A DNA stretch of 64,000 bases from Anaeromyxobacteraceae bacterium (GTDB taxonomy: Bacteria; Myxococcota; Myxococcia; Myxococcales; Anaeromyxobacteraceae): the NCBI GenBank assembly GCA_047602405.1, contig JASGHJ010000002.1:256001-320000 (forward strand), given 5' to 3'. Position numbers and translations under genes: made by a program. Shown here piece after piece: positions 1-64,000 of the stretch; within the stretch, counting starts at the first letter, position 1; every line of letters begins with the position of its first letter. Under the pieces are notes generated by a model, which was not told the origin of the DNA, did no database searches, and was given only the letters and a program-made list of their open reading frames with translations.

Positions 1-456
1 CTCGCGGTGGTGGACGGGACCGGCGAGGTGACCTGGAAGGACCGGCGGGCGTCGCTCTCGTACCTGGGGCGCGAGGCCTTCGCGATGACCCCGTGCAACG
101 CGGCGGGGTGGTGCGCCGACGGGGCGCAGTTCAAGAAGCTCCGGTCGGCGCTCGCGGTCCTCTTCCGCCGGCTCGACGCCTTCGAGCGCGGCGACCTCGA
201 CCTCTACCGGGTCGTCGTCTCGGAGCGGTACGAGGGCGGGCGGCCGGCGCTCCTCGCCCGGCTGAAGCAGGACCTCGCCTCCGCCCCCGCCCGCCGCCTC
301 GAGGTGAAGGGCTGGCAGATCCGCGTCGAGCGCGACCGGGCGACCGTCGGCGAGGACTACGAGGTCTCGGTGGGCGACGCCCCGCCGCGGGCCCTGCGCG
401 CCCGCTACGACCTCGCCTGGGAGGACGGCCGCTGGCGGATCGTCGCGGGGCTGTGA
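1..456 (+). CDS. hypothetical protein, 5'-truncated by window edge
   Basis: Open frame from the window start to TGA at 454-456 with GC3-rich codon usage; ends in an NTF2-like tail (WEDGRWRIVAGL). Confidence 0.6.
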   Translation, partial: LAVVDGTGEVTWKDRRASLSYLGREAFAMTPCNAAGWCADGAQFKKLRSALAVLFRRLDAFERGDLDLYRVVVSERYEGGRPALLARLKQDLASAPARRLEVKGWQIRVERDRATVGEDYEVSVGDAPPRALRARYDLAWEDGRWRIVAGL

Positions 457-503
457 TTCCCGGGGGCTCCTGCTACAGTCCCACCACACCAGGGAGACGA
501 ACG

Positions 504-1208
504 ATGGACGACACCCTGAAGCAGGCGCTGACCCTCGGCCGCGGCTACTACATGAAGCGCGAGTACGGGCTCGCCGAGCAGTACCTCACCCAGGTCGTCG
601 AGGAGAACCAGTCCTTCGCCGACGTCTACAACATGCTCGGCGTCATCTACCACGACCAGGGCCAGTACCAGAAAGCGCTCCGGGCCTTCGAGGCCGCGCT
701 GCGGATCAACCCCGGCTACACCGACGCCGCGCTCAACCTCGCCGTCACCTACAACGACACCGGCAAGTACAAGGAGGCCCAGGAGACCTACCGGCACGCG
801 CTCGCGCGCTCCGGGGTGAACCAGGGCAAGCTCGACCGGTTCGTGCAGGGCAAGCTCGCGAACATGTACGCCGAGATCGGCGACGTGTACCTGTCGAGCG
901 GCCTCTACGGCGAGGCGATCGCCGACTACCGCCGCGCGCTCGCGCTCGGGCCGAACTTCGTCGACATCCGGGCCCGGCTGGCCGGCGCGCTCCGCGACGC
1001 GGGCGAGCGCGAGGCGGCGATGAAGGAGTACGAGCAGATCGTGAAGCAGAGCCCGACCTACGTGCCCGCGCGGCTCAACCTCGGCCTCGCGCTCCTCGCC
1101 GCGGGCCGCAAGGAAGAGGCCGCTCAGCACTGGAAGACGGTCCTCGAGATCTCGCCCGGCAACCGCAACGCCGAGCTCTACCTGCAGCTCGCGGCCGACA
1201 AGGCCTGA
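504..1208 (+). CDS. tetratricopeptide repeat protein
   Basis: ATG 504 after AGGGAG; repeated TPR units (YNMLGVIY..., ALRINPGYTDAALNLAVTY, ARLNLGLAL). Confidence 0.85.
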   Translation: MDDTLKQALTLGRGYYMKREYGLAEQYLTQVVEENQSFADVYNMLGVIYHDQGQYQKALRAFEAALRINPGYTDAALNLAVTYNDTGKYKEAQETYRHALARSGVNQGKLDRFVQGKLANMYAEIGDVYLSSGLYGEAIADYRRALALGPNFVDIRARLAGALRDAGEREAAMKEYEQIVKQSPTYVPARLNLGLALLAAGRKEEAAQHWKTVLEISPGNRNAELYLQLAADKA

Positions 1209-1265
1209 GGGCGCGCGGCGTCGCTGCGGGTTGCCCCCGGCGCGGTCCGGGGGTAGGAACCCTGC

Positions 1266-2312
1266 ATGAAGCCCGAGGACGTCGTCCGGCTCACGAGCCT
1301 GTCCCACGGCGCGGGTTGAGCCTGCAAGATCCGCCCTGCGGACCTGGCGCACGTGCTGCGCCACATCCCGAAGACCGAGGACCCCCGGGCGCTCGTCGGC
1401 CACGACACGCGCGACGACGCCGCCGTGTACCGGCTGTCGGACACCGAGGCCATCGTCGAGACGGTCGACTTCTTCACGCCGGTGGTGGACGACCCCTATG
1501 CGTTCGGCCGCATCGCCGCGGCGAACGCGCTCTCCGACGTCTGGGCCATGGGGGGCCGGCCGCTCTTCGCGCTCAACCTCGTCGGCTGGCCGGTGGGGAA
1601 GCTCCCCATGGACACGCTGGGCGAGGTGCTGCGCGGCGGGGCCGACGCCGCCCGCGAGGCGGGCATCCCCATCCTCGGCGGCCACAGCATCGACGACCCC
1701 GAGCCGAAGTTCGGCATGGCGGTCACCGGGCTCGTCCACCCCGACCGGATCCTCCGGAACGTCGGGGCGCGCCCCGGCGACGTGCTGCTCCTCACGAAGC
1801 CGCTCGGGACCGGCATCGCCACCACCGCGGTGAAGCGGGGCCTCGCGTCGCCGGAGCTCGTCGCGCGCATCGTGGCGCTCATGTCGGCGCTCAACCGCAC
1901 CGCGGGCGAGGTGCTCGCCGCGAGCGGCGCCGTGCACGCGCTCACCGACGTCACCGGCTTCGGCCTCCTCGGCCACGGTTGGGAGATGGCCGAGGGCTCG
2001 GGGGTGGTGCTGCGGCTCCGCACGGCGGACGTGCCGCTCCTCGAGGGCGTACGGGAGCTCGCCGCGCAGGACGTCGTCCCCGGCGGCAGCCGCGCGAACC
2101 TGAAGTGGGTCATGCCCCACGTCCGCGCACACGAGGGGCTCGATCCGCTTCTCCCGCAGCTCCTCGCGGACGCGCAGACGAACGGCGGGCTCTTCGCGGC
2201 GGTCGACCCGGCCCGGGCGGACGCCGTGCTCCGCGACCTCGTCGCCGCGGGCGTACCCGCCGTGAGGGTGGGCGAGGTCCTCGCCGGCGCGCCGGCGCTC
2301 GAGCTCGTTTAG
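1266..2312 (+). CDS. selD: selenide, water dikinase (selenophosphate synthetase), selenoprotein with Sec at codon 18
   Basis: ATG 1266 gives MKPEDVVRLTSLSHGAG-TGA(1317-1319)-ACK, in frame with ORF 1353..2312; motifs DDAAVY, TVDFFTPVVDDPY, AANALSDVWAMGG, GGHS, TDVTGFGLLGH, QTNGGL. Confidence 0.95.
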
Positions 2313-2322
2313 GATCCGGGGC

Positions 2323-3072
2323 GTGGTGCTCGCCAACCTCGCGCTCGCGCTGTGCCTCTGCGCCGGCCGTGCGCCCGCCTACGTCGTCGTGGTCGATCCC
2401 GGCCACGGCGGCGAGCAGGAGGGCGCGCTCTCGCCGACCGGCGACCGCGAGAAGGATCTCTCGCTCGCGATCGCGCGGCGGACGGCCGCCAAGCTCAAGA
2501 AGGCGGGCGTGAAGGTCGTGCTCACCCGCACCGGCGACATCTCGGTGCCGCTCGCCAACCGCGCCGCGGTCGCGAACGCGCTGCGCGCCGACCTCTTCGT
2601 CTCCATCCACCTCAACTCGATGCCCACCGCCGAGCAGCGGCGGACCTACGCCGGGCTCGAGACCTACTTCCTCTCGGCGGGCGCCTCCGACGCCTCGGCC
2701 TCGGCGGTGGCGGCGCGGGAGAACGCCGACCGGCTCGCCGGCGAGCCGGTGGCCGATCCGAACGATCCGGTCGCGGCGATCCTGAACGACCTCGAGGATC
2801 AGGCCTCGCTCCAGGGCGCCTCGCGGCTCGCGTACGCGCTCCACGATCGGCTGCTCGCGGTGCTCGGCGCGGAGGACCACGGCGTGAAGCAGGCGCCGTT
2901 CTACGTGCTCGCGGGCGCGCGCATGCCGGCGGTGCTGCTCGAGCTCGGCTTCATCTCGCACCCCGACGAGTCGCAGCGGCTGCGCGACCCCGCCTACCAG
3001 GACCGGATCGCCACCGCCATCGCGGAGGGCGTCGCCGCGTTCCGCGAGCAGGGGAAGCGGGCGGGGAAGTAG
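2323..3072 (+). CDS. N-acetylmuramoyl-L-alanine amidase (Amidase_3)
   Basis: [47 protein letters not shown]-terminal signal peptide. Confidence 0.92.
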
Positions 3073-3074
3073 CC

Positions 3075-3320
3075 TCAGCCCCGCGGCGACGGGAGCGAGT
3101 GGTCGGGCACCCAGTCCGGCTTCTGCGGCCCCGCTTCGGGGTCGTTGCAGATGCAGACGAAGCAGCTCCGGGTCGTGTCGTAGGAGCAGATCTCCTCCGA
3201 GGCGCAGCGCGTCTGCGAGCCCGGGCACAGGTTCTTGTGCTCGGCCCGCTGCGGGCCGGCGCAGGCGGAGAGCGCGAGGGCGGCGAGGGCGGCGAGGGCG
3301 CCGAGGAGGAGCGTGCGCAT
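3075..3320 (-). CDS. small Cys-rich lipoprotein
   Basis: Lipobox LSAC followed by six further Cys; converges on the amidase stop. Confidence 0.6.
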
Positions 3321-3406
3321 GCCCCCATCACAGCACGTCCGTCCGGGCCCGGGGAAGGAGAGCCTTGTCGAAGCGCGGCCGGGTTCTGTGGTATTCGGCC
3401 AGGATC

Positions 3407-4129
3407 ATGCGAACGAATGGACGCGGCGCCGGCGAGCTCCGCAAGGTCGTGCTCGAGACCGGGATCTCCCGCCACGCGGAGGGGTCGTGCCTCGTGCGCT
3501 TCGGCGACACGCAGGTGCTCTGCACCGCCTCGGTGGAGGAGAAGGTCCCGCCGCACGTGATGGGCACCGGCGCGGGGTGGATCACCGCGGAGTACGGGAT
3601 GCTGCCCCGCTCGACGCACGAGCGCATGCCGCGCGAGGCCGCCCGCGGCAAGCAGGGCGGCCGGACGCTCGAGATCCAGCGCCTCGTCGGGCGCGCGCTC
3701 CGCGCCGCGGTGGACCTGCGCGCGCTCGGGCCCCGGACGCTCACGATCGACTGCGACGTCCTCCAGGCGGACGGGGGCACGCGCACCGCGGCCATCACCG
3801 GCGGCTGGGTGGCGGTCGCGCTCGCCGCCCGGGCCATCGCGGGGCGCAAGGGCATGCAGGGCAACCCGGTGAAGCGCAACATCGCCGCGGTCTCGGTGGG
3901 CATCGTCGCGGGCGAGGTGCGGCTCGACCTCGACTACGGCGAGGACTCCACCGCCGAGGTCGACATGAACGTGGTGGCGACCGGGGAGGGCGAGCTCGTC
4001 GAGGTGCAGGGCACCGCGGAGGGGAAGGCCTTCCCCCGCGCCGACCTCGACCGCATGCTCGACTCGGCGCTCGCGGGGATCGCCCGGCTGCGCGACCTGC
4101 AGCTCGGGGCCCTCGGCGGGAAGCCGTAG
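3407..4129 (+). CDS. rph: ribonuclease PH
   Basis: [68 protein letters not shown]. Confidence 0.97.
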
Positions 4130-4143
4130 GCGGGCGGCGCGGC

Positions 4144-4848
4144 ATGAGGCTCTTCTTCGGCACCACCAACCCCGGGAAGCTCCGCGAGCTGCGCCGGCTC
4201 GTCGCCGGGCTCGACGTCGAGATCGTGGCCGCCGGCGACCTCGGCCGCCCGCTCCCCGAGGTCCCGGAGGACGGGCTGACGTTCGAGGAGAACGCCGCGC
4301 ACAAGGCCTCGACCTACGCGCGGCTCACCGGCCTCCACGCGCTCGCCGACGACTCTGGGCTCTGCGTCGACGCGCTCGGCGGCGCGCCGGGCGTGCACTC
4401 CGCCCGGTGGTCGGAGCTCGACCCGGGTCCGGAGCCCACAAGCCCGGTGTGCGAGCTCGCCGAGGCGGGCCGCGCCGAGCTCGGCCCGGTGGCGGGGCGC
4501 GCCGAGCGCGACGAGCGGAACAACGACAAGCTGCTCGCGTCGCTCGCGGGCCTGCCGCCGGCGCGGCGCGGCGGCGAGTACCGCGCGGTCGTCGCGCTCG
4601 CGCGGCCGGACGGGAGCGTCGTGGGCAGCGTCGCCGGCACGTGCCGGGGGCGGATCGGGTTCGAGCGCCGGGGGACGGGTGGGTTCGGATACGACCCGCT
4701 CTTCGAGACCGAGGCGTTCCCGGGCCGGACCATGGCCGAGCTCTCGGCCGAGGAGAAGGACGCGATCTCGCACCGGGGCGCCGCGATGCGGGCCCTCCGG
4801 CCGCTCCTCGACCGGTGCCTCCTTGACGAAAAAGCAGCGAAAAGCTAG
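4144..4848 (+). CDS. rdgB: non-canonical purine NTP pyrophosphatase (RdgB/HAM1 family)
   Basis: TTNPGKLRE, TFEENAAHKA, ADDSGLCVDALGGAPGVHSAR, GFGYDPLF, KDAISHRG; follows rph as usual. Confidence 0.93.
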   Translation: MRLFFGTTNPGKLRELRRLVAGLDVEIVAAGDLGRPLPEVPEDGLTFEENAAHKASTYARLTGLHALADDSGLCVDALGGAPGVHSARWSELDPGPEPTSPVCELAEAGRAELGPVAGRAERDERNNDKLLASLAGLPPARRGGEYRAVVALARPDGSVVGSVAGTCRGRIGFERRGTGGFGYDPLFETEAFPGRTMAELSAEEKDAISHRGAAMRALRPLLDRCLLDEKAAKS

Positions 4849-4851
4849 GAA
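4823..4851 (+). promoter_or_regulatory. candidate sigma70 promoter of the tRNA cluster
   Basis: TTGACG-17 nt-TAGGAA upstream of tRNA-Pro. Confidence 0.45.
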
Positions 4852-4896
4852 CAGCGCTCCCTCGGGGGGCTCGGCGCCCCGGGGGGCTCTGCAACC

Positions 4897-4970
4897 CGGG
4901 GCGTAGCGCAGCCTGGTAGCGCGCCTGCCTTGGGCGCAGGAGGTCGCGGGTCCGAATCCCGCCGCCCCGA
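4897..4970 (+). tRNA. tRNA-Pro(TGG)
   Basis: Cloverleaf with acceptor CGGGGCG/CGCCCCG and anticodon arm CCTGC-CTTGGGC-GCAGG; CCA not encoded. Confidence 0.93.
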
Positions 4971-4998
4971 TTCTTTGACATGATGGTGGATGAAGGAA

Positions 4999-5072
4999 GC
5001 GCCCGTAGCTCAGCTGGACAGAGCAGCGGCCTTCTAAGCCGCGGGTCGGGGGTTCGACTCCCTCCGGGCGCG
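4999..5072 (+). tRNA. tRNA-Arg(TCT)
   Basis: Acceptor GCGCCCG/CGGGCGC, anticodon arm GCGGC-CTTCTAA-GCCGC, GGTTCGACT T-loop. Confidence 0.95.
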
Positions 5073-5143
5073 CTGTATTTCGAGGGGCGCTCGGCGCGCC
5101 CCTCCCCGCCGAACGAAGTTCGGCGGGGCCCCTCCCTGGCAGC
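5073..5143 (+). repeat. REP-like double-hairpin repeat family 1, copy 1
   Basis: CTGTATTTCGAGGGGCGC...CCCCTCCCTGGCAGC; near-identical copies at 5252, 5898, 5969 and 50851 (reverse). Confidence 0.9.
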
Positions 5144-5177
5144 AAGGGAGTTGGCTACGCGGCATGTGCACGTTTAC

Positions 5178-5251
5178 GGTGAGTATAGCTCAATTGGTAG
5201 AGCACTGGACTGTGGATCCGGGGGTTAAGGGTTCGAGCCCCTTTACTCACC
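5178..5251 (+). tRNA. tRNA-His(GTG)
   Basis: G-1 plus GTGAGTA/TACTCAC acceptor, anticodon arm CTGGA-CTGTGGA-TCCGG. Confidence 0.95.
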
Positions 5252-5322
5252 CTGTATTTCGAGGGGCGCTCGGCGCGCCCCTCCCCGCGGAGCGAAGCTC
5301 CGCGGGGCCCCTCCCTGGCAGC
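5252..5322 (+). repeat. REP-like family 1, copy 2
   Basis: Direct repeat of 5073-5143 with compensatory changes in hairpin 2. Confidence 0.9.
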
Positions 5323-5355
5323 GTTCTCTGACGGCGCGGCCTTCATCCACCATCG

Positions 5356-5384
5356 TTGACACACCGGCGGGGGGCTGCTAGATC
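5356..5384 (+). promoter_or_regulatory. candidate sigma70 promoter of tRNA-Lys
   Basis: TTGACA-17 nt-TAGATC; same -10 hexamer as at 6040. Confidence 0.5.
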
Positions 5385-5443
5385 GGCGGCCCTCCGCAGT
5401 TCTGTAGAAGCAGTGGCCTCACGGCAGAATCAGCAAGCTCTCC

Positions 5444-5516
5444 GGGCGCGTAGCTCAACTGGCAGAGCAATGGACTCTTAATCCATAGGTTGAAGGTTCG
5501 ATTCCTTCCGCGCTCA
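5444..5516 (+). tRNA. tRNA-Lys(CTT)
   Basis: Acceptor GGGCGCG/CGCGCTC, anticodon arm ATGGA-CTCTTAA-TCCAT. Confidence 0.95.
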
Positions 5517-5521
5517 CTCGA

Positions 5522-5553
5522 GAAGCCCTGCCAGCGCAGGGCTTCTCGTCTTT
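5522..5553 (+). terminator. probable intrinsic terminator after tRNA-Lys
   Basis: GAAGCCCTGC-cagc-GCAGGGCTTC stem followed by TCGTCTTT. Confidence 0.55.
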
Positions 5554-5596
5554 CAGGGCCCCGCCGCCAGGCGTGGCCTCTCACCGGAGGTAAGTC

Positions 5597-5788
5597 ATGC
5601 AGAACGTCGATCAGTTCGCGCTCGTGGCCCAGGTGCAGGGCGTCGTCGAGGGCTACATCCGCCTCCGCGACGAGAAGTCCAAGCTCGAGGAGAAGATCTT
5701 CCAGCTGAACCAGGACGTCGCGCGCATGCAGAAGTCGATGGCCGAGCTCGTCAAGGAGAACGACGCGCTCAAGGCCGCGAAGAAGTAG
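5597..5788 (+). CDS. small coiled-coil protein
   Basis: GGAGG RBS; heptad pattern LRDEKSKLEEKIFQLNQDVARMQKSMAELVKENDALK; host-like codons. Confidence 0.8.
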   Translation: MQNVDQFALVAQVQGVVEGYIRLRDEKSKLEEKIFQLNQDVARMQKSMAELVKENDALKAAKK

Positions 5789-5897
5789 CCGGACGGCCGG
5801 GGTTGGCCCCGGTGGAGCGACGGCGCCTCGAGCGCTGGCGCCCTTCGACTGCCCTGCCCCTTGCCCAGAAGGCCCTGGCCCCGCCGGCCGGGGCCTT

Positions 5898-6004
5898 CTG
5901 TGTTTCGAGGGGCGCTCGGCGCGCCCCTCCCCGCGGAGCAAAGCTCCGCGGGGCCCCTCCCTGGCAGGTTTCGAGGGGCGCTCGGCGCGCCCCTCCCCGG
6001 CAGC
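5898..6004 (+). repeat. REP-like family 1, copy 3 plus tandem truncated copy 4
   Basis: Full copy 5898-5967, then 5969-6004 lacking the second hairpin. Confidence 0.88.
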
Positions 6005-6016
6005 GAGACCCGTGAC

Positions 6017-6073
6017 TTGACGCCGCACCGCGGAGTCACTAGATCACGCTCACGAAATGAATCTGGATTCATT
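6017..6073 (+). promoter_or_regulatory. promoter plus palindromic operator of the TetR-EmrBA operon
   Basis: TTGACG-17-TAGATC (6017-6045); perfect IR AATGAATC-TG-GATTCATT (6056-6073) just before ATG 6077. Confidence 0.7.
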
Positions 6074-6076
6074 CTG

Positions 6077-6676
6077 ATGAAGCTCGGTTCAACCCAGCGC
6101 CTGCGCGACCGCATGAAGGAGGAGGCCCAGCGGGCCATCCTCGAGGCGGCGGAGCACGTCTTCGGCGAGGAGGGCTTCTCCGCCCGGCTCGACCGCGTCG
6201 CGGCGCGCGCCGGCGTGGCCGTGGGGACGCTGTACAACCACTTCGAGGACCGCGAGGCCCTCGTGGGCGCCCTCTCGAGGGCCCGGCGCGAGGCCCTGCT
6301 CGCGCGGCTCGACGCCGCGCTCGAGGCGGGGCAGGGGAAGCCGTTCGAGGCCCAGCTCCGCTCGCTCCTCGCCGCGTTCGGCGAGCACGTGCGCACCCAC
6401 GGGCGCTTCCTCTCCCGGCTCGCGCAGGCGGGCGAGGGCCCGGCGCGCGCCGTGCCCCGGGGCACGCTCCTCGACGCGCTCCGCGCCCGCGCCGACGTCC
6501 TCGTGGCCCGCGGCGTGGAGGTGGGGGCGCTGCGCGAGGACGGGCGGGAGCGCTTCGGCCTCGCGCTCGTGGGCCTCGCCCGCACGCTCCTCATCCAGGC
6601 GCTCGTGTCCGGCGAGGACTTCGCCGCCACCGAGGCCGCCGTGGCGGAGCTCTTCCTCAGGGGGGCCGGCCGGTGA
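6077..6676 (+). CDS. TetR/AcrR family transcriptional regulator
   Basis: ILEAAEHVFGEEGF...VAARAGVAVGTLYNHFEDREAL HTH. Confidence 0.92.
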   Translation: MKLGSTQRLRDRMKEEAQRAILEAAEHVFGEEGFSARLDRVAARAGVAVGTLYNHFEDREALVGALSRARREALLARLDAALEAGQGKPFEAQLRSLLAAFGEHVRTHGRFLSRLAQAGEGPARAVPRGTLLDALRARADVLVARGVEVGALREDGRERFGLALVGLARTLLIQALVSGEDFAATEAAVAELFLRGAGR

Positions 6677-8259
6677 CCGCGCGCCCGCCCGTGAACAAGT
6701 GGCTCGTCACCCTCTCGGTGACCTTCGGCACGCTCATGGGCGCGATCGACACGTCGATCGTGAACGTCGCGCTGCCGCAGATCCGCGGAGCGGTCGGCGC
6801 GACGGTCCAGGAGATCACCTGGATCTCGACCGGCTTCGCGATCGCGACGGTCATCGTGATGCCGCTCACCGGCTTCCTCGGCCGGCTCTTCGGCCAGAAG
6901 CGGGTCTACCTCGCGAGCCTCGTGCTCTTCATCGGCGGCTCGGCGCTCTGCGGCTTCGCGGGGAGCCTCTGGACCCTCGTCCTCGCCCGCGCGCTGCAGG
7001 GCTTCGGCGCCGGCGCGCTGCAGCCCACCGAGCAGGCCATCCTCCGCCAGACCTTCCCGCCCGAGGAGCAGGGCACGGCGATGGCGCTCTTCGGCATGGC
7101 GGTGATGCTCGGCCCGGCCATCGGGCCCACCCTGGGCGGGTGGATCGTCGACAACTTCCACTGGTCCTGGATCTTCTTCATCAACCTGCCGGTGGGCGCG
7201 CTCGGCCTCTTCATGGTGACGCGCTTCGTGCACGAGCCCGACGACGTGCGCACCGCGAACGCCGCCGCAGCCGTCCACCAGCGCGCCAACATGGACTGGC
7301 TGGGCATCGCGCTCCTCGCGATCGGGCTCGCCTCGCTGCAGTTCTTCCTCGAGGAGGGGCAGCAGCACGACTGGTTCGAGTCGCGCGGCATCACCGCCAT
7401 CGCGGTGCTCTCGGCGGGCGCCCTCCTCCTCTTCGTGTGGCGGGAGCTCACCGCCCCGGTGCCGGCGGTGAACCTCCGGCTCTTCAAGGATCCGGTCTTC
7501 ACCTCGGCGTCCCTCATCGGCGCCGTGATGTTCGCGATCATGCTCTCGAGCATGTTCCTCCTGCCGCTCTTCATGCAGGAGCTCCTCGGCTTCACCGCCA
7601 TGCAGTCCGGGCTCGCGCTCATGCCGCGCGTGCTCGTGATGATGGTCGCGACCCCGATCGTCGGCCGGCTCTACCGCAAGGTCCCGGCCCGCGCGCTCAT
7701 CGTCTGCGGCGTGGTCTTCGTGGCGCTGGGCTCGTTCATGGCCTCGCGGATCAACCTCGACTCCGGCTCCGCGGGCGTGGTGCACGCCATCATGGTGCAG
7801 GGCATCGGCTTCAGCTGCCTCTTCGTGCCGCTCACCACCACCGCGCTCGCGAACGTCCCGCGGGCGAGGCTCGCCGACGCCACGGGCCTCAACTCGCTGC
7901 TCCGCCAGACCGGCGCCTCGATGGGGCTCGCGATCTTCGCGACCCTGCTGTCGCGGCACGGCTCGGAGGCGCGGCACGCGCTCGCCGGTCACCTCACGCT
8001 CGACCGGCCCGAGGTGGTCGACCGCCTGCAGGCGCTCGCCGGGGGCTTCGCCGCCCGCGGCTTCGATCCGGTCGCGGCGCGGGACGCCGCGCTGCGCGCG
8101 CTCGACGGGCTCCTCACCCGGCAGGCGATGGTGATCGCCTTCGATCGGGTACTGCTCCTGACGGGCATCCTCTTCCTGCTCATCCTGCCCTTGCTGTTCT
8201 TCCTGAAGGTGAAGCGTGCGCCGGCGACGCAGCCGCCGCACGTCGAGATGGAGATGTGA
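6673..8259 (+). CDS. emrB: DHA2 family MFS efflux permease (EmrB/QacA)
   Basis: DTSIVNVALP, GPAIGPTLGGWI, WIFFINLPVG; many TM segments; GTGA overlap with tetR. Confidence 0.92.
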   Translation: MTARPPVNKWLVTLSVTFGTLMGAIDTSIVNVALPQIRGAVGATVQEITWISTGFAIATVIVMPLTGFLGRLFGQKRVYLASLVLFIGGSALCGFAGSLWTLVLARALQGFGAGALQPTEQAILRQTFPPEEQGTAMALFGMAVMLGPAIGPTLGGWIVDNFHWSWIFFINLPVGALGLFMVTRFVHEPDDVRTANAAAAVHQRANMDWLGIALLAIGLASLQFFLEEGQQHDWFESRGITAIAVLSAGALLLFVWRELTAPVPAVNLRLFKDPVFTSASLIGAVMFAIMLSSMFLLPLFMQELLGFTAMQSGLALMPRVLVMMVATPIVGRLYRKVPARALIVCGVVFVALGSFMASRINLDSGSAGVVHAIMVQGIGFSCLFVPLTTTALANVPRARLADATGLNSLLRQTGASMGLAIFATLLSRHGSEARHALAGHLTLDRPEVVDRLQALAGGFAARGFDPVAARDAALRALDGLLTRQAMVIAFDRVLLLTGILFLLILPLLFFLKVKRAPATQPPHVEMEM

Positions 8260-8263
8260 TCCG

Positions 8264-9307
8264 ATGACTCCCCCTGCCGATCCCGACCGCAAGCTGCACG
8301 AGGTACCGGCCGCGACGCCGCCGGCCGAACCGCCCAGGAAGAAGCGCCGCGCCCCGCTCGTCGTGGGGCTCGTCGTCCTCCTCGTGGGCGCCGGGCTCGG
8401 CGTCCGCGCGTTCGCCCTGCGCGGCGACGAGACCACCGACGACGCGCAGGTGGAGGCCGACGTGGTCGCGGTCGCGCCCCGGATCGGCGGCACGATCGCC
8501 GAGGTGCTCGTCTCGTCCGACACGGTCGTCGAGGCGGGCCAGCCGCTCGTGCGGCTCGACGACGCCGATCTCGCGGTCAAGGTGAAGGCCGCCGAGGCCG
8601 AGCTCGAGACGGCCCGGGCGCAGGTCGCCTCCGCCGTCGCCCAGGTCGCCGCCGCGCGCGCGACCGTGACCCGGGCCGAGGCGGAGGCCGAGAAGGCCCG
8701 CCTCGACCTCGACCGCGCCGAGGCGCTCCGCCAGGGCGGCGCCATCGCGGCCGAGCGCTACGACCAGTCCCGGCTCTCGTCCGAGACCACCCGGGCCGGC
8801 GCCGGCGCGAACCGCGCGCAGTACGCGGCGGCGCTCGCGGCGGAGTCGCTCGCGAACGCGCGGGTGCGGAGCGCCGAGGCCGCGCTCGAGCTCGCCCGGC
8901 TCCAGCGCTCCTACGCCGTCGTGAAGGCCCCGGCGCGCGGCACCGTCTCCCGCGTGGGCGCGCGCGTCGGCCAGATCGTCCAGGCCGGCCAGGCGCTCGG
9001 GCAGCTCGTGCCGGCCTCGACCTACGTCGTCGCGAACTTCAAGGAGACCCAGACCGGCGGCATCCACGCCGGCCAGGCGGTCGAGGTCGAGGTCGACGCG
9101 TACCCCGGCCGCACGCTCCACGGGAAGGTCGAGACCCTCTCCGGCGGCACCGGCGCGCGCTTCGCGCTCCTCCCGCCCGACAACGCCTCGGGCAACTTCG
9201 TGAAGGTGGTCGAGCGGGTGCCGGTCCGGATCTCGTGGACCGACGCGCCCGCGGACCTCGCGATGCGGGCAGGCCTCTCCGCCACGGTGACCGTCCACAC
9301 CCGCTGA
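8264..9307 (+). CDS. emrA: HlyD/EmrA family membrane fusion protein
   Basis: TDDAQV, VVANFKETQ, LLPPDNASGNFVKVVERVPVRI. Confidence 0.92.
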   Translation: MTPPADPDRKLHEVPAATPPAEPPRKKRRAPLVVGLVVLLVGAGLGVRAFALRGDETTDDAQVEADVVAVAPRIGGTIAEVLVSSDTVVEAGQPLVRLDDADLAVKVKAAEAELETARAQVASAVAQVAAARATVTRAEAEAEKARLDLDRAEALRQGGAIAAERYDQSRLSSETTRAGAGANRAQYAAALAAESLANARVRSAEAALELARLQRSYAVVKAPARGTVSRVGARVGQIVQAGQALGQLVPASTYVVANFKETQTGGIHAGQAVEVEVDAYPGRTLHGKVETLSGGTGARFALLPPDNASGNFVKVVERVPVRISWTDAPADLAMRAGLSATVTVHTR

Positions 9308-9369
9308 GGCCCCCTCGGGGGCCCTCACGGTCCGTGGATCCGCCCCGGCGTCCCGGCTACGGTCGAAGG

Positions 9370-11373
9370 ATGCGCCGACTGGCACGCGTCCTCTTCGCCT
9401 CGGGCCTCGGGCTCGCCGACCCCGCCGCGGCGGAGGTCGAGCCTTCCGCCGAGCCGGAGGCCGTCGAGCTCGACACCATGGTGATCCGCACCGGGAAGGC
9501 GGACTCGCCCGGGGTCACCACCACCCGCCTCGACCGCGAGGCCCTGGAGCCGCTCGACGCGGGCTCGGCCGCCGAGCTCCTCGAGGCCGTCCCGGGCGCG
9601 CAGGCGCGCACGAACTCGCGCGGCGAGACGCTCGTCTACGTCCGGAACTCGGGCGAGCGGCAGCTCGCGGTGTACCTCGACGGCGCGCCGCTCAACGTGC
9701 CCTGGGACAACCGCGTCGACCTCTCCCTCGTGCCCGCGCCGCTCGTCGACCGGGTCGCGGTGATCCAGGGGCCGGCGCCGGTCGAGTACGGCACGAACGT
9801 CGCCGGCGGGGTCGTCGAGCTCGCGACCGGCTGGAGCCGCGGCGCGCGCCGCGCGGTGGTCGAGGTGCAGGCCGGCACCGGCGGGCGGCTGCAGCTCTCC
9901 GCCGGCCACGGCGCGGGGGAGGGGCCCTGGCGCTGGTCCTTCGGCCTCACGCACGCGCAGGCGGACGGCCAGGCGCTCGCCTCGGGCGCGGACCTCGCCT
10001 TCAGCCAGCCGGCCGGCTCGCTGCGGACCAACACCGACGCGCGCACCACCGCGCTCGCGGCCCGGGGCGGCTGGGACGCGGGACACGGCACCTCCGTCGC
10101 GCTCACGGTCGCCCACCTCGACGCCGAGCGCGGGATCGCCCCCGAGGGCCACCGCGACCCGTCGGTCGCGCGCGTCCGCTTCTGGCGCTACCCGGAGGCG
10201 CGCACCACGATGGCCGTCGTCTCCGCGGAGGGCGCTCCGCTGCCGCGGCTGGGCTGGCGCGGCGCGGCCTGGGCGAGCCGGTCGGTGCAGCTCATCGACG
10301 CCTACGCCGACGCGACCTACGCGACGGTCCGCTCCCGCGAGGACGACGACGACCGGACCTTCGGCGGCCGCCTCGCCGGCCGGTACGCGCTCGGCGCCGC
10401 CGGGCTCACGCTGGCGGTCAATGCGCTCTCCTCGACGCACCTCCAGCGCGACCTCACGTTCAGCGCGACCGCCACGCCGGCGCCGCGCCTCGTCTACCGC
10501 CAGGCGACCTTCTCGAGCGGCGCGGCCCTCGAAGCCGCGCCCTGGGCCGGCGCGGCGGCGACCGCGGGCGTGAGCTGGGACGCGATGTCGCCGCTGCGCA
10601 CCGGCGACAAGCCCGACCTCGACCGCTTCGACGGCCTCGGCGCGAACGCCGGCCTGACGCAGGACCTCGGGCCCGTCCGGCTCCGCGCGGCCGCGGGGCG
10701 CAAGGTCCGGTTCCCGACCCTCCGCGAGCTCTTCGGCGACGCGCTCGGCCAGTTCCTCGTCAACCCGGGCCTGCGGCCGGAGACGTCGCTCCTCGGCGAG
10801 GCGGGAATCGAGGTGCGGGCCGCCGGCGTCCGGGCGGGCCTCACCGCGTTCGGCACCCGCACCCGGGACGCCATCGACCAGCGCTCGGTCACGCTGCCGG
10901 GGGAGACCCGGCCGCGGCGCCAGCGGATCAACCTCGAGGGCTCGCGGGTGGTCGGGGCCGAGCTCGCGGTGGTCGCGCTGCTGCCGCGCCACCTCGAGGT
11001 CGACGGCAGCCTCGTGGTCTCCCGCGCGCGGCGCGTCGCGGACGCGCCGGGCGGCGAGACGCGCCTCGCCGAGAAGCCGGAGGCGCTCGGCCGGCTCGCG
11101 CTCGGGTGGGCGCCGCCCGAGGGCGCGTCGGCGCGGGTCACCGCGAGCTACACGGGGCGGGCGTACTCGCTCGCGGACGACGGCAGCTTCGTGGCGCTGC
11201 CGTCCTCGCTCGCGTTCGACGCGCGGCTCGGCTGGCGGGTGCGGTGGGAGGGCGACAGGACGGCGGAGCTGTTCGTCCGCGCCGACAACCTCACCGACGC
11301 GACCGTGGTGCCTCAGCTCGGCCTGCCGGCGCCCGGCCGCACGGTGCAGGTGGGCGCGAACGTCGGGTTCTGA
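9370..11373 (+). CDS. TonB-dependent receptor
   Basis: Signal peptide, plug domain (LLEAVPG, VYLDGAPL, VIQGPAPVEYG...AGGVV), NPGLRPE, C-terminal Phe. Confidence 0.88.
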   Translation: MRRLARVLFASGLGLADPAAAEVEPSAEPEAVELDTMVIRTGKADSPGVTTTRLDREALEPLDAGSAAELLEAVPGAQARTNSRGETLVYVRNSGERQLAVYLDGAPLNVPWDNRVDLSLVPAPLVDRVAVIQGPAPVEYGTNVAGGVVELATGWSRGARRAVVEVQAGTGGRLQLSAGHGAGEGPWRWSFGLTHAQADGQALASGADLAFSQPAGSLRTNTDARTTALAARGGWDAGHGTSVALTVAHLDAERGIAPEGHRDPSVARVRFWRYPEARTTMAVVSAEGAPLPRLGWRGAAWASRSVQLIDAYADATYATVRSREDDDDRTFGGRLAGRYALGAAGLTLAVNALSSTHLQRDLTFSATATPAPRLVYRQATFSSGAALEAAPWAGAAATAGVSWDAMSPLRTGDKPDLDRFDGLGANAGLTQDLGPVRLRAAAGRKVRFPTLRELFGDALGQFLVNPGLRPETSLLGEAGIEVRAAGVRAGLTAFGTRTRDAIDQRSVTLPGETRPRRQRINLEGSRVVGAELAVVALLPRHLEVDGSLVVSRARRVADAPGGETRLAEKPEALGRLALGWAPPEGASARVTASYTGRAYSLADDGSFVALPSSLAFDARLGWRVRWEGDRTAELFVRADNLTDATVVPQLGLPAPGRTVQVGANVGF

Positions 11374-11385
11374 ATCTCGCGGGGG

Positions 11386-11430
11386 CGTCCCTCGACTCCG
11401 GCCCGCTTCGCGGGCCTACGCTCGGGATGA
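11386..11430 (+). repeat. REP-like palindrome family 2, copy 1
   Basis: 45-nt CGTCCCTCGACTCCGGCCCGCTTCGCGGGCCTACGCTCGGGATGA, identical at 42869 and 63656. Confidence 0.92.
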
Positions 11431-11445
11431 GCGGTCCGGGCGAGG

Positions 11446-11853
11446 CTAATCCTTCCGCCCGCCCTGGATGACGCCGAACCGGGGGCGCTTCTTGACCGGA
11501 GGTTTCAGTCCGCCACCCAGGACGGACGGCCAGGGGAACGCGCAGTCGTGCCGCAGCCCCCTGAAGGTGAGGGTGCACCGGATGCCCCACTCGTCGAGCA
11601 TGAGCTCCGGGCAATCGCGCCCGACCACGAGGTTCACCCGGACGACGTCCTCGGCCTCGAGGTACCGGGGCAGCTCGACCCCGGGTGCGGCCGGCGCGAC
11701 GTGCACGTACTCGAGGGCGGCCGCCTCCTGGCAGGCCTCCAGCATCTCGCCGTAGCGGCGCTGGAGCGCGTACAGGCCGAGGACCCCCTGCGACCAGGCG
11801 GGACAGGTCGGCAGGCAGCGGCCGTCGGGAGCGTGATCGTGCGGGGATTCCAA
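11446..11853 (-). CDS. SspB-like ClpXP adaptor family protein
   Basis: PGVELP, LDEWGIRCTLTF, FPWPSV, C-terminal KRPRFGVIQGG tail; near clpPX; start uncertain. Confidence 0.65.
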   Translation of the reverse strand: MESPHDHAPDGRCLPTCPAWSQGVLGLYALQRRYGEMLEACQEAAALEYVHVAPAAPGVELPRYLEAEDVVRVNLVVGRDCPELMLDEWGIRCTLTFRGLRHDCAFPWPSVLGGGLKPPVKKRPRFGVIQGGRKD

Positions 11854-11934
11854 GGCGGCCCTCTCCTACCACGATCCCGGGCGCGTGGGCCCGGTGCGTG
11901 GTAGGACACGGGGACTCAAGCTTTCGCGACCCAC

Positions 11935-12016
11935 GGGCGGGTGGCGAAACTGGCAGACGCACCAGACTTAGGATCTGGAGCCGAAAGGCGTGAGGGTTCG
12001 AGTCCCTCCCCGCCCA
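11935..12016 (+). tRNA. tRNA-Leu(TAG)
   Basis: Acceptor GGGCGGG/CCCGCCC, anticodon arm CCAGA-CTTAGGA-TCTGG, long variable arm GCC-GAAA-GGC; usual position before tig. Confidence 0.95.
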
Positions 12017-12092
12017 CTTGCCGCTTGACCGACCCCGCCGCGGGCCGTATCGCTACCCGCCCGAAACCACTGCACCTCCGGAGCGAGCCACG

Positions 12093-13379
12093 ATGAAGAT
12101 CCAGGTCGAGAACGTTTCCCCCGTCGAGCGCAAGGTGACCATCGAGGTCGACCCGGAGCGCGTCGCGAAGGAGCTCGAGCGGGCCTACCGCGGCCTCTCG
12201 CGGCGGGTGAAGGTGGCGGGCTTCCGCCCCGGCAAGGCGCCGCGCAACGTGCTCGAGCGCCACTACAAGCCGGAGGTCGAGGGCGAGGTGCTCGAGAAGC
12301 TCGTCCAGGACACCTTCGTCGAGGCGGTGAAGGTCGAGTCGATCGCCCCGGTCGCCCCGCCGCAGGTCTCCATCACCGAGCCGCTCGCCGAGGGCCAGGC
12401 GCTCAAGTTCTCCGCCAAGGTCGAGGTGAAGGCGAAGTTCGAGCCGAAGGGCTACAAGGGCCTCAAGGTCGAGAAGAAGGCCGCCGAGGTCACCGACGCG
12501 CTCATCGACGAGGAGCTCAAGAAGCTCCAGGACCGCGCCGCGAAGCTCGAGCCGGTCGCCGACCGCCTCGAGGCGAAGGAGGGCGACTGGGCCGTCATCG
12601 ACCACAAGGGTACGGTCGACGGCGCCCCGTTCGACGGCTCCGACGCCGACGGCGTCACGGTGAAGCTCGAGCAGGGCACCATGCTCGACGGCAACATCCC
12701 GCAGCTCATCGGGAAGGCCGTCGGCGCCACGGTCGAGTTCGAGCAGGAGCTCCCGGCCGACTACCGCGTGGCCGCGGTCGCCGGGAAGGTCGCGAAGATG
12801 TCGGTGACCCTGCGCGGCCTCCGCCAGAAGGTGCTCCCGGCCCTCGACGAGGCCTTCGTGAAGGAGATCGGCCTCGAGGGGGTCGAGACCCTCGACGCGC
12901 TCAAGGCCCGGATGCGCGCCGACCTCGAGAAGCGCGAGACCCGCAAGGTCGAGAGCGAGTTCAAGGACGCGCTCGTGAAGTCCGCGCTCGGGGAGAACTC
13001 CTTCGAGGTGCCGCCCGCGCTCGTCGAGCGCGCCATCGACACCATGATCGAGGGTGCGGCGGAGCGCTTCGCCCGCTCGGGCCTCGACATCCGCAACATG
13101 GACCTCGACTTCGCGCGCATGCGTGGCGACCTTCGCGACCAGGCGCTGCAGCAGGTGCGCGGCGCCCTGTTGCTCGAGGCCATCGCGGACCACGAGAAGG
13201 TCGAGGTCACGGAGGAGGACTTGCAGAAGGAGCTCGGGCGCCTGTCGGAGGACATCGGGGTCCCGCTCGAGATGCTGAAGAAGCAGATGCGCGGCGTGGA
13301 GCAGCGCGAGGCGCTAAAGAGCAGGGTGCGGGAGGAGAAGGTCCTCGCGCTCATGGCGGCGGCGGTCGCGCCGGCCTAG
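12093..13379 (+). CDS. tig: trigger factor
   Basis: GFRPGKAP ribosome-binding motif, FKBP domain, position before clpP. Confidence 0.96.
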
Positions 13380-13449
13380 ATACTGGATCCGAAGCCGGCA
13401 GCGCGGCGCAGCGACGCGAGCCGAGAGGCAGCACGGAAGAGAGGAACCG

Positions 13450-14061
13450 ATGCCCTACATCCCCATGCCGTTCGTCGTCGAGCAGACCCACCGCGGCGAG
13501 CGGAGCTACGACATCTACTCCCGCCTGCTCAAGGACCGCATCGTGTTCCTGGGCACGCCGGTCGACGACGACGTCGCGAACGTCATCATCGCCCAGCTCC
13601 TCTTCCTCGAGTCCGAGGACCCGGACAAGGACATCAGCCTCTACATCAACAGCCCGGGCGGCTCGGTGACCTCCGGGCTCGCGATCTACGACACCATGCA
13701 GTACGTGAAGCCCCAGGTGTCCACCATCTGCCTCGGCCAGGCCGCCTCGATGGGCGCCTTCCTGCTCGCCGGCGGCGCGGCCGGGAAGCGCTTCGCCGTG
13801 CCGAACGCCCGGATCATGATCCACCAGCCCCTGGGGGGCTTCCAGGGCCAGGCCACCGACATCGAGATCCAGGCCAAGGAGATCCTCCGGATCAAGGCCA
13901 AGCTGAACGAGATCCTGGCCAAGCACACGAAGCAGCCGGTCGAGCGCATCGAGAAGGACACCGACCGGGACAACTTCATGGGTCCCGGAGAGGCCAAGGA
14001 ATACGGGCTGATCGACCAGGTGATCGTCCACAACAAGGCGGCGGTGAAGAAGGACCAGTAA
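13450..14061 (+). CDS. clpP: ATP-dependent Clp protease proteolytic subunit
   Basis: [34 protein letters not shown]. Confidence 0.98.
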
Positions 14062-14164
14062 GATGGTGGGAGGGGGGCCGCACGCCCCCCCGGACCCGCC
14101 ACCCCGGCTCCGGTGCAGACGCACCTGAAGGGCGCCGGGGGCAAAGCCCGCGAGAGGACTTCAC

Positions 14165-15403
<1,239 letters not shown>

Positions 15404-15721
15404 CACTCCGCGCGCCGCTCCGCAGGGCCAGTCCACGCCACCAGGCTCCCGCTCGCGGCCCGGAAGTCCGCGAATTCACGAGCCCCGGCCCCCGCGTCGC
15501 GTCGTGGCCCCGTTCACTGTCAGTAACTTGATTCGGCGGACGTTCCCTCCGGATCCGGATCCCCCTCCGGATCCGATTCCGCCTCGGCCCCGCCGTTCCT
15601 GACCCTGATCAAGCCGCGGGAGCCGCGCGCTCTCGCGCGGGCCTTCGCCCTTGACGGACCGCACCGAGAGTGCGAGGCCAGGGTGGCGCGGGCCTCCTGG
15701 GGTCCGCCCGGGGGACCGCCC

Positions 15722-16096
15722 ATGATCCGCACCGCTCTCGTCGCGCTCGTCGGCGCGCTCGCGCTGCCCGCGCTGGCCTTGCCTACGCTCGGGACCGGCA
15801 TCCCCGCCGCCACGACGGTCACCTTCACTTCCGTGGACGCGGTGAAGGTCGAGGATGGCTACCTCGTCATCACCGGCGTCGTGGAGGGTGATGCTGCGGC
15901 GAGCAGCCGGTACGCCATCTTCGACCTGACCTCCAGCTACGGCCCGCTCGCGGCCCCGAACCTCGAGGCCTGCGAGCGGTTCGCGCTCACCTCCATGGAG
16001 CGCCCGGGGCGCTACAGGCTCGAGGTGACGCAGGGCCGCAACTCCTTCTCGCCGCCGATCACGTCGGGCTGCCGGCTGGTGCGGGTGGCCCCGTAG
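15722..16096 (+). CDS. hypothetical secreted protein
   Basis: Signal peptide MIRTALVALVGALALPALA; two Cys; directly upstream of the repeat lipoprotein. Confidence 0.7.
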   Translation: MIRTALVALVGALALPALALPTLGTGIPAATTVTFTSVDAVKVEDGYLVITGVVEGDAAASSRYAIFDLTSSYGPLAAPNLEACERFALTSMERPGRYRLEVTQGRNSFSPPITSGCRLVRVAP

Positions 16097-16105
16097 GAGC
16101 GCGCC

Positions 16106-17620
16106 ATGTCGAACGCGAGGTGGCTCGCGCTCGCGGCGCTCCTCGCGGCGACCGCGTGCGGCCCTGAGGAGGCCCCACCCTGGGGCGGCACGTCGGATCC
16201 CGACGCCGATCACGATGGCTTCGCCGCGAGCGTGGACTGCGACGACGCGAACGCCGCCGCCTATCGCGCGGTGTCGCTCTTCCCGGACCTCGACGGCGAC
16301 GGTGTCGGCGCGGGCGCGCAGGCCGTGGTGTGCGCCGGGGCCGGGACGCCAGCGGGCTGGGCGGAGGCCGCCGGCGACTGCGCCCCGGGCGACGCGGCCG
16401 ACTGGCGCGAGCTTCCTTTCGCGGCTCGCGACGCCGACGGCGACGGCCGGTGGATCCTCGCGAGCGGCACGGTCTGTACCGGTGCGGCGCTCCCGCCGCG
16501 GTACGCGCTGAGCGCCGCCGGTGAGCTCGACTGCGACGACGGCGACCCGGGCCGCTTCCAGCTCCTCGGGCCCGTATTCGCCGACACCGACGGGGACGGC
16601 GTTGGCGCCGGCGCAGGTCAGCTGGTCTGCGCAGGCCGGGCGCTCCCGGCGGGCCTGTCGTGGACGGGCGACGACTGCGCACCGGCAGATCCGCTTTCCT
16701 GGCAGATGCTCACCTACCTTCACGTGGACGGCGATCGCGACGGCGCGACCATCCCGTCCTACGGTCAGCTCTGCACGGGCGACGCGCTGCCCCCCGGCTT
16801 CTCCACGGTGGCCTCCGGCGACGACTGCGACGACGCCGACGCCTCGCGCTCGACCTGGCGCTGGCTCCTGCCGGACGCCGACGGCGACGGCCGCGGCGCG
16901 GGCGTGGCGGAGCGCGTGTGCACGGGCCCGGGCGTGCCGGTTGGCTGGGCCACGGCGGGCGACGACTGCGCGCCCGACGACCCCGCGCGCTGGCGGGCCT
17001 GGGGATACACGGCACGTGACGCCGACGGGGACGGCGTCACGGTCCCCGCCATGGGGTCGCTCTGCCTCGACGACGGGCCGCCGCCCGCCGGTTACGGGAC
17101 CGTCGCGGTCGGTGACGACTGCGACGACGCGAACCCCACGCGCTGGGTCGCCGTCTCCGGGTTCCTGGACGCCGACGGCGACGGGGTCGGCGCGGGCCTC
17201 GCGGTCGCGGTGTGCACCGCGGGCGAGCGCCCACCGGGGCTCGCCGCAAGCGGGACGGACTGCGCGCCGGCGGATTCCTCGCGCTGGCGCGTGGCCTCGT
17301 ACGCGGGGGTCGATCGCGACGGCGACGGCGCCACCGCGCCGGAGGCCGGGCAGGTCTGCACGGGCGCGACGCTCCCGGAGCCCTACCGCGAGGCGCGCAG
17401 CGGCAACGACTGCGACGACGCGGACCCGGCGCGGTCCCGGTGGGTGGTGCTGTACGCCGACCAGGACGGCGACGGGGTGGGCGCCGGGCCGCGCGAGATC
17501 TCCTGCCTGGGCGCGTCGCTGCCCGCCGGGAGGGTGCTCCACGGCTGGGACGCCGACGATCTCGATCCCGGCGTGTTGGAGCCCGCCGAGCCGGGACTCC
17601 CGCTCGCGGTGTCGATGTAG
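16106..17620 (+). CDS. lipoprotein with tandem DxDxDG/Cys repeats (putative Ca/metal-binding)
   Basis: Lipobox ATAC; ten DxDxDG motifs alternating with DCAP.D and DCDD.D units. Confidence 0.85.
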   Translation: MSNARWLALAALLAATACGPEEAPPWGGTSDPDADHDGFAASVDCDDANAAAYRAVSLFPDLDGDGVGAGAQAVVCAGAGTPAGWAEAAGDCAPGDAADWRELPFAARDADGDGRWILASGTVCTGAALPPRYALSAAGELDCDDGDPGRFQLLGPVFADTDGDGVGAGAGQLVCAGRALPAGLSWTGDDCAPADPLSWQMLTYLHVDGDRDGATIPSYGQLCTGDALPPGFSTVASGDDCDDADASRSTWRWLLPDADGDGRGAGVAERVCTGPGVPVGWATAGDDCAPDDPARWRAWGYTARDADGDGVTVPAMGSLCLDDGPPPAGYGTVAVGDDCDDANPTRWVAVSGFLDADGDGVGAGLAVAVCTAGERPPGLAASGTDCAPADSSRWRVASYAGVDRDGDGATAPEAGQVCTGATLPEPYREARSGNDCDDADPARSRWVVLYADQDGDGVGAGPREISCLGASLPAGRVLHGWDADDLDPGVLEPAEPGLPLAVSM

Positions 17621-17653
17621 CGGCACTCCGCGGCGAGGGGCCACCCCCTGGCT

Positions 17654-19360
17654 CTACCTCTCCGCGTTCACGTACCGGAACCACGTGAGCCCGTCGACCA
17701 TCGCGTCGCCGGTGCCCGGGTTCCACCGCGGCGGCTCCTCCCGCCAGCGCTCCTCCAGTCTCGCGGCGAGCCCCCGGGCGTGGTCGAGGTACCCGCGGCG
17801 GAGCGCGGCCGCCTCCTCGTCGGTGAGCTCCGCCCGGCTCTGCTCCGCCGGCGGGACACCGTGGCGGGCGGCGCGCTCGACGGAGGCGAGGTCGAGCCCC
17901 ACCGGCCGCGGGTCGACGGGCTGCGAGCCGGCCACGGTCCAGAGCCCGTCCTTCAGCCCGAGCCGGTACAGCGGCACGAACGCCTCGCCGTGGTCGGCGA
18001 CGAACTCGACGGCGGAGAGCAGGAACTCCACCTCGTCCTCGGTCGCGTAGTAGGGCAGGGAGAGCCGCACCCAGCCCGGCTTCAGGCCCGTCACGCCGCA
18101 CGAGATGGCGGAGCGCAGCTCCTCGGAGCGGGCCCGGTCGATGCCGAGCAGCCGGTGCCCGTACGGCCCGGCGCACGAGCAGCCGGCGCGGTTCTGGATG
18201 CCGAAGAGGTGGTCGAGGAGCGCCGAGACGAGGTCGTGGTGCAGCCCCTCGACGTTGAACGAGAGGATCGGCAGCCGGGGCGCGTCGTGCGGGCCGTAGA
18301 GCGTGAGCCGCGGGTGCCGCGCGAGGCGCGCGATCGCCCGGGCCCCGAGCGCGGTCTCGTGCTCGAGGATCCGCGCGGGCCCCACGAGCTCCTTCACCTG
18401 GAAGGCGAGGCCGGCCCGGATGTCGCCGAGGATGTCGGGCGTGCCCCCCTCCTCGCGCTCGGCGAGGTGCGGCGTGTAGTCGACGGAGTGGCGCTCGAAG
18501 GCGGCGACGTACTCGACCGTGCCGCCGCCGGGGCGCTCCGGGGTCTCGCTGCGGAAGAGGCGCCGGTGGGCGACGAGCACGCCCGAGCCCTCCGGGCCGC
18601 CCATGAACTTGTGCGTCGAGACGAAGATCGCGTCGATCGCCTCGGCGGGATCGCCCGGGTGGAGGTCGATCGGCACGTAGGGGCCGGCCGCGGCGTAGTC
18701 CACGCAGGCGGCGTAGCCGTGGGCGTGCAGGATCCGGGTCACCGCGCGCACGTCGGTGAGCGCGCCGGTCACGTTGGACGCGGCCGAGAAGGCGCCGATG
18801 CGGAGGGGCCGGTCCGCGTGCGCGCGGGCCTTCGCCTCGAGGTCGGCGAGGTCCATCTGGCCGGCGGCGTCGAGGCCGATCTCCACCACCTCGGCCACCG
18901 ACTCGAGCCACGGCAGCTCGTTCGAGTGGTGCTCGAACGGCGACACGAGCACGATCGGCCGCTCGGCGGCGGGGATGTGGCGGGCGAGGTGATACTGGCG
19001 GTCAAGCGGCTCCGAGATGCGCAGGCCCAGGAGGCCGACGAGCTTGTTCACCGCCGCGGTCGCGCCGCTCCCCACGAAGAGCACGACGTCGTCCGGCGAG
19101 GCGTGGACCGAGCGCGCGATGGCGGCGCGGGCCTCCTCGCGCAGGCGCGACATGGTGCGGCCGGTCGTGGAGATGTGGGTGTGCGTGTTGGCGTAGTAGG
19201 GGCGGATCGCGGCGACCAGCTCGTCGACGAAGCCGAGCGCCCGGCCGGTCGCGGTCAGGTCGGCGTAGGTGACGAGCCGCTTCCCGAACGGGGTGGCGAC
19301 GAACGTGCGCCTCCCCACCTCGGAGCGCCGCAGCAGGGTGACCGCCTCGTCGAAGGTCAT
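17654..19360 (-). CDS. aminotransferase class V PLP enzyme (cysteine desulfurase-like)
   Basis: [51 protein letters not shown]. Confidence 0.9.
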
Positions 19361-19587
19361 GGGAGCGGGTTCTTATCAGCCCCGGGACCGGCGACGCCAG
19401 GCTGGCCGCCGGCGGCGGACCGATCGACGCGTCGCTCTCCTGCCGGGTGGACCCTAGGAGGTGTCCCCGATCCGGTCGGCAGCGGTCGATTGCGCCCTCG
19501 AAGAACCGGGGCCGGTCCGCGGTTAGATCGGTGTACCCTTGTCCCCTTGGGCCGGCTCCCCGCCGGGCCCGCGAAGGAGCAACAGAC

Positions 19588-22018
<2,431 letters not shown>

Positions 22019-22084
22019 GGCCGGCGCGGGGGAGGGGAACGCCACCCCGTGACGGTGGCGGTGCCTCGGGCCCGCCTCCGGGTG

Positions 22085-22372
22085 GCGTTTCCGATGGGTC
22101 GCCTCGCGGGGTCTCTCCGCTCCTCGGGCCCAGGGCAACGTCCCGCCGCGTCGGGGATCCTGGAGACGGCACCGAGCTGCTGGAGACCCGCGGCACCACC
22201 ACGTGCGCCATGCGAGGCGGGGAGCGTGGTGATGGGCGAACGGCGGTGACGAGCGCGGGCGGCATCGGCCGCCTCGCATGACACACTTGGTGCAGATCGC
22301 GGCTCCGATCTTGGGCGGGCCAGCCGTGGGCCCTGCGGTGCGGAGAGACCCCGCGAGGCGGCATGGGAAGCG
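22085..22372 (+). repeat. long imperfect-palindrome element, copy A
   Basis: Terminal arms GTCGCCTCGCGGGGTCTCTCCGC / GCGGAGAGACCCCGCGAGGCGGC; homologous to the reverse complement of 23365-23627. Confidence 0.85.
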
Positions 22373-22411
22373 TAGCGATGGGGTGAGGCAGTCTGGTCCA
22401 ACGTTTGTGTT

Positions 22412-22502
22412 GGCCGGATCGCCGGGCCTCTCTGCCCGCGGGGCTTCCGCAGACCCGCCCAAGATCGGAGCTGAGATCAGCGCGAAGCATGCCAGGCGCA
22501 GC
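22412..22502 (-). repeat. partial copy B of the long palindrome element
   Basis: First 28 nt identical to 23375-23402; similarity continues, degenerate, to ~22502. Confidence 0.8.
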
Positions 22503-22532
22503 ACTGCCTAGCCAGGACGGCTTCCAACCCGC

Positions 22533-23183
22533 TCAGCGGTTCCTCCCGGGCTTCTGCTCGACGGTCCTGATCGCCTTCTCGGCTTCTGATGCCTCGCCCG
22601 GGCGCCCGCATTTCCTCAGGACCTTTACCACCTGATCGCCGAACTCTTCCGCCTGCTCCGGCTGAAAGAGCCTCGCTGCCGCAACCAAGTGCGCTGATCC
22701 GCGCTCGACATCGCCCTGCTCAATGAGATCGTATCCGAGCTGAAGACGGCCCATAGCGAAATTGGGGTCCCTTCGAACGAGTTCCCGAATCTCTCGGCGC
22801 CGCTCGTCAGCATCGAGGAGCATGGTAGTGAACGTGTACCGCGCGTGCGAGTCAGCGGGTCGCAGCTTCAGGTACTCGCGATAGTAGGAATACGCGAGGG
22901 CCTTGTACTTCGGACGCTCCTCCTCCGTTGCATGCTGGGACGCGAAAACCCACGCGGCATCTCCCAGCAAGAGATTCGCTTCCGCGAGCTTGGCGCAACC
23001 CTCCGCAAGCGCCCGCTGGAGCTCGCGAATGCCCTCCCCAACCCCCTCCCGATTGCCCCCTTCCGCGTCGTAGACGTGAAGCTGAATCAGCCTCGACCCC
23101 TTTTCAAAGTGGACACACGGCTCGCCCACAGTCTGCTGCGGAGTCGACAGACACGACACGAGGATAAGGGAAAGAGGAGTCAT
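22533..23183 (-). CDS. AT-richer, probably foreign TPR-like hypothetical protein
   Basis: Atypical codon usage; hydrophobic N-terminus MTPLSLILVSC; TPR-like C-terminus (RRDPNFAMGRLQLGYDLIEQGDVERG); ATG overlaps an upstream TGA. Confidence 0.7.
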   Translation of the reverse strand: MTPLSLILVSCLSTPQQTVGEPCVHFEKGSRLIQLHVYDAEGGNREGVGEGIRELQRALAEGCAKLAEANLLLGDAAWVFASQHATEEERPKYKALAYSYYREYLKLRPADSHARYTFTTMLLDADERRREIRELVRRDPNFAMGRLQLGYDLIEQGDVERGSAHLVAAARLFQPEQAEEFGDQVVKVLRKCGRPGEASEAEKAIRTVEQKPGRNR

Positions 23184-23364
23184 CTGTGGTTCCAGTCCCT
23201 GTCTTCGCATGTTGTCTCGGTCGGAGGAGAATTCCCGCCGAGTGCCCGGCGCGCTGCCGTGAATACAATGCACCGGTCCAGCGCTTGTGTCCGAACAGTC
23301 AATCCATGGCGCCCGTGCCGATCCCACGGTTGCGTTCGCCATCCCTCCTCGACCCACCCACACC

Positions 23365-23627
23365 GATCGTAGGCGGCCGGATCGCCGGGCCTCTCTGCCC
23401 CGCAGGGCCTTCGGCTGGCCCGCCCAAAGACGGAGCCGCGATCTGCACGGAGCGTGACAGCCGAGCCGGAGACGTCACCCTGGCGGCGGCGTCGCGCTCG
23501 GCTGGCACGCGTGGACGTGCCGCGGGTCTCCAGCAGCGCGGCGCCGTCTCCAGGATCCCTGCCGCGGCGGGCCTTTGCCCAACGGCCCGAGGAGCGGAGA
23601 GGCCCGGCGAGCCGGCCGCCCACGGTC
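23365..23627 (-). repeat. long imperfect-palindrome element, copy C
   Basis: Arms GGCGGCCGGATCGCCGGGCCTCTC / GAGAGGCCCGGCGAGCCGGCCGCC; inverted relative to copy A. Confidence 0.85.
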
Positions 23628-23646
23628 ACCCCTGAGAGGAAACGCG

Positions 23647-25258
23647 CTAGAGGAGCTTGAGCGTCGCCGGATACGTCGGGGCACGCCGGGCCTTCGCCGC
23701 CTGCTCGAAGGCGTACGCGAGGGCGAGCAGCCTCGGCTCGGACCACGCGCGGCCGAAGAACGACAGGCCCACCGGCAGCCCGCGGACGTCGCCGGCGGGG
23801 ACCGTGACGTGGGGCGTGCCCGCGACCGCGGCGAAGGTGGAGGAGGACGGGCCGAAGTGGTCGCCGTTCACGAGATCGGTCACCCAGGCCGGCCCGTCGG
23901 TCGGCCCGATGAAGGCGTCGAGCCGCTCCTTCTCGAGCCCCGCCTCGAGCTCCCGGCGGGCGGCCGCGCAGGCCTCCTTCGCGGCGAGGTACTCGGGCGC
24001 GTCGAGGCCGCCCTTCGCGGCGCCCTGCACGACGAGCTCCTGGCCGAACCAGGCGAGCTCCTCGGCGGCGTGGGCCTCGTTGAAGGCGGCGATGTCGGCG
24101 AGCCCGCGGAGCTTCCCGCCGCGGCGGGCGAGGTAGGCCGCCATGTCGGCCTTGTACTCGTGGAGCAGCACCTGCAGCTCGGCGGCCTCGTAGGACTTCG
24201 AGGTGAGCTCCACCTCGACGAGCGTCGCGCCGCGCGCGCGGAGGAGCTCGAAGGCGGCGCGCATCACCCGGTCGACCGCGGCGTGCTGGCCGAGGAGTCC
24301 TTTCACGACGCCGAGCCGGGCGCCCGCGAGCGCCCCGGCGTCGAGGCCTGCGAGGTAGTCCCGCGGGCCCGGCCGCCCCGCGGCGCCGGTCGCCGGGTCC
24401 TCGGGGTCCGCCCCGTCGAGCGCGCCGAGCAGGATCGCGGCGTCGCGGACCGAGCGCGCCATCGGCCCCGCGGTGTCCTGGCTGTGCGCGATGGGGATGA
24501 TGCCCGTCCGCGACACGAGCCCGATCGTCGGCTTCACGCCCACGAGCCCGCACAGGCTGGAGGGGCTCACGATCGAATCCGTCGGTCTCGGTCCCGACCG
24601 CGACCGGCACGAGGCTCGCGGCGACCGCGGCGGCGGAGCCGGAGGAGGAGCCGGAGCAGTTGCGGTCGAGGGCGTAGGGGTTCCGGGTGAGGCCGCCGCG
24701 CCCGCTCCAGCCGGAGGTCGAGCGGTCGCCGCGCAGGTTCGCCCACTCGGAGAGGTTGGTCTTCCCGAGCAGCACCGCCCCCGCGGCGCGGAGCCGCTCG
24801 ACGACGAACGCGTCCTTCGCCGGGCGGGGCGCGTCCACGAGCGCGAGCGAGCCGGCGGTGGTGAGCATGCGGTCGGCGCTGTCGACGTTCTCCTTCACGA
24901 GCACCGGGATGCCGTGGAGCGGCCCGCGCACCTTGCCGGCGGCGCGCTCCCGGTCGAGCGCCTCGGCGATGGCGAAGGCGTCGGGGTTGGTCTCGACGAC
25001 GGCGCGCAGCGCCGGGCCCCGACGGTCGACGGCCTCGATGCGGGCGAGGCACGCGTCCGCGAGCGCGCGGGCGGTGAGCTTGCCCGCGGCGAGCGCCGCG
25101 CCGAGGCCGGCGAGCGTCGCCTCCTCGAGCGCGGCCTCCGACCGCCGCACCGCGTGGTCGGGGGCGGCCGCGCGGGGCCGGGAGGCGCCCATCGCGAGCG
25201 AGCCACCGGCGGCGAGGGAGAGGCCGAGGAACGGCCGGCGGCCGAGGCGAGGCGGCAT
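23647..25258 (-). CDS. amidase signature family enzyme with Tat-like signal, apparent +1 frameshift at ~24576
   Basis: RRPFLG signal, GPLHGIPVLVKEN, GKTNLSEWAN, SGSSSGSAAAVAA, GTETDG(SIV) restored by removing one base. Confidence 0.9.
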
Positions 25259-25272
25259 GTGAACCTCCGTGG

Positions 25273-27159
25273 TCAGCGCGCGGGGGCGCGCGTGTTCCGG
25301 GGCGGGGCGAGGTCGATGGTCTGGCGCACGCGGAGCGCGAGCGCGTCCGGCGTGAAGGGCTTCGGCAGGAACGGTCCCTCGAGCGAGTCCGGGCCGTTCG
25401 CGAGGAAGCCGGAGATGAACAGGACCGGCAGCTCGGGGCGGAGCTGGCGGAGCTTCCGGGCGAGCGCGCGCCCGTCCATGCCCGGCATGGCGACGTCGGT
25501 CACGAGCAGGTCCACCCGCTCGAGGCCGGAGGCCGCGAGGTGGAGCGCGCCCTCGCCGTCGGCCGCGGTGAGGACGGCGTAGCCGCGCCGCTCGAGGGCG
25601 CGGGCGGCGAGCGCGCGGACGTTCGGGTCGTCCTCCACGAGGAGCACCGTCTCGGTGCCCCGCGGCGTCGCGGTCTCGGGCGCCGGGGCCGGCGCCTCGG
25701 CGGCCGCCTGGCGCGCGCGCGGCAGGAAGACGGAGATGCGCGTGCCGCGGCCGGGCGCGGAGCGCACGCCGATGGTGCCGCCGGCCTGCTGGACGATGCC
25801 CTGCGCGGCGGCGAGGCCGAGGCCGCTGCCGCGGCCGGGCGGCTTCGTGGTGAAGAAGGGCTCGAACATCCGCGCCCGCGTCCCGGCGTCCATGCCGTGG
25901 CCGGTGTCCTCGACCGAGATCCGCACCCACTCGCCCGCCGGGACCCGGCTCGCGTCCTCGCCGCGCGTCCCCATCCCGAGCACCTCGTTGGCGGTCTCGA
26001 GGCGGAGCGAGCCGCCCTCCGGCATCGCGTCGCGGGCGTTCACGATCAGGTTGAGGAGGAGCTGCTCGAGCTGGCCGGGGTCGATCACGACCATCCAGGG
26101 CTGCTCGGCGAGGGCCAGGCGCCGGTGGATGCGCGGCCCGAGGAGCGGGACCGCCATGCGGTCGAGCTGCACGAGCACCTGGTTCGGGTCGAGCACCTTC
26201 GCGGCCGAGGGCTGCCGGCGGGCGTAGGTGAGGAGCTGGCGGGTCAGGCGCGCGGCGCGCTCCGCCGCCTCGGTGGCCACGTCGGCGTCGTGGGCCGCCT
26301 CGGAGCCGGGCGGCAGGGCGTCGCGCACGAGGGCGACGTGCCCGATGACCGCGGTGAGGAGGTTGTTGAAGTCGTGGGCCAGGCCCCCGGCGAGCTGGCC
26401 GATGGTCTCCTGCCGCTGCGCGTCCTGCACCGCCCGGTCGCGGCGGAGGAGCTCCTCGGTGGCGCGCTCGGCGCGGCGGCGCTCGGTGCCGATCGACGCG
26501 GCGAGCATGCCCGCCGCGAACATGCCGTAGGTGAGGTGGACCACGAAGTAGGAGAGGTAGAGCGCCTCGCCGCTGCTCGTCCACGGGCTCGCGACGAAGA
26601 CCTCGACCGTCAGGTCCCACAGGTCGGAGAACGCGATCACCGCGAGGGAGAACCCGAGCAGGCGCGACGGCGGCGCGGTGTCCGCGCGCAGGACGAGCCA
26701 GGCCAGCGTGCCGGTGAGGCACAGGCCGATGGCGTAGGTGCGGAACGGGATCGCAATCCACCCCGGCCCGCCGGCGGCCACCCAGGCCTGCGTGCCGACG
26801 CTCAGGGAGGCGAGCCCGATCACCGCGACGGCGACGGCGACGAGCGAGCGCCACGGCGGCGGGCGGTGGCCCAGGAAGTCGAGCACGCCGAGGGCGAGGA
26901 ACGCGCGCGCCCCGAGCGCGCCGAAGGTCATGCCGGCGCGGGCGGCCACCCAGCCCGGCGAGTTGGGCGGGAAGCCCTGGTAGTTCATCCACCCGTCGAG
27001 GATCCAGACCCCGAGGTAGATCGCCCAGTAGGCCGACCACAGCAGCAGGTACCGCTGCCGGTAGAGGCGCCAGGTGTAGGCGAGCGCGAGCGCGAGGACG
27101 GCCGAGAAGGCCCCCGAGGAGACCACGCTCTGGACGATGGCTTCGCGCGCGCCGGACAT
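25273..27159 (-). CDS. membrane hybrid sensor histidine kinase/response regulator
   Basis: Multi-TM N-terminus, AHDFNNLLT H-box, NARDAM, DTGHGM, FEPFFTTK, receiver domain LLVEDD...TDVAMPGM. Confidence 0.92.
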   Translation of the reverse strand: MSGAREAIVQSVVSSGAFSAVLALALAYTWRLYRQRYLLLWSAYWAIYLGVWILDGWMNYQGFPPNSPGWVAARAGMTFGALGARAFLALGVLDFLGHRPPPWRSLVAVAVAVIGLASLSVGTQAWVAAGGPGWIAIPFRTYAIGLCLTGTLAWLVLRADTAPPSRLLGFSLAVIAFSDLWDLTVEVFVASPWTSSGEALYLSYFVVHLTYGMFAAGMLAASIGTERRRAERATEELLRRDRAVQDAQRQETIGQLAGGLAHDFNNLLTAVIGHVALVRDALPPGSEAAHDADVATEAAERAARLTRQLLTYARRQPSAAKVLDPNQVLVQLDRMAVPLLGPRIHRRLALAEQPWMVVIDPGQLEQLLLNLIVNARDAMPEGGSLRLETANEVLGMGTRGEDASRVPAGEWVRISVEDTGHGMDAGTRARMFEPFFTTKPPGRGSGLGLAAAQGIVQQAGGTIGVRSAPGRGTRISVFLPRARQAAAEAPAPAPETATPRGTETVLLVEDDPNVRALAARALERRGYAVLTAADGEGALHLAASGLERVDLLVTDVAMPGMDGRALARKLRQLRPELPVLFISGFLANGPDSLEGPFLPKPFTPDALALRVRQTIDLAPPRNTRAPAR

Positions 27160-27169
27160 CGAACGGGCA

Positions 27170-28003
27170 TCATCGCACACCCGGGGAGCCGGGATCCTCC
27201 CCACCCGGCCAATCGGCCGTGATCCGCGCGTAGTAGCGCTCGGCGCCGCGCGCGCTCGGGAGCGGCGTGAGGCCGAGCCGCGCGAGGTCCCAGCCCGGGG
27301 CGCCGTCCTTCACGACCACCCAGCGGCGTGCGACGCGCCGGGCCGCCGACACGGACCCAGAGTCGATGGGCGCCGGCTCGGCCAGCCGGCGGACCACGTC
27401 GAAGCCGCCCGGCTCGGCGCGCGCGTGCCGGAACATCGGATCGAAGACGACGACGTCGACGCTCGCGGTGGGCAGCCCCGCGAGGACCGCGGCGTGGTCG
27501 CCGGCGCGGACCTCGACCCGCGAGGCCGCGGGGTCGTCGAGGCGGCGCAGGCCCTCGTCCACCCACGCCGCGAGCGCCGGCGCCCGCTCGACGCCGATCA
27601 CGCGGCCGCCGGGCCCGACCGCCTCCGCCGCGACGAGCGCGTCGGCCCCGAGCCCCAGCGTCGCGTCGAGCACGTGGTCGCCCGGCCGGAGCGCGCACGC
27701 CTCGAGGAAGGGATCCCGGCGCGTGCCGCCGGGCGGGGCGCGCCCGGCGGCGACGTCGCGCAGCCGCTTCACCCTGAGCGCACCCATCCCGGGGGACCAC
27801 GGGTGCGCCTCGCCGTCGATCACGAGCAGGCTGCGGGTCCGGGACAGCACGAGCAGCGCCTCGACGCCGGCGGCGCTCCGGACCACCCCGAGGCCGGTGT
27901 TGCCCCGGGGCGCGTAGGCGACGCCGTGCCGCCGGGCCGCGTCGGCCGCGGCGGCCTCCTCGGCCGGCGACGGGCGGAGCGGGGTGGTGACGGCGAACCT
28001 CAC
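27170..28003 (-). CDS. class I SAM-dependent methyltransferase (RsmJ-like)
   Basis: VLDATLGLGADA, DVVVFDPMF, VARRWVVVK. Confidence 0.8.
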   Translation of the reverse strand: MRFAVTTPLRPSPAEEAAAADAARRHGVAYAPRGNTGLGVVRSAAGVEALLVLSRTRSLLVIDGEAHPWSPGMGALRVKRLRDVAAGRAPPGGTRRDPFLEACALRPGDHVLDATLGLGADALVAAEAVGPGGRVIGVERAPALAAWVDEGLRRLDDPAASRVEVRAGDHAAVLAGLPTASVDVVVFDPMFRHARAEPGGFDVVRRLAEPAPIDSGSVSAARRVARRWVVVKDGAPGWDLARLGLTPLPSARGAERYYARITADWPGGEDPGSPGVR

Positions 28004-28081
28004 CCCACCGTTGTCCCCGCCGCGGGCCCCGCCTGCAAGTCCGGCGCGCGCGCGGGCCCCGGCCGCGATAGAACGTCGGGC

Positions 28082-29086
28082 ATGAGCCTGCCCGTGCTCC
28101 CGATCCACGACCCGGTCGCCCACCCCGCCGCCGGCTCCGACCTCGCCCCCGACGCGGTCCGGGCGCTCGAGGAGGAGATCCGCGCCCTCGCGAAGCAGAA
28201 GGACGCGGTCATCCTCGCCCACAACTACCAGCTGCCCGAGGTGCAGCGGGTGGCCGACCACGTCGGCGACTCCCTGCAGCTCGCGATCACCGGCAAGCAG
28301 GTGCCGCAGTCGACCATCGTGTTCTGCGGCGTGCACTTCATGGCCGAGTCGGCGTGCGTGCTCGCGCCCGGCAAGCGGGTGCTCCTGCCCAACCTCTCGG
28401 CCGGCTGCTCGCTCGCGGACTCCATCACGCCCGAGTCGCTCGAGGACTGGAAGGAGCGGTACCCGGGCCACGCCGTCGTCACCTACGTGAACTCGACGGC
28501 GGAGGTGAAGGCGCTCTCCGACGTCTGCTGCACGAGCGCCAACGCCGCCTCGGTGGTGCGCTCGCTCCCGGAGCAGAAGATCCTCTTCACCCCCGACCGC
28601 AACCTCGGCGCCTGGGTGAAGGCGAAGGTCCCCGAGAAGGAGGTCGTGGTCTACGACGGCGCGTGCCCGGTGCACGACGTGCTCCGCTCGTCGAACGTCG
28701 AGAAGGTGAAGCGGGACCGGCCCGAGGCGGTGATCATCGCCCACCCGGAGTGCCGCGCCGACGTCCTCGAGATCGCGGACGAGGTCTGCTCGACCACGGC
28801 GATGCTGGGCGCGGTCGGGCGCCACCCGTCGGCGAGGACCTTCATCGTCGCGACCGAGCACGGCATCGTGCACCAGATGCGCACCCGCTACCCCGACAAG
28901 GAGTTCGTGATCGCGGACGGCTGCCTCGGGTGCCGCATGCACTGTCCGTACATGAAGATGATCGACCTCGTGATGGTCCGGGACGCGCTCCTGCGCGAGC
29001 GCCACGTGATCACGGTGCCGGACGACGTCGCCGCCGGCGCCCGCCGCGCCCTGGAGCGGATGATCGCGGTCCCCCGGGACGCCTGA
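28082..29086 (+). CDS. nadA: quinolinate synthase
   Basis: ILAHNYQ, FCGVHFMAES, AGCSLA, YVNS, CPVH, AHPEC, CPYMK. Confidence 0.96.
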   Translation: MSLPVLPIHDPVAHPAAGSDLAPDAVRALEEEIRALAKQKDAVILAHNYQLPEVQRVADHVGDSLQLAITGKQVPQSTIVFCGVHFMAESACVLAPGKRVLLPNLSAGCSLADSITPESLEDWKERYPGHAVVTYVNSTAEVKALSDVCCTSANAASVVRSLPEQKILFTPDRNLGAWVKAKVPEKEVVVYDGACPVHDVLRSSNVEKVKRDRPEAVIIAHPECRADVLEIADEVCSTTAMLGAVGRHPSARTFIVATEHGIVHQMRTRYPDKEFVIADGCLGCRMHCPYMKMIDLVMVRDALLRERHVITVPDDVAAGARRALERMIAVPRDA

Positions 29087-29194
29087 GCCGGCGCCCGCGG
29101 GGTCGCCCTCGGGCCCGCCGCCGGGCGCGGACCAACTGGGGCTGTGCGTCCGAGCGCAGGACGCCCCGCGGCGGGCGCGTTATCGTCCTCGAGG

Positions 29195-29668
29195 ATGCAC
29201 CTCGTGCCGCGCGAGACCCTGACGGTGGAGCTCGGGCTCCCGCCGGGCGTCGCGCGGGCGGCCCTGCGGCGGATGATCGAGACGGCCGAGCCGCCGGCGC
29301 TGTTCCGCGCCGGCGACGGCCTCGCCGGCGAGGAGGTCGGCGGCGAGCTGATCGTGCGGATCGTGCCGGCGGCCGGCTCCATGGCGCTCTTCGAGGCGCG
29401 CGCGCGCGTCGAGCCCACCGAGGCGGGCTCGCGGGTGCGGCTCCTCGTGGGCCCGCGGCCGGGTGCGACCTCGTTCTTCTGGTCGCTCGGCTCGCTCGTC
29501 GTGTCGGCGGGGATCGTGCTCCTCGTGTTCGGCCACCCGGCGGGTGCGGTGACGCTGTGCCTGCCGCTCCTCGGCTGGTGGGGCCGGTTCGTGGGCGAGA
29601 GCGTACGCCTCGTCCGCGTCGTCCGGGGGCTCGCGGGCGGTCGCACGCGGGCAGTTCTCTTTCGGTGA
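29195..29668 (+). CDS. hypothetical membrane protein
   Basis: Two C-terminal hydrophobic segments; GAGG before ATG. Confidence 0.55.
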   Translation: MHLVPRETLTVELGLPPGVARAALRRMIETAEPPALFRAGDGLAGEEVGGELIVRIVPAAGSMALFEARARVEPTEAGSRVRLLVGPRPGATSFFWSLGSLVVSAGIVLLVFGHPAGAVTLCLPLLGWWGRFVGESVRLVRVVRGLAGGRTRAVLFR

Positions 29669-29729
29669 AGTGCCGGAAATGCCCTGGAATGACGGGTTGA
29701 TGCCGTCCCGGTGGGCGCGGTCCGTCGGT

Positions 29730-29758
29730 TTGACACCCTCCCGGGCACCGGCTATGGA
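29730..29758 (+). promoter_or_regulatory. candidate sigma70 promoter, probably leaderless transcript
   Basis: TTGACA-17-TATGGA, 6 nt before GTG 29765. Confidence 0.55.
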
Positions 29759-29764
29759 TTCCCC

Positions 29765-31408
29765 GTGAACCGGCTCAAGGTGTGGATCTTCACGCTGCTC
29801 GTCGTGGCCGCCGGCGCCGCCGCGCTCCTGTCGCACGCGAGCGGGGAGAAGGCCGCGGCGCTCGCCGCCCTCGACGCCCGCCTCGCGGGCGCGGCCGCCC
29901 AGGCGGGCGTCGCGCTCCGCGCGAGCCTCCGCGAGACCGCCGGCGCCGCCGCGCTCGCCGCCCGCGATCCCGCGCTCCGCGCCGCGCTCGCGCCGCGCGC
30001 CGAGCCCGCCCCGCTGCCGCGTCGAGGGGTGAAGGCCCCGCCGCCGCCGCCGGTCGAGCCCGCCCAGGACGACGCCGCGCAGTCCGCGGCCGCCGCCGCG
30101 GCGCTGGAGGGCGCCGAGCGGGCGCTCGGCGCGCCGCTCTCCCCGGGCCGGACGATCTCCGCCGCGAACGCGGCGGCCCTCGCGCGCCGCCCGGTCGGCG
30201 GCGACGCCGACGCGCTCCTCCGTGGCGCCGTCGAGGGCACCGCGCGCGCGGCGTTCGCGCGCGCCGACGGCAAGCTCCTCGCCGCCGCGGGCGCCCCCGC
30301 GGGCGAGGCGGCCGGCGTGGTGGTGCTCGCGCCGGTCGGCGACGCGTGGGCGCGCGCCCTCTCGTCGACGGCGGGCGTCGAGGTCACCGTGGCGGGGACC
30401 GAGCTCAAGCCGGCGGGCAACGCCCCCCCCGCCGACGCGCAGGCGATCGTCGCCGCCGCCACGAGGGCGGGCGGGAAGCCCGTGGACGTCGGCGAGATGG
30501 GGAAGGTCGACGTGGTCGGCCGCGCGCTCCCCGTCGTGCTCCCGCGGCTCGGCCTCCTCGGCGGCGCCCCGGCGCACCGCGCCCTGGCGATCCCCGTCGA
30601 GGGGCTGAAGGGCGCGGCCCTCGTGCTCTCGGCGCAGGCCGGCCCGGCGCTCGCCGCGACCGCGGCGCTCCAGTGGCGCGGCCTCGCGCTCCTCGCCGGG
30701 CTGCTCCTCGTCGGCCTCGTCTTCGGCTTCCTCGTGAAGCCCTCCGAGATCGTCTCGGCCGTGCCGGAGCCGCTCCTGCAGGCCGCGGACAAGATCGAGC
30801 GCGGCGACTTCAGCGCCCGGGCCCCGCCCCTCGCCGGCAAGCTCGGCACCCTCGCGAACGCCCTCAACCGCGCGGCCCACGCCGCGGAGGGCGTCGGGCG
30901 CGAGCCGGCGGTCCCGGTCCCGGGCACCGCGACCCACGAGCTCTTCCAGGAGCCGCCCCCGCCGCCGGAGGCGGAGCCGTCCGCCTTCGACTTCCCGTCG
31001 CGCCCGCCGCGACAGAAGGCGGCCGAGCCGGGCCTGTCCGGCGATCCGTTTCAGGCCGCGCCGGTCCGCCCGGCCACCTCGCCGGGCTTCGAGGCTCCCG
31101 CGGCCGCCCCGGCGCCGCCGCCTCGCGCCGCCCCGCCGCCGATCCCGGACGCGAGGATGACCCGCACGATGCCGGCCGTCACCGGCCCGGACGACGAGTC
31201 CTCGCACTGGCAGCAGGTGTTCCAGGACTTCGTCCGCACCCGCGCCGAGTGCGGCGAGCCCTCCGAGGGGCTCACCTTCGAGCGCTTCCGCGCGAAGCTG
31301 GAGTCGAACAAGGCGACGCTGGTGGCGAAGTACCAGTGCCGGACCGTGCGATTCCAGGTCTACGTGAAGGAAGGCAAGGCGGCGCTGAAGGCGACGCCGG
31401 TCAGGTAG
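29765..31408 (+). CDS. MXAN_5187-like membrane protein (HAMP-like region, Pro-rich linker, conserved C-terminal domain)
   Basis: Two TM segments, HAMP-like LLQAADKIERGDFSAR, C-terminal LTFERFRAKL...VRFQVYVKEGKAALKATP. Confidence 0.75.
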   Translation: MNRLKVWIFTLLVVAAGAAALLSHASGEKAAALAALDARLAGAAAQAGVALRASLRETAGAAALAARDPALRAALAPRAEPAPLPRRGVKAPPPPPVEPAQDDAAQSAAAAAALEGAERALGAPLSPGRTISAANAAALARRPVGGDADALLRGAVEGTARAAFARADGKLLAAAGAPAGEAAGVVVLAPVGDAWARALSSTAGVEVTVAGTELKPAGNAPPADAQAIVAAATRAGGKPVDVGEMGKVDVVGRALPVVLPRLGLLGGAPAHRALAIPVEGLKGAALVLSAQAGPALAATAALQWRGLALLAGLLLVGLVFGFLVKPSEIVSAVPEPLLQAADKIERGDFSARAPPLAGKLGTLANALNRAAHAAEGVGREPAVPVPGTATHELFQEPPPPPEAEPSAFDFPSRPPRQKAAEPGLSGDPFQAAPVRPATSPGFEAPAAAPAPPPRAAPPPIPDARMTRTMPAVTGPDDESSHWQQVFQDFVRTRAECGEPSEGLTFERFRAKLESNKATLVAKYQCRTVRFQVYVKEGKAALKATPVR

Positions 31409-31433
31409 ACGGACGGAGGCCGATTCGGAGACG

Positions 31434-31480
31434 GATCCGGATCCCGATCCGGATCCCGATCCGTTCCGGTCCCCGCTCCC
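31434..31480. repeat. hexamer microsatellite (GATCCS)n between convergent genes
   Basis: GATC at 31434, 31440, 31446, 31452 and 31458, then degenerate units. Confidence 0.7.
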
Positions 31481-31482
31481 GC

Positions 31483-33216
31483 TCACCCCGCCGCCGCCTG
31501 CTCCTCCGCGACCGGCAGGGTCAGCGTGAACGCCGCCCCGCCCGCCCGGCTCCGGTATTCCAGCGCCCCGCCGTGCTCCTCGGCGATTCTCCGCGCGATC
31601 GCGAGGCCCAGGCCGGTCCCGCCTTCCTTGGTCGTGAAGTACGGCTCGAACAGCTTCGGCAGATCCTCGGCCGGGACGCCCGGCCCCGTGTCGGCGACCG
31701 TGATCGCCACCTGGCCCTCGGCGAGGCCCTGCGCGGACACCGTGACCTCGCCGCCCCGGCTGCCCATCGCCTCGAGCGCGTTCCGGACGAGGTTCAGGAG
31801 GACCTGCAGGACCTGATCCCGGTCCGCGAGCACGCGCGGCAGGCCCGGCTCGACCTCGCGCCGCAGCGTCACGCCCGCGGGCGGCTCCGGGAAGAGCGCG
31901 AGGACCGCCTGCACGAGGTCCTCGGGCGACGCGGGCGCGCGCTCGGGCGGCGGCAGCCGGGCGAAGCGGCCGAACTCGTCGACGATCTTCTTGAGGCGCC
32001 GGACCTCCTCGCCGATGGCGCGCGTGGACTCGTCGAAGATCTCGCCGAAGTCGGCGCGGCCGGCCTCCTTCGCGTCGCGGAGCGTCTCGACGCTCATCGC
32101 GATGGGCGTGAGCGGGTTCTTGATCTCGTGCGCGAGCCGGCGGGCCACCTCGCGCCAGGCGGCGACGCGCTCGGCCTGCGCGAGCCGGGCGCGGCCGAGC
32201 GCGAGCTCGGCGGACATCGCGTCGAACGCGGTGACGAGCTCGCCGACCTCGCCCGAGGCCGTCACGCCGACCCGGGCGCCGAGCTCGCCCGCCGCGACGC
32301 GCGCGGCGGCGGCGCGCAGGGCGTCGATGGGGCTCGTGACCCGCCGGGCGAGGAGCGCCCCGGCGATGCCCGCCGCGAGGCTGCCGAGGAGGAGCGCCGA
32401 GAGGAACGCCGCGAGCACGCCGAGCTGGGCGCGCCACAGGCCCGCCGAGCCGAGCCGCACCTCGACCGTGCCGGCCTCCGCGCCGGGCGCGCCGACCCGC
32501 ACCGGGCGGGCGGAGAGGCCGGGGCCGCCCAGCACCGCCTGCACCCGCCGGGCGAGGGGCGAGAGCTCGGGCGACGCCGCCTCGGCCGCCGCGAGCTCCG
32601 CACCGTCGGGCGCCGTCACCCGCACCGAGCCGCCGGTGAGCGCGGCGAGGCGGGCCGCCCGCTCCGGGCCGAGCGCGAGCCCGCCCGCGAGCCGGAGGCC
32701 GCCGGGGCCCGCGAGCGGGAACCACGCCACCTGGGCGAGCACCCGGGCGACGCCGTCCGGGCCCGCGCGCTCCACGAGCGCCGCGGCGGCGCGACCGGCG
32801 GGCAGGCGCGTGAGGCGCGCGGCGTCCGGGTCGAGGTCGCCGGCGCGGCCGGGCATGTGGCCCGAGGCGATCACCCGGCCCTCCGGATCGAGCACCGCGA
32901 GCACGTCGAGGCCGCGCGCCGTCATCCAGCCCGCGGCGAGCTCCTGCGCCGTGGCCGGGTCGAGCGTGCCGGATGCGAGGTCGCGGGCGAGCGCCTCCGC
33001 CTCCGGGCCGCCGGCGAGCTCCCGGACCGCGACGGACGCGCCGGCGGCGAGCCGGTCGAGCTCGCCCTCCACCGCGAGGGCGGCGCGGTCGAGGCGGGCG
33101 GCGTGCTCGGCGGCGAGCGAGGCCGAGAGCGCGCGCGACACCGGGACGAGCGCGGCCGCGAGCGGCACGGCCGCGAAGAGCGCGAAGGCGAGGCCGAGGC
33201 GAGCGCGCAGGCTCAC
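31483..33216 (-). CDS. NtrY-like HAMP sensor histidine kinase
   Basis: AWREVARRLAHEIKNPLTPI, NLVRNALEAM, DTGPG, FEPYFTTK, GTGLGL; GTG overlaps the upstream TGA. Confidence 0.9.
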   Translation of the reverse strand: MSLRARLGLAFALFAAVPLAAALVPVSRALSASLAAEHAARLDRAALAVEGELDRLAAGASVAVRELAGGPEAEALARDLASGTLDPATAQELAAGWMTARGLDVLAVLDPEGRVIASGHMPGRAGDLDPDAARLTRLPAGRAAAALVERAGPDGVARVLAQVAWFPLAGPGGLRLAGGLALGPERAARLAALTGGSVRVTAPDGAELAAAEAASPELSPLARRVQAVLGGPGLSARPVRVGAPGAEAGTVEVRLGSAGLWRAQLGVLAAFLSALLLGSLAAGIAGALLARRVTSPIDALRAAAARVAAGELGARVGVTASGEVGELVTAFDAMSAELALGRARLAQAERVAAWREVARRLAHEIKNPLTPIAMSVETLRDAKEAGRADFGEIFDESTRAIGEEVRRLKKIVDEFGRFARLPPPERAPASPEDLVQAVLALFPEPPAGVTLRREVEPGLPRVLADRDQVLQVLLNLVRNALEAMGSRGGEVTVSAQGLAEGQVAITVADTGPGVPAEDLPKLFEPYFTTKEGGTGLGLAIARRIAEEHGGALEYRSRAGGAAFTLTLPVAEEQAAAG

Positions 33217-34691
33217 GGGGCGCCCCCTCCGAGCCGCCACAGCTCCCCGGCGTCGAAGCCGCCGTCGGCCCGGGGCAGGAGCCCCTGGGCGGTCGGCCCG
33301 AGCGCCGCGCGCGGCGCCGCCGCGAAGAGCGGGACGAGGTCGAGCGCCCGCGCGAGCGCGACCGCCACCGAGGGCTGGTCCATCGGGATCGCCGCCGCCA
33401 TCGCCGCGAGCGCCCGCCGGGCGCCGTCCGCGCCGCGCACGGCGAAGGCGACCTCGGCCGCCGCGAGGGCGGGATCGGTGGCGAGCACCGGCACCGGCAC
33501 GAGCGCCACCTCGTAGTCGTGCGCGGCGAGCCGCTCCTGGAACCTCGCGCGCGGCGCGACCTCCACCGCGGCCTTCACCTTCAGGTCGAAGAGCCGGACC
33601 TGGAGCCGGTCGGCGGCGGCCCGCGCGTCGGCGGAGCCCTCCGGCACGAGGAGCTTCACCTCGTGCGGCAGCCCGCCCGCCGGCGCGGACGCCGCCTCGA
33701 CCGCGGCGTCGCCGGCCGGGAGGAGCGCGCCCGGCACGAGCGTCGCCATCGGCTCCGCGGAGCCCCGCGGGCGGCGGCGGGCGAGGTCGGCACGATCGAG
33801 CCCGGCCAGCGCGGCCCGGACCGGCGGGGCCGCGGCGCCGAGCCGCGCCGGCTCGACCGCGGCGACGAGCGCGGCGAGGGCCGGGAACGCCGGGCCGGCG
33901 CGCCCGGCGGGCGGCTCGGGGCGGAGCACGACGTCGGCCTCGCCCCGCTCGAGGAGGCGCGCGGCGGCGCGGGCGTCGCGCGCGGCCACGAGCACCAGCG
34001 CGGCCGCGTAGGGCGGGCCGCGCGGGCAGCGCGGGTTCGCGGGGAGGGTGAGGGCGTCGCCCGCGGCCGGCGCGCGCGGCGGCTGGAACGGCCCGAGGCC
34101 GGGGAGGGCGAGCGGCAGCGCGGCGAGCACCCGCGGGAAGCCCGGGAGCGGGCGCTCGAGCGTGACGAGCACCTCGCGCTCCGAGACGATGGAGACCCCG
34201 GCGAGCGCGGGCGCCCGGCCGGCGAGCATGGCCTCGGCGCCGAGGATCGGCAGGACCGCCCACGCGTGGGGCGAGCGGGTCGCCGGCGCGGCGAGCCGCC
34301 CGAGCGCGGCGGCGAGCTCCGCGGCGCCCACGGGCCGGTCGTCGAAGGTGCGCAGGTCGGGGCGGAGCCTGAGGTGGTAGGTGCGCCCGGTCGGGTCCGG
34401 CACCGGCACCTCCTCGAGGAGGCCCGGGGCGAGCCGCCCGCCGGCGTCGAGCTCCAGCAGCGGCGCGCTCGTCGCGCGCGCCGCGGCGACGTCCTGCGGC
34501 TCGACCGCGAGCGCCGGGTCGAGCGTGGACGGCAGCGCGGGGAGCGCGAGCCGGAACGCGCCGCCGTGCGCCGGCCGCACGCCGGCGCGGGCCGGGACGG
34601 CCGCGAGCGCGAGCGCGAGCGCGGCGGCGGCCGCGGGGCCGAGGCGGCGGGGGCCGGCCGCGAGGCCGCCCTGGCGGCGAGGTGCGGTCAC
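33213..34691 (-). CDS. ABC-type substrate-binding protein (family 5-like)
   Basis: Signal peptide, RPAHGG...TLDPALA, YHLRLRPDLRTFD, GLGPF; no permease genes nearby. Confidence 0.75.
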   Translation of the reverse strand: MTAPRRQGGLAAGPRRLGPAAAAALALALAAVPARAGVRPAHGGAFRLALPALPSTLDPALAVEPQDVAAARATSAPLLELDAGGRLAPGLLEEVPVPDPTGRTYHLRLRPDLRTFDDRPVGAAELAAALGRLAAPATRSPHAWAVLPILGAEAMLAGRAPALAGVSIVSEREVLVTLERPLPGFPRVLAALPLALPGLGPFQPPRAPAAGDALTLPANPRCPRGPPYAAALVLVAARDARAAARLLERGEADVVLRPEPPAGRAGPAFPALAALVAAVEPARLGAAAPPVRAALAGLDRADLARRRPRGSAEPMATLVPGALLPAGDAAVEAASAPAGGLPHEVKLLVPEGSADARAAADRLQVRLFDLKVKAAVEVAPRARFQERLAAHDYEVALVPVPVLATDPALAAAEVAFAVRGADGARRALAAMAAAIPMDQPSVAVALARALDLVPLFAAAPRAALGPTAQGLLPRADGGFDAGELWRLGGGAP

Positions 34692-36038
34692 GGCACGCCC
34701 TCCGGCGTGCGGGGGTCGCCGGTGACGATCCAGAGCTGCGTCGCAGGTCCCTCGGGCGTCGAGATCGCGGCGGCCAGCACGGCGTCGTCGACGCCGTCGC
34801 CGGTGAGGTCGCCGCCCGCGCCCGCGAGGAGCGCGCCCTCCACCGCCGGCCCCTCGAGCAGCGGCGCCGCGCCGGCGCGCGCGGGCAGCACGCGCACGCG
34901 GTCGGTCGAGGCGGGGTCCGGCGAAGAGGCCACCACCTCGGGCGTGCCGTCGCCGTCGAGATCGGCGAGGGCGAAGCCGGTGCCGACGCCCTCGAGCGGC
35001 GGGCCCGCCGGCGCGAGATTCGGGGCCGAGGAGGGTGAGCCGGAGGTCGGCAGAGAGCGCGGCGTACGCGATCGGCCCGGAGCGCGGGCTCGCGGCGACC
35101 GCGTACAGGCGGCGCGGCGTGGCGGGCGCCGCGGCGGGGTCGACCGCCCGGACGCGCAGGTCCTCGAGGAGGCCCGTCCCCGCGGCGAAGCGGCCGAAGA
35201 GCGCCCCCGCCTCGCCGGCGCAGAGCGGCGCGAGGGCGAGCGCGCCGGCGGGCACGAGCCTCCGGTCCTCGAGCGCGAGCACCTCCGCGGCGGGGCTGCC
35301 GGCGTGCTGGTACGCGAGGCGGCCGCCGCCGAGGTCGGCGATCGCGACCACCGCGGCGTCGCCGCGGACCGGCCGGCGGGCGCCGGCGGGGACCTCGCGG
35401 CGGGCGAGCGGCGCGCCCGCGGGCGAGAGCAGCAGGACGGCGTCCGGCGTCACCGCCGCGAGCGCGGGGGCGCCCGGCCCGAGGGCCTCGCCGATGGCGA
35501 GCGCGAGCACGCGGCCGGGCACGCGGGCGAGCGGCCGGATCACCGCGAAAGGCGCGCCAGGGGTCCGCACCTCGCGGGCGAGCCAGGCGGTGGCCGGGTC
35601 GGCGGGCACGCGGGCGTCGAGGACGCGCGGCGGCACCGCGTGGGCGCCGGGCCGGTGCTGCAGGAAGAAGGAGGGCCACGCCGGCACGAGCTCGGCGACG
35701 AGGGAGAGCTCGCGGCGCCCGGGCACGAGCCCGGCCTGCACGCGCAGGAGCCAGTCCTGCCCGCCCGCGCGCGCCGCGCCCTCGGGGTCCTCGGCGCCGC
35801 GGAGCGGCGTCACGACGTAGCCGCGCCCCGTGAGCGCCGCCTCGAGCGCCGAGGCGAGCGGGGCCGCGAGGCCCGGGGCGCGGGTGACGACGAGGAGGGC
35901 CACCCCGCGCCGGTCGTCCGGGGGCGGGCCGAGGTCGCCGGCCAGCCTCGCGGCGAGCGCCGGGAGCGCCGGCGGCGGGTCGGCGGGCGCGGCCGGCGCG
36001 GCGAGGAGGAGTGCGGCGAGGGTGAGGAGGCGCTTCAC
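34688..36038 (-). CDS. secreted FG-GAP/VCBS-repeat protein, apparent +1 frameshift at ~35018
   Basis: Signal VKRLLTLAALLLAA; ADLDGDGTPEVV and GDLTGDGVDDAVL motifs in a second frame; removing one base at GAATC restores GPDLA. Confidence 0.75.
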
Positions 36039-38662
36039 CGATCTTCCATGAAGAAGTTCTGGGGCGCCGACTGCCGGCTCGCGGCGGCGGTCTCGGTCGG
36101 CGCGGTGCCGGAGAGGAACGACATGGTGGGCGCGGCGGCGGCGCCGTCCGGGGCGAGCATGCCGCTCGCGGGATCGATCCGGGCGACGTCCACGCCGGGC
36201 GGGGGCGTGAAGGGCGACGGGGGGCGGCCGCCGAGCGTGGCCTGCACGAAGGACATCCAGGCCGGGAGCGCGGCGACGGCGCCCGTCTCGCGCGGCCCGA
36301 GGGGCGCGTGGTCGTCGAAGCCGACCCACACGCCCGCGACGAGCTCCGGCGTGAACCCGACGAACCAGGCGTCACGGTGCTCCTGGGCGGTGCCGGTCTT
36401 GCCCGCGATCGGGCGCGCGAGCGACCTCGCGGCGGCGCCGGTGCCGTACTCCACGACCCCGCGCATCATGTCGGTCACGACGTACGCGACGTCGGGCCGG
36501 GTGCCGACCGCCGGGACCGCGTACTCGGGCGGCGCGGCGGGATCGGCCGGCGGGGCGCCGTCGGGCGGCGCACCGGCCTGCTGCGGCTCGCCCGCGGCGG
36601 GGACCGGGGCGGGCGCCGCCACCGCGGCCGGCACCGGCGCCGACGGCGTCTCCTGCAGGAGCACGTTCCCGTGCCGGTCGCGCACGCGGAGGATCATGAC
36701 CGGCGGCACGTAGCGGCCGCCGTCCTCGAGGCCCGCGTACGCGTTCACGAGCTCGAGGGGCTGCACCTCGCCGGTGCCGAGCGCGAGCGTCAGGTTCTTC
36801 GGGAGCTCGGAGGCGATCCCCATCCGCTGCGCGAAGGCGATGACGGCCTCCACCCCGAGCGCGTCGGTGAGCTTCACCGAGACCGTGTTCTTCGAGTGGG
36901 CGAGCGCGGCGGTGAGCAGCATGGGGCCGTCGAACTGGTCCTTCTCGAAGTTGCGCGGCTTCCACTCCTTGCCGGTCCACGGGTCGCGGTAGACGTCGGG
37001 CGTGTCGTAGACCACGGTCGCCGGCGTGAAGCGGCGCGACTCGATCGCCGCGCCCCACACGAACGGCTTCATGGCCGAGCCGGGCTGGCGCCGCGCCTGG
37101 AGCGCGCGGTTGAACTGGCTCGTGGCGAAGTCGTAGCCGCCGACGAGCGCGCGCACCCCGCGGGTCGCGGGGTCGAGGGAGACGAGCGCGCCCTGCACGA
37201 GCGGGGTCTGCTCGAGGGAGAGCGGCAGCGGCCGCTTCTCGCGGACGAGGCGCTCCGGCGGGGCCTTCGAGGGCATGAGCCGCACCTGGACCACGTCGCC
37301 CACCGCCAGCACCGACGCCATCTTCTTCGGCGCCGCGGTCGCCTGCGAGGGGTTCCACTTGCGGGCCCAGGCGACGTCGGCGAGCGGGACGGCACCGGTC
37401 GCGGCGCCGAGGTCGACGGTGGCGGACTTCTCCTCGACCTCGGTCACGAGGCCGGCGTACACGTCGCCCACCTCGAGCGGCCGGGCGCGCGCCATCCGCG
37501 CCACGTCCTTCGGCGCCTCCTCGCCCGGCTCGATGTCCTCCGGGTTCACCTTCGCGAGGTCCCACACCCAGACCTCGCCGGGGGGCGGCTCGACGCGGGC
37601 GAGCGACGCGCGCCACAGCGGCATCGCCGCCTTCACCCGCGCCTCGTCGAGGTGCACGACCGGCCCCCGCCAGCCCTGCCGGCGGTCGACGGCGCGCAGC
37701 CCGGCGGAGAGCGCGAGCTCGGCGTAGCGCTGCTGGGTCGCGTCCATCGCGACGTCGACCTGGAGCCCCTGCGTCTCGACCACCTCGGCGCCGTACTTCT
37801 CGTCGAGCACCTTCCGGACGGCGTCGGCGTACCAGGCGCCGGGGGGATCGGCCTCGGGCGGGCGGGTGACGATCGGGCGCGCGTTCTCGGCGTCGAGCTG
37901 GGCCTTCGTGATCCAGCCCTCCTCGAACATGCGGCGGAGCACGTAGCGCTGGCGCTCCTTCGCGCGGGCCGGGTGGTTCACCGGGGAGAGCCGCATGGGC
38001 GACTGCACGACGCCGGCCAGCGTGGCCGCCTCGCCGAGCGTGACGTCGCGGACGCTCTTCGCGAAGTAGAAGCGCGCGGCCTCCTCCATGCCGTAGCGCA
38101 GGTGCCCGAGGTAGATCTGGTTCAGGTAGAGGTAGAGGATCTCGTCCTTCGAGAGGTTCTCCTCGAGCCTCGGCGCGAGCACGAACTCCTTCACCTTGCG
38201 CTTCAGGCGCCCGTCGCTCGAGAGCAGGAAGGTCTTCACCACCTGCTGCGTGATGGTCGAGCCGCCGCAGGCGACGCCGCCGCGCAGGAGGCCCTTCAAG
38301 AGGCACCGCCCCATCGCGAGGTAGTTGAGCCCCTCGTGCTGGTAGAACCTCGCGTCCTCCGCGGCGAGCACGGCCTTGCGCAGGTGCTCGGGCAGCTCGT
38401 CGAGCGGCACCACCGTCCGGCGCTCGCGCGCGAACTGGAAGACCTCCTTGCCGTCGGCGCCGTAGACGTGGGTCGACACGCTCGGCGCGTAGTCGGCGAG
38501 CTTGTCGAACGCGGGCAGCTCGCGCGTCGCGAACCACACGACGCCGCCGCCGGCGGCGAGGCCGAGCGCGAGGAGGCCGGCGAGGGCGCCGAGGACGCGC
38601 CGGGCGCGTCCCCGGAGGAGGCGCCGGGCGCGGGTGCGCGGGGTCTTCCGGGTGTCGTTCAC
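36035..38662 (-). CDS. mrcA: penicillin-binding protein 1A (class A PBP)
   Basis: EDARFYQH, GSTITQQ, RKVKE, YLNQIYLG; transpeptidase SAMK, SKN, GKTGT; start may be 38725. Confidence 0.93.
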   Translation of the reverse strand: MNDTRKTPRTRARRLLRGRARRVLGALAGLLALGLAAGGGVVWFATRELPAFDKLADYAPSVSTHVYGADGKEVFQFARERRTVVPLDELPEHLRKAVLAAEDARFYQHEGLNYLAMGRCLLKGLLRGGVACGGSTITQQVVKTFLLSSDGRLKRKVKEFVLAPRLEENLSKDEILYLYLNQIYLGHLRYGMEEAARFYFAKSVRDVTLGEAATLAGVVQSPMRLSPVNHPARAKERQRYVLRRMFEEGWITKAQLDAENARPIVTRPPEADPPGAWYADAVRKVLDEKYGAEVVETQGLQVDVAMDATQQRYAELALSAGLRAVDRRQGWRGPVVHLDEARVKAAMPLWRASLARVEPPPGEVWVWDLAKVNPEDIEPGEEAPKDVARMARARPLEVGDVYAGLVTEVEEKSATVDLGAATGAVPLADVAWARKWNPSQATAAPKKMASVLAVGDVVQVRLMPSKAPPERLVREKRPLPLSLEQTPLVQGALVSLDPATRGVRALVGGYDFATSQFNRALQARRQPGSAMKPFVWGAAIESRRFTPATVVYDTPDVYRDPWTGKEWKPRNFEKDQFDGPMLLTAALAHSKNTVSVKLTDALGVEAVIAFAQRMGIASELPKNLTLALGTGEVQPLELVNAYAGLEDGGRYVPPVMILRVRDRHGNVLLQETPSAPVPAAVAAPAPVPAAGEPQQAGAPPDGAPPADPAAPPEYAVPAVGTRPDVAYVVTDMMRGVVEYGTGAAARSLARPIAGKTGTAQEHRDAWFVGFTPELVAGVWVGFDDHAPLGPRETGAVAALPAWMSFVQATLGGRPPSPFTPPPGVDVARIDPASGMLAPDGAAAAPTMSFLSGTAPTETAAASRQSAPQNFFMEDR

Positions 38663-38877
38663 GGGGAGGGCGGGAACGATAGCGCCGGTCTGGCCGGGCG
38701 GGAAGGCGGGCGTCGGGCGATCCATGGGGGCACCTGCGGGTGGCTACAGCACCGGCCGTGCCACCCGGCGCTCCTGTCGGGAACCCGCGCCGCCACGTGG
38801 AATTCCGCGCCGCCGGCCGCGGCGTGTCCGCCCCGACACGCGCGCCCCCGGCCGGCCGGACACGGTCCGCGGGTCGA

Positions 38878-40249
38878 CTAGCCCTCGTCGCGGCGGATGC
38901 CGAGCGCCCGCATCTTCTTGTACAGGTGGCTGCGCTCGAGCCCGAGCGCGCGGGCGGTGTCCGACACGTTGTCGGCGTGCTCCGCGAGGGCGGCGAGCAC
39001 GATCTCGCGCTCCGCCTCCTCGACGAGGTCGTGGAACGACGCCCCCGCGCGCAGCCGGTCGGCGCGCGGCTTGCGAGCGCCCGGCAGCACGCCCGCCACC
39101 TCGGCGTCGCCGATCTCCCGGTCCGTCGGAGAGGATCGCGAGCCGCTCGACGAGGTTCCTCAGCTCGCGCACGTTGCCCGGCCACCCGTGGCTCTGGAGG
39201 GCGGCGAGCGCCTCGCGGGAGAGCCGCATCGGGCGGCGCCCGTTCTTCTCGCAGGCCTCGGCGAGGAAGCGCTCGGCGAGCGCGGGCACGTCCTCCCGCC
39301 GCTCCCGGACCGGCGGCACGTGGATCGGCACGACCGCGAGCCGGTAGAAGAGGTCCTCGCGGAAGCGGCCCGCGGCCACCTCGGCCTGGAGGTCCTTGTT
39401 GGTCGCCGCGACCACGCGGACGTCGCAGCGCAGGGTCTCGCGCCCGCCCACCCGCTCGAACTCGTTCTCCTGCAGGACGCGGAGCACCTTCGCCTGCATG
39501 GCGGCGGGCATGTCGCCCACCTCGTCCAGGAAGAGCGTGCCCCCGTCCGCCTGCTCGAAGCGCCCCCGGCGGGCCGCGACCGCCCCGGTGAAGGCGCCCC
39601 GCTCGTGGCCGAAGAGCTCGCTCTCGATGAGCTCGGCCGGGACCGCCGCGCAGTTCAGCTTCACGAATGGTGCGGCCTTCCTCCGGGATCCCTCGTGGAT
39701 CGCGCGCGCGACGAGCTCCTTGCCGGTGCCGTTCTCGCCGGTCACGAGGACCCGCCCCTCCGAGGGCGCCGTGCGGCGGATCACGTCGAGCAGCCGCTGC
39801 ATGGCGGGGCCGCCGCCGATCATGTCGGTGGGGGTGGGCCCCTGGACCTCCCTGCGCAGCCGCGCGTTCTCCTCGCGCAGATCGCGCAGCGCCAGCGCGT
39901 TCCGCACCGCGACGAGGAGCTTGTCCTTCTCGGTGATGGGCTTCTCGAGGTAGTCGAACGCGCCGAGCTTGAAGGCGCTGCGGACCGTCTCGAGCGAGCC
40001 GTGCCCGCTCATGATCACGATCGGCAACCCGGGGCGGGTCTCGCGCGCCTTCTCCAGGACGGCCAACCCATCCAGGTCCGGCATCCGCACGTCCATCACG
40101 ACGACGTCCACCGGGAGTGCGGCGATCTTGTCCAGCGCCTCGCGGCCGCCGCTCGCCGTCTCGACCACATGCCCCTCCATGGTGAGCGCGCGAGAGAGCG
40201 TCACGAGGATGTTCTTCTCGTCGTCGACCAGGAGCACCGTGGCGGGCAT
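38878..40249 (-). CDS. sigma-54-dependent response regulator (NtrC/NtrX-like), apparent +1 frameshift at ~39118
   Basis: Receiver domain, GENGTGKE, GAFTGA, WPGNVREL; Fis HTH (TARALGLERSHLYKKM) in a second frame. Confidence 0.92.
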
Positions 40250-40367
40250 GCGGGAATGGTAATGCGAGGGTCCTGTTTCCGGGTCGAAAAGCTTTGACAG
40301 GTGGGCCGTGAAGGAGTGAATTTCGCGGCACCCGCTTTCTCGACATCACTCAACCGGAGGTCTTCCG

Positions 40368-41048
40368 ATGCGCCGCATCTCTCTCCTCGCCGTCGCCGTC
40401 GCCGCACTCGCGGTCACCGGTTGCCCCAAGAAGCCCGAGAAGGGCGAGTGCCAGTCGAGCGCCGACTGCGCCAGCCAGGAAGGGTACGGCAAGGTCTGCG
40501 TCCAGGGCCGCTGCCAGGAGTGCGCCGCCGACGCCGACTGCAAGGCCGGCTTCGTGTGCCGCACCAACAAGTGCGTGCCGAAGCCCCAGTGCGGCGCCGA
40601 CGCCGACTGCGCCGAGGGCCAGATGTGCCAGGGCGAGCGCTGCGTGACGAACCCGGACTACAAGAAGCCCGAGGACAACGCGTCGAAGGTCGGCGCGGTC
40701 CCGCCCGAGTGCGCCGACGCCGGCACGTTCACGATCCGCTTCGGCTTCGACCAGTCGACGATCACGGCGCAGTCGCAGGACGCGCTCCAGAAGCTCGCCG
40801 ACTGCCTCAAGCGCGCCCCCGCGAAGAAGGTCACCGTCGCCGGCCACGCCGACGAGCGCGGCACGACCCAGTACAACGTCGCGCTCGGCAGCCGCCGCGC
40901 CGAGGCCGCCAAGAAGTACCTCTCCGATCTCGGCGTCGGCGCGACGGTCGAGACGGTCTCGTACGGCGAGGAGAAGCCGCTCTGCAAGCAGGCCACCGAG
41001 GACTGCTGGGCCGAGAACCGCCGCGACGAGTTCCAGGTGGAGCGCTGA
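40368..41048 (+). CDS. OmpA/Pal-family lipoprotein with Cys-rich N-terminal repeats
   Basis: GGAGG RBS, lipobox VTGC, three Cys repeats, GHADERGTTQYNVALGSRRA, SYGEEKP, NRRDEF. Confidence 0.9.
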   Translation: MRRISLLAVAVAALAVTGCPKKPEKGECQSSADCASQEGYGKVCVQGRCQECAADADCKAGFVCRTNKCVPKPQCGADADCAEGQMCQGERCVTNPDYKKPEDNASKVGAVPPECADAGTFTIRFGFDQSTITAQSQDALQKLADCLKRAPAKKVTVAGHADERGTTQYNVALGSRRAEAAKKYLSDLGVGATVETVSYGEEKPLCKQATEDCWAENRRDEFQVER

Positions 41049-41983
41049 TGAGGATCCGCGTGCTTCGGCTCCGGCCCCCGGAGCTTCGCTCCGGGGCGCC
41101 CACGCTCGGCATGAGCGGGAGGAGCTGGCACGCGGTCGTAGGGGCAGCGCTGATGGTCGCGCTGCTCCCCGGCTGCTGGGTTCCGCTCGAGCGCGGGCGC
41201 CTCATGGAGGCCCGCCTCGAGAAGCTCGAGACCTCGGCCTCCGAGCAGGAGAAGCAGCTCGAGGAGCAGCGCGCCCTCGTGAAGGACCGCGTCGCGAAGG
41301 CCGACGCGAAGATCGCCGAGGTCCAGGAGAAGCTGGACGAGCTCAACAAGGCCGCCCGCCGCTCCGGCGCGGACCTCGGCGTGCAGCTCCAGAAGGTGCA
41401 GGAGGACCTCACGAAGCTCGGCGGCGAGCTCGAGGTCGAGCAGCACAAGCTCGCCGAGCTCGAGCGGTCGATCGCGGCCGTGAAGGCCGACACCGAGGGC
41501 CGCCTCGCCGCGCTGAAGGGCGCCGGCGCCCTCGACCAGTACGAGGCGCGCCAGAAGCTCCAGTCGCTGCCGAAGCCGGACGACAAGAACGGCCTGCTCG
41601 AGCTCGCGAGGAAGGAGGAGACCTCCGGCGACAAGGGCGTGGCCCGCGAGCTCTACGAGGAGTTCGTGCGCCGCTTCCCCGACGACCCGCGCGCCGCCGA
41701 GGCGGGCGTCAAGGCCGGCGACCTCCTCGCCGGGCAGCGCCGCTGGCGCGAGGCGCTCCTCGCGTACGGGAAGGTGGCGCAGGACTTCCCGAAGGCCGCC
41801 GAGGCGCCGGTCGCGATGGTCGGCGCCGCCGACGCGATGCTGAAGCTCGACATGAAGGACGACGCGAAGGCGCTGCTCCAGCAGGTGATGGACCGCTACC
41901 CGAAGAGCGGCTCCGCCGCGCGCGCCAGGGCCCGCCTCGCCGAGCTCAAGAAGCCCGCCCCCGCCCCCAGGAAGACGAAGTAG
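41048..41983 (+). CDS. CpoB/YbgF-like coiled-coil TPR lipoprotein
   Basis: TGATG overlap with pal-like gene (alternative ATG 41111); LPGC lipobox, coiled coil, TPR ending QQVMDRYPKSGSAARA. Confidence 0.8.
   Translation: MRIRVLRLRPPELRSGAPTLGMSGRSWHAVVGAALMVALLPGCWVPLERGRLMEARLEKLETSASEQEKQLEEQRALVKDRVAKADAKIAEVQEKLDELNKAARRSGADLGVQLQKVQEDLTKLGGELEVEQHKLAELERSIAAVKADTEGRLAALKGAGALDQYEARQKLQSLPKPDDKNGLLELARKEETSGDKGVARELYEEFVRRFPDDPRAAEAGVKAGDLLAGQRRWREALLAYGKVAQDFPKAAEAPVAMVGAADAMLKLDMKDDAKALLQQVMDRYPKSGSAARARARLAELKKPAPAPRKTK
41063..41118 (+). repeat. variant family-2 palindrome carrying a family-1-like hairpin, inside a CDS 5' end
   Basis: CTTCGGCTCCGG-CCCCCGGAGCTTCGCTCCGGGG-CGCCCACGCTCGGCATGAGCGG. 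Confidence 0.75.
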
Positions 41984-42298
41984 GCGCGCCGCGCTGGCCC
42001 GCAGCCCGGACCGCCGGCTTGCCGCCGCCGTCCGGTGTGGCGATATCGCACCCGGTGCGGCGCGAGGCGCCCCTGGCTGGCCCTGAAGGACCAGCGGGTG
42101 TGTCGTCCGACACCCAGGTGTGTCCCCATGGCACTTCCCGGTTTTCTTGATCGGGGCACAAGTGAGCTACACTTCAGAGGTAGCCCCGGGCGTGCAGCCC
42201 GGCACGCGCCTCGCAGTGTGGAAGCGTGTGGAGGACGAGCCCCTTGTGGGAGCCTGGAAGCAAACAGGGGTCCGCAGGTTACGGTGGGTGAGGTGGCC

Positions 42299-42856
42299 AT
42301 GTCGCGCGTTCGCATCGGAGAGATGCTCGTCCAGCAGGGCCGGATCGACGGCTCTCAGCTGGAGTCTGCGCTCGCCCACCAGCGGAAGTGGGGCGGACGG
42401 CTCGGCCGCGCCATCATCCACCTCGGCTTCATGCGCGAGGACGCGCTGCTCCAGGCCGTGGGCCAGCAGCTCGGCGTCCCGTTCGTCGAGATCGGCGACC
42501 GCTTCGTGCCCCGCCACGTGCTGAACCTCGTCCCCGAGAAGCTCATCCGCGGCCGCCGCGTGCTGCCGCTCGCGCGCCTCTCGGAGACGAAGCGCGGTCC
42601 GCTCGTCGTCGCGCTCGCCGACCCGGCCAACCTCGTCGCGCTCGACGAGATCGCCTTCGCGACCGGGATGCAGGTGAAGCCGGTGCTGGCGAGCGAGTTC
42701 GACCTCGACGCCGCCATCTCGCGCCTCCTCGACGGCGCGCTCTCCGTCCCGCGGAACGGCTTCGCCGACCGCACCGACGCCATCGACCTGCCGGAGGACA
42801 CGAGCCCGCTCACCGTGCTCCGGCGGGACGAGGGCACGAAGCACACGTTCCATTAG
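42299..42856 (+). CDS. MshEN/GSPII_N domain protein (putative c-di-GMP receptor, no ATPase domain)
   Basis: RIGEMLVQQGRI...LESALAHQ and RLGRAIIHLGFM...LLQAVGQQ tandem MshEN motifs; LVVALADP. Confidence 0.85.
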   Translation: MSRVRIGEMLVQQGRIDGSQLESALAHQRKWGGRLGRAIIHLGFMREDALLQAVGQQLGVPFVEIGDRFVPRHVLNLVPEKLIRGRRVLPLARLSETKRGPLVVALADPANLVALDEIAFATGMQVKPVLASEFDLDAAISRLLDGALSVPRNGFADRTDAIDLPEDTSPLTVLRRDEGTKHTFH

Positions 42857-42868
42857 TTTCCGGGGGGC

Positions 42869-42913
42869 CGTCCCTCGACTCCGGCCCGCTTCGCGGGCCT
42901 ACGCTCGGGATGA
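42869..42913 (+). repeat. REP-like family 2, copy 2
   Basis: Identical to 11386-11430. Confidence 0.92.
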
Positions 42914-43012
42914 GCGAGCCCCCCACCCCTGGATCGGCTCCGCCGGACCGCAGCCTCCGGCTGCGGTGACGGCTTCGCCGGGAAGCGTCGCTGGCCGCGC
43001 CGCCCTCTCCGC

Positions 43013-43980
43013 CTACAGCCCCACGAGCTCCCGGAACCCGCGCTCGCCCATCTCGCGCAGCGCCGCCAGGCGATCGCGGTAGCGGCGCCAGTCCTTCCAC
43101 GCGAGGCGGTCGGCGCCGAGCGCGGTCTGGTGGAAGGCGTGGATCCTCGACGCCGTGAACCGGAGCGCGGCGTAGCGCGCGTACGGATAGACCGCGTCCA
43201 GCGTCTCCGGCTCGGCCTTCCGCTTCGCGCGGTAGCCCTCGAGGAGCGCGTGCGCGCGGTCGCGCTGGAAGCGGTCGGTGTAGCACCAGGCGTTCACCGA
43301 GACGCCGAGGTCGTAGGCGAACGGGTCGACGCAGCTCATCTCCCAGTCGAGCAGCGAGGAGATGCGGTGCCCGAGCCAGAGCACGTTGTCGACGAAGAGA
43401 ATCGCCGTGCACGAGGCCGCGCGGGGCGCCCGGGAGCGAGGCCGCGCGGGCGTACTCGTCCTCGAGCATCGGGCGGGCGGCGTCGACCTCGGGGTCGTGG
43501 GGCGGGTTCTTCAGCTCGTCGAGCCACGCGCGCACGCGGGGCGGGCCGTACGGGTTCGCGCGGGTGGCCTGGAAGCCGGCGGCGAGGTCGTGCAGCCGGC
43601 CGAGCTGCTCGCCGAGGAGCCGGCAGCGGGGAGCCTCCGCCTCGTCGCGGGTGATCTCCTCGCCGGGCGCGTAGGCGAAGAGGCATCGCGGGCTTCCCCC
43701 GCACCATCACCCAGCCCTCGCCCGCGGCCGTGCGGAGCAGACGCGGCACCGGCAGGTGGGCCTCCTCGAGGTAGCGGTGCACCTCGGCCTCGAACGCCAC
43801 GTCGGAGAGCGCCTTGCCCTCGTTGAGCCGGAAAAAGTAGCGCTCGCCGCCCGCCCAGACGTGGTGGTTCGTGTTCACCGAACCCTTCGGCTCCGGGCGC
43901 GTGGCGGAGGGGGCCGGGAGGCCGAAGGCGGCGAGGGCCGCGGCGATCTCCGCGGGGTCGAGCTCGGTGTAGAGGGCCAT
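43013..43980 (-). CDS. thrB: homoserine kinase type II (APH-like), two apparent +1 frameshifts (~43684, ~43400)
   Basis: MALYT..., GSVNTN, LPRGLVHG(DLF)VDNVLW, LDWE restored across three frames. Confidence 0.82.
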
Positions 43981-44048
43981 GGTGCGCCCCGGAGGATCGC
44001 AACGCGCGGGCCCCCCGTCAATCGGCGGTTCGGCGCGGGCGGGCCCGG

Positions 44049-44567
44049 CTACTCGAGGGGATCGGCGGGGGCCGCGGGCTCCGGCGGGCCGTCGAGGGCG
44101 CGGCCGAGGTCGATGGGCCGCCAGCGCGCGGTGGTGACGCGCCAGCCGTCGGGCTCGCGCGCGAGGCGGACGTCGAAGCGGTGCACGGAGGCCTCGCCGG
44201 GCGCGAGCGCCGCGAGGGGGCGGTCGCCGCCGGCGCGGGCGAGCACCACGTCCACCACCGCCGACGCGAGGTCGCCCTCGACGCGGACCGTGGCGCCCGC
44301 CACCGACGCCGAGACCCATCCGCCGCGCAGGATGACGCCGGCGGCGAGCCGCCGCGCGGCCTCGCGATCGAGGTCGCCCGCGCGGAAGCGCTCCGACACG
44401 TCCGCGATCACGTCCCCGGGCCGCTTCGCCTCGGCGGCCGCCGCGGCGCGCGCGAAGACGGCCCGGACGAGCTCCTCGTCGGTCGGCGGCTTCCTGCAGG
44501 CCGGCGAGAGCGCGACCGCGGCGGAGGCCGCGAGGACGGCCGCGAGGTGCGTCGAGCGCCGCGTCAT
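44049..44567 (-). CDS. hypothetical lipoprotein (NTF2-like)
   Basis: SPAC lipobox; REPDGWRVTTARW tail. Confidence 0.65.
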   Translation of the reverse strand: MTRRSTHLAAVLAASAAVALSPACRKPPTDEELVRAVFARAAAAAEAKRPGDVIADVSERFRAGDLDREAARRLAAGVILRGGWVSASVAGATVRVEGDLASAVVDVVLARAGGDRPLAALAPGEASVHRFDVRLAREPDGWRVTTARWRPIDLGRALDGPPEPAAPADPLE

Positions 44568-44589
44568 CCCCCGGAGTAGACTCCCACCC

Positions 44590-45411
44590 GTGAGCCGCGA
44601 CAAGCCGGATCAGGGCCGCTCGGACGAGCACAACTCCCGGGGCATCGAGCTCGCCGACCGCGGCTGGCTCGACGAGGCCGTGGCCGAGTTCCAGAAGGCG
44701 ATCGCGCTCGACCCGGACTCGGCGCACGCGCACGACAACCTCGCGACCGTCTACTCCGAGAAGAAGCTCTACCGCGAGGCGCTGCGCGAGTACCTCCTCG
44801 CCCTCGACCTCGAGCCGGAGAGCGCGACCGCCCACTACAACCTCGCCTGCTTCCTCGCGAGCCACGGCGGCGACATGGCGGCCGCGGAGTACCGCCAGTC
44901 CATCGAGCTCGAGCCCGGCTACCCCGACGCGCACCTCAACCTCGGGCTCACGCTCGCCGAGCAGGGGAAGCCGGAGGAGGCCGCGAAGGCGCTCGAGGCG
45001 GCCATCGCGCTCGACCCGAAGGACCCGGTGCCGCGCCACGAGCTCGCGGCGCTGCTGATGGACGAGGGCGACCACCGGGCGGCCATCGGCCACCTGCGCG
45101 AGGTGGTGCGCCTCGACCCGAAGAACCACGAGGCGCAGCTCGACCTCGGCATCTGCTACGCGCAGAAGGGCTTCTACGTGGAGGCGGAGCGGGCCTACCG
45201 CCGCGCCGGGGAGCTCGCGCCCGGGGAGCTCCTCGTCCACTACGACCTCGCCGCCCTGTACGCGCTCTGGGGCCGGCCCGACCAGGCCCTGCCGGAGCTC
45301 ACGAAGGCCCTCGACCAGGACGCCGCCAAGGTCAAGGGGTGGCTCGCGACGGACCCCATGTTCGACTCCCTGAAGGGCGACCCGGCCTTCGAGAATCTCC
45401 TGGAACGTTGA
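44590..45411 (+). CDS. TPR repeat protein
   Basis: Multiple canonical TPRs (AIALDPDSAHAHDNLA, YPDAHLNLGLTL); DPMFDSLKGDPAF tail. Confidence 0.88.
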   Translation: MSRDKPDQGRSDEHNSRGIELADRGWLDEAVAEFQKAIALDPDSAHAHDNLATVYSEKKLYREALREYLLALDLEPESATAHYNLACFLASHGGDMAAAEYRQSIELEPGYPDAHLNLGLTLAEQGKPEEAAKALEAAIALDPKDPVPRHELAALLMDEGDHRAAIGHLREVVRLDPKNHEAQLDLGICYAQKGFYVEAERAYRRAGELAPGELLVHYDLAALYALWGRPDQALPELTKALDQDAAKVKGWLATDPMFDSLKGDPAFENLLER

Positions 45412-45477
45412 GGTCCAGGGCCGGACGCTCCGTCAGGGCGTAGCCGGGTGCACTTTCCGTCCGGTACGCTCCGTCGG

Positions 45478-47143
45478 ATGGCCGAGCTCGCGTTCTTCCG
45501 CCACGGTGAGGAGCTGCTCCGCGTCCCGCTCGACGGGCCCAAGCGCATCGGGCGCTCCCCCGAGTGCGACGTCCCGCTGCCCGATCCCGCGCTCTCCCGC
45601 GTGCAGGCGCTGGTCGAGCCGCTGGGCGAGGGGTGGCGGCTCCTCGATCGCTCCGGCCGCGGCACGCGCGTGGGCGGCCGCGAGGTCAACGAGGTGCGCC
45701 TCGAGGAGGGCGCGGAGGTCGCGCTCGGCGGCTGGCGCGCGCTGTTCCGGGCCACTCCCGCCGGCGACGGCGGCGTCACCCGCGCCGACGCCGGCGAGAC
45801 CCGCGTGCGCGCCGGGCCCGGCAACGGCGCCCCGCCCGCGGCGCGGCTCCGCGTGCGTGCGGGCGGCGCGGACCAGGTCGTGCCGCTCGGGCCGGGCGGC
45901 CTCACGGTCGGGAAGGACGGCGGCTGCGAGGTGAGGATCGAGGACCCCTTCGTCTCGGCGCGGCACCTCCGCGTCGAGGCGCGCGGCGGCGCCTGGGCGC
46001 TCGTCGACCTCGGCTCCACGAACGGCACCTTCATCTCGGGCGCGCGGGTGGCGCAGGCCGACCTCCCGTTCGGGCTCCCGGTGAAGCTGGGCGACGCCGA
46101 GCTCGTGCTCGAGCCGGGCGAGGCGCCCGTCGCGGCGCCGGCCGAGACGTTCGAGGGGATGATCTCCGGCGACGCCGGCATGCGGCAGCTGTTCGAGCTC
46201 GTCGAGCGGGTCGCCGCCGCCGAGGCCGCGGTCACGATCCTCGGCGAGACCGGCACCGGCAAGGAGCTCGTCGCCCGCGCGCTGCACGCGCGCTCCGCCC
46301 GCCGCGAGGGCCCGTTCATCCCGGTGAACTGCTCGGCGATCGCCGAGTCGCTCATCGAGGCCGAGCTCTTCGGGCACGAGAAGGGCGCGTTCTCCGGCGC
46401 CGACCGGCAGCGCAAGGGCGCCTTCGAGGAGGCCGACGGCGGCACCCTCTTCCTAGACGAGGTGGGCGAGCTGCCGCTCGAGCTGCAGCCGAAGCTGCTC
46501 CGCGCGCTCGAGCTCGGCGAGGTGAAGCGGGTCGGGGCCGCCCGGCCGTTCCAGGTGAACGTGCGCATCGTCGCCGCGACGCACCGGGATCTCGCGGGCC
46601 GCGGTGCGGGCGGGCCGCTTCCGCGAGGACCTCTACTACCGGCTGTGCGTCGTGCCGGTGACCATCCCGCCGCTCCGGGCCCGCAGGGGCGACGTGCGCC
46701 CGCTCGCCGACGCGCTGCTCGCGCGGGCGGCGCCCCGCGGGCTGGCGGTCAGCTGGAGCGCCGAGGCGATCGCGCGGCTCGAGGCCTACGACTGGCCGGG
46801 CAACGTGCGGCAGCTCCGGAACGTGGTGCTGCGGGCGCTGCTCTTCCGCGGCGAGGGGCTCGTGATCCCGGCCGCGGCCGTGACGTTCGACGACACCCGC
46901 GCCGCGGTCGAGGCCACGCCGGACGACGACGCGCTCTACGTGCGGGGGCTCACGCTCGAGGACGTCGAGCGCGAGGTGATCCGGCTCTCCCTGCGCCGCA
47001 ACGCCGGCAAGCGCGCCGCGGTCGTGAAGGAGCTCAAGATCGCGAAGAGCACGGTGCTGAAGCGCATCGCCCAGTGGAACCTGCACGGCGAGGGGCGCGC
47101 CGCGGGGGCGCCGCCCGACCTCGACGAGGACGACGACGGCTGA
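45478..47143 (+). CDS. double-FHA sigma-54 enhancer-binding protein, apparent +1 frameshift at ~46596
   Basis: IGRSPEC...LSRVQ and VSARH...[11 protein letters not shown] motifs; [23 protein letters not shown] and WPGNVRQL in a second frame. Confidence 0.9.
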
Positions 47144-47151
47144 GGCCCGCG

Positions 47152-47625
47152 CTACAACCCGGACGCGAACAGCCAGCCGCGCTGCGTCCGGACCAGGCCG
47201 AACCGGTGCACGTCCGCGTCGCGGCGGGGCACCTCGCCGTTCGGGGTCTTCACCCGGTAGTACTGCTCGAAGAAGACCTCGGCGGTGGCGGTCTCCTTCA
47301 GGACGTCCACCCGGCGCAGCGTGAACTGGACGCGGTAACCCTCGAGCCCCTTCAGGTCGCGGGGGAGCTGGACCTCGAGGCCGGCCCGGTCGAGGTCGTC
47401 GGCCGGGTCGGGCGTGCCGCCGTTGTCGAAGTAGTCGGGCGACGCGAGGGCGAGCACCGCGCCGGCGTCGCGCTTCTGGAGCGCGTCGCGGTAGCGCTCG
47501 AGCGCCTGGACCACCCCGCGGGTGTCGTCGTTGTCCGGGATCTCCGTGCCGGGGAACCGCTTCGGGCCGCAGGCGGCGGCGAGGAGCGCGAGGGCCAGGG
47601 CGGCGAGGGCGCGGGGGGTCGTCAT
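47152..47625 (-). CDS. lipoprotein, NTF2-like fold
   Basis: LAAAC lipobox; [20 protein letters not shown]. Confidence 0.75.
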
Positions 47626-47703
47626 GGGCCGCGACTCTCACCCGGGCCTGCCCCCCGGTCAAGCCTCGCGCCCGGCCGCGAAGCGTGCTCGGATCCGCCT
47701 CGC

Positions 47704-48165
47704 ATGGCGACCAGCCTCGAGCGGCTCCAGGACTTCTTCGCGACCTCCCCGGCGGCGGCCCGCGCGACCGCGACCCTCTCCGCCGACGCGCGGGTGGACC
47801 TCGCGCTCGACGAGGGCCCGGCCCACTTCACGCGCGAGGCGGGCGCGCCGGAGGTCCGGCCCGGGCCGTCCGGGCGCCCGGACTTCACGCTGCGGCTCCC
47901 GCCCGGCGCGGTCGAGCGGGTGACCGCGGTCACCGGGGACGACGTCGGCGCCCTCGGCATCGCGTTCTTCGAGCTCGTCCTCGAGCGCGACCCGGCGCTC
48001 AAGGTGGGCCTGCGCCTCGACGCGCCCACCGGGCGGCTCGTCGCGCACGGCTACCTCGCCGTGCTCGCGCTCGGCGGCGTGAAGGTCGGCTGGTGGCTGA
48101 TGAAGAAGGGCTTCGCGAACCCGCTCGCGGTCATCGAGCGGCTGCGGCGGCGGAGCAGCGCCTGA
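47704..48165 (+). CDS. hypothetical protein (possibly SCP2-like)
   Basis: Distal part of ORF 45448..48165 from ATG 47704; PDFTLRL; host-like codons. Confidence 0.65.
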
Positions 48166-50371
48166 CGCCGGCCGCCGCGCGCTCGCGGTCGGCCGCGGCG
48201 GGCAGCGTGCGCACGAGCTCCCCGAGGAGGGCCGCGCCCGCGGCGGGTGCGCCGCCGGCGCAGCGCGCCTCGCCGAGGAGCAGCCGGGCCTCGTCGCCGA
48301 GCTGGCCGCCGAGCCCGCCCGCGGCGGCGCGCTCGAGCTCCGGGATCGCGGCGGCGGCCTCGCCGCGCCCGGCGAGCTGCCGCGCGAGGAGGTAGGCGGC
48401 GAGCGGGTGGGGAGACCGCGCGACCCGCGCGAGCGAGACGCCCGCCTCGCCCTCGCCGAGGAGGTAGGCCCGGGCGGCCTCGGCGAGCGTGGGCTCCGCG
48501 ACGGCGAGCAGCTTCGCCTCGAGGAGCCGCGCCTCGCCGCGGTCCGGGCCGAGCGCGAGCGCGGCGCGCCAGCGGGAGGCGGCCCCCGCGAGGTCGCCCC
48601 GCCGCCACGCGAGGTCGCCCCCCGCGGCCTCGAGCCCGGGCGCCATCGGGGACCCCTCGCCGGCGGCCGCGCGGGCCGAGGCGTACGCTGCGGCCGCGCC
48701 CTCGAGGTCGCCCGCCCGCACGAGCACGTCCGCCCGGGCCCGCCACGCGCCGGCCTCGTCGCCGAGCGCGCCCGCCCGCGCGTAGAGCGCGCACGCCGCC
48801 GCGGTGCGCCCCCAGGCGGCCTCGCTCCCCGCGGCCGCGAGCAGCGCGGTCTCCTCGCGGGCGCAGCGCCGCGCGAAGACCGAGCGCTGCGTGAAGCGGG
48901 CGCGCGCCGAGAGGGCGAGGCCGGGCGGGGTCGCCACCGCGTCGAGCGACGCCTTCCAGGCGCGGTCGAGCTCGGGCCACGGCACGCCCGCGGCCGCCGC
49001 GAGGTCCTCGCCGGCGTAGGCGCGCGCGATGGCCGCCGGTCCGTGGCGCTCGAGCGCGAAGGCGATGAAGCTGCCGGCGGTCGCGTAGCTGCGGGCCGGG
49101 CCCTGGCCGAAGAAGCCGGCCGGCGAGAACAGGCCGACCGGGTCGGGCAGGAGCCCCTGGTCGCGCGCGGCCCGGGCGAGCTCGTGCACGGTGTAGCCGC
49201 CGCGGGGCAGGTCGAGCGCCACGGCGAGCCCCTCGATGAGCGCCTGCGACGGCACGACGCGCAGGCGCGCGGGCACGTGCAGCGGGCCGGGCGCGAGCGC
49301 CGCCGCGAGCGCGTGGACGAGCTCGTGGCGGAGGGTGGGGTGGGGGAGCGCACCGTCGACGACGTGGATCTCGGGGTGCCACGGCTTCACGTAGTCGGTC
49401 CGGCCGGCGCCGACGAGGAGCTGCTTCTCGGCGGCCGAGCGGTACACGTACACGGTGATGCGCGGCGGGTGCTCGAGGCCGAGCGCCCGCGCGACGTCCG
49501 CCGCGTGGAACTCGCAGTCCGCGAGCAGCGCCGCCGCCGCGGCCCGCGGCTTCTCGCCGGCGTGCACGAGCAGGCACCGCTCGCCCTCGAGCCGCCCCGC
49601 GAGCGCGCGCTGGATCGCGGCGCGGTCGCCGGCGAGCCCCTCGGCGCGGAGCGCCGCGCCCGCGCCCCAGGCGCCGGCGAGGCCGAGCGCGATCGCGGTG
49701 AGCGCCGCGAGCGGCCGCCGGCGGGGGGCGGCGAGCCCGGCCGCGCCCACCGCCGCGACGGCGAGCGCGAGGGCCCCCGCGCGCCAGAGCACCATGCGCA
49801 GGTCCACCGCGACCGGCTCGTCGTAGAGCACGCCCGGCCCGGGCCAGGCGCCGAGGAACGGGTCGTGCCCGAAGGCGGCCGGGCCGGTCCAGCCGGTCCA
49901 GAGCGTCCACCCGAGCGAGCCCGCCACCGCGAGCGCGTACAGGGCCGCGGCCCGGCCGCGCCGGCCGCCGGCGAGGACCCACGCGAGCACGGCGGTCGCG
50001 GCGCCGAGCGCCGCAGAGGGCACGGCGAGGAGGGGGACGAACCACGCCGCCGGGGTCGCGGCCGCGCACGCGCCGAGGGCGGCGCGCAGCGCGGCGCCCG
50101 CGGCGAGGGCGCCCGCGACGGCGAGGAGCCGCGCGGTGCCCGAGAGCGCCGCGCGGACGGGCGAGCGCGCCGCGAGGGCGCGCGCGGCAGGGAACGCGGC
50201 GAGCGGGGCGAGGAGGCCGAGCCCGAGCGCGAGGAGCTCGCCGAGCTCGTAGCCCGGCGCGTCGAGCGTGGGCAGCCCGGCGAGGACGAAGCCGGCGACC
50301 GCCGCGGCCCCGGCGGCGAGCGCGATCCACCCGCGGGGGGCGGGGCGCTCCGGCTCGGCGAGGGTGGAGAT
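48131..50371 (-). CDS. multi-TM protein with HEXXH metallopeptidase-like domain and TPR-like C-terminus
   Basis: TM-rich N-terminus; LRHELVH...LIEGLAVA; the best SD-aligned start is ATC at 50371. Confidence 0.75.
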
Positions 50372-50438
50372 GGCGGCCTCCCTTCTGGCGGGTCGGTAAC
50401 TACCCGGCCCGGCCCCACCGGGATAACATGGAGGACCG

Positions 50439-50822
50439 ATGAGCGAGAACGGCGACAGCGGCAGCGACCACCGCGAGCACGCGCGCGCGCCGATCGAGCT
50501 CAAGGTCGACTACAAGAAGCTCAACACCTTCTTCGCCGACTACACGAAGAACATCTCGAAGGGCGGGACCTTCATCAAGACGAAGCGCTCCCTGCCCATC
50601 GGCACGCGCTTCCTCTTCCGGCTCGCGGTCCCGGGCCGCGACGCGCCCTTCGAGCTCAACGGCGAGGTCGTCCACGCGAGCCCCTCCGGCGACGAGCCGG
50701 GCATGGGCATCCGCTTCGTGTGGACCGCCGACGGCGAGCGCGAGGCGTTCGAGTCGGTCGTCGAGGGCCTGATGGCGGACGCGCTCGGGCCGGTGGTGGC
50801 CGCGAAGCTCCTGAAGAAGTAG
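50439..50822 (+). CDS. PilZ domain protein (myxobacterial TIGR02266-like)
   Basis: GGAGG RBS; REHAR, NISKGGTFI, GMGIRF. Confidence 0.9.
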   Translation: MSENGDSGSDHREHARAPIELKVDYKKLNTFFADYTKNISKGGTFIKTKRSLPIGTRFLFRLAVPGRDAPFELNGEVVHASPSGDEPGMGIRFVWTADGEREAFESVVEGLMADALGPVVAAKLLKK

Positions 50823-50850
50823 GGCCCCTGCGAAGCGAAGCGGAGCAGAT

Positions 50851-50909
50851 CCAGGGAGGGGCCCCGTGGAGCTTTGCTCCACGGGGAGGGGGCTACGCCC
50901 CCTCGAAAT
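50851..50909 (-). repeat. REP-like family 1, copy 5 (reverse)
   Basis: Reverse complement reads ATTTCGAGGGGGCGTAGCCCCCTCCCCGTGGAGCAAAGCTCCACGGGGCCCCTCCCTGG. Confidence 0.85.
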
Positions 50910-51374
50910 TCAAAACCGCGGCACGTTCTCGAACTTCACCCGGTCGCCCGCCTTCACGCCGCGGGCGGCGCACCAGCCGCCGTTCACCTCGAGCACGAAG
51001 CGGCTCGGCAGCCCCACCGTCCGCAGCGACGTCGTCTGCGGCGTGGCGCGCTCCACGACGCCCGCGATGGTGCCGTCCTCCGCGATGAAGATCATGTCGA
51101 GCGGGATCAGCGTGTTCTTCATCCAGAACGCGTGCTCCTCGCTCTCGGAGAAGAGGAAGAGCATGCCCGCGTCGTCGTCGAGCTTCTCGCGGTACATGAG
51201 GCCGCGGGCCCGCTCGGGGTCGGTGCGGGCGACCTCGACGCGGACCGGGTGGCGCGCGCCGGCGGCGGTCTCGACCACGACCCGAGCGGAGGGTGCGGCG
51301 GCGTTGCCGGGGCGGGCCGAGCAGGCGCCCGCCACCGCGAGGACCGCGGCCGCGCGGAGGACGACGCGCTTCAC
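50910..51374 (-). CDS. DUF192 domain protein
   Basis: VEVART..ERARGLMYR, GMLFLF, FWMKNTLIPLDMIFI, VLEVNGG. Confidence 0.9.
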   Translation of the reverse strand: MKRVVLRAAAVLAVAGACSARPGNAAAPSARVVVETAAGARHPVRVEVARTDPERARGLMYREKLDDDAGMLFLFSESEEHAFWMKNTLIPLDMIFIAEDGTIAGVVERATPQTTSLRTVGLPSRFVLEVNGGWCAARGVKAGDRVKFENVPRF

Positions 51375-51802
51375 CGGGGGACGACGCAGTACGAGGAGAA
51401 CGCCACGTCCGACAGGTAACGCTGGCGGGTGGCGTCGTCGAGCGTCGCGACGAAGGCGGGATCGAGGAGCAACAGGTCGCAGACGAGGCCGGTCTTGTCC
51501 GTCGAGCAGTCGCGGTTCGACACGCACGGCTTCGAGCAGTACCCGCAGATGCCGTTCGTCGCGTCGGCGCAGCTCGAGTAGCGCGCGCCCGCGGGCGCGG
51601 GCGAGACGATGCAGACGAGATCGTCGCAGCCCAGGTTGCCGGTCTCGAAGTAGTCGCCCGCGGCGGTCTGCGGCGTGGGCGCGGGCGGATCGTTGTCCGC
51701 GTTCCAGCTGAGGCGGCAGGGCCGCCCGACGTCGGGATCCTGGCAGGCGCCGAGGGCGACGGCCGCGGCGACGGCGACGAGCGCGTGGGCGATGAGGCGC
51801 AT
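51371..51802 (-). CDS. gltK: gliding motility lipoprotein CglC/GltK-like
   Basis: LGAC lipobox, DVGRPC, CDDLVCI, GYCSKPC; divergent from the gltBAC-like genes. Confidence 0.75.
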   Translation of the reverse strand: MRLIAHALVAVAAAVALGACQDPDVGRPCRLSWNADNDPPAPTPQTAAGDYFETGNLGCDDLVCIVSPAPAGARYSSCADATNGICGYCSKPCVSNRDCSTDKTGLVCDLLLLDPAFVATLDDATRQRYLSDVAFSSYCVVPR

Positions 51803-51967
51803 GGTCGGCCCGGATCGTTAGCACGCGGGCCAGGTGCCCACAAGGAAGCCCCCCGGCCGCGTCCCCAGGGAGGAGGAGCGCCTACAGACTCGTTTGAGCA
51901 TCCCTTGCACGGGGGGCCGCCACGTTGCCCGTACCCCTCCCTGTTGGCTAGGATGCCTCATCCTTCC

Positions 51968-52834
51968 ATGAAGCCGACCGCACTCCTCGCCGTGCTCGCG
52001 ATGACCGCGCTCCCCTGCGCCGGACGCGCTCAGGAGATGGGCCTCGATCTCTCGAAGCCCGCGCAGAAGCCGGAGGAGGCGAAGCCGGCGACGCCGGCCG
52101 AGCCGCCCCCGGACGCGCCCGGGCTGGATTCGTCGAAGCCCGCGGAGAAGCCCGCCGCGCAGGCGCCGGAGAAGGCGCCCGAGAAGGCGGCCCAGAAGGC
52201 CCCGCCGCCGCCCGCGCTCGCCCAGGACGTCGCGCTCGGCGACAAGGTGAAGGCGGTCCAGAAGAAGGGCTTCCTGAAGAAGGGCCGCTTCGAGATCGCG
52301 CCGACGTTCGCGCTGACGGTGAACGACGCCTTCTACCAGAAGTTCGGCGGGGGCCTCAGGCTCGCGTACTCGCTCGGCGACACGTTCGCGCTCGCGGTGC
52401 GCGGCACGTACTACACGCCGTACCGCACCGAGAACGTGCGCGACGGCAAGCTCGCGTTCCAGAGCCAGCTCCTCACCTCCCAGCTCTACCGGCAGGCGAT
52501 GGTCGACGGCGTGTGGTCGCCCATCTACGGCAAGGCCTCCTTCCTCTCGAAGGACATCGTCCACTTCGACGTCTTCTTCGCGGCGGGCTTCGGCCTCGTG
52601 TGGAGCGCCACGAGCTTCGCGCCGCGCGACGAGGGGCCGCACCTCGCGACCGACTTCGGCGGCGGCGTGCGCTTCTACCCGAAGAGCTGGCTCGCCTTCG
52701 AGCTCGGGCTCCTCGCCACCCTGTACCCGGACCAGCCCATCAAGTCGGTGCCCGGGACCATCCAGAAGGTCTTCGTCGCCAACGTCGGCGTCTCGTTCTT
52801 CCTGCCGCCCACGTTCGACTACGCCTACCCATGA
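51968..52834 (+). CDS. gltB: outer membrane beta-barrel, GltB-like
   Basis: VKAVQKKGFLKKGRFE, VNDAFYQK, WSPIYGK; order in the cluster. Confidence 0.7.
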   Translation: MKPTALLAVLAMTALPCAGRAQEMGLDLSKPAQKPEEAKPATPAEPPPDAPGLDSSKPAEKPAAQAPEKAPEKAAQKAPPPPALAQDVALGDKVKAVQKKGFLKKGRFEIAPTFALTVNDAFYQKFGGGLRLAYSLGDTFALAVRGTYYTPYRTENVRDGKLAFQSQLLTSQLYRQAMVDGVWSPIYGKASFLSKDIVHFDVFFAAGFGLVWSATSFAPRDEGPHLATDFGGGVRFYPKSWLAFELGLLATLYPDQPIKSVPGTIQKVFVANVGVSFFLPPTFDYAYP

Positions 52835-53568
52835 CCGCCCGCCGGCTCGCCGTCGCGCTCGTCCTCGCCGCCGTGGCCCTCGCCCCGGAGGCCCGCGCGC
52901 AGTCGAAGGCGGACGCCTTCGCCGGGAGGATCCCGCCGGTGTCGGGGCAGCTGTACGAGAAGGCGGGCCGCTTCGAGGCCACGCTCTCGGGGAACCTCTC
53001 GCTCAACGACGCCTTCTTCACGAAGTACTTCGGCGGCGTGAAGCTCGGCTACCACGTCAGCGAGTTCCTCTCGGTCTCGGCGCAGGCCGCGGCGGGCATC
53101 ACCCGCGCGACCGGGTCCACGACGCTGTGCCCGGCGAACTCGGGCTGCCGCGACGCGACGCCGTACGAGCTGTACCAGGTGCCCGGCGATCTCAAGGCGG
53201 TGTACGGGCTCGAGGTCGCGTGGTCGCCGGTCTACGGCAAGCTCAACGCGTTCTCCGAGCAGGTCACCCACTTCGACCTCTCCATCCTGGCCGGCGGCGA
53301 CCTCGTCTCCTACCGCGAGGTGATCTCGGCCGCGCGGGCGACGGAGCTCCGGGACGCCGGCGGCGAGCCCGCGGTCGCCCGGACCTTCGGCGGCCACCTC
53401 GGCCTCGGGGTGCGGGCCTTCGTCACGCCGTGGATGGCGCTGCGGCTCGAGGTGAAGGACTACCTCTTCCGCGTGCAGGTGCCGAACGGCGGGACCGACA
53501 AGAAGCTCCAGTCCCAGCTCTTCACCGAGCTCGGCGCCTCCTTCTTCTTCCCGGGCGCCAAGAGGTGA
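52831..53568 (+). CDS. gltA: outer membrane beta-barrel, GltA-like
   Basis: IPPVSGQLY, SLNDAFFTKY, WSPVYGK, LRLEVKD; paralog of the preceding gene; ATGA overlap. Confidence 0.7.
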   Translation: MTARRLAVALVLAAVALAPEARAQSKADAFAGRIPPVSGQLYEKAGRFEATLSGNLSLNDAFFTKYFGGVKLGYHVSEFLSVSAQAAAGITRATGSTTLCPANSGCRDATPYELYQVPGDLKAVYGLEVAWSPVYGKLNAFSEQVTHFDLSILAGGDLVSYREVISAARATELRDAGGEPAVARTFGGHLGLGVRAFVTPWMALRLEVKDYLFRVQVPNGGTDKKLQSQLFTELGASFFFPGAKR

Positions 53569-53576
53569 GCACCGCG

Positions 53577-55595
53577 ATGCGCGCCCGCCACGCCCTCCTC
53601 GCCGCCGCCCTCGCCCTCGCGGCCCCCCTCGCGTCCGCGCAGGACCTGGGGCTCGACCTCGGGGCGCCGAAGAAGACGACGAAGAAGGCCGACTCGAAGA
53701 AGAAGCCCCCGAAGAAGGCCGCGAAGCCGCCGAAGGGCGCCGCCTCCAGGCCCGCCGCCCGCCCGGCCGAGACCCGCGCCGCGCCGCCGCCCGCGCCGGT
53801 CCCGCAGCCCTCCCCGCCGCCCGCGGCCGCCCCGTCCCAGGCGCCGGCCGCGGCGCCCGCCGCGCCGGTCGTGCCGCCTCCGCCCCCGCCGCAGGAGGCC
53901 CGCCCCGCTTCCCCGAAGCCGGCGGTGCCGCCGCCCGCGCGCGCCGGCTCGAAGCCCGCCCAGCCCGGGCTCTCGCTCACGCCGCTCGATCTCGGCGGCG
54001 GCGCCGCGAAGGAGAAGCTCGCCGCGGCGAGGAAGCTCCTCGACGGCGGCGACGCCGAGGCCGCCGCGCTCGCCTTCGACGCGATCGTCCGCGATCCCTC
54101 GCTCGCCGAGGCGCACGACGAGGCCCGCTACCAGCGCGCGAAGGCGCTCGAGCGGGCCGGCCTGCACCACGCCGCGCTCTCCGCGTTCGACGAGGTGCTC
54201 GACCGCGGCCCGCAGGGCTCGCGCTTCTACCACTCGGCGCTCGAGTGGGTGTTCTACGTGGGCCGCAACCTGAAGAACGAGCAGCCGGTCCTCTCGCGCG
54301 TGGCGCGCCACGCGGCGGCGGGGTTCCCCCCCGCCCACGAGGATCGCTTCCACCTGCTCGTCGCGAAGTACGAGTTCGAGCGCGCAAGGGCGCTGCAGGA
54401 CGCCGGCCGGCTCGGCGAGGCGCAGAAGGCGTTCGACGAGGCGCGCCGGCTCGCCGGGCTCGTGCGCGAGGCGGCGGGCGGCGGCGCCGAGCCGAGGCCC
54501 GAGCCGAGGAAGGGCGCCGACGAGGCCGAGCTCGCCGCGGAGAGCGGGGACACGTTCGCGCGGGCCCGGTTCCTCACCGGCCTCGTGCTCTACGCGCAGG
54601 GGAGCGCCGACGGCGCCATCGAGTCGTTCAAGGAGGTCGTGCGCCTCCAGAACCCGAAGCGCAACCGCCGCGTCGACCTCGACGTGCGCGAGATGGCGTT
54701 CCTGCAGCTCGCGCGCGTCCACTACGAGAGCCGCCAGAACCGCTACGCGATCTTCTACTACGGGCGCATGCCCTGGGGCGGGCCGCGCTGGCTCGAGGGG
54801 CTGTGGGAGGCCTCGTACGCGCACTACCGCGTGGGCGACTACGAGAAGACGCTCGGCAACCTCCTGACCCTCCAGTCGCCGTACTTCGAGGACGAGTACT
54901 ACCCGGAGTCGTTCATCCTCGAGGCGATCGTCTACTACGAGAACTGCCGCTACCCCGAGGCGCGCCAGGTGCTCGACGCCTTCACCCGCCGCTACGAGCC
55001 GCTCTACGAGGCGCTCGCGGGCATGACCTCGCGCGCGGGCGCCCCGGCCGAGTTCTTCGAGGGCGTGGCCCGCGGCGGCCGGCCCACCGCCGCGCCGATG
55101 GACCGCCGCGTCGCCCGGCTCGCCGACACCGACCTCAACCTCGCCCGGCTCAGCGAGACCATCGGCGAGATCGACCTCGAGGCCTCGTCGGGGCTCTCGG
55201 CGCGCTCGAAGGCGTTCCGCGAGTCCGCGCTCGCGAAGGACGTCGAGGACCGGCTCCGCGCCGAGCGGGTGCGCCTCGCCGACGAGGCCGGCCTGCGGGC
55301 GCGCGGCAAGCTCGAGTACGAGCGCGACCAGCTCCGCACGCTGCTCGCCCAGGGGCTCCGGATCCAGATCGAGGTCTCGCGCAAGGAGCGCGACGCGCTC
55401 GAGGGCGCCCTCATCGCGGGGTCGCAGGTCGAGGTGATCAAGAACCTCAAGTACTCGACCGCGACCTCCGACGAGCACCTCTACTGGCCCTACGAGGGCG
55501 AGTTCTGGCGCGACGAGCTCGGCACCTACACGTACACGTTCACGAAGGGCTGCAAGGACCGCCTGAACCGCCCGCGCGGCACGTCCTCGCCCTGA
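53577..55595 (+). CDS. gltC: gliding motility TPR protein GltC
   Basis: Signal plus Pro-rich linker, LGNLLTLQSPYF, YENCRY, YWPYEGEFWRDELGTY. Confidence 0.82.
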   Translation: MRARHALLAAALALAAPLASAQDLGLDLGAPKKTTKKADSKKKPPKKAAKPPKGAASRPAARPAETRAAPPPAPVPQPSPPPAAAPSQAPAAAPAAPVVPPPPPPQEARPASPKPAVPPPARAGSKPAQPGLSLTPLDLGGGAAKEKLAAARKLLDGGDAEAAALAFDAIVRDPSLAEAHDEARYQRAKALERAGLHHAALSAFDEVLDRGPQGSRFYHSALEWVFYVGRNLKNEQPVLSRVARHAAAGFPPAHEDRFHLLVAKYEFERARALQDAGRLGEAQKAFDEARRLAGLVREAAGGGAEPRPEPRKGADEAELAAESGDTFARARFLTGLVLYAQGSADGAIESFKEVVRLQNPKRNRRVDLDVREMAFLQLARVHYESRQNRYAIFYYGRMPWGGPRWLEGLWEASYAHYRVGDYEKTLGNLLTLQSPYFEDEYYPESFILEAIVYYENCRYPEARQVLDAFTRRYEPLYEALAGMTSRAGAPAEFFEGVARGGRPTAAPMDRRVARLADTDLNLARLSETIGEIDLEASSGLSARSKAFRESALAKDVEDRLRAERVRLADEAGLRARGKLEYERDQLRTLLAQGLRIQIEVSRKERDALEGALIAGSQVEVIKNLKYSTATSDEHLYWPYEGEFWRDELGTYTYTFTKGCKDRLNRPRGTSSP

Positions 55596-55651
55596 ATTGC
55601 TGGGACCGGGGCCCCACCCCCGGTCCGGACCAAACTTCCCGGAGGAACCCG

Positions 55652-58600
55652 ATGAGCCGAGCCCTCGCCGCCGGCCTCGCCCTGTCGCTCCTGGCGGCGG
55701 TGCCCGCGCACGCCCAGCAGCGCAAGTCCGGCCCGGAGGCCGACCTCGGCGCGAAGCGCGAGGTGAGCCCCGACGCCAGCCTGCAGGGCAAGCTGGAGGG
55801 CAAGCGCAAGGAGGAGGGCCCGGCCGGCCCCAAGGTCGCCTTCGACCAGTTCCGCAAGGTCACCGAGGTCAAGATCTCCGAGAAGCGCGCCGAGGAGATC
55901 GCGTCGCTGCGCAAGCTCATCGAGCTCGGCGGGGGCGACGAGGCCGACATGCCCCAGTGGTACTTCCGCCTGGCGGAGCTCCTCTGGGAGGAGAGCCAGT
56001 ACTACTTCTTCGAGTCGAACCGCCGCGACGATCAGCTCATCGCGCTCGGCACCCGCGGCGACCCGCGCGAGATCGACCGGCTCATGGCCGAGAAGAAGGA
56101 GCTCGAGGGCCAGACCCAGAAGCTCCAGGTCCAGGCGGTCGCGCTCTACAAGGCCATCATCTCGAAGTACCCGAGCTACCCGCGGCTCGACGAGGTGCTC
56201 TACTTCCTCGCCGAGAACCTCACCCGCCGGAACAAGAACGACCCCGAGGCGCTCAAGGCGTACCGCGCGCTCATCACGAAGTTCCCGAACTCGCGCTACG
56301 TCCCCGACTGCTGGATGGCGTTCGGCGAGTACTACTTCGAGCGGTCGTCCACCTCGGACCGGGTGCCCAACCTCAAGCGGGCGCTCGAGGCCTACCAGAA
56401 GGCCGCGACCTACCAGGAGAGCAACGTCTACGGCTACGCGCTCTACAAGCAGGGGTGGGTGCACTACAACCTGAACGAGCACGAGCAGGCGATGGACATG
56501 TTCCGCGCCGTCATCTACTTCGGCGAGCTCCCCACCAGCACCGTCCCGGCCGAGAAGAAGCTCGCCCTCGTGAAGGAGGCCCGCAAGGACTACGTCCGCA
56601 CCTACTCCCACGTCGGGCGGCCGGAGGGCGCGCAGGAGGACTTCAAGCGCGTCGGCGGCGAGAACAACGGCTGGGACATGCTGAAGAACCTCGCCGACAT
56701 CTACTACGGCGACGCCAAGGATCCCGCCGCGATCATCGTCTACGCGCGGCTCATCCGCGAGAAGCCGCTCTCGATCGAGGCGCCGTTCTTCCAGTCGCGC
56801 ATCGTGACCTCCGCCGGCCGCATGGGCCGCAAGGAGGACGCGGTCCGCCAGGCGCACCGGTTCGTGGAGCTGCTCCGCGAGAATCGAGAAGGGCTCGCAG
56901 GAGGCGAGGACCGAGAAGGGCCAGAAGGCGCTCGCCGACGCGCGCGCCAACGCGGAGAACACGCTGCGCACGCTCGCGCTCAACTACCACATCGAGTGGA
57001 AGAAGACGCGCGACGAGCCGGTGGCCGGCTTCGCCGCCTCGGTCTACCGCGACTACCTCGACGTCTTCCCCGACGCGCCGACCGCCTACGAGATGCGCTT
57101 CAACCACGGCGAGCTGAGCTACGCGCTCGCCGACTTCCAGGGCGCCGGCGAGGAGTACGACCGGGTCGCGCTCATGGACGTGGCGAGCGTGGAGGGCAAG
57201 GTCCCGGGCCGCCCGAAGCCGGGCAAGCTCATGAAGGACGCCCTCGAGGCCTCGGTGTTCGCCTGGGACCTCGTGGTGAAGAAGCTCGACGAGACCGACA
57301 AGATCCCGCTCACCGACCCCCGCAAGCAGGTCCCGTTCGCGCCGCTCCGGCGCCGGCTCGTGGACGCCTGCGAGCGGTACCTCAAGTACCAGCCGGCCGG
57401 GGACAAGTGGGTCGAGGTCGCCTACAAGTCGGCGAACCTCCACTACCGCCACAACCAGTTCGCCGAGGCGAACGCGCACTTCACGCGCATCGCGCTCGAG
57501 CACCCGTCGCACGAGCTCGCGAAGTACTCCACCAACCTCGTGCTCGACTCCTACAACCTGCTCGGCGACTGGAGGAACGTCAACGCGTGGGCGAAGAAGT
57601 TCTACGCGAACGGCGCGCTCCTGAAGGCCCACCCCGCGCTGAAGGACGACCTCGCCCGCGTCATCGAGCAGTCGGCGTTCAAGATCGTCGAGCAGCGCGA
57701 GGCCTCGAAGGAGTACGAGCTCGCCGCCGAGGAGTACCTCGCCTTCTCGCGCGACTGGCCGGAGTCGAAGCTCGCCTCCACCGCGCTCTACAACGCCTCG
57801 GTCGACTACGTGAAGGCCGGCCGGCTCGACCGGGCGATGGAGGTGCGCGAGCAGTTCCTGCAGCGCTTCCCGAACGACCCGCTCGTGCCGAAGGCGAACT
57901 ACGACAACGCCGAGGCGTTCGAGGCGATCGCCGACTTCGAGAAGGCGGCCGACCTCTACGAGAGGTACTTCCGGGACTGGAAGCGGCAGCGCGACGGGGG
58001 CGCCGTGGCCGCCCGGCCCCCGCCGAAGGGGAAGAAGGGCAAGAAGGCCGCCCCGCCGCCCCCCGCCGCCGCGCCCGCCGGGCAGTACGAGGAGAAGAAG
58101 GCCTCCGACGCCCTCATCAACGTGGCGGTCTTCCGGGGCGAGCTGCGGGACCTCACCGGCGCGGAGGCGGCGATCACCGCCTACCTCGAGACCTGGCCGG
58201 AGGGCGCGGACGCGGCGAAGCTCTCGCTCGCCCTCGCCGACCTCTACCGCGACCAGAAGAAGCCCGCGTTCGAGCTCAGGCAGCTCGAGCTGCACCAGAA
58301 GAAGTACGCGGCCGACGCCGACGGGTGGCTCGCGATCCAGCACCGGATCGCGCTCCTCATGGAGAAGAACGGCAACGCCCGCGGCGGGCGCGAAGCGTAC
58401 GACCTCGGCCTCGCCTACTGGCGGCGCAACCGGGACAAGGTGAAGGACCGGGGCCTCGCGCTCGTCGCCCAGGCCCAGTACCTCGAGCTCGAGCCGGAGT
58501 TCGACGCGTACGACCGGATCACCCTCAACGTCGCGCCGAAGTACCTGAAGGCGCAGCTCGAGGTGAAGGCGAAGAAGCTCAACAAGCTCGAGGCCTCCTA

Positions 58601-59201
58601 CGGCGAGATCGTGAAGCTGAAGCAGCCCGACCCCGCCATCTGCGCGCTCTACAAGATCGCGTGGGGCTACCGGCGCTACGCCGAGGCCCTCTTCGCGGTG
58701 CCGGTGCCGAAGGAGTTCCGGAACAACGCGGAGGCCGTCGACGAGTACAAGTCGCAGCTCGCCCAGTTCGCCGAGCCGCTCGAGGCGAAGGCGGTGGAGG
58801 GGCTCGAGCTCGCCGCGAAGACCTCGCGCGACTACGCGGTGGTGAACGACTGCGCCCGCAAGGTGAACGAGCTCCTCGCGAAGGCGAAGCCGGACGAGTA
58901 CGCGCCGACCGGCGAGCTCGCCGCGCCGGTCGCCTGGGTCGCGCCCCGGCCCGAGCCGCGCGGCTACGGCCCGCTCGCCGCGGTGCAGGCCGCGCCCTCG
59001 CAGCGCCCCGCGGGCAAGAAGGCCGACGCCCCGCTGGCGCCGCTCAAGGTGCAGCCCGCGGCCGGCCCGGCGAAGCCGGCCGCGAAGCCGATCGACCCGT
59101 CCGACCCACAGAACCGGGTCATCCCGGACGAGCCGGTGCCGGTGAAGAAGAAGGCGAAGAAGGACGGCAAGAAGGAAGACGAGGAGGATCTGCTGCCGTG
59201 A
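55652..59201 (+). CDS. gltD: large TPR gliding protein GltD (AgmU-like), apparent +1 frameshift at ~56882
   Basis: GGAGG RBS; FRLAELLWEES, YPSYPRLDEVLYFL, YALYKQGW; removing one A from GAGAATC joins to ORF 57021..59201. Confidence 0.82.
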
Positions 59202-60532
59202 TCGACCGCCCCCGCCTCCTCGCGCTCGCCGCGGCCGCGGCGCTCTCGGCCTGCGCCTCCTCGGGCGCCGCCGGCGCCGGCGACGCGCCGCCCCCGGCCG
59301 CCGCGGGCAAGCCCCGCGCCGCCGCCGTGCCGGTGCCCCCGCCGCCCCCCGGCACCGCGCCGGCCTCCGGCGACCCCGCCGTCCGCGCCTTCGAGGACGC
59401 CGCCCGCGCCCAGACGAAGGCGCTCGAGGGCGGCGGCACCGTGGACTGGTCCGAAGCCGAGCGCCGGTGGCGCTCGGTGCTCGCGCAGGGGGAGGTGGGG
59501 GAGGCCCGCTTCAACCTCGGCGTGGCGCTCGAGCACCAGGGCCGCGCCGACGAGGCGCGCGAGGCGTACGAGCAGGCGCTCCAGGCGAAGCCCACCCTGC
59601 GCCAGGCGATGGTGAATCTCGCCGTGCTCGCCGAGGCGCGCGGCGACGGCCCCGGGGCCGCCGCCGCGTACGCCCGCGTGCTGCGCGACTTCCCCGAGGA
59701 CGCCATGGCGCGCGAGCGCCTCGCGTCGCTCTACCTCGCCTCGGGGCAGTACGAGGAGTCGTTCCGGCTCGCGAAGGAGTCGCTGCTCCGCGACCCGCGC
59801 TCGGTCGGCGCGCTCAAGACGCTCGCCCGCGCCGCGCTCGGGAAGAAGCAGCCCGCCCAGGCGCGCCTCGTCGCCCGCCGCGCCGAGAAGCTCGCCCCGA
59901 AGGACCCGGAGCTCCCGGAGCTCCAGGGGCTCTCGTACGCGCAGCAGGGCGACGCCGCCGCGGCCGCCGTGCAGTTCCGCCGCGCGCTCGCGCTCGCCCC
60001 GGGGCACCTGCCCGCGCGCTACGCGCTCCTCCAGCAGGCGCTCGAGGGCCAGAAGTGGGGCGCGGTCGACGAGCACGCCACCGCGATCCTCGCGGCGCGC
60101 CCGGACGACGCGCGGGTGGTCCTCGCGAAGGGGCTCGCCCTGCGCCACTCCGGCAAGGCCGACGAGGCCCTCGCCGCCTACGAGCGGGCCGAGAAGCTCG
60201 GCGGCGCCGACCTGCCCGAGGCGACGCTCGCGCGGGGCGTGCTCCTCGGGAAGGTGAAGGGCGAGTGCGAGGCGGCGATCCCCGTGCTGACCGCGTACCT
60301 GCGCTCCGGCGGCGTCCCGGCCGGCGGCCCCCAGGCGACGAAGCTCGTGCGCGAGTGCGAGGCCACCCTCGCCGAGAACCGGAAGCTCGCCGAGACCGCG
60401 CGCCAGATGAAGGCGGAGTCGGACCGCAAGGCCGCGGAGGCCGCGCAGAAGAAGGCCGCCGAGGAGCTCCTCAAGGCTCCGCCGCCGCCGCCCCCACAGC
60501 CCCCTTCACCGGCGCCCGCCGGGAAGCCCTGA
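59198..60532 (+). CDS. gltE: TPR lipoprotein GltE (AglT-like)
   Basis: GTGA overlap; LSAC lipobox; TPRs (ARFNLGVALE, AMVNLAVL). Confidence 0.78.
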   Translation: MIDRPRLLALAAAAALSACASSGAAGAGDAPPPAAAGKPRAAAVPVPPPPPGTAPASGDPAVRAFEDAARAQTKALEGGGTVDWSEAERRWRSVLAQGEVGEARFNLGVALEHQGRADEAREAYEQALQAKPTLRQAMVNLAVLAEARGDGPGAAAAYARVLRDFPEDAMARERLASLYLASGQYEESFRLAKESLLRDPRSVGALKTLARAALGKKQPAQARLVARRAEKLAPKDPELPELQGLSYAQQGDAAAAAVQFRRALALAPGHLPARYALLQQALEGQKWGAVDEHATAILAARPDDARVVLAKGLALRHSGKADEALAAYERAEKLGGADLPEATLARGVLLGKVKGECEAAIPVLTAYLRSGGVPAGGPQATKLVRECEATLAENRKLAETARQMKAESDRKAAEAAQKKAAEELLKAPPPPPPQPPSPAPAGKP

Positions 60533-60600
60533 ACGGGGCATGGCCACCTTTCTGACAGGCCGGACCGGGTGATAGGATCGTTCACCCTCGAGAGGTTCCG

Positions 60601-60915
60601 ATGACGAAGACGCTCCTCCTCACGGCAGCCGCGGCGACGACCGGGCTCCTCCTCGCGCTCGCGGCGCCCGCGCGCGCCCAGGACGCAGGGGCGCCGGCCG
60701 GCGGCCAGCCGCAGCCGGCGTCCGGCGACGCCCAGCCGCGCGTCGAGTACGAGAAGAAGACCGTCATCAACTTCGAGGAGGACACCATCGAGGGCGACCT
60801 GAAGCGCCCCGACGGCGAGTACATCGAGGGCCGCAAGAAGGTGCAGCACTCGAACCTCATCCGCATCCGCGAGAACTGGCACGACAAGGTCATGCAGTCG
60901 TCGTCCGACCTCTAG
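60601..60915 (+). CDS. gltF: gliding motility protein GltF (CglF)
   Basis: Signal peptide; YEKKTVINFEEDTIEGDLKRPDG...NLIRIRENW. Confidence 0.85.
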   Translation: MTKTLLLTAAAATTGLLLALAAPARAQDAGAPAGGQPQPASGDAQPRVEYEKKTVINFEEDTIEGDLKRPDGEYIEGRKKVQHSNLIRIRENWHDKVMQSSSDL

Positions 60916-60927
60916 GCCGCGACCCCC

Positions 60928-63009
60928 ATGCCCAGCCCGATCACCGTCAAGGTCTTCCGCGGCGACGCGCTCGTGAAGAGCGAGCAGTTCACCCGCGACA
61001 TCATCAAGATCGGGCGCGGCGACAAGGCCCACCTCGTCCTCGACGACGAGAAGCTCTCGCGCATCCACGCGGTGATCGAGCTCGCGCCCGACGGCAACGT
61101 GTCGATCATCGACATGGGCTCGACCGGCGGCACCTTCGTCAACGGCAAGAAGGTGAGCCGCGGCAAGGTCGAGTTCGGCGACCAGATCATGCTCGGGCAG
61201 GGCGGCCTCACGCTCGTGCTCGAGGCCGGCGGCGCACCCGCCGAGGCCGCGCCGCAGGCCGCCGCCGCGCCGTCCCCGGCGCCGGTCGCGCCGCGCGTCG
61301 CGCCGGCCCCGGCCGCGCCGGTCGCCGCCGCGCCGAAGCCCGCGCCGGCCCCCGCGCCGCGCGCGACGACGGTCAACAAGGCGGTCCCGGCGCCGCAGGC
61401 GGCCGCCCCGGCCCCGCAGCCCGCGCCGGTCGCCGCGAAGCCCGCCCCCGCGAGGCGCACGAACGGCACGCACGCCGCGCTCGAGGCCGCCGTCCCGGCC
61501 GCGCCGCCGCCCGCCGTGGTGCAGGCCCCGGTCCCGGCGCCCGCCGCCGAGGTGGAGGCGCCCGCCCCGAGGCGCCACACCGGCGCGCACGTCATCACCA
61601 CCCCCGCGGTGCTCGAGGACCTCTCGGCCGAGCCCGACCTCGGCGTCGAGCTCCGCCTGCTCTGGGGCCAGACGCTGCTCGACGCGCACACCTGGGTGCG
61701 CCCGAAGTCGCCGGTGCTCGTCGGCGAGACCGACCGCTGCGCGCTGAAGCTCGAGGGGCTCCCGATGGCGGAGCTCCCCGTCCTCACCTTCGAGGGCGGC
61801 GACTACCGCTTCACGTTCACGAAGGGCATGAACGGCGTCGTCGTGCTGCCCGAGGGCAAGCAGACCTTCGGCCAGCTCGTGCGCGAGAAGAAGGCGCAGC
61901 CGGAGGGCAAGGTCGACGGCGGCTTCAGCGTGACGGTGCCGAAGAAGGGGGCCGTCCGCGCCGAGGTCGGCAAGCTCGCGATCGAGGCGCGCCCCCGCGT
62001 GCCGCGGCAGGTGAAGGGCGCGCCGTTCTGGGAGCAGATCAACTACCAGTTCCTGAACCTCTTCCTGATCCTGTTCTTCCTCCTCTCCGGCTTCGTGGTC
62101 GCGGCGAACAACTGGCCGTACGACACCGACGTCGTCGCCGACGACCTCTTCAAGAACCCGCAGCGGATGGCGAAGTTCATCATCAAGCCGGCCGAGCCGC
62201 CGCCGAAGGCGGCGCAGGCGCCGAAGTCGGACGAGCCGAAGAAGGACGACGGCGAGGCGGCCGCGAAGGCGAAGGGCGACGAGGGGCAGATGGGCAAGAA
62301 GGACGCGCCCAAGACGAACGCCCGCTCGGCCCCGAAGGCGATCGATCCGAACGCGAAGGACCTCGTGAAGCGCACCGGCCTCCTCGCGGCGCTCGGGCGC
62401 GGCGGCGGCGGCGGGCTCTCGACGGTGTTCGGCTCGGGCGGCCTCGGCGGCGACCTCAAGGGCGCGGTGGGCAACATGTTCGGCCCCACGGTCGGCGACA
62501 GCTACGGCCTCGGCGGCCTCGGCATCCGTGGCTCGGGCTCGGGCGGCGGCGGCACCGGCGAGACCATCGGCATCGGCGCGGTCGGCACGAAGGGCCGCGG
62601 CGGCGGCATGGGCAGCTACGGCACCGGCGTCGGCGGCCTCGGCTCGAAGTCCGACCGCCCGCTCTCGGTGACGACCGGCCCGGCCACCGTGCAGGGCGCC
62701 ATCGACAAGGAGCTCATCCGCAAGGTCATCCAGGAGCACGCCGACCAGATCCGCTACTGCTACACGCAGCAGCTGCAGGTGAACCCGCGCCTGCAGGGCA
62801 AGGTCTCGGTCACCTGGGTCATCAACGCCGACGGCTCGGCCTCGGGCGCGAAGATCGACGCCTCCGCGACGTCGCTCGAGGACCCGAAGGTCCACGAGTG
62901 CATGATGGCCAAGATCCAGTCCTGGGCGTTCCCGAAGCCCAAGGGCGGCGGCTTCGCGATCATCACCTACCCGTGGATCCTGCGCTCCGCCGGCAGCGGG
63001 GCGGAGTAG
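60928..63009 (+). CDS. gltG: GltG (PglI-like): FHA domain, TM segment, Gly-rich linker, TonB-C-like domain
   Basis: IKIGR...SRIHA...DMGSTGGTFVNG; TM segment; IRYCY...QGKV...WAFPKPKGG...ITYPW. Confidence 0.87.
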   Translation: MPSPITVKVFRGDALVKSEQFTRDIIKIGRGDKAHLVLDDEKLSRIHAVIELAPDGNVSIIDMGSTGGTFVNGKKVSRGKVEFGDQIMLGQGGLTLVLEAGGAPAEAAPQAAAAPSPAPVAPRVAPAPAAPVAAAPKPAPAPAPRATTVNKAVPAPQAAAPAPQPAPVAAKPAPARRTNGTHAALEAAVPAAPPPAVVQAPVPAPAAEVEAPAPRRHTGAHVITTPAVLEDLSAEPDLGVELRLLWGQTLLDAHTWVRPKSPVLVGETDRCALKLEGLPMAELPVLTFEGGDYRFTFTKGMNGVVVLPEGKQTFGQLVREKKAQPEGKVDGGFSVTVPKKGAVRAEVGKLAIEARPRVPRQVKGAPFWEQINYQFLNLFLILFFLLSGFVVAANNWPYDTDVVADDLFKNPQRMAKFIIKPAEPPPKAAQAPKSDEPKKDDGEAAAKAKGDEGQMGKKDAPKTNARSAPKAIDPNAKDLVKRTGLLAALGRGGGGGLSTVFGSGGLGGDLKGAVGNMFGPTVGDSYGLGGLGIRGSGSGGGGTGETIGIGAVGTKGRGGGMGSYGTGVGGLGSKSDRPLSVTTGPATVQGAIDKELIRKVIQEHADQIRYCYTQQLQVNPRLQGKVSVTWVINADGSASGAKIDASATSLEDPKVHECMMAKIQSWAFPKPKGGGFAIITYPWILRSAGSGAE

Positions 63010-63020
63010 GGGAGACGGTC

Positions 63021-63641
63021 ATGACGAGGATCCTCGCGCTCGCGCTCGCCGCGCTCCTCCCCGCCGCCGCGCTCGGCCAGGAGTCGGCGCCGGAGCTGCA
63101 GACCGACCCGCGCGCGGCGAAGTTCCGCGACGTGGAGCGCGGCCTCTTCGTCGGCTTCGAGGCCGGCTACCTCTCGCTGCTCGACACGCCCACCAAGAAC
63201 ACGACGGACTTCCCGTACGCGGGGAAGGGCGGCGGGCGAGCGGGCGGGCTCCTCGTGACGGCGTCGGTGGGCATCGACCTCGGGACGCGGCTGTCGGTCT
63301 CGCTCTTCGGCGTTGGCACGAACCAGCAGGCGAGCATCGACTACGGCGCCTTCTCGCTGTTCGGCGGCGGCGCCGACGTCCGCTGGGCGTTCTACGGCTC
63401 GAAGGATCCCAACGATTACGAGCGCTTCTTCCTGTTCGTGCACGCGCGGGGCAGCTACGTGCTCGCGAAGCCGACCGGGCTCTTCGGCGACTCCGAGCTG
63501 CTCGTCGCGGGCGGGCCCGGCGTCGAGTACTACACGCGCCTGCGCCACTTCTCGATCGGCGTCGTGACCGACGTCGCCTACGCGACGAGCGCGGGCACGG
63601 CCGGGTTCGCGGTGTACCCGACGGTGCGCTACACGTTCTGA
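63021..63641 (+). CDS. gltH: outer membrane protein GltH (CglE-like)
   Basis: Signal peptide, FRDVERGLF, GVEYYTRLRHFSIG, C-terminal RYTF. Confidence 0.8.
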   Translation: MTRILALALAALLPAAALGQESAPELQTDPRAAKFRDVERGLFVGFEAGYLSLLDTPTKNTTDFPYAGKGGGRAGGLLVTASVGIDLGTRLSVSLFGVGTNQQASIDYGAFSLFGGGADVRWAFYGSKDPNDYERFFLFVHARGSYVLAKPTGLFGDSELLVAGGPGVEYYTRLRHFSIGVVTDVAYATSAGTAGFAVYPTVRYTF

Positions 63642-63655
63642 GTTTCACGGGGCCT

Positions 63656-63700
63656 CGTCCCTCGACTCCGGCCCGCTTCGCGGGCCTACGCTCGGGATGA
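63656..63700 (+). repeat. REP-like family 2, copy 3
   Basis: Identical to 11386-11430. Confidence 0.92.
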
Positions 63701-63797
63701 ACGGCCGAGTGGGTCCCCACCCCGGCAGCAACGGTTTCGGGGGTGGCGGCAGCGGGTCAACCGCCCGAAAGGGCTCGGGAAATCGCCGGCCGTTCCG

Positions 63798-63827
63798 TTG
63801 ACCCTGCCGGGTGGGCGGCCCTATACT
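63798..63827 (+). promoter_or_regulatory. candidate sigma70 promoter
   Basis: TTGACC-18-TATACT. Confidence 0.6.
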
Positions 63828-63878
63828 TTCGCGTCCCCTGCCTGGCCGGCCCAACCTTCACGCCGAGCGAAACCACCT

Positions 63879-64000
63879 GTGAGCGCACCGGCTTCGGAAG
63901 ACCAGATCCGCCTGCACCTCGAGACCCTCGAGGCCGCCCCCGGTGACGTGGGCTCCTTCCGGGCCCTCGAGAGCCTCTACGAGAACGCCGCGCGCTGGGA
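63879..64000 (+). CDS. start of a TPR-like protein, probably GltI (AgmK-like), truncated by window edge
   Basis: GTG...LEAAPGDVGSFRALESLYENAARW; position after gltH. Confidence 0.55.
   Translation, partial: MSAPASEDQIRLHLETLEAAPGDVGSFRALESLYENAARW

What the first reader, a model, noticed from the sequence alone, without database searches (positions are those of the whole stretch)
22085..23627. Unrecognised ~260-nt rod-like hairpin element with covarying stems, in 2.5 copies around a foreign gene
Seen: copy A (22085-22372, plus) and copy C (23365-23627, minus) are homologous, and each folds into one long bulged hairpin. Outer and inner stems differ yet stay paired: A has GTCGCCTCGCGGGGTCTCTC/GAGAGACCCCGCGAGGCGGC and CATGCGAGGCGG/CCGCCTCGCATG; C has GGCGGCCGGCTCGCCGGGCCTCTC/GAGAGGCCCGGCGATCCGGCCGCC and CAGCCGAGC/GCTCGGCTG. 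The asymmetric core is conserved in sequence (GGGATCCTGGAGACGGC..CTGCTGGAGACCCGCGGCAC, TGCAGATCGCGGCTCCG..TTGGGCGGGCCAGCC). Partial copy B (22412-22502) is a mosaic: 28 nt identical to C and a 17-nt block (CCCGCCCAAGATCGGAG) matching A. B and C are direct repeats bracketing an AT-richer insert. Inferred: a structure-selected non-autonomous element or ssDNA recombination site (conceptually like attC or REPIN, but longer and without attC cores) that may capture gene cassettes; a structured ncRNA is the alternative.
Basis: partly seen in the sequence, partly recalled or inferred. Interest (0 to 1): 0.8.

Follow-up and report, generated by a model that had tools for sequence, protein, structure and literature searches.

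The report
Giant paired DNA hairpin repeats
The two long hairpins are members of an undescribed repeat of about 260-290 bases that sits, usually as a facing pair, between converging ordinary genes at 15 places in this genome; it likely spreads as folded single-stranded DNA with the help of an enzyme not yet identified, and the foreign gene between the hairpins here is a one-off rather than a captured cassette.

Summary
Copies A and C fold as long rods (z about -6.5). They belong to a family of 20 full and 5 partial units at 15 loci of this genome. All 15 loci lie between convergent genes, and 9 hold a tail-to-tail pair of dissimilar units.

Covariation is strong but Watson-Crick, with no G·U excess on the mRNA strand. 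Variants are linked by distance in the folded rod, not along the sequence. The family was found in only 2 of 151 genomes of the order. Seven orthologous sites in the sister genome lack it.

A second family with the same layout (31 units, about 318 nt) shares a terminal leader motif and carries DNA-type GNA triloops on the antisense strand.

Cassette capture is not supported: flanking genes are host-like, and only this locus holds a foreign gene. No mover lies next to any copy.

Best reading: an oversized REPIN/BIME-like non-autonomous element acting as folded ssDNA, probably moved in trans by a Y1 HUH enzyme (inferred). The scan noted this family before at another locus of this genome (e1-9979641), and similar layouts in other genomes.

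The parts
19588..22018 (+). lon protease gene (host), whose stop lies 67 nt before unit A; a +1 frameshift at about 21270 is probably an assembly error
   Evidence: NCBIfam lon hits for both halves; one-base insertion against the sister genome
22078..22388 (+). Unit A (long-apex type): leader about 22078-22097, rod 22098-22362, conserved tail to 22388
22389..22411 (.). Short spacer between A and B, with a small inverted repeat
   Evidence: sequence; no other copy in the genome
22412..22502 (-). Fragment B: degenerate 3' third of a short-apex unit, lacking the 5' two-thirds and the usual tail; likely the remnant of A's earlier partner
   Evidence: profile positions 168-260; segment comparison with all 20 copies
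22533..23210 (-). Foreign orphan gene, about 219-225 aa (start uncertain), predicted TPR-like helical protein; single copy
   Evidence: weak Pfam TPR_15, E 0.011, below cut-off; one homologue at 55% identity; TPR look-alikes in the ESM Atlas; GC3 0.73
23337..23364 (-). Conserved 3' tail of unit C, shared with other short-apex units and remnants
23365..23642 (-). Unit C (short-apex type): rod 23365-23627, leader to about 23642; GTGG at its 5' foot and CTAC at its 3' foot
23647..25259 (-). Amidase gene (host), convergent with lon, stop 19 nt from unit C; a +1 frameshift at about 24576 is probably an assembly error; start placed by eye
   Evidence: NCBIfam amidase hits for the 3' part; directly adjacent to lon in the sister genome

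Best explanation
These are units of a lineage-restricted, gene-less repeat that sits in facing pairs just after the stop codons of convergent host genes and likely spreads and recombines as folded single-stranded DNA, probably moved in trans by a Y1 (HUH) transposase. SHOWN: 25 units at 15 convergent loci; a conserved rod with Watson-Crick covariation; presence/absence differences against the sister genome; copies that are mosaics of matched left and right helix halves; partners always dissimilar and not co-inherited. INFERRED: (1) the strand antisense to the neighbouring mRNA is the one that folds; (2) an enzyme recognises the leader and the foot of the outer stem, and cuts and rejoins ssDNA there; (3) exchange between folded copies, or selection against recombinants that break the mirror, keeps helix halves together; (4) near-identical facing pairs collapse by deletion, so only dissimilar pairs survive; (5) at this locus a foreign gene plus a new unit C replaced most of A's earlier partner, leaving B. 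I put a Y1 enzyme as the mover at about 0.4 within this reading.
For: Copy census and context. Only 208 of 1746 intergenic regions over 120 nt are convergent. Covariation: 96.5% of cells paired, 17 of 51 pairs with double changes, 0 of 500 shuffles as high, slid controls 35-43%. No G·T excess on the mRNA strand: C·A 11 against G·T 3 cells with an unbiased fold; sister family 1x1 mismatches C·A 36 against G·T 12. cGNAg triloops on the antisense strand in 27 of 31 sister-family units; that such loops are DNA-stable is recalled knowledge. Linkage between opposite arms falls with folded distance: rho -0.107, 0 of 83 circular shifts as low; sister family -0.233, 3 of 97. Range: 2 of 92 family genomes and 2 of 151 order genomes. 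Element absent at 7 of 7 orthologous sites tested in G010 and at 2 of G010's 3 sites in G000. Collapsed units at 3 loci. GT[AG]G at the 5' foot in 10 of 20 units against 0.08 background per window. Eleven Y1 genes are present and, pooled, lie nearer the 31 loci of both families than random markers (p 0.004-0.009).
Against: No Y1 or other mobility gene is flanked by the element, and no Y1, RT or IS110 flank resembles it. The Y1 proximity test was post hoc: 1 of 10 marker sets, and not significant for either Y1 subfamily alone. The arms are not self-palindromic like REPs (mean z about 0). The GT[AG]G foot is missing in 10 of 20 units, and a double foot occurs in only 2 of 20. This family has no apical GNA loop, and its strand bias rests on few events (5 against 2). 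No two copies exceed 92% identity, so there is no sign of recent movement. Two 'empty' G010 sites keep short end-like motifs (read by eye) and one site is shared, so some differences are losses, not gains. No target duplication could be defined.
Confidence: 0.6

Rival explanations
1. A domesticated structured RNA: the rods are transcribed with the flanking mRNAs, or by read-through from the opposite gene, and stabilise or terminate transcripts at convergent gene ends.
For: Every unit is in the same orientation relative to the nearest stop codon, mostly 13-200 nt away. The mRNA-sense strand has the lower RNA folding energy in 20 of 20 copies. Flanking genes are slightly more codon-adapted than average. 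REPs and bcr1 are reported as transcribed (PMC3733652, PMC3184786, passages).
Against: The sense strand is G-rich, which lowers RNA energy by itself. Wobble pairs are not enriched on it. Flanking genes share no function. The sister genome does without the element at 7 of 7 tested sites. No Rfam match. Transcription may still be a side effect.
Confidence: 0.14
2. A selfish RNA-coding module moved by one of the genome's IS110 recombinases or by the group II intron RT, like Ssr9 of ISPpu9.
For: Two IS110 families (4 copies each) and 7 intron copies are near-identical and so recently active. Ssr9 is a published precedent (PMC12288879, abstract and passages). The rod has a large asymmetric internal loop with variable segments.
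Against: No similarity to IS110 or intron ends. Variable segments match their own flanks no better than other flanks (7.1 against 7.08 nt and similar). The IS110s target the 55-nt REP family and the sister family's tail, and the intron targets start codons, none of them these sites.
Confidence: 0.1
3. A neutral relic: an old repeat whose stems are kept matched by template-switch self-correction and gene conversion, tolerated only in convergent gaps, with no dedicated mover now.
For: Copies are old (mean 78% identity within type). Collapse through the stems is seen. End stutters occur in 3 of 20 and 4 of 31 units against 1.3% background. The mover was not found.
Against: Self-correction should erase bulges and the asymmetric loop, yet these are conserved. 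It does not explain fixed orientation, a leader shared by two families or the strand bias of the sister family.
Confidence: 0.11
4. An attC-like recombination site that captures gene cassettes.
For: Here a foreign gene is bracketed by direct-orientation B and C, and B follows its stop codon by 30 nt. Short foreign remnants lie beside three other copies.
Against: 1 of 15 loci holds a foreign gene. There are no arrays; units are inverted, not direct. B is truncated at both ends and is not a reciprocal product of C. None of the 9 tyrosine-recombinase matches adjoins a copy. These gaps also collect REPs, IS remnants and simple repeats.
Confidence: 0.05

Closest known systems
REPINs and REP HH dimers / BIMEs with RAYT (TnpA-REP) (PMC3116915, PMC3733652, PMC8266576; passages read)
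   Same: Gene-less, species-restricted, extragenic; long hairpin with compensatory changes; inverted pairs of two unit types; found downstream of genes; targeted by IS110 elements (sister family); GT[AG]G often at the stem foot.
   Different: Units are 260-320 nt, not 20-40 nt REPs or doublets spaced 71-110 nt; arms are not self-palindromic; the tetranucleotide is not fixed; only tens of copies; restricted to convergent gaps; no RAYT gene flanked by the repeat.
'Double foot' long REPs of TnpA-Y1 subclass 2.4 (PMC6006769, passages read)
   Same: One hairpin with GT[AG]G at the 5' foot and C[TC]AC at the 3' foot, as in unit C here.
   Different: A double foot occurs in only 2 of 20 units; the units are far longer, with a conserved multi-branch loop; no linked tnpA gene.
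bcr1 (about 155 nt) and YPAL/ERIC-type long stem-loop repeats (PMC3184786, passages read; ERIC recalled)
   Same: Lineage-specific repeat of 100-300 nt kept folded by compensatory changes, with non-conserved positions between relatives.
   Different: bcr1 has 5-bp direct repeats and is read as an RNA fold; here no direct repeat was found, the bias points to the antisense or DNA strand, and units come in facing dissimilar pairs.
Integron attC sites (recalled)
   Same: Folded ssDNA element downstream of a gene, structure conserved more than sequence.
   Different: No direct-repeat cassette arrays, no adjacent integrase, longer, flanked by host genes.

Membership tests
REP/REPIN/BIME | Each REP is itself a 20-40 nt imperfect palindrome | tested here: not met
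   Outer arms fold no better than shuffles, mean z -0.0 to +0.28 over 20 copies
REP/REPIN/BIME | Conserved GT[AG]G tetranucleotide at the hairpin foot | tested here: inconclusive
   10 of 20 units at the 5' foot, 4 of 20 at the 3' foot, background 0.08; sister family 19 of 31
REP/REPIN/BIME | Inverted doublet forming a long hairpin with compensatory changes, extragenic | tested here: met
REP/REPIN/BIME | Cognate RAYT gene flanked by the repeats | tested here: not met
   11 Y1 genes, all below the NF047646 cut-off; nearest is 22 kb from a copy of this family; no similarity in the flanks examined
REP/REPIN/BIME | Strand-specific binding and cleavage by the RAYT | not testable with these tools
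   needs purified protein
Classical MITE | Terminal inverted repeats shared with an autonomous IS, plus a target-site duplication | tested here: not met
   No autonomous partner by profile search; no duplication evident against G010 sites, though about 6% divergence limits this
Integron cassette / attC | Direct-repeat sites each following a variable ORF, with an integrase nearby | tested here: not met
Known structured ncRNA | Match to an Rfam family | tested here: not met
   Only chance miRNA hits far below gathering score
IS110 bridge-RNA module | Variable loop segments complementary to the insertion site or ends | tested here: not met
   Own flanks score as other flanks in 4 of 4 segments
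Retron msr-msd | Non-coding RNA directly upstream of an RT gene | tested here: not met
   8 RT matches, 7 of them copies of one group II intron; none adjoins a copy, the closest is about 4 kb away

The most novel reading that the evidence does not exclude
The two families are the first worked examples of an unrecognised class of mobile element: 260-320-nt single-stranded DNA rods that are targeted to the 3' ends of convergent genes by an unidentified enzyme and exchange helices while folded, so that they evolve in the coordinates of the fold rather than of the sequence. Unverified scan notes of the same layout in another myxobacterial genus and in Lachnospiraceae would make the class widespread.
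Probability: 0.25. Interest if true: 0.75.

Novelty: new variant of a known kind. Interest (0 to 1): 0.45.

Why it matters
How REP-type palindromes spread is still unresolved (PMC8266576, abstract start and passages). Two parallel families of much larger rods in one genome give many natural variants with fixed orientation and a shared leader, so they are a compact system for finding the mover and for testing recombination between folded ssDNA. They also warn RNA-discovery screens that strong covariation among paralogous intergenic hairpins can come from DNA-level elements. If the rods are only old relics, the value is modest: an undescribed repeat in two genomes.

Tried and rejected
Rfam: nothing.

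Wide pattern scans: viral contigs gave 8 matches to a left-arm pattern, none scoring as the element. Genome contigs gave 1 match and metagenome contigs 2 matches to a two-arm pattern, all chance by profile. The two-arm pattern would miss shortened copies such as those of G010, and records very near this genome may be left out. Plasmid and phage collections: no match.

Movers checked without a link: Y1, RT, IS110, tyrosine recombinases, GIY-YIG, Y2/IS91 (none in G000 or G010).

Guide-to-flank matching: negative. Co-inheritance of partners, expected if the pair is copied as one unit: not found (Mantel rho 0.02, 7 pairs; 0.03, 14 pairs). Homology between the two families by profile: not detected; only the leader motif is shared, and it was defined after seeing the data (5 of 20 and 17 of 31, background 0.0015). 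Sigma-70 promoter and terminator scan of the locus: at chance level.

Sequencing runs: no run held more than 14% of the words. Three sludge DNA assemblies carry element-like pieces, one matching G010's copy; the one RNA assembly laid (X15) did not cover unit A or the insert, which shows nothing about expression.

A covariance model with base pairs for the whole unit could not be calibrated, so relatives were searched with a sequence-only model of the left 103 positions; structurally conserved but diverged relatives could be missed.

Literature searches found no description of this family in their listings. Supplements of PMC3733652 and PMC6006769, which list REP families by genome, were not opened and could bear on novelty.

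Full report
Observation. Each folds into a long branched rod well beyond shuffles as DNA and as RNA. Two details are off: the B/C identical run is 26 nt, and the 17-mer shared by B and A is a common family variant with 6 genomic copies. The organism looks like an Anaeromyxobacter-type myxobacterium; that is my inference and no call named it.

The family. A profile search of the 6.16-Mb genome found 20 full units and 2 partial ones; end profiles added 3 collapsed remnants. They occupy 15 loci. With my own codon-based gene calls, all 15 lie between a + gene and a - gene; one of these calls rests on a 45-aa ORF. Only 208 of 1746 intergenic regions over 120 nt are convergent. Every unit points the same way relative to the nearest stop codon. 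Seven loci hold two full units tail to tail, six of them with 80-150 nt between; two hold a unit and a remnant; six hold one unit. Units fall into long-apex (A), short-apex (C) and divergent (D) types: identity averages 0.78 and 0.79 within A and C, 0.63 between them, and partners are 0.54-0.75 alike. Flanking genes are unrelated host genes such as tsf, an enoyl reductase, an Hsp70 and a nitroreductase; 16 of 26 had a Pfam hit at 1e-10. Their GC3 is not low.

Structure. RNAalifold found 59 pairs, 22 with a double change. On 51 core pairs, 96.5% of cells pair and 70 cells show double changes, above all 500 shuffles and all slid controls; the structure came from the same alignment, and cells are not independent events. 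The covariation is Watson-Crick. With a fold that ignores wobble pairs, C·A outnumbers G·T on the mRNA-sense strand (11 against 3 cells, 5 against 2 events), which is weak but opposite to what an mRNA-strand RNA would give. The sense strand has the lower RNA energy in 20 of 20 copies, but it is the G-rich strand.

Mosaic inheritance. Left and right halves of a helix travel together while neighbouring helices are reshuffled. Excluding directly paired columns, linkage between variants on opposite arms falls with distance in the folded rod (rho -0.11) and not with linear distance (-0.02); 0 of 83 circular shifts gave as low a value. This fits exchange between folded molecules. It fits equally nested conversions followed by selection for the fold, and these data cannot separate the two. 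Partners in a pair do not share history (Mantel rho 0.02).

A sister family. While checking IS110 targets I found a second family: 31 units of about 318 nt, in 15 tail-to-tail pairs and one single, 30 of 31 between convergent genes. Profiles do not detect homology between the families, but they share a leader motif before the outer stem (motif chosen after the fact). The sister family has cGNAg triloops on the antisense strand in 27 of 31 units and C·A 36 against G·T 12 on the sense strand, both pointing to a DNA fold of the antisense strand (the DNA stability of GNA triloops is recalled, not tested). It shows the same folded-distance linkage (rho -0.23, 3 of 97 shifts). Partner identity never exceeds 0.81 while one unit type averages 0.87, and collapsed pairs exist, which suggests that too-similar facing pairs are deleted.

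Range and polymorphism. A sequence-only model of the left part hit 2 of 92 family genomes and 2 of 151 order genomes, G000 and G010. The sister family has the same range among 92 (where only 8 candidates per genome were scored). In G010, lon and the amidase gene are separated by about 115 nt of hexamer repeats; none of the other 28 genus loci fetched had the amidase beside lon within the fetched 1.5 kb. Six more orthologous sites of the 15 were tested and all lack the element, though two keep short end-like motifs. Of G010's three damaged copies one is at a shared site and two at sites where G000 has none. So the family predates the split, and both gain and loss are likely.

The insert. The gene at 22533-23210 is single-copy, has one homologue at 55% among proteins of similar length and looks TPR-like. 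It is the only intact foreign gene at the 15 loci (other long ORFs in that table run through the GC-rich units themselves, by my reading). B is a doubly truncated, independently diverged unit. These gaps also collect REPs, IS remnants and simple repeats. The simplest history is a secondary insertion into an existing pair.

The mover. The genome has 11 Y1 genes, all below the RAYT cut-off, two IS110 families, a seven-copy group II intron and nine tyrosine-recombinase matches, and no Y2 transposase. None adjoins or resembles a unit of this family. The pooled Y1 genes lie closer to the 31 loci of both families than chance (median 77 kb against about 154 kb, p 0.004-0.009). This was post hoc, one of ten marker sets, and neither Y1 subfamily was significant alone. 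GT[AG]G stands at the 5' foot of 10 of 20 units. I therefore name a Y1 enzyme as the most likely mover, but only at about 0.4.

Comparison. It works like a REPIN/BIME: PMC3116915 describes doublets forming hairpins with compensatory changes, PMC3733652 describes heterodimers and positions downstream of genes, and PMC8266576 describes strand-specific ssDNA recognition (passages read). It fails membership, since the arms are not palindromes and no cognate RAYT locus exists. bcr1 is the closest in size and covariation (PMC3184786, passages). PMC10969869 gave no relevant passage. Six literature searches showed no description of this family in their listings; supplements were not read.

Earlier scan notes. 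e1-9979641 reached a similar verdict on another locus of this family, after I had logged my own reading. Notes on other genomes report the same layout; I did not check them.

Verdict. A real, undescribed, oversized variant of bacterial palindromic repeats, with a second family in the same genome and an unusual inheritance pattern, but no identified enzyme and no support for cassette capture. Interest 0.45.

Noticed in passing
G000, e.g. C2:518804-519522 (L127), C2:2411527-2412230 (L128): Second giant paired-hairpin family, 31 units of about 318 nt, in 15 facing pairs between convergent genes; 4 pairs carry an IS1111-type IS110 element inserted at the same point of the unit's tail.
   Followed up: yes
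G000, at least 42 sites, e.g. C2:3114644 and an array at C2:3676052-3676993: A 55-nt REP-like repeat with a covarying inner hairpin, often closed by a GNA triloop. One copy adjoins a stand-alone GIY-YIG gene (C1:1892729 and 1892872), a variant lies upstream of a short Y1 gene (C2:1325321), and all 4 copies of one IS110 family are inserted in it.
   Followed up: partly
G000 C1:439597, 557811, 2073934; C2:769786, 1212582, 1713502, 1787451: Seven near-identical group II intron copies, each inserted at what looks like a start codon (ATG or GTG before, ATG after).
   Followed up: no
window 21270 and 24576: lon and the amidase gene each carry a one-base insertion against G010 that creates GAATC; one intron copy shows the same kind of change. 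Likely long-read assembly errors at a methylated motif, so other frameshifts in this assembly should be doubted.
   Followed up: partly
G000 C1 versus C2: 27 of the 31 loci of both hairpin families lie on contig C2, which by GC skew spans the terminus; expected fraction 0.61, p 0.002.
   Followed up: partly
L005 (C2:1057256), L030 (G010), C1:2051474 spacer: Gaps holding these hairpins also contain ends of other mobile elements: a copy of the short Y1 element's end motif (13 genomic copies) and IS21-like end remnants (label recalled).
   Followed up: partly
window 22035-22092: A 21-bp imperfect inverted repeat after the lon stop overlaps the leader of unit A and could form an alternative hairpin.
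   Followed up: no
G000 C2:3400814-3404589: A convergent gap with 319-nt inverted arms at 91% identity around about 2.9 kb of uncalled DNA, unrelated to the two families; perhaps a composite transposon.
   Followed up: no
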